Shown in pieces: positions 1 to 30,741 of a stretch of DNA of 30,741 nucleotides. This DNA is from a virus, in UHGV virus genome UHGV-0196597. The stretch is one strand, 5' to 3'. The notes beneath the pieces were generated by a model. That model was given only the letters and a program-made list of their open reading frames with translations, did no database searches and had not been told where the DNA came from. Each line of letters opens with the position of its first letter. Positions within the stretch are counted from its first letter, which is position 1. Both the position numbers and the translations under genes were made by a program.

Positions 1-742
1 CGCAGCCGGTTGTGACTGCAACCCCCCCTTTGCCCGTGGCGCTGCTGGCTCCATAGTCGCCCGTGGCGCTGCTGGCTCCATAGTCGCCCGTGGCGCTGCT
101 GGCTCCCCTGTTGCCCGTGGCGCTGCTGGCTCCATAGTCGCCCGTGGCGCTGCTAGCTCCATAGGTGCCCGTGGCGCTGCTGGCTCCATTGTATCCCGTG
201 GCGCTGCTGGCTCCATTGTATCCCGTGGCGCTGCTGGCTCCCCTGTTGCCCGTGGCGCTGCTGGCTCCACAGGTGCCCGTGGCGCTGCTGGCTCCATAGT
301 CGCCCGTGGCGCTGCTGGCTCCACAGGTGGTGCCCGTGGCGCTGCTGGCTCCATAGTCGCCCGTGGCGCTGCTGGCTCCATAGTTGCCCGTGGCGCTGCT
401 AGCTCCATAGGTGCCCGTGGCGCTGTCTTTTGTTTCTGTTCGTTCATTGACATACTCAAGTTGTGCCCTAACGATGTCCGCGATTGTCAGTTTTGCCCCG
501 ATTTTGATTTTCTTCCCGCATACCTTACTATCGGTCTTCCTCTCATCGCTCACTTCGTCCAGTTCGCAGACATAATAGACGCTTTCGCTCGGACTGTAAT
601 AGCGGAAACAGTCAATCGGCGCTTCGCAGGCGTGAAATCCCTTCTCGCACAGCTTCGCATTTTCTTCCGCGTACTCCTTGCCATCCTCAAATTGAAAGCC
701 TCGGCAAGTCATGTCCTTGTTGAAACCCTTGTAAACCTTCAT
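1..742 (-). CDS. N-terminal part of a phage protein with SATGxxGAS repeats; continues across the window junction into 30741..30530 (317 aa total)
   Basis: Not in the ORF track. ATG at 742 overlaps the upstream TGA (ATGA). Reads MKVYKGFNKDMTCRGFQFEDGKEYAEENAKLCEKGFHACEAPIDCFRYY..., then 14 nine-residue repeats, and stays open to base 1. Confidence 0.88.
   Translation of the reverse strand, partial: MKVYKGFNKDMTCRGFQFEDGKEYAEENAKLCEKGFHACEAPIDCFRYYSPSESVYYVCELDEVSDERKTDSKVCGKKIKIGAKLTIADIVRAQLEYVNERTETKDSATGTYGASSATGNYGASSATGDYGASSATGTTCGASSATGDYGASSATGTCGASSATGNRGASSATGYNGASSATGYNGASSATGTYGASSATGDYGASSATGNRGASSATGDYGASSATGDYGASSATGKGGVAVTTGC
32..425 (-). repeat. Coding 27-bp tandem repeat (14 units plus a partial), constant 21 bp plus variable hexamer
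   Basis: Plus-strand gcccgtggcgctgctggctcc recurs at 32, 59, 86, 113, 140, 167, 194, 221, 248, 275, 302, 332, 359, 386 (with minor variants) and partially at 413. One unit is 30 bp. Encodes SATG-XX-GAS. Confidence 0.97.
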
Positions 743-1179
743 TTTCTTGCTCCCTTCGCCGCCATTGCGGCAACATATTTTCCGTAACTCATCCCGCATT
801 GCTCGGCGGATCGCGTGATCTCTATCAGGTTCTCGGTCGTCTCGCCGGTCGGCCGATAGTGAAGTGACCCGTAGCGCCGCTTCTCGCGGGCGGCCTGGCA
901 GGTCGGGCAGCACACGTATACCTGCCGGCCGGTCAGCGCCCTGCCGCAGATGATGCACGTGCGCCCGTTCTGTCCCTTCCTCCGTTCAGCCCGCTGCTTC
1001 TTTTTCGCCGCGAGTATCTTCTCGCGGTTCCGGTAGTAGTAGTCAAGCGAGCCCTCCCTGTATTTGTCCTTCTGCTCCTTCTGCCCTGCCAGCCGGCATT
1101 CGTCGGAACAGTACCGCGTCAGATGGTGGCAGCCATCTGGCAGCGGCTTGCCGCACCAGCGGCATTTCCTTTCTACCAT
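739..1179 (-). CDS. Cys-rich (two CxxC...CxxxC Zn-finger-like motifs) phage protein
   Basis: CRWCGK...YCSDEC and CIICGR...CCPTC motifs, C-terminal GMSYGKY motif, GGAG RBS upstream. Confidence 0.75.
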   Translation of the reverse strand: MVERKCRWCGKPLPDGCHHLTRYCSDECRLAGQKEQKDKYREGSLDYYYRNREKILAAKKKQRAERRKGQNGRTCIICGRALTGRQVYVCCPTCQAAREKRRYGSLHYRPTGETTENLIEITRSAEQCGMSYGKYVAAMAAKGARK

Positions 1180-1189
1180 TTTTTATCTC

Positions 1190-1396
1190 CTATCCGTTCT
1201 TTCTCAGCCAAGCCTTGGCCTCGGCCTGTTCTTCGGGGTGATCGTCCATCCGAGCTATCGCACGGTGGACGGCCAGCCAGAAGCCATTGTCGTCTGTCGG
1301 GAAGCTCACGCCACACTGACGGCAGGCTCCTTCGATTGCTCGCCGCTTCTTGGTCAGCAGCGCGTTCTCCCAATCACTGATATTCCGGCTTTCCAT
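1190..1396 (-). CDS. Hypothetical protein (68 aa)
   Basis: MESRNISDWEN... fills the gap between the initiator C-terminal ORF and the next gene, with a CxxC motif. Start uncertain. Confidence 0.6.
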   Translation of the reverse strand: MESRNISDWENALLTKKRRAIEGACRQCGVSFPTDDNGFWLAVHRAIARMDDHPEEQAEAKAWLRKNG

Positions 1397-1883
1397 TCTT
1401 CTTCTCCCATTCGTCCATGAAGCGCTCCGCGTCATCCATCAGGCTTCCGGTTATCGGTTTTCGTCGCCCCTCCGGCATGATGTTCTGCCCGCCCATCGCT
1501 CTGCGCCTCGTTCCTGCCGGCGGCGCTTCTCGCTGCTTCTTCTGTTCAAAGGCGGCATTCTCGGCGTCCCAAGCGGCTTTTGTCCTGACGTTCCGCAGAA
1601 AGGCGTTTTTCAGTATAGCGTTGATGTAGTTCCAACTGCGGGCGTTGTTCTTGGCGGCCTCGGCAATCGCCGCGCAGATGAGGTCAGGCTCGACCTTGGT
1701 TAGCCAATCGACAATGCTGTCTGCTACAGAGTGGCTCAATTGCCCGATGTCGCTTTCATAGGCTTCAAAGCATCTTCGCCTGTCTTTTCCATATAATTTT
1801 TCTTCGCGCGCGCGCCCACGCGCGCCATCCACAATTTTACTATAATTTTCTCTATATATTTCTGGGTTCAATTTTTGCACCAC
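1374..1883 (-). CDS. Replication initiator C-terminal part, DnaD/DnaB_2-like domain
   Basis: FEAYESDIG...DLICAAIAEAAKNNARSWNYINAILKN matches the DnaD-like YIxxILxxW-type motif. In the same frame as the 1890..2255 ORF. Confidence 0.8.
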   Translation of the reverse strand: MVQKLNPEIYRENYSKIVDGARGRAREEKLYGKDRRRCFEAYESDIGQLSHSVADSIVDWLTKVEPDLICAAIAEAAKNNARSWNYINAILKNAFLRNVRTKAAWDAENAAFEQKKQREAPPAGTRRRAMGGQNIMPEGRRKPITGSLMDDAERFMDEWEKKNGKPEYQ

Positions 1884-1930
1884 CCCCGTTCAGAAATTGA
1901 ACTTCCCCCGTTCAGTTTTTGCACCATCCA
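1800..1930. other. Putative phage replication origin: three ~22-bp-period iterons next to an AT-rich unwinding tract
   Basis: Minus strand has GTGCAAAAACTGAAC, GTTCAATTTCTGAAC and GTGCAAAAATTGAAC at 22-bp spacing, next to AT-rich 1832-1862 and a (CG)n tract at ~1805-1825. Origins inside the initiator gene are typical of lambdoid/SPP1-like phages. Confidence 0.7.
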
Positions 1931-2255
1931 GGGAGCCATCGTCAGCGGCGGTGAAGTCGCTGTACGATATCTTCGGGACTATTGCGCGGTACTCGACGAA
2001 CACGACGCCTCTTTCCTCTCGCTCCCGCCTATCAACGAGCCCTTTTTGCATGAGGCCTCTGACGGTTGCCAGGAACGTGTTCTTCGAGCAGCCGAGCCAT
2101 TCTCGCAGATAGGCTTGCCGCCCTGTGTACCACGAGTCGTTTTGCTGGGAAAAGCCCCATAACACGGCGTAAAGCAGCAGCTCTTTGCCATCAAGGTGGC
2201 ACTCTGTCAGCATCCAGCCTTGAATGACCACAAAGTTTCTATGTTGAATCGCCAT
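1890..2255 (-). CDS. Replication initiator N-terminal winged-HTH part
   Basis: NFVVIQGWM...LLLYAVLWGFSQ...GRQAYLREWLGCSKNT...LMQKGLV is typical of phage replisome-organiser HTH N-termini. GAGGTG RBS, directly after ssb. Confidence 0.8.
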   Translation of the reverse strand: MAIQHRNFVVIQGWMLTECHLDGKELLLYAVLWGFSQQNDSWYTGRQAYLREWLGCSKNTFLATVRGLMQKGLVDRREREERGVVFVEYRAIVPKISYSDFTAADDGSLDGAKTERGKFNF

Positions 2256-2267
2256 TTCAACACCTCA

Positions 2268-2675
2268 CTAAAACGGCAAATCATCATCGCTGTCCACCAT
2301 CTGGAACTCATCGGCTCCGGCAGGCTGAACGGGCGGCTCGCGCTTCGGTTCCTCCCGCTTCTCGCCGGTGAAGCTCCAGCTGTTCACCTTGACCTCGGTA
2401 GCGACGCGCTTGTTGTTGTTCTTGTCGGTATACTTCCGAGTTTCGATGTTCCCGCTTACGGCAATCATGCTGCCTTTGGCAAAATACTTGGCGATGGCCT
2501 TGGCGGTTTCCCTCCACGCGACACAATCAAGGAAGTCGGTAGGCCGGTTACCGTTGGCGTCCTTATAATCGCGTTCCACAGCGACAGTGAAGCGCATCAC
2601 GTCAAGGCCGCTGGTGGTCTTCATGACTTCGGGGAAGGATGCAAGCCGACCCATCAGAATTACGTTGTTAAGCAT
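2268..2675 (-). CDS. ssb: Single-stranded DNA-binding protein
   Basis: MLNNVILMGRL...FTVAVER...DFLDCVAWRETA...KGSMIAVSGNIETRKY OB fold and acidic DDDLPF C-terminus. Confidence 0.97.
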   Translation of the reverse strand: MLNNVILMGRLASFPEVMKTTSGLDVMRFTVAVERDYKDANGNRPTDFLDCVAWRETAKAIAKYFAKGSMIAVSGNIETRKYTDKNNNKRVATEVKVNSWSFTGEKREEPKREPPVQPAGADEFQMVDSDDDLPF

Positions 2676-2991
2676 TTTTTAAATCCCTTTCTTCTAAAAC
2701 GTTGTAGCCGAACTCTCCGATGAAGCGGAGGACTGTCCAGCCATATTTTGTGAGTGCCGCCCTCTCGGCGGTTTTTTTCAGTTCAATGTCAATTTCCTTG
2801 TTCCGGTGCGCACCTTGAAGGTGGCAACGGTCGTGGCATAGCAGCACCCAGAGGCCGAGCCTCTTTGACTTCTCCCTGCTCGCCCCGCCGAATATCTCGT
2901 GGCGGTCGAGATGCTGATCTCGCGCCCCGCACCAGTAGCAGCAGGTCAGGTCGTCCTGAACGATTGATGAGTTATAGCCGTTTCTGTCCAT
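2668..2991 (-). CDS. HNH-like Zn-binding protein
   Basis: CYWCG...HEIFGG...WVLLCHDRCH...H pattern, located in the recombination cluster. Confidence 0.7.
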   Translation of the reverse strand: MDRNGYNSSIVQDDLTCCYWCGARDQHLDRHEIFGGASREKSKRLGLWVLLCHDRCHLQGAHRNKEIDIELKKTAERAALTKYGWTVLRFIGEFGYNVLEERDLKNA

Positions 2992-3514
2992 CCCAGTCCT
3001 CCATCAGCAGCGCCAGCTCGGCTGGCGTCTTTGTCTCAAGCCCCAGCTGCGTGGCCTCGGTGATAAGCCATTGGATGAGTCGCCACATCTGGCGTGTGTT
3101 GTAGGTGGAACTGCCATAGTAGCAGCGGACGATGATCTTCTCGCCGTCCGGCGCGTATCCGCGCTCGGTCAGGAAGCCGATGCCGACCTTGCCCCATGCC
3201 GTCTCCAGCGTGGCCGCCGTCGCATCATCGAGCGGCGGGAAGTCTTTATACACTCCAACCGCCCGAATGGCTTCGCGGTAGACCTCAATCTTGGTGATCT
3301 CCACAGCCACGGCGATCTTCTCGCACAGCACCCACGCATAGGCGTTGGCGTTAAGACTTCGGCGCCTCCTGTACTTCTTCAAGACGATCTCCAGTTCGTC
3401 ATCGCGAAGCCGGTCGTAGAGCTGCCGCGCCTCGGCTATGCTGTCCCGCTCAAGCTCGACTTGGAGAAGCGTCTTGTTCGGGGTGGTCAGTAGCTCCAGC
3501 TTCTTCCCTCTCAT
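2972..3514 (-). CDS. NinB/Orf-like recombination mediator
   Basis: RRRSLNANAYAWVLCEKIA...GSSTYNTRQMWRLIQWLITEATQLG resembles the NinB-like RSxxQN...STxxL motifs. Lies between ERF and SSB. Confidence 0.7.
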   Translation of the reverse strand: MRGKKLELLTTPNKTLLQVELERDSIAEARQLYDRLRDDELEIVLKKYRRRRSLNANAYAWVLCEKIAVAVEITKIEVYREAIRAVGVYKDFPPLDDATAATLETAWGKVGIGFLTERGYAPDGEKIIVRCYYGSSTYNTRQMWRLIQWLITEATQLGLETKTPAELALLMEDWDGQKRL

Positions 3515-4092
3515 GCCTTGACGGTGGCCGCAAGCCGGTTGAAATGGTCACGGCAGGTTCCAGAACAGAAAACAGCTCCATTGTTCGCCTCCGCGCTCTT
3601 TCTGGCAAAGCTCATCGGGACGGGCTTCCGACAGACGCAGCAGGGAACGGTCTCCTCCTGCGGGGCTTCCTGCTGCTTCGGCTCGGCCTTGCCGGTGCGG
3701 CGGGCGTATTCGTCGGTATCGGGATCTTTGGTGTCGTCAATGCAGAACAGGCCGTTGAGCGCGTACTTTCTCGCGTAGCTGCTGGCCGTGCCGGTGATCT
3801 GCGCCTCGTCCATGCCCTTCTTCTCGGCGGGTTCTCTGGCGTAGGCCGTGTTGGACAAGATCTCGCCGTCCGTGCTGTAAACCGTGGCCACAGCCTTGAT
3901 ATAGAACCTGTCGGAGATGTTGACAAGTTCATCGCCGACAGTCATGGTCAGGCCGTTCTTCGCCAGCAGCGGCTTTACGGCCTCTAAGATGTCCTCGCAG
4001 CTCCTGTATTTGTACTTCCCGAAGGAGTTGTACTGCCCCTTCGGTGCTTTCAGCTCGGCCTGAACAGCGGCCAGCTTTTCATAAATCGTCAT
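3511..4092 (-). CDS. erf: ERF-family single-strand annealing protein with C-terminal Cys motif
   Basis: KAPKGQYNSFGKYKYRSCEDIL...KKGMDEAQITGTASSYARKYALNGLFCIDD.KDPD is the ERF signature. Confidence 0.92.
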   Translation of the reverse strand: MTIYEKLAAVQAELKAPKGQYNSFGKYKYRSCEDILEAVKPLLAKNGLTMTVGDELVNISDRFYIKAVATVYSTDGEILSNTAYAREPAEKKGMDEAQITGTASSYARKYALNGLFCIDDTKDPDTDEYARRTGKAEPKQQEAPQEETVPCCVCRKPVPMSFARKSAEANNGAVFCSGTCRDHFNRLAATVKA

Positions 4093-4310
4093 AGCTCTGT
4101 CTCCTCATAGCACTTTTCGCACAGGCCAACGTGGCCTTCGCTTTCTCGGAAGAACTCGCCGCACCTTGTGCATTTGATGTAATTCTCATACCTTTCACGG
4201 CAGATGGGGCAGCCGGTGAACGTTTCACCGAGCCCGTCCCAGAAGCCGTGATGCTCGACCCATTCTGCGGGGCGGTCGAACACGTGCCCTCTATCGCAGA
4301 TGTACCTCAT
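4089..4310 (-). CDS. Small Zn-ribbon protein
   Basis: Four Cys/His pairs (CDRGH, CPIC, CTRC, CEKC), ATGA coupling on both sides. Confidence 0.7.
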   Translation of the reverse strand: MRYICDRGHVFDRPAEWVEHHGFWDGLGETFTGCPICRERYENYIKCTRCGEFFRESEGHVGLCEKCYEETEL

Positions 4311-4495
4311 TCCGCGCCGTCCAGCAGGTCGTAAAACTCGTTGCGCAGAGAGGTCAGATAATATCTGACTTCATCGTAGACCTTGCCGATGTAGTCGCCC
4401 TCCGCGTCGGTTTTAAGCACGGCGGTAAGCGATTTGAGCGCGAGCAGGATTGTCTCCTGCCTTTTCAGTTGCATTATTTTCTCGACGTTCTTCAT
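4307..4495 (-). CDS. Hypothetical protein (62 aa)
   Basis: MKNVEKIMQLK..., ATGA overlap with the upstream ORF. Confidence 0.65.
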   Translation of the reverse strand: MKNVEKIMQLKRQETILLALKSLTAVLKTDAEGDYIGKVYDEVRYYLTSLRNEFYDLLDGAE

Positions 4496-4815
4496 TCCGT
4501 CCGTCCTTTCATTCTGGCGGCGTATTCCGCCTGAAGCTTTTTCAGGCAATGGGCTATCCACGCCGTCTTTGTCCTATAACCGCAGACCGAAAGCCACTTC
4601 TGCAAGTCGTCGCTGTTGACGAATTCTCGGTCAATCCGAGCAGCTATGTTCATGTACCGCTCGCTCCGGTTTTCCTTCTTCCTGCCAATCAGCGTCGCTG
4701 CCGCAGGCCGGAGCATGATGCCTGTCTCGTCCCCGTGCGAAACGTAGCTGTCAATCGGCTTTGAGTAGCGCGGGAACCTTGTTTTGATGATTTCAACCCG
4801 TTCACGCTGGTTCAT
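4492..4815 (-). CDS. Hypothetical protein, possible C-terminal ribbon-helix-helix-like region
   Basis: 107-aa ORF with AAGGA RBS. The RHH-like reading of MNIAARIDREF...TKTAWIAHCL is tentative. Confidence 0.6.
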   Translation of the reverse strand: MNQRERVEIIKTRFPRYSKPIDSYVSHGDETGIMLRPAAATLIGRKKENRSERYMNIAARIDREFVNSDDLQKWLSVCGYRTKTAWIAHCLKKLQAEYAARMKGRTE

Positions 4816-4826
4816 TGTCCTTCCTT

Positions 4827-4861
4827 TCGATTTTGATGCTGTTATAACAGACCGATTTTCC
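4827..4861. repeat. Dispersed 35-bp element, copy 1 (core palindrome CTGTTATAACAG at 4839-4850)
   Basis: tcgattttgatgctgttataacagaccgattttcc, 33/35 identical to 27899-27933. Confidence 0.9.
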
Positions 4862-4907
4862 GATTTCTCCTTTTCATCGTGTGTCTTGCCGATTTTTGCA
4901 AAAACGC

Positions 4908-5042
4908 CTACAGCGGCAAATTTGCGGCCAATGCGGCGATGTCGAAAAATACGATGATTGCCGCGATGAGGGCGGCCAGCCCGACAAGCTCAAGCCAATC
5001 CTTGAGCTTGAAGCTCTTAACGATGTCCACGATAAAATCCAT
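4908..5042 (-). CDS. Small membrane protein (44 aa)
   Basis: MDFIVDIVKSFKLKDWLELVGLAALIAAIIVFFDIAALAANLPL has one hydrophobic segment and a GAGG RBS. Confidence 0.6.
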   Translation of the reverse strand: MDFIVDIVKSFKLKDWLELVGLAALIAAIIVFFDIAALAANLPL

Positions 5043-5223
5043 AGTAGCCTCTCTTTTCTCGTTTTCTTTGCCGCGCCTGATAAATCGCGGCAATGTCTCC
5101 CTCTGCCATCTGCTTCCGAGTTCTGACTTCATCGACTTCTGCCTTGAAGTCCGCGTAAGCTCGGCACCTGCCGTGGCAGCCCTGCTTTCGTTCCCTGCAC
5201 CCTCGGCAGGGGGCTTCACTCAT
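5017..5223 (-). CDS. Small Cys-rich phage protein
   Basis: PCRGCRERKQGCHGRCRAY motif, GGAGG RBS upstream. Confidence 0.65.
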   Translation of the reverse strand: MSEAPCRGCRERKQGCHGRCRAYADFKAEVDEVRTRKQMAEGDIAAIYQARQRKREKRGYYGFYRGHR

Positions 5224-5365
5224 ACAGTTCCGCCTCCCTGCTCAGGGCGTAGGCTTCGGCCAGCGCCCGCGCAAGCTCGTCAAGGTCTGGCGGCTCTCCG
5301 CAGATGGTCTCGGCGGGCAGGAATGACCCGTCCGGCGTGCGTCGTGCGAATGTTCCTGTTTCCAT
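5216..5365 (-). CDS. Hypothetical protein (49 aa)
   Basis: METGTFARR..., AGGAGG RBS, TGATG coupling with the Cro-like gene. Confidence 0.6.
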   Translation of the reverse strand: METGTFARRTPDGSFLPAETICGEPPDLDELARALAEAYALSREAELYE

Positions 5366-5571
5366 CAGTCCTCCTGCTTGCTTTCGCGTTCCGCGATGAT
5401 CTCGGCCAGCGCCGCTTTTACGCGGGCTTCGGCGTTCTTTGGTGTCATTCGTCCGTTGATGATTTTTGAGAGATACCCGCGGGTCCACCCAAGGCGGGTG
5501 GCGAGTTCAGCAGTCGTGATGTGATGCGTTTTTCGCGGCCTCTCAATATCCCAGACCCAATCAGGATACAA
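5365..5571 (-). CDS. Cro-like XRE HTH regulator, first lytic gene
   Basis: ITTAELATRLGWTRGYLSKIING HTH, divergent from the repressor. TTG start at 5571 is properly spaced from the AGGAGGT RBS, whereas the track's GTG at 5580 lies inside that RBS. Confidence 0.85.
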   Translation of the reverse strand: MYPDWVWDIERPRKTHHITTAELATRLGWTRGYLSKIINGRMTPKNAEARVKAALAEIIAERESKQED

Positions 5572-5592
5572 AATGTTCACCTCCTTCTTTTG

Positions 5593-5621
5593 TTGACAAA
5601 GGTGTACATTCCTGCTATACT
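5593..5621 (+). promoter_or_regulatory. sigmaA promoter toward the repressor (lysogenic)
   Basis: TTGACA (5593-5598), 17 bp, TGc-TATACT (5616-5621). Confidence 0.85.
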
Positions 5622-5675
5622 ATAAGTGTCACCAAACAGATAGCGGCTTGTTCACCTTTGGGCTTCTATGTTTCT

Positions 5676-5704
5676 ATTATACTACCCGAAAGTGAACTTG
5701 TCAA
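5676..5704 (-). promoter_or_regulatory. Consensus sigmaA lytic promoter toward cro
   Basis: TTGACA (5704-5699), 17 bp, TATAAT (5681-5676). Confidence 0.9.
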
Positions 5705-5731
5705 GCACTTTTTACACTTTTGGGTACTTTT

Positions 5732-6292
5732 ATGTTTTACGAGAATTTTATGAAGCTCTGTGTGGAGCGGGGCGTGTCCCCGACGCAAGCGGTTGAGGCA
5801 GCGGGGATTTCGCGCCCGTCAGTTGGACGCTGGAGGGAAGGAATGATGCCGAAAGACATATCCGTCCACAAGCTGGCCTCTTATTTTGACGTCACGCCGG
5901 AGCAGCTGACGGGAGAAGCGGAGTTGCCGAAAGCTGAAGCTACTCCGGCCGGCAGCACGTTCTATGAAAGGTTGGTTTCCTTGTGTTCAGAAAAAGGCGT
6001 TGCTGTCACTCGCGCAGTGGCAGATATGGGCTTTGCAAAATCAATAACAGCCAAGTGGAGGCACGGGCAAGTGCCGCGCGGCAACTCTCTAACCAGAATT
6101 GCCGAGTACTTCGGCGTGACAGTTGACTATCTTTTGGACGGCGAAGACAAAGAAAAAGCCGCCCAGACGGGCGGCGAGGATATAAGCGCAACAAAGGCGC
6201 TGCTTCATAGGCTCATTGAGACGATGCCGGAGGACGATGCAGAGCGGGCGGCGAAAATTCTTCTTGCTGCGTTTCCAGCACACGGCGAATGA
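5732..6292 (+). CDS. CI-like repressor with two tandem XRE HTH domains and a short helical C-terminal domain
   Basis: FYENFMKLCVERGVS...LASYFDVTPEQL and FYERLVSLCSEKGVA...IAEYFGVTVDYLL are duplicated HTH domains. No S24 peptidase. Start (5720 TTG or 5732 ATG) is uncertain, with no clear SD. Confidence 0.9.
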   Translation: MFYENFMKLCVERGVSPTQAVEAAGISRPSVGRWREGMMPKDISVHKLASYFDVTPEQLTGEAELPKAEATPAGSTFYERLVSLCSEKGVAVTRAVADMGFAKSITAKWRHGQVPRGNSLTRIAEYFGVTVDYLLDGEDKEKAAQTGGEDISATKALLHRLIETMPEDDAERAAKILLAAFPAHGE

Positions 6293-6353
6293 TCTCAAGC
6301 TCGGCTGGGGTGGCGTTCTCCACGAGGGCGTGTAGCTGTTCTTTCGGGTTCAT
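6213..6353 (-). CDS. Unannotated 46-aa antisense protein, candidate antirepressor mimicking the repressor C-terminus
   Basis: AGGAGGT RBS (6365-6359) then ATG 6353: MNPKEQLHALVENATPAELEIIRRVLETQQEEFSPPALHRPPASSQ*. Extended -10 TGaTATGCT at 6394-6386. Confidence 0.72.
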   Translation of the reverse strand: MNPKEQLHALVENATPAELEIIRRVLETQQEEFSPPALHRPPASSQ

Positions 6354-6495
6354 TTTCTACCTCCTAATTTTTTTGTGGTAACTCAAGCATATCAAGAAAA
6401 TGGAAAAACACAAGACAGAAAAGAACGGATTACGACAGATAAATCGGAAATGGCACTTCCTTGACATCGGACGACCGGCGAGGAAAGGAGAAATC

Positions 6496-7020
6496 ATGGA
6501 TAAACCGAATTTGCAAGAAGAAGCCAGAATGCTGGCCGAGTATGAAGCGGCGGCGCCAGACCTTGTAATGCGGCACATCAAAAGAATTCCGCTAATCGAG
6601 TATTTTTACAAGCTTCGGCACATTCCGAAATATGAGCTTGCCTGTGAAATGCTCTGTCAAGAGGACTTGGCCGAGCTGGCCGCCATGAACGAGGCGTACA
6701 TTCAGCAGGAGGCCGAGAGGCTGACAAAATCGATTGAAAAGCTACAAGCCTTGGATTTTGACCCAGATGACCCATATGTAAAAAGGCGCTTTTCCGAGCT
6801 TGATCAGGTCTATAATCGCGGATTTTGCGCAAGAATTCCAGCCTTTGACAGATTGGGGATGATAGCGGAAAGGCGTGAAGATTTCGAGTGCGCCGCCCTG
6901 ACCTATCTTGAGGCCATCCACTGGTACAAAAAGTGGGGGATGGCTACGGAACCTTACGAGAAAAAGCTCGAAAGAGTGAAAAAAAACGCGAGGAAGAAAG
7001 CTCAACCGGAAGGGGAGTGA
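6496..7020 (+). CDS. Helical (TPR-like C-terminus) hypothetical protein in the lysogeny module
   Basis: AAAGGAG RBS before ATG 6496. PAFDRLGMIAERREDFECAALTYLEAIHWY resembles a TPR helix pair. Confidence 0.75.
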   Translation: MDKPNLQEEARMLAEYEAAAPDLVMRHIKRIPLIEYFYKLRHIPKYELACEMLCQEDLAELAAMNEAYIQQEAERLTKSIEKLQALDFDPDDPYVKRRFSELDQVYNRGFCARIPAFDRLGMIAERREDFECAALTYLEAIHWYKKWGMATEPYEKKLERVKKNARKKAQPEGE

Positions 7021-7024
7021 TTGG

Positions 7025-8632
7025 TTGACAGCACCGTTTCCGAAATACAACAATGAGGCAGCGGTTATTTATGCCAGATATTCAGACGGCCCCGACCAGA
7101 CCGAGAACAGCATAGAGGGGCAGCTGCGCGAATGTCACGAGTTCGCCGCACGCTCCGGCCTGCTGGTTGTCGGAGAATACATCGACCGCGCCATTTCCGG
7201 CCGGTCGGCGGACAGGCCGGATTTCCTCCGAATGATTGAAGATGCGCGTAAAAGTTTTTTTTCCGTCGTTATTGTGTGGAAACTCGACCGATTTGCGCGA
7301 AATCGCTTCGATAGTGCAATCTACCGGAAGAAGCTCAAGGAGTGTGGCGTGCGGCTCCTGTCCGCCCGCGAACCGATAGGGGAGGGGGCAGAAAGCATCA
7401 TTCTTGAGGGGATGCTGGAAGCCTTTGCCGAATACTATTCCGCCAATCTCGCCGAGAACGTCAAGCGCGGGCTTCGGCAGCGCGTGCTGGATGGGCACTT
7501 CGTCGGCGGCTCCCCGCCGTTCGGGTATTCCTTGCAGGACGGCGTCCTGACGCTCGACGAGGGCAAGGCAGAGGTGATGCGCTGGGCGTTCCGTGCTTAC
7601 GCAGACGGGAGGACGAAACAGGAGATCGCGGAGGCGTTCAATGCCAGAGGGTATCGAAACGCCAGAGGGCAGCCGTTCACCTGCAAGTCATTCGTCCGCA
7701 CATTCGCCAATCCGGCATACATCGGGAAGTACCGTGCGGCGGGAATGTTCCTGCCGTGCCCCGCTGTTATTGACGAGGAAACCTTTGAGCGCGTCCAGCG
7801 CCGCATCGAAAGCAATCGGCGGCGCGGTGCGCGGAACAAGGCCAAGGTTGAATACCTGCTCTCCGGCAAGCTGTTCTGCGGCCACTGCGGCAGCGCCATG
7901 ACCGGCCTGTCCGGCACGAGCAAGGGCGGGACGATTTACAATTACTACGCCTGCTTTGGCCGCCGCCGGAAGAACGGCTGCAAGAAGAAGCACGAGCGCA
8001 AGGACTTCATTGAATGGTACGTCTGCGAGCAAGCCCTATCCTACATTCTCGACCCATCCCGCCTGTCGGAGATCGCCCGCCGCGTGGTGGCGGCCTACAA
8101 TGCCGACACGGATGCAGCCAAGGCCAGAGCGCTGGAGAAGAAGATCGCCCAGCGGCAGCGGGATATCGACAGGGCCGCAGAGGCGCTGATCTTCTGCCCA
8201 GCGGGGGCGCGGGCGTCCATCTGTCAGAAGATAGAGGAACTCACGGCGCTGCGCGACGATGCTCAAGCTGATCTCAATGCCATGCATCGGGCAGCGCGGT
8301 TGAAGATCAACGAGCAGCAGGTCATTGATTGGCTGCGGAGCTTTTATGGCGGCGACCCTGCCGATGTGGGTTTTCAGAAAATCCTGATTGACAAGCTGGT
8401 TAATGCGGTCTTTCTGTGGGACGACCGGATTTTGATTTTCTACAATGTCGCCGGTGGCCGCGAGGTGTCCTACATTGACGCTTTGGCGCTCTCGCAGCAA
8501 TTCGATGAGCAGGCGAGTTTGTATTCTGACGCTTCTGCCCCGCCAGTCGTCCCCGAATTCAAGTTCCTTTCTGGTTTCCGTCTAATCGCGGTATTGAGCT
8601 TGAGAGGGGCCACAAAAAGAGGCTCGCCCTGA
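7025..8632 (+). CDS. Large serine recombinase (phage integrase)
   Basis: AVIYARYS catalytic Ser, DRAISG, VWKLDRFARN, recombinase domain, Zn ribbon (LFCGHCG...YYAC...C) and coiled coil. Confidence 0.97.
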   Translation: MTAPFPKYNNEAAVIYARYSDGPDQTENSIEGQLRECHEFAARSGLLVVGEYIDRAISGRSADRPDFLRMIEDARKSFFSVVIVWKLDRFARNRFDSAIYRKKLKECGVRLLSAREPIGEGAESIILEGMLEAFAEYYSANLAENVKRGLRQRVLDGHFVGGSPPFGYSLQDGVLTLDEGKAEVMRWAFRAYADGRTKQEIAEAFNARGYRNARGQPFTCKSFVRTFANPAYIGKYRAAGMFLPCPAVIDEETFERVQRRIESNRRRGARNKAKVEYLLSGKLFCGHCGSAMTGLSGTSKGGTIYNYYACFGRRRKNGCKKKHERKDFIEWYVCEQALSYILDPSRLSEIARRVVAAYNADTDAAKARALEKKIAQRQRDIDRAAEALIFCPAGARASICQKIEELTALRDDAQADLNAMHRAARLKINEQQVIDWLRSFYGGDPADVGFQKILIDKLVNAVFLWDDRILIFYNVAGGREVSYIDALALSQQFDEQASLYSDASAPPVVPEFKFLSGFRLIAVLSLRGATKRGSP

Positions 8633-8650
8633 TGGACGAGCTTCTTTTTT
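8614..8650. terminator. Bidirectional intrinsic terminator between convergent integrase and HTH genes
   Basis: aaaaaga-ggctcgccc-tgat-ggacgagctt-ctttttt: imperfect stem with an A-tract on the left and a T-tract on the right. Confidence 0.8.
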
Positions 8651-8853
8651 CAGTCGGTCAAAAGTTCTTCAACGGTTGTCCCCAGCGCCCTTGCCAGCTT
8701 GAGCGCCGTGGCGGCCTCAATGCCGTCCATTTCCCGCTTGCCGGTTTCCAGCTTAGCGATGTTCGGCTGGCGGGTTCCAATCCTCCGCGCCAGCTCGGCC
8801 TGTGTGAGGCCGGCTGCAATGCGGAACTGCTTGAGTTTGTCGCCTTTATTCAT
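8650..8853 (-). CDS. XRE-family HTH protein (67 aa)
   Basis: LKQFRIAAGLTQAELARRIGTRQPNIAKLETGKR...KLARALGTTVEELL, GAGG RBS. Confidence 0.92.
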   Translation of the reverse strand: MNKGDKLKQFRIAAGLTQAELARRIGTRQPNIAKLETGKREMDGIEAATALKLARALGTTVEELLTD

Positions 8854-9166
8854 CGTCGTCCGCCTCACACGGCGAACTGCTTTGCTTCAAGTACCCATCT
8901 TCGTCCAAGTACTCATCTTCGTCCTGATATTCGCACTTGCTGACTATGCCGCCGACGAACAGGGAGTTCAGGCCGCGCGCTCCGACGTCGTGGAACATTT
9001 TGTAAGTCGGATGCTTCTTGGTGAAGGCCGTCATGATTTCGGCACATTCCTGATATTTCAGGTGGTTGATGCCAAGTGCAAGGGCGCAGTCTCTGATTTT
9101 GATCTCGCGCTGGGTCTCGGCGCGGCGTTCCATTTCGTTAAGGACATCGATTTTGAACTGTTTCAT
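8846..9166 (-). CDS. Hypothetical 106-aa protein with acidic C-terminus (moron gene 1)
   Basis: AGAAAGGA RBS before ATG 9166, own promoter, overlaps the HTH gene by 8 nt. Confidence 0.7.
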   Translation of the reverse strand: MKQFKIDVLNEMERRAETQREIKIRDCALALGINHLKYQECAEIMTAFTKKHPTYKMFHDVGARGLNSLFVGGIVSKCEYQDEDEYLDEDGYLKQSSSPCEADDDE

Positions 9167-9227
9167 TTTAGCTTTCCTTTCTGGTTTCCGTTTGTTTTCT
9201 TTGGGATTTCTCCCTTTCACTATCTAC

Positions 9228-9256
9228 ATTATAGCACGCGCGATATAAAAAGTCAA
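9228..9256 (-). promoter_or_regulatory. Strong sigmaA promoter of the moron cassette
   Basis: TTGACT (9256-9251), 17 bp, TGc-TATAAT (9233-9228), with A-tract UP-like region 9260-9300. Confidence 0.88.
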
Positions 9257-9301
9257 CCCATTTTTCATATTTTTTTCAAATTTTTTTCGATTTTTCGCAA
9301 G

Positions 9302-9329
9302 AAAAAAGCCCCTCCACACGGAGGGGCTT
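9302..9329 (-). terminator. Intrinsic terminator ending the late/lysis operon
   Basis: AAGCCCCTCC-GTGT-GGAGGGGCTT-TTTT on the minus strand, right after the lysin stop. Confidence 0.9.
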
Positions 9330-9333
9330 GCTG

Positions 9334-10107
9334 CTATTTCAGGACCTTGTTGCAGATGGCTTGAATTTCGGTCAGTGCTGCTTCCAGCTCCTTCTCGCGG
9401 GGATCCTCCGCTGGGAGGTAGGCGCTGTACCCGTCAAGGGCGGCAGCGTAGAGGTCATCCGCGATTTTGCACCAGAGGTAGCCGTCCTTCTGCTCGGTGG
9501 CAAGGACGTTGTAGAAGCCTTTGGGCATCCAGCCGTAGACCTCGCCGGTCAGACCTGGGGTTTTCCGTGCGCGGAGGTCGGCGGCGGTGACTTCCAGCTG
9601 GTTCTTTGAAGTGTCGCGCTCAACAAGGTACTTCTCGGCGGGATTGGCCGAGACGTGCCGGATGGAGTAGGCCGTCTGCGTTTTCGGGTAGACCTCGTGC
9701 CAGCCGTCGAGCGCGTAGCAGTAAAGCAGTGGGTCTTTCCGCACACCGTTGATCAAAACGCAGAAATGGACGTGGCAGCCGTTGGAATTGCCGGAATTGC
9801 CCATCTTGCATACGGCTTGCAGGGCGGATACCTTGTCGCCCACCTTGACCTTGAACGCGCCCTTGAGGCAGTGCGCAAGGATAGTCTGAATTCCGCTCCC
9901 GTGGTCAATCTGAATGTAGTTTCCATAGCCCTTTGTTTTGTCATTCCCGTACCCGTCAACAATTTTGACGACCGTTCCGGCGGCGAGGGAATACATGTCC
10001 ACATTGCAGCCGCCCATCGTATCACCCCAACCGTTGTCAATGGCGGGGTGTTGGGTGGAATAGCCTCTTGTCAGAAAGACAAACTTGCAGGGGAAATAGA
10101 GCGTCAT
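9334..10107 (-). CDS. Endolysin: M23 peptidase plus SH3b-like cell-wall binding region
   Basis: HPAID (HxxxD), YGNYIQIDH, GNSGNSNGCHVHF (HxH). C-terminal LRARKTPGL...GYLWCKI. Confidence 0.92.
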   Translation of the reverse strand: MTLYFPCKFVFLTRGYSTQHPAIDNGWGDTMGGCNVDMYSLAAGTVVKIVDGYGNDKTKGYGNYIQIDHGSGIQTILAHCLKGAFKVKVGDKVSALQAVCKMGNSGNSNGCHVHFCVLINGVRKDPLLYCYALDGWHEVYPKTQTAYSIRHVSANPAEKYLVERDTSKNQLEVTAADLRARKTPGLTGEVYGWMPKGFYNVLATEQKDGYLWCKIADDLYAAALDGYSAYLPAEDPREKELEAALTEIQAICNKVLK

Positions 10108-10109
10108 AG

Positions 10110-10520
10110 TCAGCCCTCCCCGTTGCCGTCCTCCGGCAACTGGTGTTCGGCTTCGTCCTGCGGGGCTTCGTAAGGCGGAGTGTAGACGCCTGTTTTCTCA
10201 ATGGCGGTGTCGTCCACTGTGAAGATGTCCTTGAGCTTGACGATGCACTTTCCGGCATAAACGGCGATGACGCCGACTAGGAGCATATCGGGCATGATGT
10301 CAAGGTTCTTGAGTTCGAATTGAGCCGTTAGCTTGTCCAAAATAAAAGCCAATGCGATGAACGCCTCGCTGACGATGGCGGCCTTGGCCACGCCAATCAG
10401 CAGCTTTCGCCAGCTGAATTGCTGGCCGAGCTGCTCAACGTTGTGGTAGACGCCAAGCAGTGTGTGGGTTATGATGACCAGTCCCAGATACGGGAGATAG
10501 GTCAGGACGGTTTCAAGCAT
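10110..10520 (-). CDS. Holin-like membrane protein
   Basis: Three hydrophobic segments, FSWRKLLIGVAK motif, immediately upstream of the lysin, AAGGAG RBS. Confidence 0.75.
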   Translation of the reverse strand: MLETVLTYLPYLGLVIITHTLLGVYHNVEQLGQQFSWRKLLIGVAKAAIVSEAFIALAFILDKLTAQFELKNLDIMPDMLLVGVIAVYAGKCIVKLKDIFTVDDTAIEKTGVYTPPYEAPQDEAEHQLPEDGNGEG

Positions 10521-10524
10521 AAAA

Positions 10525-10815
10525 TCACTCCTTCGCTGAAATTTTGATGATTTTGTCGCGGTTCTTCTCGATGCCGGCGCGGTTCCGTTCCAGCTCCCGA
10601 TTGATTTCCGCGACCTGGTTTTCCAAAACCGGCACCCGCTCGGCAAAGCCGTTGTGCTTCCGCACTTCACGGGTCAGCTCGTCGAGCTTGGTGTCGGTGA
10701 CGGCCTGTGAGATTTGAAGCTGCGCTTCAATCTTCTTGCTTGTGCTTTTATTTGTGATGACGACGCCGACCAAGGCCAGCCCGCCCGTGATGAGTGCCGT
10801 AATTATCTCTGTCAT
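10525..10815 (-). CDS. Lysis-module membrane-anchored coiled-coil protein
   Basis: N-terminal TM (IITALITGGLALVGVVI) followed by coiled coil ...LTREVRKHNGFAERVPVLE. Confidence 0.75.
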   Translation of the reverse strand: MTEIITALITGGLALVGVVITNKSTSKKIEAQLQISQAVTDTKLDELTREVRKHNGFAERVPVLENQVAEINRELERNRAGIEKNRDKIIKISAKE

Positions 10816-10818
10816 GAA

Positions 10819-11679
10819 TTATTCCACCCACTGAAAAGTGTCTGTGTAGTGCTGCTGAACAGCCGCAGCGAGATTGTAGGTCAGACCGAGCGTGCCGGTC
10901 AATGATGTTGCCCCCGCTGCTGCGTTCTCAATGTTGATGGCGTCGGTTACGAGCGATGTTGAGCCGTCGCCGCCGTAGAGAACGACGGTTCCCTTCACTG
11001 TAAGCGGCGACGAGCAAAATAGGACGGTAACGGATTGCCCGTAGAAGGACTGGAACAACTGCGGCGTCGTGCCGTCCGCGTCGGTCATGAAATACTTCCA
11101 GCCGCCGCCGTCCAGCTGGTAGGCGGCGCGGGATGCTGCTGTGTAATAACAGGCGTTGTCTGACGGAAGCGCAGCCGAGCCGCGAACTTCCAGATGGTGG
11201 AATTCGCCGTCGTTCGGGATGATGGGGCCAAAGCCTTCGGAGCTGTTGCCATCGAACCGCGTCAGAAGGGTGACGCGGTTCGATGAATTGACAGAAACCA
11301 GCCAACGCGCTGTGTCCGCTGAATTCGAAATCCATGCAAGCTCATGAGCGTCGCCGCCTGCGGCTTTCACATAACAATCTATTCCGCCCGCGAACCGGTA
11401 GGCGCTCCCGACATTGAGCGCGGAGTTGAGCTTGGTTGTGGTTGAGGCGCTGGTCGCACGCGCCTGAATGTACTTGTAATCCGCCACAAGCGAGCCGGTC
11501 AGACGGCGGGTGATGACGGTCGGGACGCTTAAAGCGTCGGAATAGACGATTTGCTTTACGTCCTTCACGGAATCGCCCGAAACCACCTTGACGTCAATGC
11601 AGTTAACGTCGCTTGTTCCAACGGCGGCCTGTCCCTTTAAAACTCCGCCGTAGGTCGTGTAGATGTTTGCCAGTTTCAT
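10819..11679 (-). CDS. Putative receptor-binding/tail fibre protein (beta-rich, possibly lectin-like)
   Basis: Last tail-module gene, S/T/G-rich beta-strand pattern. Function inferred from position. Confidence 0.55.
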   Translation of the reverse strand: MKLANIYTTYGGVLKGQAAVGTSDVNCIDVKVVSGDSVKDVKQIVYSDALSVPTVITRRLTGSLVADYKYIQARATSASTTTKLNSALNVGSAYRFAGGIDCYVKAAGGDAHELAWISNSADTARWLVSVNSSNRVTLLTRFDGNSSEGFGPIIPNDGEFHHLEVRGSAALPSDNACYYTAASRAAYQLDGGGWKYFMTDADGTTPQLFQSFYGQSVTVLFCSSPLTVKGTVVLYGGDGSTSLVTDAINIENAAAGATSLTGTLGLTYNLAAAVQQHYTDTFQWVE

Positions 11680-11966
11680 GTGACCACCAAATACATCGTG
11701 TTTGCAGCAGGCGACGACGGCACGGAGGTTACGACAGAAATTTTCGTCGCCGCAGCCACTGCGTCGTTGGCTTCGTCAGCGACATCGGCGGCAGCGGCAA
11801 GCCCGTTTTCCAGCTTGTTCATGAGGTCAGCCGAGAACGGGGTGCCCTGCTGTTGAACGCTGTCGGGATTTGGCGTCAGAACAAGGTTTTCCAGTGTTCC
11901 AGAATTTGTGAATTTGTTGTCGCCCACTGCAACGCGGGCTTGCCAGTTGGTGGGAATGTAGGCCAT
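11676..11966 (-). CDS. Small tail-fibre-associated protein
   Basis: MAYIPTNW...GTPFSADLMNKLENGL motif seen in fibre N-termini, AAAGGAGG RBS. Confidence 0.7.
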   Translation of the reverse strand: MAYIPTNWQARVAVGDNKFTNSGTLENLVLTPNPDSVQQQGTPFSADLMNKLENGLAAAADVADEANDAVAAATKISVVTSVPSSPAANTMYLVVT

Positions 11967-11979
11967 GGTGAGCCTCCTT

Positions 11980-12450
11980 TCAGATGGTGCATATATCCTG
12001 CCTGATTATGTTCAGGATGAGGTTTGAGTTTTTCTCAATGTTCGTGACGACACGGGAAAGCAGCGTGCCGGTTCCGGCCTCTGCCGTCGCCGAGCCGCAG
12101 AACACGCCGATTTCCCTGATGTTGAAGTTTCCCTCCCCTGCGCCGAGTGAGCAGACGCTCTGAACAATGTCTGATGAGGTCTGGGAAATCTGCGTGACTT
12201 GCTTCCGGTAGACCTCGGCATTGAGGGCGGTGTCGGTCGCCTTCGCCGCCGTGCCGCTGGTGCCGAAACCGAAATACTTGATTTTCAGCTGTGAGGCGTC
12301 GGTCAGAGTTCCGAGCAAGAGCTGTGCGCGGGTTGTTTGGTTGAGCGTGGTGAGCTGGTTCTTCAACTCCTGCCGCCAGACCGGCTTTCCCGTTGCAGCG
12401 TCCAAAAGCTCAAGCACAAAGCGGCCGGCCAGATGTGTGTTTTCTTTCAT
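11980..12450 (-). CDS. Tail-collar/fibre-attachment-like protein
   Basis: FGFGTSGT...DTALNAEVYRK...EGNFNIREIGVF resembles tail-collar fibre N-terminal domains. Confidence 0.65.
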   Translation of the reverse strand: MKENTHLAGRFVLELLDAATGKPVWRQELKNQLTTLNQTTRAQLLLGTLTDASQLKIKYFGFGTSGTAAKATDTALNAEVYRKQVTQISQTSSDIVQSVCSLGAGEGNFNIREIGVFCGSATAEAGTGTLLSRVVTNIEKNSNLILNIIRQDICTI

Positions 12451-12463
12451 GCGATGCCCCCCT

Positions 12464-14071
12464 TTAGACAGGATAAACAGAGCCGAGCGGCAGCGGCTTG
12501 AACACCGTATCGCTGTCGGCCTCCGTCGCGAAATGCGCTTGACTGAGTTCTGCCGTGAACTCGCTGGTTATGCCTGGATAGAACGGCCCCACAAGCGCGA
12601 ACGGAGCAAACAGGCGCGTGGCGTTTGCCGTCGTGGCGTAGAGGGCTATTGATTGCCCCAGCCCCATTTCCTCTGTCAGCTCAAGCCGTTCGGTGTTTTC
12701 CATCTGCGAGACAATTATTTCGTCCCCGCGAATTGAAAGTTTCGTGACGTTCCTGTAAAGGTCGGCCAGTGTTTCTCCGTAGCTCTTGAGGTAGTCCCTG
12801 TTTTTGAGCTTGAGTGTGATTTTCCACTTTTTGGCAGCGTCGGAGAGGTCGGCAAAGAACGGCTCAATCGTCCGTGCGGTTATGACGTACTTCCCCGAAA
12901 TGCCGAGCTGCGGGAGGTCGAACTCCCACTGCGTCAGAACGTCGGTGGAGTGGACGGTCAGGCCGAGCCTGTAGAGCTGCTCCGACAGGAGCCAGAAGCT
13001 CACCTCGCCGGTCACGGTCGAAAACTGCGCCAGCAGGGAGTTGGCCAGCTGGTAGGCGTCAGCCTGTGTCGAGATGTTCGTCGCCAGCTGCACCCGCTCA
13101 CGGAGGCCGGAGGTACCGGTCTTTGCCGCTATCTCGTCGATTTTGGCAGAATTATATGACGCGACGCGGATTTTGAAGATGCCTGTATATGTGATGTCAA
13201 CAGTATCGCCCGTCGCCAGAAAGGTCTTTGAGCGGTAGGTCACGGTCTGCGAGTTGTAGGAGAACGTGAACAGAATAGCGTCGTTGCTGTCGTCTATGCC
13301 TGTCACGCCAATCAGCGCGGGGTCAACCGCCGTGCCGTTTTTCAGAATGACTGGCTTTTTTGCGAGCGGAAACGATGTCGTGAAGCTGGTCGCCTGCCCG
13401 TCGTAGGTGAATGCTTCTGTCTGCGGGGTCGTCGTGTCGGTCGCTCCCGAAATATACTGCACCGTGCGGGTTTTGTAGTCCCGTGTGGTCTGCTGCAATT
13501 CTGAGCCGATGAGGAACGACTGGTTGACCGTGCGGCCGAGCTGCGGGAAATCCGCCTCGGCGACAAAGTAGAATTTCCGGTCATTTCCGACCGACCACGT
13601 GGCCCCCACAAGGTCTGCCAGCTCTGATATCGCGTCCTGCAGGTTTGTGTCGCCTGCCGTGTATGCCTCCATCGTCAGCGGGATGTCCGAAATCTGGCCG
13701 AGAGAGATCCCCTCGGCTGAAATGTACTTTGTGAACAGCGCGTTTACGATGTAGGAGACGGTCACGTTCTGAAAGGCCTCGTTGACTATGCGGTTGCCGA
13801 GAATGGTATTCGCGTTCCCGCAGACGATTGAATAAAGCTTCGGCTCATGTCCTGTTGAAAACTTCGGGCTTTTCGGGATGCCGCACGTTCCCCAGAAGAT
13901 AGTCTCGGCGGTCTCCGTGTCGAGTAACTCAATGATGTCGCCAGCGACGGGGAACGGCTGATCTTCAACCAGCACAGAGATTGTGCTGTCGGTCTTGTTC
14001 CCTGCCTGCTCAGTGATCGAGAATTCCCGCTCCATGCGGTATTCAATCTTGTCGATATAGCACTTAATCAT
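12464..14071 (-). CDS. Tail tip/hub protein
   Basis: 535 aa, ATGA-coupled to the tape measure gene. AISELADLVGATWSVGNDRKFYF resembles hub (Tal/gp27-like) proteins. Confidence 0.65.
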   Translation of the reverse strand: MIKCYIDKIEYRMEREFSITEQAGNKTDSTISVLVEDQPFPVAGDIIELLDTETAETIFWGTCGIPKSPKFSTGHEPKLYSIVCGNANTILGNRIVNEAFQNVTVSYIVNALFTKYISAEGISLGQISDIPLTMEAYTAGDTNLQDAISELADLVGATWSVGNDRKFYFVAEADFPQLGRTVNQSFLIGSELQQTTRDYKTRTVQYISGATDTTTPQTEAFTYDGQATSFTTSFPLAKKPVILKNGTAVDPALIGVTGIDDSNDAILFTFSYNSQTVTYRSKTFLATGDTVDITYTGIFKIRVASYNSAKIDEIAAKTGTSGLRERVQLATNISTQADAYQLANSLLAQFSTVTGEVSFWLLSEQLYRLGLTVHSTDVLTQWEFDLPQLGISGKYVITARTIEPFFADLSDAAKKWKITLKLKNRDYLKSYGETLADLYRNVTKLSIRGDEIIVSQMENTERLELTEEMGLGQSIALYATTANATRLFAPFALVGPFYPGITSEFTAELSQAHFATEADSDTVFKPLPLGSVYPV

Positions 14072-16611
14072 CCGTGAACACCCCGCACGATAGTCGAGGC
14101 GAGGTCGTCAAGGTTTTCCAGAACGACCTTGCCGACGCGGTAGCCGTCCATTTCGACGTTGCCGGTCAAGTTGAACTTCGCGTTGATGGGCCTGTCCCCG
14201 CTTGAAGCGGCGGCGGCAAAGCCGTTCGAGATGTTGTTCTCGACGCCAATTGCCCTTGTGACGGTGCTGGACAAAGCGCGGGCCTCCTTGACGGGGGTCT
14301 TTGCTCCGTCCTTCATGCCGCGAGCCAGACCTTCGGCGAGCATCTCGCCCTGCCATTCGGTGGCCTTTGAAGGCGAGTTGATTTGAGCCTGTGCCTTCAT
14401 TGCCTTAATAGCACCGGCCATCGTTGCCCGTGCCGTGCTGACAAGCCCTGCGGCCTTGGCGGCAAAGCCCTTCTCCACACCGGCAGCCAGACTGCCGCCC
14501 GCATCGGTGAACTCCTGCTGCGCCTCTTTCAGCTTTTCCTTGGCGGCCTCAAGCCCCTCCTCGGTGTAGCCAGGCAGCTTGCCGAGCTTCTCGGCGTATT
14601 CGTCAACATTCCGCTGGGCGTTCTGGACGGTCTCCCACAGACTTTCAAGAAGCGCCTCGTGGCTCTGACTGGTCGCTGTTACCATGCCGGACGACGCGCC
14701 GCCGAGCTTCTCGTAAACCTCCTGCACGGTGTCGCCGAATTTGCTGGTGCCGGTCAGAGCGATCTCCTGCGCGGCCTCATAGGCCGCGATATCCTTGGTG
14801 TAGGTATCGACCGAGTTGGAGGCCGTCTCATAAGAGGTGGACAGCTCATCCATCTTGTCTTTCAGGTAGCCCTCCTGCGTCAGCAGCTCGGCAGATGAGG
14901 CGGTCAGCTCGTTCAGCCTCTTGATTTTCTCATTCTGCGTCAGCGTTTCGTCTGACGCGACGAGCTTGTACTCGTTGGACAGCTCAATCGTCTTCGCGTG
15001 GACAGCATTGTATTCGTCCTGCGTCTTCTTCAATTCCAGATACGCGGTATTGCGGTCTCGTTCAGCTTTGGCAATGCCGATAACGGCCTCGCGGTAGGCG
15101 GGCTCCATCGCGTCAAGGAATATCTGGTTCTTCTTAGCAACAATAGCTTCCTCAATCGCGGTTTTGAGACTGCCGTACTGATTGACCAGATTGCCGGTCA
15201 TCGTGAACTCGGCGCCGAGCGCGCTGTTCAGCTCGTTCAGAATGAACTGCACGCGGCCTTTGTTTGCCTCATCGACGCGCCCGTTGGCGTCAACCAGCCG
15301 GTCAAGCTCGGCGGACAGGTTCTCGATGTAGGCCATCTCTGAAAGCCCCGTGTTGATGCTCTCTGCGCGGGTGGCTTCCAGCTTTGCGTATGCATCGCGG
15401 TTCTTTTCCAATTCTTCACGCTTCGCTTGGAGCGCGGACAGCTCCTCCCGCTGCTCCTCGGTGTAGGTCTCCGTGTTGGCTATTGCCACATAAAGTATGC
15501 CGATGAGCGCAGCCAGAGCGGCAGCGCATCCGACAACCGCCGCTGTGGTGGCAAGAACGGGGTTGGCAGCCATCAGGCTTGAGAAAAAGCCCGTCACGGC
15601 AGTCTTTGCGCCGGACAGGGACGAAATCAGCCCAGGTGTAGAGCTGAAAGCCGCTGAAAGCTTGTTTAGCTTTTCGACGGTCTGTGAAATCACAGACGAA
15701 ATCGCAAGGGCGGTTTTGAACGTACCGACTGCCGTCGCCACGGCCAGCACGGCGGGCGCGGCCATCTTCGCCACGTTGATAAGGCTTTTGATGACGTCAA
15801 CGCTTTTCTTGACGTCAATTTTTTCAACAAACTTTGTCAGCGCAGGTAGGATTTTGTTCTTGAGCGCGTCGTTGACCTCTGTGGTCATCTTGCCGAAAGT
15901 CTCGGAGGTTTTCTCCTTCAGCTCGTTCCATTTCCCGATGAGGGTGTTGGCTTGAAGGCCAGTCATGTTGTAATACTTGTGGCCGGCGCTGGTCGCCCGC
16001 TGGACGGCCTCTGCCACTTCGTCATAAGAGACGCCGCCCTGCTCGATGCGCTTGGTCAGCTCGCTCATGCTCTCGCCGGTCTTCTCGATGATAAAGTCGA
16101 GCGGGTTGAAACCCTGCTCCTGCATCTGGCGAAGCTCCTGCGTCATGAGGTGGCCTTTGCCATTGACCTGGCCGAAAGCCAGCGCAAGGTATTCCATCTT
16201 CTCGCTGCTGCCCATCGAGATATCGCCGAGCTGCTTCACTGTGTCGAGCAGCTTGTCCTCGTCTACGCCGTAGGCCAGAAGCTTTTGGGTGGACTTCGCC
16301 AGACCATCGATGTCAAAGGACGTGGCCTGCGCGTAATCGGTCAGCTGCCGCATGAGAGTTGCGGCCTTTTCCTCGCTTTGAAGTAAACCGGAAAAGGTGC
16401 TGGTGATCTGCTCAACGTTGGCGTTGTACTTAACGCCCATCGTCACGGCCGCCGAGAAAGCAGCCGTGCCGGCAGCAATGGCAACCTTGAATGCCTTGCC
16501 GATGTCGGCAGCAGCCTTCTCGGCTATCTGCTGCGTCTGCTGGACGTCGCTTCTGAATTCGCTATTGTCGCCGGAAATAACATAACGTACAGCTCCGTCG
16601 CTTCGCGCCAT
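14068..16611 (-). CDS. Tape measure protein
   Basis: Largest ORF (847 aa), Ala-rich and helical, tape-measure N-terminal domain (FSGLLQSEEKA...LGDI...AFGQ...ELRQM..QG) and C-terminal INSPSK motif. Confidence 0.93.
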   Translation of the reverse strand: MARSDGAVRYVISGDNSEFRSDVQQTQQIAEKAAADIGKAFKVAIAAGTAAFSAAVTMGVKYNANVEQITSTFSGLLQSEEKAATLMRQLTDYAQATSFDIDGLAKSTQKLLAYGVDEDKLLDTVKQLGDISMGSSEKMEYLALAFGQVNGKGHLMTQELRQMQEQGFNPLDFIIEKTGESMSELTKRIEQGGVSYDEVAEAVQRATSAGHKYYNMTGLQANTLIGKWNELKEKTSETFGKMTTEVNDALKNKILPALTKFVEKIDVKKSVDVIKSLINVAKMAAPAVLAVATAVGTFKTALAISSVISQTVEKLNKLSAAFSSTPGLISSLSGAKTAVTGFFSSLMAANPVLATTAAVVGCAAALAALIGILYVAIANTETYTEEQREELSALQAKREELEKNRDAYAKLEATRAESINTGLSEMAYIENLSAELDRLVDANGRVDEANKGRVQFILNELNSALGAEFTMTGNLVNQYGSLKTAIEEAIVAKKNQIFLDAMEPAYREAVIGIAKAERDRNTAYLELKKTQDEYNAVHAKTIELSNEYKLVASDETLTQNEKIKRLNELTASSAELLTQEGYLKDKMDELSTSYETASNSVDTYTKDIAAYEAAQEIALTGTSKFGDTVQEVYEKLGGASSGMVTATSQSHEALLESLWETVQNAQRNVDEYAEKLGKLPGYTEEGLEAAKEKLKEAQQEFTDAGGSLAAGVEKGFAAKAAGLVSTARATMAGAIKAMKAQAQINSPSKATEWQGEMLAEGLARGMKDGAKTPVKEARALSSTVTRAIGVENNISNGFAAAASSGDRPINAKFNLTGNVEMDGYRVGKVVLENLDDLASTIVRGVHG

Positions 16612-17216
16612 TATTGTTCACCTTCTTCCGCTCTGGCGGCCAGTGTCGCCGCCATTTTTCGCAGCCCACGCTGCATATTCTCTTTCCGTTCCTCGTCGGT
16701 CAGGGTCAGGGAAACGGCATGCTTCCTGCGCAGCAGGTCGCCGACCATCTCCCTGTTGTCCTTGGTGACGCGGGGAACGGGGGTCGCTCTGATTGATATC
16801 CGCTCTGACATTCTGGTCTGCTCCGGCAAAGCCTGAAATAGTGCCAGAAATGCGCACCAGTGGAGCGGCTTCTGCCCTCGCCTGTCCTGCCGCTCGAACA
16901 GGTCGATGCCGTATGATTGGAGGAACGCTGCGTAGATGTAGGCCGCGTCCTGTTCAAAGTCGAACAGCTTGGCCGCCGCCGTGTCCTTGTCAGCCGTGCC
17001 GACCAGAACGGTCAGGGCAGCTTCCAGCACCCGCACGGGGTCATCCAGCTTCTTCTCCTTGATGAGCAGCCAGCAGGCCGCATTGGTTTTCTGCTGGTCT
17101 GTGCCCCTGCCGCGGAATATTGACATTGCCTCAAGCACGCGGTCAAAGGACGGGCGGAGATGGTACTCCCTGCCGTCAACCATGACGGTCTCCGGCAGTG
17201 CGTCGAACAGGTTCAT
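16611..17216 (-). CDS. A118 Gp15-like tail assembly protein
   Basis: FDFEQDAAYIYAAFLQSYGIDL...LHWCAFLALFQALPEQTRMSERISIR signature. Confidence 0.85.
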   Translation of the reverse strand: MNLFDALPETVMVDGREYHLRPSFDRVLEAMSIFRGRGTDQQKTNAACWLLIKEKKLDDPVRVLEAALTVLVGTADKDTAAAKLFDFEQDAAYIYAAFLQSYGIDLFERQDRRGQKPLHWCAFLALFQALPEQTRMSERISIRATPVPRVTKDNREMVGDLLRRKHAVSLTLTDEERKENMQRGLRKMAATLAARAEEGEQ

Positions 17217-17587
17217 TTCCGCTTCTTCCGAACGTTGGCGAACGGGTCGGAGAGGTGCGGCAAAATCTTCTCCTGAATGGCGGGGTAGATGTCATGCAGC
17301 AGCTGTATCATCCTGCCGTCGTAGAATTTGAATATCGCGGCAGCGGCTTCCTCGCCGAACACAGCCTGAATGAGCGCGACGGCGGCTTTTCCGTAAGCTT
17401 CTGCGGCAAGGTCGGACGCGTCGGCCTTGAACAGCTTTTCGGCGGCCTCAAGCTCCTTCTGTGCCTTTTCGTAGCGTAGAATAATATCGTCCACATAAGC
17501 GTGCATCCGAATTTTCAGCTTGCGCTTGCCGTCCCGAAATATGAATTGTTCGTCAATTATGGGATTTACTTGGATTTTGTAGGCCAT
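17213..17587 (-). CDS. Tail assembly chaperone
   Basis: Between tail tube and Gp15-like genes, GGAGG RBS, helical. Confidence 0.7.
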   Translation of the reverse strand: MAYKIQVNPIIDEQFIFRDGKRKLKIRMHAYVDDIILRYEKAQKELEAAEKLFKADASDLAAEAYGKAAVALIQAVFGEEAAAAIFKFYDGRMIQLLHDIYPAIQEKILPHLSDPFANVRKKRK

Positions 17588-17600
17588 GATTTCCTCCGAT

Positions 17601-17630
17601 AAAGAAACAGGGGCGGTTGCCCGCCCCCTT
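17601..17630 (-). terminator. Intrinsic terminator after the major tail gene
   Basis: GGGGCGG-GCAA-CCGCCCC-TGTTTCTTT on the minus strand. Confidence 0.75.
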
Positions 17631-17642
17631 GCTCAATGTGGT

Positions 17643-18095
17643 TTACTCCGTCGCAGACGTCGGCTTGCCATCAAAGCGGATTTCAAAAGAAATCGCGTTG
17701 TCGTCGGTCGTGGCGCCGCCGAATTCCTGCACGTTGCAGATAGTGGCGTCGCACGTGAAGCCGGCAGCAGCGCCCGCGTCCGTCTTACCAAGGATTTTGA
17801 TGCTTGTCTGACGATCCGTGTCGAGCTTGAACTTGTTGCCGAAAATGTAGTCCTGAGCGGTATCGCCGACGACGCGGCGGCCGGTCAGAGTGTAGGCCGG
17901 AGCCATGCCGGTAACATGGTTGCGGGCAAAGCCGTCGTCAGACAGGAAAAAATACTGCTGCACGACCTCGTTGAGAGCCTCGGCGATGTTGTCGATTCCG
18001 TCGGCGAGCTCTGCGTAAGTCCACGTGTCGGTGGACTTAGAGACGCCAATGGAAATGGTAAGGTCATAAACAGGAATGAGACCGTAAGCGGCCAT
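17643..18095 (-). CDS. Major tail (tube) protein
   Basis: 150 aa, LADGIDNIAEALNE...VTG...TGRRVVGDTAQDYI...FEIRFDGKP. Position after the tail terminator gene. Confidence 0.85.
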   Translation of the reverse strand: MAAYGLIPVYDLTISIGVSKSTDTWTYAELADGIDNIAEALNEVVQQYFFLSDDGFARNHVTGMAPAYTLTGRRVVGDTAQDYIFGNKFKLDTDRQTSIKILGKTDAGAAAGFTCDATICNVQEFGGATTDDNAISFEIRFDGKPTSATE

Positions 18096-18502
18096 TAGTG
18101 TTCCTCCTTGAAAAAATGAAATTTGACCAGCAGGGATGATGTATAAATCCAGAGCGAGTTCTCGCCGCGCCCGCTGTAGAATGGGGTGCCGACTGTCTCG
18201 ATGTTGGTTATTTTCCAGCCAGTGCCGGTCGGGTATTCAGTCGCCTGTGAAAGCGACTGGTGGATTGCGTTGAGCTCATCGAAAGCCGTCTGTGCGCCGG
18301 CCTCCTTGGCTTCAATGACAATGGACAGTTCATACGCCATGCCCTTGTTGAAAAAGGTGCTGCGTGGGCCGCCGGAGGTGACGAAAGCCGAGATGCCGCC
18401 AGCCGGCAGCAGCGGGCCGATGTAAATTGTTTTGCCGCAAGCCTCCTGCGCCATCGCCAGCACGGCGGTCAACACTTCATTAACGTTGTTAGACAGTGCC
18501 AT
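18095..18502 (-). CDS. Tail terminator/completion protein (A118-like)
   Basis: Position and size in the head-tail joining cluster. Confidence 0.65.
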   Translation of the reverse strand: MALSNNVNEVLTAVLAMAQEACGKTIYIGPLLPAGGISAFVTSGGPRSTFFNKGMAYELSIVIEAKEAGAQTAFDELNAIHQSLSQATEYPTGTGWKITNIETVGTPFYSGRGENSLWIYTSSLLVKFHFFKEEH

Positions 18503-18848
18503 TCTTGAGCACCTCTACCATTGCTTTTTCGAGCTGCTTCCGCCACTTGGCAGAATGGTTGTGCTCGGCGACCTCAGCCCAGCGCAGCTCGGCGTGCGGG
18601 TTCTTGTCCTTGCGAGGCTTGCCCTTGCTCCACGCCGCTTTGGCGTAGGGTGTGTCCCAGATAACCGAGAGCTCCATTTCGTCAACCTCAACATAACAGG
18701 ACAACCGCATTGTGTTCGTGTCGCGCTTTGCGTAGAAGTTGCAGTCGTCCTTAATTTCGTCGCGGAGCAGGTAGAGTGCCTCGGAAAAGGCGTTCTGCAC
18801 AACCTCCGGCTTGGCCGCTCGGAAATCTTTAAGATACTTGACAGCCAT
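18489..18848 (-). CDS. Head-tail joining/neck protein (A118-like)
   Basis: DCNFYAKRDTNTMRLS...VIWDTPYA...NPHAELRWAEVA motif. Confidence 0.75.
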   Translation of the reverse strand: MAVKYLKDFRAAKPEVVQNAFSEALYLLRDEIKDDCNFYAKRDTNTMRLSCYVEVDEMELSVIWDTPYAKAAWSKGKPRKDKNPHAELRWAEVAEHNHSAKWRKQLEKAMVEVLKNGTV

Positions 18849-19243
18849 CAGACCAGCCCCAATTCCCAGTGATGCGTCCGCGTGCTGGGCACGTCGGGCA
18901 CGGCGTCAACCGAGATAACCTCGAAATCGCCGAGCGCAGCGCCCGCCGCATTGTAGACGGTGACGCGCATGGGGGCGCCGTTTTTCAGCGACAGGGCGTA
19001 GAACTGCTCCCAGCTGTACGGCAGGGCCGGTGTCATGCGGGAGAGCTGCCGGTCGATGAACAGGACGGCCAGCAGAATGACCTCGGTGTTTTCCTTGGTC
19101 TTTTTGATTTCGTCAACAGCTTGCAGGTGGACGCGGGAGACCTTGACGGTCTGCTTTTCGCCCACACGCTGCCACTGGTCAAGGCAGCTGCAGACTGTTA
19201 TAACAGCGCTGTCGGCCAGCAGTCTGGCGGGAATTGAACGCAT
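18848..19243 (-). CDS. Head closure/stopper-like protein
   Basis: MRSIPARLL...HHWELGLV C-terminus, GAGG RBS before ATG 19243. Confidence 0.75.
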   Translation of the reverse strand: MRSIPARLLADSAVITVCSCLDQWQRVGEKQTVKVSRVHLQAVDEIKKTKENTEVILLAVLFIDRQLSRMTPALPYSWEQFYALSLKNGAPMRVTVYNAAGAALGDFEVISVDAVPDVPSTRTHHWELGLV

Positions 19244-19644
19244 GGTACACCTCGATAACAAAGACCGGATTGCTCCAGCATAGCGAACGCCAGCGGCGAG
19301 ATCATCAGCTCGCCGCGCGATACCTGTTTTGAAGAACTGCCGCGCGAGCCGCTCCCAACGTGAACCTTGCCGACGGTGAACTCTTCGCCAGCCTGCCCGC
19401 CGGTCACGGTGTCAAGGCCGTTTGAAATCAGGTAGGTTACCTGCGCCGCAGCGGCCTTAACTACCATATGGGACTGCCATGCAGGGAGGGCGGATAGCCC
19501 GCCCACCTGCACGATGCGAAAGCTGGTTAAAATGTCGATGAGGTCACTGGCGATCCCCGCGTACTGCGGGAATTCGTCCTCGGTTATGAGCGGTTTGCCG
19601 TACATTTCAACATACTCGGAATAGCTGATGTACGGTGCGGCCAT
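19198..19644 (-). CDS. Head-tail connector (adaptor) protein
   Basis: YISYSEY...ASDLIDILT...VKAAAAQV...FTVGKVH...SGLCYRGV, directly after the MCP gene. Confidence 0.8.
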   Translation of the reverse strand: MAAPYISYSEYVEMYGKPLITEDEFPQYAGIASDLIDILTSFRIVQVGGLSALPAWQSHMVVKAAAAQVTYLISNGLDTVTGGQAGEEFTVGKVHVGSGSRGSSSKQVSRGELMISPLAFAMLEQSGLCYRGVPCVQFPPDCWPTALL

Positions 19645-19645
19645 C

Positions 19646-20869
19646 TTACTTCACGACTTCGACAACCGAGCCGGCAGCGACGGCCTTGTTGGTCTGCTTG
19701 TTGACCAGAGCGATTGTGGCGTACTTGCCATTAGTCTGACCGGCGAGCGTCAGCGGGTTCTGGCCGGTGACCTTCGTCCAAGTCGATCCGGAGGGCAGCG
19801 CAGCGTTGTAGCTCACGGACGGAGCGGCGGTGTCGCCGGCGGCCACATAAGCATCAAGGCCATAGTTCGGGGCACCGTTGCTCTGAAGCTGGTCGCCGGT
19901 GTAGGTCAGAACGGTTTCACCTGCGGCGGAGCCCTTCTCGGAGGTCACAGTGACATTGCCGAGCGCGGGAGCCGTCATGTTGGCAAAGAAGCCGGCCTGT
20001 CTCTGCTTGAGAGCAAACACGTCATAGTAATAGCTCTCGTAGTAGACGTTCTTGCCCTTCGAGATTGCGGAGGGCGGGGTGATCATCGAGACCTCGTACA
20101 CGACGGGGGCAGAGACGGCGGCGGGGTCGCAGAACAGCATGTTGATCTGCGCGGCGTTGTCGTCGGCCTCAAAGCCATCGGTGAAGTCGTAGGATGTCTT
20201 CATGAGGTCGGGGGCAACCTCGACGATGAGAACGCCGTCAAGCTTGCCGATGTTGCGGTCAACACTACGGATGCCGGTACCAGTATCGACAAAGCGGGTG
20301 ATGCCGGCGGCTTCCTTCAGGAGCTTGTAGACGTCTGGGGTCATGTAGCAGACGACGCGGTCGCGGTTGACGCGCTGGCTCGTCATATAGGCGAGGTAGC
20401 TGTCCCACTGCGAGAGAATGTTCTCGGAGGTCAGCGTGGTGCTGTCAACTCCGCCGAAAGCGGCGGCAAAGCCGGCCAGCTTGGAGGCGGCGTATGCATC
20501 CATTTCAGGGATTTTCTGCAGCTCGTTAAAAGTGCGGGTGACGTTGCCGATTGTGGCGACATCGTTGGTCTCCACAACATCCATCGGGTCAATAACGGTG
20601 TCCCATTCACGGTACATCGTCATGGTATTCAGCTGCCAGTCGAGATTGAAGTTGCGCTTGAAGCTGCCGTCGATTTTGTCGCGGTCAACGAAACGAGCGC
20701 CGGAGGCGGTCATGCTGGGGATCCACACGCCGCGCCCGCCGGCAGGACGGAAGCGGGTCGAGTTCTGGCCAGCATAGATGGCCGAGAAGTAGGACAGGTA
20801 CGGATACGCGTTTGCCAGCTCTTTTGCATACTGCTGGGCGTAGTTGATGGGGTTTTGTACAAAAGACAT
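19646..20869 (-). CDS. Major capsid protein with in-frame C-terminal Ig-like extension
   Basis: NYAQQYAKEL...IDPMDVVETN...IPEMDAYAASKL...YYESYYYDVF, followed by a ~110-aa beta-rich tail. Follows the scaffold gene. Confidence 0.9.
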   Translation of the reverse strand: MSFVQNPINYAQQYAKELANAYPYLSYFSAIYAGQNSTRFRPAGGRGVWIPSMTASGARFVDRDKIDGSFKRNFNLDWQLNTMTMYREWDTVIDPMDVVETNDVATIGNVTRTFNELQKIPEMDAYAASKLAGFAAAFGGVDSTTLTSENILSQWDSYLAYMTSQRVNRDRVVCYMTPDVYKLLKEAAGITRFVDTGTGIRSVDRNIGKLDGVLIVEVAPDLMKTSYDFTDGFEADDNAAQINMLFCDPAAVSAPVVYEVSMITPPSAISKGKNVYYESYYYDVFALKQRQAGFFANMTAPALGNVTVTSEKGSAAGETVLTYTGDQLQSNGAPNYGLDAYVAAGDTAAPSVSYNAALPSGSTWTKVTGQNPLTLAGQTNGKYATIALVNKQTNKAVAAGSVVEVVK

Positions 20870-20891
20870 TGCTTCATGTTCCTTTCAAAAA

Positions 20892-21410
20892 TCAGGTGTT
20901 TTGTTTAGGGACAAAGCCCCAGGCGTCCATGAATGAGGGCGCGGGCTTGCCCTTCGGCATTGCGCCGGTTGTCTCAGCCCCGAAAACAGCCTTCGGCTGC
21001 TTCTCGGCTGGCTGCTCGGTTTCTTCCGTCTGCTTCGCTGCAAAGATGTCCGGCATGGTCTCTGCCATCCCCTGAAGCTGCTCCGCATAGGGCTTGTGCT
21101 TTTCGCTGTGGTCCAGCTTATCCCAGACCATCTCGCGGTATGGCGCCTTGACGCCTGAGAAGTCATTTGAGCCGAGAGCCTTGATTTTGGCATTCTCCGC
21201 CAGAAGGGCCTTGTACTGATCAGTCGTGGTCGGGTCAACCGGCGCAAAGTCCTTTGTTGCATTTGCAACAGCGGCATCAATCTGTGTCTGGACATCCCTG
21301 CGCGGCAAGTAGTCAGCGTTAAGAGCGCGGTTGGCTTCGGTCATCACGTAATCAATTTGTTCATCAGTCAGGCCTTTTTCCCTCAGGTCAGTTCTTTTAA
21401 GCAGTGCCAT
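20892..21410 (-). CDS. Capsid scaffolding protein
   Basis: LKRTDLREKGLTDEQIDYVM N-terminus typical of GP20-like scaffolds, AAGGAG RBS. Confidence 0.85.
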   Translation of the reverse strand: MALLKRTDLREKGLTDEQIDYVMTEANRALNADYLPRRDVQTQIDAAVANATKDFAPVDPTTTDQYKALLAENAKIKALGSNDFSGVKAPYREMVWDKLDHSEKHKPYAEQLQGMAETMPDIFAAKQTEETEQPAEKQPKAVFGAETTGAMPKGKPAPSFMDAWGFVPKQNT

Positions 21411-21478
21411 GTTCAATCTCCTTTTCCGCCCGATTGCAGGGCGCTCTGCTCCTGTGCGCCGGAGCGCGCGAAATGATA

Positions 21479-21511
21479 TAAAAACAGACGGGGGCAGCTG
21501 TCCCTCGCCTG
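21479..21511 (-). terminator. Intrinsic terminator upstream of the scaffold gene
   Basis: CAGGCGAGGG-ACAGCTG-CCCCCGTCTG-TTTTTA on the minus strand. Confidence 0.65.
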
Positions 21512-21522
21512 AATTTAACGGA

Positions 21523-21696
21523 TTATGCTTTCTTGGTTGCTTTCTTTGCCCCAGACTTCGATTTTGAGGCTGTTATAACAGGGCTGTTTTCCTGTTTTGC
21601 CAGCTCGGCGCGGAATTGTTCAGCCGTGAGGAAAAGCCCGCAGAGGCGGCATTTCACGCCGTCAGAGCGTCCCACGAATTCATGCTTGCAGCTCAT
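21523..21696 (-). CDS. Small Zn-ribbon-like protein with Lys-rich tail (57 aa)
   Basis: MSCKHEF...CRLCG, GGAGG RBS. Contains copy 2 of the 35-bp element. Confidence 0.65.
   Translation of the reverse strand: MSCKHEFVGRSDGVKCRLCGLFLTAEQFRAELAKQENSPVITASKSKSGAKKATKKA
21558..21592. repeat. Dispersed 35-bp element, copy 2 (inside a CDS)
   Basis: tcgattttgaggctgttataacagggctgttttcc. The upstream ccagac is also shared with copy 3. Confidence 0.85.
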
Positions 21697-21865
21697 TTTC
21701 TTCTTCCTCCTGCTTCTTTGGTTTTCTGATAGGCTCATAGCGGCAGCCTGGGAGCTTTCGCCCAAGGTCAGGCTGCTTTACTTTGGCGCAGTGAGTACGC
21801 AGCGCCGCGCAGTGGTATTCCTTGCCGCTGTCGTAGAGGTTGCGGCAGCTTTCGCAATCGTTCAT
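21680..21865 (-). CDS. Small Cys-rich protein (61 aa)
   Basis: MNDCESCRNL...HC...HC...C, AAGGAGG RBS. Confidence 0.65.
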   Translation of the reverse strand: MNDCESCRNLYDSGKEYHCAALRTHCAKVKQPDLGRKLPGCRYEPIRKPKKQEEEENELQA

Positions 21866-21875
21866 TTCGGCCTCC

Positions 21876-23159
21876 TTATGATTTCTTAGCCGCCTTGCCG
21901 ACGGCAACTCCTACGCTTCGGTTGTAGCCCGTGACCTGCGTCCGGTTCCTGCGCTCAATCAGACCGTTAGCTTGGCAGAATTCAGACAGGCGGCTTTGCG
22001 CCGATTTCACCTTGAGCGCGAGTTCGGGCGGTATCGGCTGCCCCGCTGCATGAAGCGCGACGGCCTCGGTGCGGTACTGCCGCACCCGCCGCTCCAGCGC
22101 CCGCTGCTTCTGGGTCAGTAGATATTCCTCGTTGTCCTGCTCAAGCTCGGCGCCGGTGAGGGGAGCGGAGCGGGGAACTGATATCCCGTCGATGAAGGTC
22201 TCCGGCTCGTGCCCGCAGTTGATGCCGAATATGCCGGCGGGCTCGCCGTAGCTCGTCTCGCTGATTGGGTGGACGACGTAGGCATTGCCGTAAAGGTCAT
22301 GCACCACGCCGGACACGTTGTCCCACGAACAAATCCAGCCTTGGTAGGGAGCGCAGAGGGGACGGCTCGCGGGGTGGCTGCTGATCTGGAATGTGCTGAT
22401 GCCGAATTCAGCCGACCGCGCCTGCTGGCCTTGAATGTAGGTGTTGTGCAGCGTCGTCCGCAAGTCCATGCTGACGTAGGCTTCCGGTGTCCACTGGTGG
22501 CCGCCCTTGTCGATGAAGCCGGTGATGCCGGTCTCCGCCAGACGGTGGACGGCTTTGGCAACCGCATCCTGCAAGGTGGTCGTTCCCATCGTCAAGCCGG
22601 TCGTGGCGGTGTTAAGAATTCCCTGCGCGCTGTCCAGCCGTTGAAGAAGGGCCTCAAGGTCGCCAGCGGAGAGCAGCTGTTCAATCGCCCGCTGCTGGTC
22701 GGCCATGATCTGCATGACTGCCGCGCGGTACTGGTTGAGCGTGCTCTCCAACATGACGGTGTTTACAATGTTGGTATCCTTGATGGCCTGCATCGTCAGG
22801 TTTTCCAGAACTTGAGCAATCCGGCCGGAGGCTATCAGCTCGCGGCCTGCGCAGATTTTGTCCACGTCGGCCACGGCCACGCCAAGGGCTTCGGCAATTG
22901 CCTTTTTGATTTCGGCGTCTTTCAGGCCGGTGTTTGCCTTGATGATCTCGACGCTCTCCTGCGTCAGCTTGCCGATGTCGGCCAGCTTCTTAAACGCCCA
23001 CTCTTGGTAGTCCGCGACTGTCGGCGCCCAGTCTGGCAGGGACGCGTCCGGCTTGAGGTGCTCCGCAATATTGATGAGCAGCTGGGCGGCGGCGTCGGCG
23101 TACATCTGCTCAAGCGCCTCGGTCATCTTCAGGACTTGATATTTTGAAAGCTTAGCCAT
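21876..23159 (-). CDS. Minor capsid protein (A118/MuF-like)
   Basis: GFIDKGGHQWTPEAYVSMDLRT...ISSHPASRPLCAPYQG...GIFGINCGH...QKQRALERRVR, follows the portal gene. Confidence 0.88.
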   Translation of the reverse strand: MAKLSKYQVLKMTEALEQMYADAAAQLLINIAEHLKPDASLPDWAPTVADYQEWAFKKLADIGKLTQESVEIIKANTGLKDAEIKKAIAEALGVAVADVDKICAGRELIASGRIAQVLENLTMQAIKDTNIVNTVMLESTLNQYRAAVMQIMADQQRAIEQLLSAGDLEALLQRLDSAQGILNTATTGLTMGTTTLQDAVAKAVHRLAETGITGFIDKGGHQWTPEAYVSMDLRTTLHNTYIQGQQARSAEFGISTFQISSHPASRPLCAPYQGWICSWDNVSGVVHDLYGNAYVVHPISETSYGEPAGIFGINCGHEPETFIDGISVPRSAPLTGAELEQDNEEYLLTQKQRALERRVRQYRTEAVALHAAGQPIPPELALKVKSAQSRLSEFCQANGLIERRNRTQVTGYNRSVGVAVGKAAKKS

Positions 23160-24801
23160 TGCCGAACACGTTCAGCAGGTCAACCGCTTCAACGCCCTGC
23201 TTCCGCTCGTTGGCTATCCTCGCCAGCTCGGCGGCGGCCTGCTCGTTCGTCATGCCGAGCGTGTCGGTCAGGAAGCGGGCCTTTGACATAAGGCCGTTGC
23301 CAATCAGAAGAATTCCCTCGTTGATGTTGGTCTGCCGGTCTTGAATGATGCTGTCATCCCACGAGATGCGGCATTGATAACCGTTTCGGAGATCCCCGCC
23401 CGCGAACCAACTGGACACCTTCTCGCCCTCGAATTCAACGTCATAGAGGATGGCCACAGTAATGATGTTGTGGACAAGCTTTTCGATGGCGGGGGCGATG
23501 GCGTTCTGGCAGTTCTTGACCGTCTTGTATGTTTTGCTGTTCTCGCTGACGACCTCGGTCGCTGTCTTCAAGCCGGTGTGCTGGTCAAAGGAGAAGGTCG
23601 AGGCCGAGAAGCCGAGCTGCAAACAGAGGATAGACAGTAGCGCGTTGATTGCCTTGACGTGTTCTTCAACTCGGATTTCAACAGAATTATCAACGATTTT
23701 GAGGTTGTCGGTGTCGTCGGTCTGAAGGGCTTGATAGACTTCGTCGGTCGCGTCAAAGTAGCGGACTGGGTTGCCGTCAGCGTCGGCGACTGTCCGAACA
23801 GCAGAGGCAGGAACGATGATCCGCTTTTTCCCCAGCTGGAACTCGCGGACAAAACTGTCAAAGCAGATGTCCAGCGCCCGCAGCGTGGAGAGCGCGTTGG
23901 CGTAGATGCTCACGCCGAGCGGGGAGTTGTCGTCCACGTTGTTGGCTATCGGAGTTCTCATGTAGGAAAACAGGCTCGCTTCAAGGCCGGTTATCGCCGC
24001 CTCCTCGTTGAGGTAGGGATAAAGCGCGGCCAGCGGATAGCGGAAGCCAAGAATATCTTGGCTTTCCTGTGAGGAATTCTTTCGAATTTCCGAACGATAA
24101 AGCTCGTTGGAGATGACGTAGGTCAGACCGTTCCACTTATGCCACTCAAGACGTGTGAAGTAGTACCCGTCCTTTGCTTGGCGGGAAATGAAGACGCCCT
24201 CGGTTACGCTGGCGTTGTCCCACGCAAGCGGGATGAATTGGTCGGCCATGCAGTACCCGATGCGGATGCCGCCTGTGCCAGGCACAACATTCCCGTCGTC
24301 GTCCCTCTTTTCTTCGTACCAAACTTTGAGCGCCTCGCCGCCGAGAGCGAGCATCTGCTCAATGCATTCCTGCATCTTGACGTGGAAGTTGTTCCGATGC
24401 AGCACACTGTCAATGAAGCGCTGAAGCTTGTCCTCCGGATCGTCCTCGGTCGGCTCAAAGCCGTTGAGGTTGACGTTGACCTGGCATTGCTCCGACCAGA
24501 TGAGGCCGGACAGCTCGGCGCAGACCGCTTTGGGAATGCCCAGCCGGAACAGCTCCCTCGTGCGGATTGGCTTGCCGTTCCGGTCGGTCGGCAGGGCGAT
24601 GGAATTCAGAGGGACGATGTGCCAAGCATTGTAGAAGCCCTTGTACAGCCACTTCCAGACAAAGATGCCGTACTCGTAGAATTGATTGAACGACGGGACG
24701 CCGGACAGCTCAAATACGTCCTTGAACTCCCGCCCCATTCCGGTATCTGCTCTCATGCGCGTCAGCGCCTCCTTAATTTTTTTGACAATAGCCATGTTCA
24801 C
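23152..24801 (-). CDS. Portal protein (A118-type)
   Basis: 549 aa after terL. NNVDDNSPLGVSIYANA...LGKKRIIVP...KTATEVVSENS...WDDSII motifs. Confidence 0.93.
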   Translation of the reverse strand: MNMAIVKKIKEALTRMRADTGMGREFKDVFELSGVPSFNQFYEYGIFVWKWLYKGFYNAWHIVPLNSIALPTDRNGKPIRTRELFRLGIPKAVCAELSGLIWSEQCQVNVNLNGFEPTEDDPEDKLQRFIDSVLHRNNFHVKMQECIEQMLALGGEALKVWYEEKRDDDGNVVPGTGGIRIGYCMADQFIPLAWDNASVTEGVFISRQAKDGYYFTRLEWHKWNGLTYVISNELYRSEIRKNSSQESQDILGFRYPLAALYPYLNEEAAITGLEASLFSYMRTPIANNVDDNSPLGVSIYANALSTLRALDICFDSFVREFQLGKKRIIVPASAVRTVADADGNPVRYFDATDEVYQALQTDDTDNLKIVDNSVEIRVEEHVKAINALLSILCLQLGFSASTFSFDQHTGLKTATEVVSENSKTYKTVKNCQNAIAPAIEKLVHNIITVAILYDVEFEGEKVSSWFAGGDLRNGYQCRISWDDSIIQDRQTNINEGILLIGNGLMSKARFLTDTLGMTNEQAAAELARIANERKQGVEAVDLLNVFGNG

Positions 24802-26018
24802 CGCCTGTAGTCAGACAGCATAGAGTTGATGGAGCGCTCGTAGGCGTACTCCATCGCGTCCAAGCTGTCTATGTTGCTTGTGCCGTTGTCCAGTCGCGCA
24901 TCCTTGTCGATAACTCTGCTATCCCAAACCGCCGTTCTTAATGCCTCGATGGTGTGAGTGCAGCGGTCGAGAATGAGAAACCGGTCAGAGGCCATCATGC
25001 GGGTCGCCGCTCGTATGCGGTCGTTGATTGGCCGCTTCATTGCGTTGCCGACATTGACGGCCAGCCGCGCCCGCGCAGCCGCTGTTCTCAGTCCCTTGAT
25101 GAGCGTTTGCTCGGCGCTGTCGCACCAGACATCGCCGACGCCATATTTCTGCTGACAGGCTGATGCGAAATCCACGAAAGCCTCTTCCAGCTTCGCGGGC
25201 GTAAGAGCGTCCTTGCAATACCATTCATCGAGAACAACAAGCTTATCGTAGCCTCTGGTGAAGCCCACGCAGCAGAAGGCATGGGCGGATGTGCCGCCGC
25301 CAAAGTCTATGCCGATAGCGTGATAGACCGTCGCGGGAGGCTCCTTGATGATGAAGCGGGACGGATTATCGGCGAACGGTCGGTAGACAGCCCCGTCAGC
25401 CGCAGCCCATAGGCCGAGTATGTATCGGTCGTAGTAGACCGTTCCGGTGTACTCTTTTTTGAGATTAGCTACAACATCGGCGGGCAGCTTCCCGTCGTCA
25501 ATAACATAGCGCTGCTGATAAACGTCAAGATCGTCGCGGTCAAGGAATTTCTTGAACCAGTGCGTCGGCGCTTCGGGATTGCACGTTCCGTCGAAATGGG
25601 AGTTCGGGCAGCGCAAACGGCTTTTGACTATCTCAAATACGTCCTCGCTCCAAGTGGCTACTTCGTCACCGTAGACGTATTCAAAGGTTGCACCACGGAT
25701 GCGGTCAACGTGCTTCTTGTTGTCCGCGCCCAGCGCGTAGCACTTTTTCCCGAAGATCATCACTGTATTATTTGAGCTGATGCCTGAGACCAGCCCAGGC
25801 CAGAGCTGGCGCATCGGCTCAAGAACGTTCCTGTCCAGCGTGCCCTTGGTGTTTCCAAGAAGGACAATCAGCCCGTCGCCTCGACAGCTTTGCACTCGGA
25901 GCGGGATGGTTGCTGCGATATCCAGATAGGTTTTGCCGCTGCCTGTTGCCCCCGTCTTGATGTTCCATCTGTGATTGCAGCTTTTAAGGTATTCACGCTG
26001 CTTGTCAGTTAATGGCAC
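24798..26018 (-). CDS. terL: Terminase large subunit (PBSX-like)
   Basis: Walker A GATGSGKT, Walker B YVYGDE, TCNP coupling motif, nuclease GIDFG...DSLDAMEYA. Confidence 0.96.
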   Translation of the reverse strand: MPLTDKQREYLKSCNHRWNIKTGATGSGKTYLDIAATIPLRVQSCRGDGLIVLLGNTKGTLDRNVLEPMRQLWPGLVSGISSNNTVMIFGKKCYALGADNKKHVDRIRGATFEYVYGDEVATWSEDVFEIVKSRLRCPNSHFDGTCNPEAPTHWFKKFLDRDDLDVYQQRYVIDDGKLPADVVANLKKEYTGTVYYDRYILGLWAAADGAVYRPFADNPSRFIIKEPPATVYHAIGIDFGGGTSAHAFCCVGFTRGYDKLVVLDEWYCKDALTPAKLEEAFVDFASACQQKYGVGDVWCDSAEQTLIKGLRTAAARARLAVNVGNAMKRPINDRIRAATRMMASDRFLILDRCTHTIEALRTAVWDSRVIDKDARLDNGTSNIDSLDAMEYAYERSINSMLSDYRR

Positions 26019-26367
26019 TTTCCAACTCTCCGAGAATTTCTTTTGCGTTCTTCAACAGGTTTTCGTCAGCTGCATCGACGGGGAAATCTCGCTGGCCGAG
26101 ATATTGCTTGCCGAGCCAGATCGCCATTGATGCGTTCCGTTTCGCCAGCTCGAATTGGTATCGGCGAAGGGACATTTTCCCGCCAGACGTGAATTTTTTG
26201 TATGCTTCGGAGTAACCGAAACCATAGCGGTCATTACAGAGGCGGTCGATCGTCTTTCGGTCAATGTCCAAGACGTAGGTGATCTCCTCGCCGGTCGCCT
26301 GAATGGCACAGAGCGCCTCGAATTGTTTGTATTCCTTGTCAGTCCAAACTATCTTCGGTCTCGCCAT
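26005..26367 (-). CDS. terS: Terminase small subunit
   Basis: MARPK...HTH...SLRRYQFELAKRNASMAIWLGKQYLGQRD, immediately upstream of terL, GGAGG RBS. Confidence 0.85.
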   Translation of the reverse strand: MARPKIVWTDKEYKQFEALCAIQATGEEITYVLDIDRKTIDRLCNDRYGFGYSEAYKKFTSGGKMSLRRYQFELAKRNASMAIWLGKQYLGQRDFPVDAADENLLKNAKEILGELESAIN

Positions 26368-26377
26368 GCTCGACCTC

Positions 26378-27511
26378 CTATACCAGATTTTTGATGATTT
26401 CCAGTTCCCTGTCTGACAGTTCCCATTTCTCCGCTGCGGCCTTCTCCGCTGCGGCCTTCTCCGATAAGAGGAATCCCGCACCGAAAAGGGTGTCGCCGGT
26501 TGCTTTCTGGCTATCAAGCGCTCGAATGAAGTGGCAGCTCTCCGGTTTTATCTTCAATTCTTTAAATTTTGCAATCGAGCAGGACGCGACGGAGAGTACG
26601 TTCTGCGGGTAGGAATATTTTCTCCGCTCGACGGTATCTTTACTTTCGTTCACCGCGTCGGTTATTGCCGCATAGAGCGACGGCGACATTTCGATTTTGT
26701 ACTCGCTCAAATTTGTGACAAAGCCGGTGTTGACATATGCGCCGTTCTCGTAGATGACTCTTGCGCAAACCGGAAGAAGGCAACGTCCTTCGACGCTTCC
26801 GTTAGAGAACAACGTGAGCCCAGGAGCAAAAAGGAAATATCGGATGCTTCGTTCTTCGTAGAACGCGCAAATTTGTGACAGGATGGAAAACGGCGGGTTG
26901 TCGATGACGACGCAGCCGGCAGGGTAGTCTTCTTTTTGGTAATCGCCGCCTGGATAGAACGGGCGAATGACCTTCGAGTCTTGAAGGCTGTACCGTTCAA
27001 CCGCCCAGTTGAGGACGGCCTCGTAGACCTTCGGCGGAGTATAGCAATCGTCCGTCGTCAGCTTCGGCTTGAACTTCTCCGTGAATTCCTCGTATTCTGC
27101 GTTTGTCTCTCCGGTTTCGTCTCCCCAAAAATGCTTTGGTTCTTCGTTCGGCACATTCTCAAAATCAAGATCGAAGCCGGTCAGGTCAATGTCCGTCAGC
27201 TCTTCCAGCAGCTTTTCAAAGTCCCAGCCGCTCTCGTTCGTCTTGTTGTCAACCACACGCAAGGCGTTGACTTGCTCCGGCGTGAGGTCGTCCACGCAGA
27301 CGCACGGCACTTCGGCCAGTTTCAGCTTCTTTGCGGCCAGTGCGCGGCAGTGCCCTATGACTATAACACCGTCTCGGTCAATCACTATCGGCTGAACAAA
27401 GCCATACTGCCGGATGCTCTCGGCCACGTTGGCGATCTGCGTCTCGTCGTGCTTTTTCGCGTTTTTCGCATATGGCGTCAGGCTTCTGATTGGTCGGTTT
27501 TCAATATTCAT
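26378..27511 (-). CDS. ParB-like N-terminal domain fused to an amino-MTase-like domain
   Basis: LTPYAKNAKKH...SIRQYGFVQPIVID...IVIGHCRALAA...DNKTNE (ParB/Srx), then DDCYTP...VIDNPPFS (NPPF motif IV). AAGGAG RBS before ATG 27511. Confidence 0.82.
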   Translation of the reverse strand: MNIENRPIRSLTPYAKNAKKHDETQIANVAESIRQYGFVQPIVIDRDGVIVIGHCRALAAKKLKLAEVPCVCVDDLTPEQVNALRVVDNKTNESGWDFEKLLEELTDIDLTGFDLDFENVPNEEPKHFWGDETGETNAEYEEFTEKFKPKLTTDDCYTPPKVYEAVLNWAVERYSLQDSKVIRPFYPGGDYQKEDYPAGCVVIDNPPFSILSQICAFYEERSIRYFLFAPGLTLFSNGSVEGRCLLPVCARVIYENGAYVNTGFVTNLSEYKIEMSPSLYAAITDAVNESKDTVERRKYSYPQNVLSVASCSIAKFKELKIKPESCHFIRALDSQKATGDTLFGAGFLLSEKAAAEKAAAEKWELSDRELEIIKNLV

Positions 27512-27591
27512 TGCGTCTCCTTCGTCCTCTCTGTCGCGTCTGTGCCCCACCCCTACACCTTCTGGCGCGAACAACCCCGATAAAAATCCAT

Positions 27592-27631
27592 AAAAAGCGA
27601 CCCAGCCTCCGGCAAGAATAGAGGCTGGGTC
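27592..27631 (-). terminator. Intrinsic terminator between the late promoter and the packaging genes
   Basis: GACCCAGCCTC-(11 nt)-GAGGCTGGGTC-GCTTTTTA, perfect 11-bp stem. Confidence 0.8.
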
Positions 27632-27799
27632 AAAATCAGAAAGGAGGCAGACTATCATGCCGCGGCCTGCCAGCGCGGTGGAGATAGCCGACTACTAAGG
27701 GCGCGGTCGGCACGCGCCTGAGAAAGGACAGCTGCGTTGCGGCGCAGCTCCGATAAAGGAAAGTGGGAAACGGTAGAGCCCCCTGTGTGTTCTTTCCAC
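27592..27799 (-). ncRNA. Candidate ~210-nt structured late-leader RNA with anti-SD motifs
   Basis: Bounded by a promoter and a terminator. Several GC hairpins separated by CUUUCCUUU, UCCUUUCU and CCUCCUUUCU tracts, no credible sense ORF. Confidence 0.55.
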
Positions 27800-27805
27800 A
27801 TTATC

Positions 27806-27849
27806 ATTGTATCACTGATTTCCGTGAATTTCGTCCGGAATTTGTCCGG
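27806..27849 (-). promoter_or_regulatory. Late promoter: extended -10 with activator-type direct repeats replacing the -35
   Basis: Minus strand CCGGACAAATT-CCGGACGAAATT-cacggaaatcag-TGaTACAAT, downstream of the RinA/ArpU-like gene. Confidence 0.75.
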
Positions 27850-27898
27850 TTTTTTTTCTATTTCTGCTGCTCGCCGGTCTGCTTTCGTTATCCAGACA

Positions 27899-27933
27899 TC
27901 GATTTTAAGGCTGTTATAACAGACCGATTTTCC
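27899..27933. repeat. Dispersed 35-bp element, copy 3
   Basis: tcgattttaaggctgttataacagaccgattttcc. Confidence 0.9.
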
Positions 27934-28004
27934 ATTTTCTTTTTGTCCGCCTCTATTCTCCCGCGTTCGGTCAAAACCGCCGCAGAGGCGAAATTTCTGG
28001 GTCA

Positions 28005-28454
28005 TCAGATAAAAGTGCTTCCAAACATCGTCCGCGTAAAATCCGTCAGGGCGGCATTGATTTTGTCGTAGACCGCTGATCGCTCGCAGTAGAGTTCCGC
28101 CATCAAAACATCGATGTGGTTCTTCGGCCTGTAGATATAGGCGACTTCAAGCACCCGCCGCTTTTCGTCCCCGATGCCGTCCAGCCCTCGGTCGATGCGC
28201 GTCATCTTCCGCGTCAGGTGGGCGAGCTGCTCCTCGGTCACGGTCTTCTCGTAGATCAGGTTGAGCGCCTGAACTTCGCGGGCGTTCGCGCCGCCCTGCA
28301 CCGGCGTTCCGTCAAACCTCGCCCCTGAGATGGTCGTCTGACGGCTCCGCAGCTCTTCCAGCCGGTCTGCAAGGTTCTTGATCGCCAGCTCGTTGACGTG
28401 ATAGTCAAACAGCTCGGCGCGGGCGGCCTTAACGTAAAAATCGACTGTCTTCAT
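28005..28454 (-). CDS. Late transcriptional activator (RinA/ArpU-like)
   Basis: Coiled coil, PVQGG, then sigma-region-4-like C-terminus (EKRRVLEVAYI...LMAELYCERSAVYDKINAALTDF). Last gene before the packaging module. Confidence 0.82.
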   Translation of the reverse strand: MKTVDFYVKAARAELFDYHVNELAIKNLADRLEELRSRQTTISGARFDGTPVQGGANAREVQALNLIYEKTVTEEQLAHLTRKMTRIDRGLDGIGDEKRRVLEVAYIYRPKNHIDVLMAELYCERSAVYDKINAALTDFTRTMFGSTFI

Positions 28455-28457
28455 TGC

Positions 28458-28601
28458 TCACATGTCCTCTCTTTCAAATCGTTCTCCTTTCATCTCCCGC
28501 TCAAGGCGGGAAATGAATTTCTTCAAATCCCGCCTGCACTTCGGGCTTTTGGTTTTCAGATAGGCTTCCCGCGCCTCGGCCAGTCGCTCTTTATTCGTCA
28601 T
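28458..28601 (-). CDS. Small basic hypothetical protein (47 aa)
   Basis: Not in the track. MTNKERLAEAREAYLKTKSPKCRRDLKKFISRLERE... fills the gap exactly. Confidence 0.6.
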   Translation of the reverse strand: MTNKERLAEAREAYLKTKSPKCRRDLKKFISRLEREMKGERFEREDM

Positions 28602-29256
28602 CGCACCCACCCCACTGTTCAGCCATTGCTTTTGCTATGCCGTTGAAGGTTTTGCTTCTTATTTTCGGGTCGCGTTCTTTTCGACCCTGAAATCTTTTAT
28701 AATTCCCGTAGGAATCTTTACAGCCACCATTGACATACGGTCCGTGATTGTCAATAATTTCCGTTGGGTGTAGTTTTGGCAGCCCTTTTAACCAGAAGCA
28801 AGTCCTTTTGCTGTAAGGGTGACCAAACTCATAAGGTTGTATCGCTTGAGAATATGGCGGCAGCCCGACAATTTTCATCGGAGTTGGATTTTCCACAGCG
28901 ACGCTGGGAATGTTGGCATTGTATAATTTCATGAAAAACGCTTTCGCCTCCATCGCCCTGGCAAACCGCTCTGGAACAATTTCGCCATTGACCCGCATAC
29001 GGACCGAGCCGCTGTTACAAAGAAAGGTACACGGCGGGTGAGCGATCAGTAAATCCCACTGTCCGACATTATGAGCAGCGCCGTCCATAGTCGTTATTTC
29101 GCCGCCCTCAATTGCTTTGAGCGCGTCGCCAAGAATGTGCCACTCTGGATGTCCTCCTGACGGCTCCTGTAGGTCGCAAGAGTATGCCTCATGACCGAGT
29201 TTTCTGAATGCTTTGCAGACAGTTTGGCTTTCTTCACAAGCTATAAGCACTTTCAT
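28591..29256 (-). CDS. Short phage DNA cytosine methyltransferase-like protein
   Basis: MKVLIACEES...AYSCD...WDLLIAHPPCT (PC catalytic motif), VENP, KRTCFWLKGLP, RSKTFNGIAKAMAEQW. Confidence 0.8.
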   Translation of the reverse strand: MKVLIACEESQTVCKAFRKLGHEAYSCDLQEPSGGHPEWHILGDALKAIEGGEITTMDGAAHNVGQWDLLIAHPPCTFLCNSGSVRMRVNGEIVPERFARAMEAKAFFMKLYNANIPSVAVENPTPMKIVGLPPYSQAIQPYEFGHPYSKRTCFWLKGLPKLHPTEIIDNHGPYVNGGCKDSYGNYKRFQGRKERDPKIRSKTFNGIAKAMAEQWGGCDDE

Positions 29257-29257
29257 T

Positions 29258-29428
29258 TCATGCTTCCCCCTCGTTTGGCAGCCCCCACGTGACCGGCTCG
29301 CCGACGCTGCAATCCCAGTGGTCAGGGGCGTACCTCCTGAAGTCGCAGTTCTGGCAGATCTTTTTCTTTTGGCAGTATTTCTGTAGAAACCTCGCCTGTT
29401 CAATGAGTTTCTTCTGCATATCGGTCAT
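29258..29428 (-). CDS. Small Cys-rich protein (56 aa)
   Basis: LQKYC...CQNCDF...C...PVTW, GGAGG RBS. Confidence 0.65.
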   Translation of the reverse strand: MTDMQKKLIEQARFLQKYCQKKKICQNCDFRRYAPDHWDCSVGEPVTWGLPNEGEA

Positions 29429-29994
29429 TTTCGCACCTCCTCTGCAAAGCACCACGACTGCGGCGGCCTTCTGATTGGACGCTCCCACTCGCAATCAAAA
29501 GCATAATCGCCGTCAAGCCCCATCACTTGGTCTTTCTGGCAGCCTCCGCACAATCCTTTCTTGCAATACAGTTCGGACGGGAAGCAGAAGTCACGCAGTT
29601 CTTTTGGCTTATCGTATACCTTCAGCTCCGAGATGCTCTAGCCGTACAACGGCTTTCCTTTGCCGTATGCGATAAAGTCCTTCGGCTTCAGGCAGGTTGT
29701 CCTGCAATCGACAATATCAGCTAAGCCGTCCATTGTATAGCGTATCTGGTAAATATAGTCGCAGATGAACTCTGCAATGACCTGTCCTCGCCCCGTGAAC
29801 ATTATGTGTCCGTCCTCGTCAATCCACGGCATGTCGCTTTTACTTTGCGTCTCGTAGATATAACATGTGAACGGCTCTGCCAGTTTGCCGAGCTTCACGC
29901 CGGACGGCTTAGTCTTGCGAACCTCTGCGGTTTTTTCGCCGGAAACGATCAGAGCGCACCACTCCGGCTTGATACTAATCATCACGCTGTTCAT
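29425..29994 (-). pseudogene. ASCH/PUA-like protein interrupted by an in-frame TAG at 29640-29638
   Basis: SIKPEWCALIVSGEKTAEVRK ASCH motif. After LYG* the frame continues SISELKVYDKPKEL...RPPQSWCFAEEVRK to a TGA overlapping the next ATG. Confidence 0.75.
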
Positions 29995-30307
29995 TTTCTT
30001 TCTCCTTTTCGTAGTTGTCTTTCAAATTCTGATTTCTCCGGCAACATGAGCATTTCTGATGCCTCTTGTCTTTCCAGCGGCAACCGGTGCAATTGCTGAC
30101 GGTGGTCTGATTGTTCCGGCAAGTGTCTGTCTCCGCGCAATAATCGCAATTGTCCGCCAGCTCCCCGTCTTGGTGCTGACACTCGTCGCAAAGCATCAGC
30201 CGGTGGCCACAGTGCGGACAGAACGCCTTGTAGCCGTTCACGCTCACATTCCAGAACATGGCGACCTCGGTTTCGCAGATTGAGCAGTATTCAACCACGA
30301 TGTTCAT
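29975..30307 (-). CDS. Multi-CxxC Zn-binding protein
   Basis: CSIC, CPHC, CDEC, CDYC, CTGC and CSCC motifs. Confidence 0.7.
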   Translation of the reverse strand: MNIVVEYCSICETEVAMFWNVSVNGYKAFCPHCGHRLMLCDECQHQDGELADNCDYCAETDTCRNNQTTVSNCTGCRWKDKRHQKCSCCRRNQNLKDNYEKEKENEQRDD

Positions 30308-30533
30308 CTTTGGTTTCCTTCGGCGGTTCCGGTATCGGTGCCCAGTGGGTGAAGCGGGCGTGGTTGAAAAATCCGTAATTGTCGCATTCGTCCCACCCGT
30401 TAGCTCCAAATCCGGCCATTGTCACAATGCCGCTATCAAGCGCGACCAGCACATACTTGTTCTCGTCATCCATCAATCCCTCACGGCTCGGCAGCCGGTC
30501 TGTTACCGGTATCCATTCCACGGTTGTTTTCAT
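30291..30533 (-). CDS. DUF551-like protein
   Basis: EWIPVTDRLP...VLV...THWAPIPEPPKE signature. Confidence 0.85.
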   Translation of the reverse strand: MKTTVEWIPVTDRLPSREGLMDDENKYVLVALDSGIVTMAGFGANGWDECDNYGFFNHARFTHWAPIPEPPKETKDEHRG

Positions 30534-30741
30534 TTTGCTTCCACTACCTTTCCATTTTTCAGCCGGTAGAACACGTCCGGCTTGTAGGTTTCGCCGTCAA
30601 TTTGAATAAGCTGCACGTCAATGAGTTTTCTCCTTTTCCACTCCGCCAGAACGATATACGCCCCAAGCACTCCTTTGGCGCGGTTGCCAGCGCCCCACGC
30701 AACGGCGATTGCTGAGCTGCTTCCCGCCGTCGCGGCGGCCT
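30530..30741 (-). CDS. C-terminal part of the SATG-repeat protein that begins at 742
   Basis: (E)AAATAGSSSAIAVAWGAGNRAKGVLGAYIVLAEW...IDGETYKPDVFYRLKNGKVVEAK*, stop overlaps the next ATG. Confidence 0.88.
   Translation of the reverse strand, partial: AAATAGSSSAIAVAWGAGNRAKGVLGAYIVLAEWKRRKLIDVQLIQIDGETYKPDVFYRLKNGKVVEAK

Follow-up and report, generated by a model that had tools for sequence, protein, structure and literature searches.

Among the described systems, the closest is the extended arbitrium AimX-AimC-AimL of the Bacillus phages phi106, phiW23, and BMBtp14, also represented, by title, in PDB entries 9iaq and 9sf2. According to the accessible part of a November 2025 preprint (10.1101/2025.11.23.689978), AimX proteins of 29 to 80 aa, whose genes often overlap that of the short repressor AimC, bind AimC, block its oligomerization and DNA binding, and de-repress a cro-like promoter. 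AimX works as a protein, its antisense RNA being dispensable, and the authors liken it to SinI (10.1101/2025.11.23.689978).

The SinI/SlrA-SinR system of Bacillus subtilis also employs a small helical protein resembling the C-terminal helices of its repressor, as far as the accessible descriptions go, and is a chromosomal biofilm switch, unlike the phage locus considered here. Within it, sinI precedes sinR in the same orientation. The Gifsy and Fels prophages of Salmonella reportedly carry LexA-controlled antirepressors, which are said to be separately encoded and not to be copies of the repressor tail, and small-ORF modules have reportedly been described in Vibrio by Silpe in 2023. Both have in common with our proposal that a small protein binding a noncleavable repressor induces the prophage, but they are SOS- or transcription factor-driven, and such input was not found at our locus. 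The Pseudomonas aeruginosa regulator BswR (4o8b) dimerizes by interleaving two V-shaped C-terminal helices and is likened to SinR in the accessible part of its description (PMC3985676), which mentions no antagonist peptide. BswR is a chromosomal regulator; it shares with the repressor studied here an XRE HTH followed by two C-terminal helices, predicted ones in our case, and a profile of the repressor-tail family described below matches its residues 69-101 (E 0.006).

The locus examined here lies in a phage genome, UHGV-0196597, of which the whole 30,741-nucleotide stretch was analyzed (hereafter, the window). In common with AimX/AimC, as the accessible text portrays that pair, it combines a short noncleavable XRE repressor, a divergent cro-like gene, and a gene for a small helical protein that is convergent with and overlaps the 3′ end of the repressor gene; the small protein is proposed to cover the surface by which the repressor C terminus would pair. 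The window locus differs from extended arbitrium in lacking aimR and aimP, in its inferred Clostridial host, in its tandem-HTH repressor, and in the absence of a LexA box; no sequence relationship between the two was found. It also has a terminator of its own, placed within the linker of the repressor; according to the same source, some transcripts of aimX instead traverse all of aimC. Neither aimR nor aimP lies upstream of the small ORF, where a 174-aa ORF and an integrase gene are found, both on the opposite strand; no match to AimR emerged from Pfam, PHROGs, or PDB sequences, and no arbitrium genes were found in the closed 30.7-kb genome. In a fold search with the second half of the repressor, AimC and SinR/SinI rank first (1b0n_A is third, over 104 columns at E 0.022), all with E above 0.001 and driven by the HTH, and SinI Pfam models match 0 of 30 family peptides and 0 of 30 family tails at E 0.1.

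The original prediction for this locus was a SinI-like peptide. The likeness it proposed is supported by the repressor family, but the idea is not new, AimX/AimC having been reported in November 2025 with an equal layout and the same comparison to SinI. To the extent of the accessible text, the mimic-antirepressor design is already known from the Bacillus arbitrium phages; what is added here is its spread among Clostridia without arbitrium, a terminator placed in the linker of the repressor, and the mutual exclusion with ImmA in our sample. The proposed reading also carries the AimX design outside Bacillus and arbitrium. A literature search by title and start of abstract, with most subscription papers outside its reach, found no description of this small-ORF module in Clostridia.

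Anatomy of the small ORF and its genome setting

As a genome, the window is that of a temperate, siphophage-like virus; its left part carries the early genes and those for replication, its right part the structural and lysis genes. Its two ends join in frame across the 30741/1 junction on the minus strand to give a single 336-aa ORF, so that the genome is most likely a complete circle and the absences stated here cover what is apparently the whole genome. This junction ORF includes an extended tract of 9-residue Gly-Ala-Ser-Ser-Ala-Thr-Gly repeats; elsewhere (1377-2255), the replication initiator takes the form of two adjoining ORFs, HTH_36/DnaD_N at 2255-1890 and DnaB_2 at 1883-1374. Because the named genomes holding relatives of the repressor are nearly all Clostridia, we infer a gut Clostridial host for the phage.

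Table 1. Features of the switch region and the genes around it, numbered from the first nucleotide of the window.
Feature	Position	Strand	Basis
Divergent Cro-like HTH gene, head of early lytic operon; Erf, SSB, and replication genes next	5365-5580	minus	domain searches
Switch region: face-to-face sigma-70 promoters and four asymmetric 14-bp repeats	5593-5724		promoter and repeat scans
Switch-region sigma-70 promoters	5593-5621; 5704-5676	plus; minus	promoter scan
Putative lysogeny repressor (186 aa), with a tandem pair of XRE HTH domains joined by a flexible linker to a short C-terminal domain	5732-6292	plus	domain searches
Intrinsic-terminator-like hairpin, 7 G-C pairs (6175-6158) and T run, inside repressor linker	6148-6175	minus	terminator scan; region z -3.2
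Two predicted helices at the repressor C terminus (residues 150-164 and 167-180), predicted pairing domain/target	6179-6271	plus	secondary-structure prediction
Small ORF, 46 aa/46 codons, ATG start	6353-6213	minus	ORF list and direct reading
Shine-Dalgarno (SD) AGGAGGT, 7 bases, 5 nt 5′ of small-ORF ATG	6365-6359	minus	read from sequence
Candidate small-ORF promoter: extended -10 TGaTATGCT (6394-6386), weak -35 TTGTGT (6413-6408)	6386-6413	minus	inferred from sequence
TGTCGTA, one mismatch from TGTCGAA, weak lead only	6437-6431	minus	7-mer search
Hypothetical protein, 174 aa, TPR-like features, head-to-head with small ORF	6496-7020	plus	domain/motif searches
Large serine integrase	7025-8632	plus	domain searches

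The original prediction overlooked the second HTH domain of the repressor (Table 1), but was right about the induction routes that this phage lacks: a domain search finds no S24 domain in the repressor, and none of the 203 open frames of the genome contains the HExxH motif of an ImmA-like protease. Related proteins such as P0002 and P0003 have three or four HTH domains in tandem. One further protein, P0004, has a near-identical tail, attached there to a different single HTH, and P0006 has a second HTH and linker similar to those of the window repressor but a different tail; from these sequences, repressor modules are evidently exchanged at the linker. Within the switch region, four copies of a 14-bp repeat (at 5595, 5649, 5685, and 5711, the pattern being derived from these very copies) are likely the repressor operators, and their asymmetry could suit a repressor with two HTH domains. 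Transcripts from the repressor and cro promoters, which point toward one another, would overlap by ~40 nt. No copy of the repeat lies near the small-ORF promoter, and autoregulation of the small ORF by the repressor was dropped on that ground. On the other side, the 174-aa protein has the 140-nt intergenic region in common with the small ORF; it is not AimR, contains no HExxH, has look-alike clusters in several phyla, and is possibly a regulator.

The small ORF itself is present as predicted, with its ATG, its AGGAGGT ribosome-binding site, and a tail-to-tail overlap with the repressor ORF of 80 nt (6213-6292). Eight short ORFs in the window, this one among them, combine an ATG with an SD match of at least 6 bases. 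The claim of a -10 element of its own fared less well: the sequence TGaTATGCT is there, but it matches an extended -10 at 4 of 6 positions and its -35 is weak, so that the promoter is plausible rather than strong, and it is missing from the list of a consensus promoter scan, whose sole entry in this region, a 9-of-12 site at 6395-6367, is too near the ribosome-binding site. The peptide is predicted to fold as a helix (residues 3-13), a break (14-15), and a second helix (16-32), followed by a disordered tail within the overlap. A reading of the peptide as a membrane toxin was dropped, the sequence being acidic and amphipathic.

Recurrence in a repressor family and likeness to the repressor tail

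Relatives of the peptide were found neither by word search nor by phmmer over 1.84 billion representatives (the best ESM Atlas match, at 0.81, is a lead only), and relatives of the repressor tail neither among the matches listed in scans of IMG/VR, JGI, and GTDB nor in INPHARED. Among sequencing runs, no RNA run was listed as a holder and four DNA runs yielded just short fragments, neither outcome counting as evidence. We therefore examined the wider repressor family in place of close relatives, gathering related repressor loci from IMG/VR, JGI, and GTDB in two sets. The first comprised 398 repressor-like ORFs, 373 with enough flank, in 162 clusters at 50% tail identity; 24 clusters with tails longer than 80 aa (2 of them with a small-ORF call) were set aside, and 138 were counted. 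The second comprised 76 ORFs, 74 with flank and 25 redundant with the first set, in 41 new clusters, 39 of them short. Pooled, the sample holds 177 nonredundant short-tailed XRE repressors, mostly from Clostridia. Small ORFs were called blind to the tail, as antisense frames of 25 to 70 aa with an ATG and an SD of at least 5 bases. The counts include four calls (L089, L308, L346, and L462) that seem spurious on visual inspection. At L089 (1600-1900), the repressor tail is apparently frameshifted and the antisense ORF is without a clear start, which suggests decay of both tail and ORF, or an assembly error.

An overlapping antisense small ORF with SD and ATG accompanies 35 of the 177 short-tail repressors, a fraction that is no prevalence estimate because the 19 tails behind the search profile, A5, came mostly from loci where a small ORF had already been seen. 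Thirty-one of the 35 occupy the same frame as in the window (p 2e-11), the three antisense frames being about equally open. In 31 of the 138 first-set clusters, a small ORF starts at +10 to +110 relative to the stop of the repressor, compared with 11 of 138 at +210 to +310 and 1 to 5 per interval at greater distances; the sense strand has 1 of 138. At many positive loci a divergent HTH-like gene can be recognized by eye. Among repressors with an ImmA-type neighbor, the overlapping small ORF is found in 0 of 26 (p 0.003), as expected of an alternative induction route.

A nonoverlapping version occurs in one phage clade (L015:1911-2060, L044, and 90 related loci), which we take to be Faecalibacterium-like phages by host. 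Here 70 to 200 nt separate the small ORF from the repressor, and the ORF has both a near-consensus promoter and a terminator of its own; it was called in 88 of 94 loci and has gathered 29 synonymous versus 16 nonsynonymous changes on 21 versus 75 sites. In this clade, a GAAC motif directly after the -10 is kept, and the bases after GAAC vary widely.

The likeness of peptide to repressor was originally proposed from an ungapped alignment of 23 residues with 7 identities. This is indeed the best local alignment between the two, but it is not beyond chance: the window peptide scores 30 against the whole repressor, a value reached by 479 of 5000 shuffles. It is at the level of the family that the likeness is supported, by a cognate excess and by a profile alignment. 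Across 35 pairs, peptides score 29.7 on average with their cognate tails and 23.6 with noncognate ones (0 of 20,000 permutations), and the excess is likewise seen in the 23 pairs unseen before A5 was built (3 of 20,000) and in 6 out-of-sample pairs from the second set (86 of 20,000). Composition does not account for it (0.17 +/- 0.75 in the control versus 5.0 observed), and it survives without the overlapping part. Alignment of peptide and tail profiles with hhalign, for which 30 peptides and 30 tails were curated by hand (omitting three weak and four out-of-frame calls and adding two with an SD of 4), gives a probability of 92 and E 5e-7 in exactly the register first proposed. Helix-break-helix is predicted for both peptide and tail, and the breaks coincide in the alignment (peptide 14-15, repressor 165-166). 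There is no cognate excess at the DNA level (4584 of 10,000), and an origin by recent inverted duplication of the tail DNA was dropped for that reason.

For the window pair taken singly, the peptide ranks its own tail 5th of 35, and the repressor tail reaches no more than 2.0 bits on the profile of the peptide family, a profile that separates peptide-bearing from other non-ImmA tails weakly (p 0.06). The peptides resemble noncognate tails and generic helical hairpins too, and part of the likeness is that of any amphipathic hairpin.

We are nearly certain that the small ORF of the window is a real gene. That it should be a chance or decayed open frame accords with the lack of any peptide homologue in the searches above and with a pairwise match to the repressor that is not significant, but is extremely unlikely given its 7-base SD, its use of the family frame, its terminator, and its geometry (start at +61, end at -80), which falls in the middle of the family range. 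A family profile from which the window peptide was left out gives that peptide 11.6 bits, a score reached by 0 of 300 shuffles.

The linker terminator and candidate inputs

A further element, overlooked in the original prediction, is the minus-strand terminator-like hairpin inside the repressor linker, 38 nt past the small-ORF stop. Such an antisense linker terminator is present at 24 of 29 small-ORF loci versus 31 of 134 others, and on the sense strand at 0 of 29; loci that had been found using terminator-like patterns are excluded from these counts. The element is not exclusive to the cassette, as it also occurs at 9 of 22 ImmA-type loci without a small ORF (e.g., L084, L175, and L193), where perhaps it protects the repressor against read-through on the antisense strand. 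Terminator DNA accounts for the Lys-Lys-Pro-Ala...Gly sequence that recurs in the linkers of the family's repressors. Gene callers miss the small ORF, but simple rules—antisense, in one frame, with a stop just 5′ of the linker terminator—find such genes.

What would activate the small ORF is a separate matter. The Clostridial LexA box, GAAC-N4-GTTY, was taken from lexA promoters (three of four lexA-type loci). In agreement with the original prediction, the small-ORF promoter has none, its best site having 2 mismatches; RAACN4GTTY occurs in the window only at 10980 and 24926, with 1.86 expected by chance. Elsewhere in the family, exact LexA boxes are found at 2 of 26 small-ORF promoters in the first set and 2 of 6 in the second, and a looser pattern finds a LexA-type box at 6 of 35, as expected of induction genes. 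At L243, L327, L415, and L418, SOS boxes sit on or beside the -10. Many family small ORFs have near-consensus sigma-70 promoters.

Another candidate is Spo0A, whose 0A box is TGTCGAA (PMC12991052). This heptamer was noticed after the fact among the top 7-mers, in 5 of 26 promoters versus 0.4 expected; out of sample it recurred in only 1 of 6 versus 0.07 expected. Among the 35 family peptides, 6 have an exact box upstream. The window has a one-mismatch version (Table 1), of a kind common by chance in 160 nt (~0.4 by our own estimate), and its two exact TGTCGAA boxes both lie away from the small-ORF promoter. At this locus, these motif searches point to no definite input for the proposed induction switch. 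One could envisage a widespread, self-contained, arbitrium-free mimic-antirepressor cassette of gut Clostridia prophages, antisense to the repressor and terminated within the repressor linker, with exchangeable inputs—LexA in a minority, possibly Spo0A in others including the window phage—although we regard so broad a scheme as distinctly unlikely. Were the Spo0A input true, prophage induction would be tied to host dormancy, not DNA damage.

Proposed mechanism and alternatives

We propose that the 46-aa peptide is probably a mimic antirepressor that acts on the two-helix pairing tail of the repressor. By likeness to BswR, SinR, and AimC, the tail would dimerize the repressor; residues 1-32 of the peptide would pair with it, the resulting heterodimer replacing the second subunit. 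A repressor capped in this way would leave its operators at 5595-5724, and the Cro/early operon would then fire without repressor cleavage. The peptide would be turned on by a regulator of host or phage origin, not by way of a canonical LexA box at this locus. Such a peptide is a candidate induction trigger for repressors without autocleavage or ImmA. Expression of the cognate peptide would directly wake these prophages, and the promoter of the small ORF would serve as a readout of the natural signal.

The peptide may bind the tail and still be no signal-driven switch, serving instead as a constant low-level buffer or as a bias of the lysis-lysogeny choice at infection. The lack of a LexA box here and in 29 of the 35 family promoters would fit this role, as would the near-consensus sigma-70 promoters of many family members, the absence of a repressor operator near the small ORF, and the action of AimX at infection too, described in the accessible part of the preprint (10.1101/2025.11.23.689978). 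We nonetheless consider it unlikely, if the most serious of the alternatives, in view of the SOS boxes at the -10 in a minority of loci and of the replacement of ImmA/S24 induction routes by the small-ORF unit in our sample. A different agent altogether would be the antisense RNA, which, by convergent transcription or by cleavage of the duplex over 6150-6292, could lower the mRNA of the repressor (and of the downstream integrase) or remove its tail-coding part, the ORF being incidental. From promoter to terminator the unit is wholly antisense to the repressor-ORF174-integrase direction, and the terminator is its most conserved element. That same terminator, however, limits the antisense overlap to ~140 nt, which argues against a broad antisense mechanism, and would hold the transcript off the HTH-coding part, so that antisense RNA is probably secondary. 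A protein is needed, moreover, to explain a pair-specific likeness that exists in protein and not in DNA, the use of one frame, the synonymous excess, and the nonoverlapping versions; in the Bacillus phages, by the accessible account, start-to-stop alleles are inactive and recoded alleles active (10.1101/2025.11.23.689978). The antisense part of the original suggestion is the weaker one, and RNA as the acting agent is very unlikely.

It is equally improbable, in our estimation, that the peptide serves as a trans-acting antirepressor or co-repressor for the repressor of another resident element, or that it stabilizes the oligomer. Trans-acting antirepressors do exist, tails are exchanged between HTH domains at the linker, as in P0004 and P0006, and 4 other tails among the 35 score equal or better with the window peptide. 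Against these points, and in favor of a mimic antirepressor directed at its own neighbor, a peptide without a DNA-binding domain on the pairing surface would be expected to be dominant-negative, as are SinI and AimX, and the family-wide cognate excess points to the neighboring repressor as the partner.

Follow-up and report, generated by a model that had tools for sequence, protein, structure and literature searches.

In the late region of a temperate siphophage, a non-coding leader of about 200 bases lies on the minus strand between the gene of an Ltr-like activator and the first late gene (start 27511). Tentatively, this leader can be read as a terminated late RNA in which two tandem pseudoknots are likely nuclease barriers and UCCUUU tracts likely pair with ribosome-binding sites. 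According to this proposal, the late promoter would produce a short non-coding RNA of ~208 nt ended at a likely leaky terminator, the two pseudoknots would act as nuclease barriers and keep the RNA stable, and the UCCUUU tracts would pair with ribosome-binding sites of the AAAGGA type, a pairing in which the choice of targets would need more than the 6-8 nt core. The parts of this reading differ in strength: transcription and termination of the leader RNA are considered rather probable from the sequence, the barrier function of the modelled knots is about evenly balanced, and the pairing of the tracts to mRNAs in trans, as predicted from complementarity, is somewhat doubtful.

This reading is supported by the sequence elements of the leader and their 16S-tail match, by a covarying knot family and by a module order conserved among related leaders. 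Against it stand the late genes of the phage, which pair with the tracts as well as the moron previously proposed as a target, the partial pairing of CU motifs 1 and 2, and the 19 of 28 related leaders without a CU motif.

The predicted late promoter, the leader and its predicted terminator

The window (the whole stretch of DNA analysed, 30,741 nucleotides of the UHGV virus genome UHGV-0196597) holds most of the genome of this phage, the gene content of which was deduced from profile matches and includes a serine recombinase, a Cro/CI-type HTH protein, an SPP1-type portal, a tape measure protein, an M23 endolysin and the terminase large subunit. Gene content and relatives point to a host among the Bacillota, and related leaders lie in records of Allofournierella, Gemmiger and Absicoccus. 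The predicted late transcription activator, an Ltr/ArpU-like protein of 149 aa (28005..28454, minus strand), matched phrog_36 (E 6.7e-14), phrog_248 and DUF1492 (E 9.5e-4, below the Pfam cutoff), a domain that denotes the LtrB class (PMC3753634). Its family comprises 2003 cluster representatives at E 0.001 (alignment A2) with an invariant PVQGG motif, and its predicted structure is all-helical and confident (pLDDT 88). The activator model gave no fold match at E 0.001, either to a solved relative or to a Q antiterminator, there was no sequence match, and a search with the single activator sequence returned no viral loci.

Three imperfect direct repeats with a CGGA core (27818..27849, minus strand; -50 to -19), with similar repeats in relatives, are predicted to be activator-binding boxes; direct repeats of such kind have been reported as required by Ltr proteins (PMC3753634, accessible part). 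The family match (with DUF1492 below cutoff), the site before the packaging genes and the direct repeats before the promoter all agree with an activator of the Ltr (RinA/ArpU/DUF1492) type. The repeats are followed by a predicted extended -10 box (TG, TACAAT; 27806..27814, minus strand), the spacing of which to the start is the same in relatives, and transcription is predicted to start at G27799; the promoter scan tool chose the overlapping GATAAT rather than TACAAT as -10. The first late gene (26378..27511, minus strand) encodes a ParB-N domain fused to phrog_21498, as assigned by domain and phrog matches, and is followed by a small ORF and the terminase large subunit gene. The spacer between the activator stop and the promoter (28004-27850) is ~150 nt longer than in most relatives, folds weakly (z -1.56) and includes, near 27923-27912, a palindrome of 12 bp, possibly an operator.

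The segment 27799-27592 is predicted to be more stable than shuffled sequences (z -3.07; one of 200 shuffles was as good). TCCTTT occurs three times in these 208 nt, matched by 4 of 5000 shuffles, and TCCTTTCT occurs twice, matched by 1 of 5000, both motifs having been picked post hoc. A preliminary description had placed in this segment successive GC hairpins separated by linkers with exposed mimics of the 16S rRNA tail; all the strings it quoted are present at the minus-strand coordinates given for them, and the position of the leader between a late promoter and a terminator is supported at the level of sequence prediction. The transcript (minus strand) would begin with a weakly structured 5' domain containing CU motif 1 (27750..27799, motif at 27763-27755), as judged from fold prediction and sequence, followed by hairpin 1 (27730..27749; 7 bp, 6-nt loop), which is predicted at the coordinates originally given and is unchanged in the close relative X1. 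CU motif 2 (27721..27728), UCCUUUCU, displays 8-nt identity to the 16S 3' tail, a pyrimidine-rich linker of 8 nt (27679..27686) with two substitutions in X1 is predicted to be unpaired, and CU motif 3 (27638..27645), again UCCUUUCU, reaches a match of 10 nt to the 16S tail when the two Cs in the stem are included. The anti-Shine-Dalgarno identity was borne out, as CCTCCTTTCT is identical to the 16S tail in two related Bacillota genomes and to the mapped B. subtilis 16S end (PMC5732282). Full exposure of the tracts did not hold: motif 3 is paired in the nested fold and predicted to be open only with pseudoknot B (see below) formed, and in a fold with both knots imposed, the 5' part is predicted to pair with two bases of motif 1 and with the greater part of motif 2. 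Pseudoknot B uses the CC of motif 3 for its stem 2, which would leave UCCUUUCU exposed and makes UCCUUU(CU) the repeated motif.

An Rfam search, proposed in the preliminary description as a check, gave no family match in the window at the gathering threshold and weak unrelated matches only at E 10, and no tRNA was found in the window. Full-length homologues of the element were not found beyond the X1/X2 strain by blastn against phages, in 401 genomes of one order or in 46 loci near relatives of ParB or the activator. A search for the pattern of tract plus terminator (89 matches) was discarded, the matches listed being chance matches.

At the end of the leader, a predicted intrinsic terminator (27592..27632, minus strand; 11-13 bp, long loop, T5) is suggested by an inverted repeat and by the fold. 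The 11-bp inverted repeat that had been reported is real (27631-27621/27609-27599, loop of 9-11 nt, then T5); the terminator scan tool did not call the site, and in X1 we read a T7 tail with one stem mismatch. Hairpin 1 together with motif 2 also scored as terminator-like. As the promoter scan found no further promoter from the terminator to the first late gene, the late genes need read-through, raising the question of how Ltr-driven late transcription gets past a terminator behind its promoter. An 11-mer in the spacer behind the activator (27959-27949, minus strand), locally predicted inside a hairpin of its own, is perfectly complementary to the 5' arm and loop of the terminator (27625-27615) and could antiterminate transcripts from the activator operon; an 8-mer (28004-27997) repeats the terminator base. 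In staphylococcal phages a terminator has been placed before the mapped late start (PMC3152322, PMC3753634).

Two predicted tandem pseudoknots and a cross-phylum knot family

In the folding model, what had been described as hairpins 2 and 3 is better read as two tandem H-type pseudoknots. Pseudoknot A (27687..27718, minus strand) consists of S1 of 6 bp (27718-27713/27705-27700), to which the former hairpin 2 corresponds, L1 of 1 nt, S2 of 6 bp (27711-27706/27692-27687), no L2 and L3 of 7 nt. Pseudoknot B (27646..27678, minus strand) consists of S1 of 5 bp (27678-27674/27664-27660), L1 CU, S2 of 7 bp (27671-27665/27652-27646), no L2 and L3 of 7 nt ending in AUA. A group of 40 loci, drawn from DNA collected behind activator relatives, shares with 27676-27646 two short blocks that define a stem unused by the MFE fold. 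In X1, two substitutions disrupt the former hairpin 3 (27650-27689), an MFE alternative, and in the 73-nt pseudoknot span all four substitutions between X1 and the window fall at positions unpaired in the knot model (P=0.012, a value that rests on four substitutions). The two knots, 8 nt apart, are the only pseudoknots of CPK1 geometry (S1 not shorter than 5 bp) in the 30.7 kb, both strands considered, and are not repeats of each other (3 mismatches in a 15-nt core). A looser scan for H-type knots was rejected because sense and antisense came out nearly alike (18 vs 16 of 39). Pair counts from alignment A4 were set aside as well, its rows being hand-picked and one of them (L333) carrying wrong coordinates.

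Pseudoknot B belongs to a family of ~27 nt. Its pattern, GCGCTGGCAGRCCGC-N(3-20)-AGTCTGCC, in which the final A of L3 was imposed, matched 26 loci in GTDB genomes of many phyla and at least 120 in IMG/VR, and the family amounts to 147 matches in 55 independent contexts. Stem 2 is nearly invariant across phages and genomes of Bacillota, Aquificota, Verrucomicrobiota, Deinococcota, Pseudomonadota and others, and the end of L3 is AUA, AAA or GUA in 47 of the 55 contexts, with only the last A imposed by the pattern. Within the family, stem 2 varies as A-U/G-U only: position 6 is A in 45 contexts and G in 10, both of which pair with U, and the strand of the element is thereby fixed. In a search that imposed a non-consensus base at the centre of stem 1, 17 of the 31 contexts kept complementarity in all three pairs (5% expected), 12 of them with Watson-Crick pairs only (1.6% expected). 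A metagenome scan for stem 2 gave 50 Watson-Crick cases among 113 and was dominated by GC-rich, apparently coding chance matches, and a family-wide scan gave matches in 7 of 401 genomes, which did not exceed the reversed control. Rfam recognized only tRNAs in 20 family loci, the knot B family being uncatalogued there; the near invariance of stem 2 across phyla without an Rfam family suggests an intrinsic property or a universal partner.

Judged from its flanking sequences, the knot B family sits at RNA boundaries. Enough flank was available for 65 of the 71 contexts. In 21 of these a stop codon on the sense strand lies at most 15 nt upstream of the knot, mostly 7-8 nt away, compared with 8 antisense, and in 25 an ATG lies at most 30 nt downstream, compared with 7 antisense. 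The ten nucleotides behind the copies are rich in U (246 T and 91 G among 710). Besides flanking tRNAs, copies were located between co-oriented genes in the Xanthomonas phage XAJ2 and, in an Aquificales genome, close to the 3' end of tnpB. A role as readthrough-stimulating pseudoknot was rejected since the frames are not open past the stop (at least 49 codons in only 5 of 29 contexts, median 19). As separate observations, knot B overlaps the 3' end of IS605-type tnpB genes in several loci (L340, also L319, L326, L328, L342 and L507), just ahead of what we presume to be the start of the guide-RNA scaffold, and there it may mark the 5' end of the guide RNA; in a Faecousia genome three tandem knot B variants lie behind a tRNA-like element (L322:1400-1530).

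Related late leaders, which form 28 clusters, are mosaic and contain tRNAs, tRNA-like pieces, CU tracts, knots or a hairpin alone; the tRNAs they carry indicate that the slot is used for RNA cargo. A terminator-like site lies between promoter and first gene in 9 of the 14 leaders with a match to the promoter pattern, and many of the other 14, which lack this match, also have such a site by eye. The 28 leaders contain 19 CU motifs (5.9 expected), confined to nine leaders and including some ribosome-binding sites of convergent genes, and seven compact GC-rich knots in five leaders, compared with 0-2 in eight shuffled sets, two of the seven being those of the window. The L247 group (92 loci and 45 variants, close relatives chosen by anchor and knot pattern) displays the order CU tract, GCCGA-type knot, hairpin, knot B and terminator, close to that of the window, with the GCCGA-type knot resembling pseudoknot A and occupying the same rank. 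In this group TCCTT is kept in 89 of the 92 loci and CCTCC in 79; the kept TCCTT core and the excess of CU motifs in related leaders speak for the preliminary description on this point. Three further leader types (L318, L347 and L450) have a CU tract immediately before knot B; CU tracts do not accompany the knot outside Bacillota leaders. The first late gene varies among relatives and the leader modules are shared; in the L247 group this gene carries a motif by which we take it to resemble a metallophosphoesterase. Long structured late leaders with an additional compact knot before the terminator were observed in L239, L240 and L304, with no Rfam match for the leader of L239. The leader of a phage of the L247 group also appears in a record filed as Helicobacter pylori (L337), probably by contamination.

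Possible targets and alternative readings

The preliminary description had proposed the ribosome-binding site of a moron (9182-9172) as a target of motifs 1 and 2. This site is real, and so is the sigmaA-type, near-consensus promoter (9256-9228) of the gene (8846..9166, minus strand), which encodes a protein of 106 aa with an acidic tail and no Pfam match and has a terminator upstream. Its standing as preferred target was lost: when 52 start regions were ranked for each of the three motifs, that of the moron took ranks 21, 13 and 2, late genes score as well, and moron-specific targeting was consequently rejected. The minus strand, which is the sense strand for most genes, contains 21 copies of AGGAGG, so that generic anti-SD masking would hit the genes of the phage itself.

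Almost as likely as the trans-acting RNA, although doubtful in itself, is a cis-acting leader, whose knots and CU tracts would adjust the late operon itself by pausing, by terminator read-through or by shielding the read-through mRNA at its 5' end; the short RNA would then be a by-product. This reading is next in rank because read-through is needed, with no further promoter behind the terminator, and it agrees with the terminator-like score of hairpin 1 plus motif 2, with the U-rich stretch after family members and with the 11-mer complementary to the terminator arm and loop. Against it, the relatives L281, L299, L301, L302 and L220 have a terminator but neither knots nor tracts, so that read-through can do without these modules, the tract lies 5' of the knot in L247, L318 and L347, unlike the tail of a terminator, and the activator model had no Q antiterminator match at E 0.001. 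Clearly less probable is that the modules are relics of a tRNA-carrying leader cassette, shuffled by recombination and functionless now. Mosaic leaders, a window devoid of tRNA and the divergence of X1 (11 differences in ~215 nt of the element vs 5 in the 450-nt activator gene) would be expected from such a history, but the changes in X1 spare the knot stems and the TCCTTT cores.

Two other explanations are improbable to a similar degree. As decoys, UCCUU sites resembling the 16S tail would absorb a host nuclease or another anti-SD-recognising factor and spare the ribosomes late in infection. The conserved core is indeed UCCUU rather than CCUCC (89 vs 79 of 92) and is present in all three motifs of the window; hairpin 1, rejected as a mimic of helix 45, is like it only at chance level (5137/20000). 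According to one report, MazF-mt1 cuts U/CCUU in the 16S anti-SD and ignores UCCUU in mRNAs, context being needed (10.64898/2026.10.23.761202), the first of these properties favouring a decoy and the second opposing it. Alternatively, the tracts would be the complements of ribosome-binding sites of short plus-strand frames, such as one of 13 codons (27657..27698, plus strand) behind the complement of motif 3, ended at a plus-strand terminator-like site (27835-27849). In X1 its start is retained (ATG to GTG) and the other changes are one synonymous and one conservative (I to V), which is equally explained by unpaired positions of the knots. A CAT 4-11 nt before the tract was found in 11 of 31 motifs (12% expected), a count that takes in eight leaders added by hand and three likely real convergent genes and falls to 5 of 19 without them. 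The encoded peptides have no common sequence, the promoter scan found no plus-strand promoter, motifs 1 and 2 lack an AUG at the required spacing, and G-U pairs and loop geometry favour the minus strand.

Relation to known RNAs and significance

The trans-acting reading has parallels in RsaE/RoxS, LhrC, cuckoo and 6C, C-rich, anti-SD-like sRNAs with repeated pyrimidine tracts that, like those of this leader, could pair with ribosome-binding sites; the UCCUUU motif, the location in a phage late leader and the pseudoknot scaffold differ, and no match to the covariance models of these families was obtained with Rfam. Type III antitoxin arrays (ToxI, CptI) and phage pseudo-ToxI are arranged as promoter, tandem pseudoknots, terminator and gene, an order which the leader reproduces. 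It was rejected as an antitoxin RNA of this type on account of knots that are not near-identical repeats, CU-rich linkers and a next gene that encodes a ParB-N fusion and varies among relatives. HDV-like/theta and pistol ribozymes, the catalytic core of which has extra helices, were likewise discarded, the 3' strand of S2 following directly after L3 without extra core helices and no Rfam match being found.

The CPK1 motif is linked to the T-even gene 32 leader. Both knots of the window agree with the definition of this motif given in PMC11262651, namely L1 of 1-2 nt, S2 of 6-7 bp and no loop between the stems; CPK1 is a geometry and not a sequence family, whereas here stem 2, L1 and the end of L3 are conserved in sequence across phyla. 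The coremin xrRNA-C/xrRNA-WCC of plant and other RNA viruses are similar in being small H-type knots with a C-first L1 and an A-rich loop, often a few nt after a stop codon and with further structure downstream (PMC10321173). Their S2 has ~3 bp, compared with 6-7 bp in this phage of bacteria, and the YGAD loop and CUAC spacer are missing here, so membership in the coremin class was rejected. For the downstream structure termed hp2 in coremin elements, the candidates here would be knot B, 8 nt after knot A, and the predicted terminator, ~14 nt after knot B.

The arrangement of the leader resembles that of StxS, a small RNA of Shiga toxin phages that derives from their terminated late transcript PR'-tR' (PMC7547250). 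In both cases a late promoter is followed by a terminator before the first late gene, in this phage as a sequence prediction, and the short RNA upstream of the late genes may act in trans. The present system, known from its sequence, differs from StxS in its Ltr-type activator with direct repeats and without a Q match, its Bacillota-type phage, the tandem pseudoknots and the UCCUUU tracts. No description of knot B or of its pairing with 16S-tail tracts was found in the literature, although subscription journals, motifs shown only in figures and supplements could hold one; the searchable supplementary files of PMC10690425 contained no description of knot B. Hence, as far as Rfam and the literature searched indicate, the knot family and its pairing with 16S-tail tracts are apparently new, and late-leader small RNAs and the CPK1 geometry were already known.

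A broader and more speculative proposal, to which only a low probability is given, is that the late leader of Bacillota phages serves as a slot for nuclease-proof RNA cassettes, in which the cross-phylum mini-pseudoknot would block bacterial exonucleases, as a bacterial xrRNA, and display 16S 3' tail copies, which would either silence host mRNAs or act as decoys for defence nucleases that cut the anti-SD. If the knot blocks RNase J or 3' exonucleases, bacteria would have an equivalent of the viral xrRNAs, and the knot would be a portable element for stabilising RNAs. If the proposed function of the leader unit is true, it would extend the late-promoter small RNAs exemplified by StxS to the Ltr-activated phages of Gram-positive bacteria.
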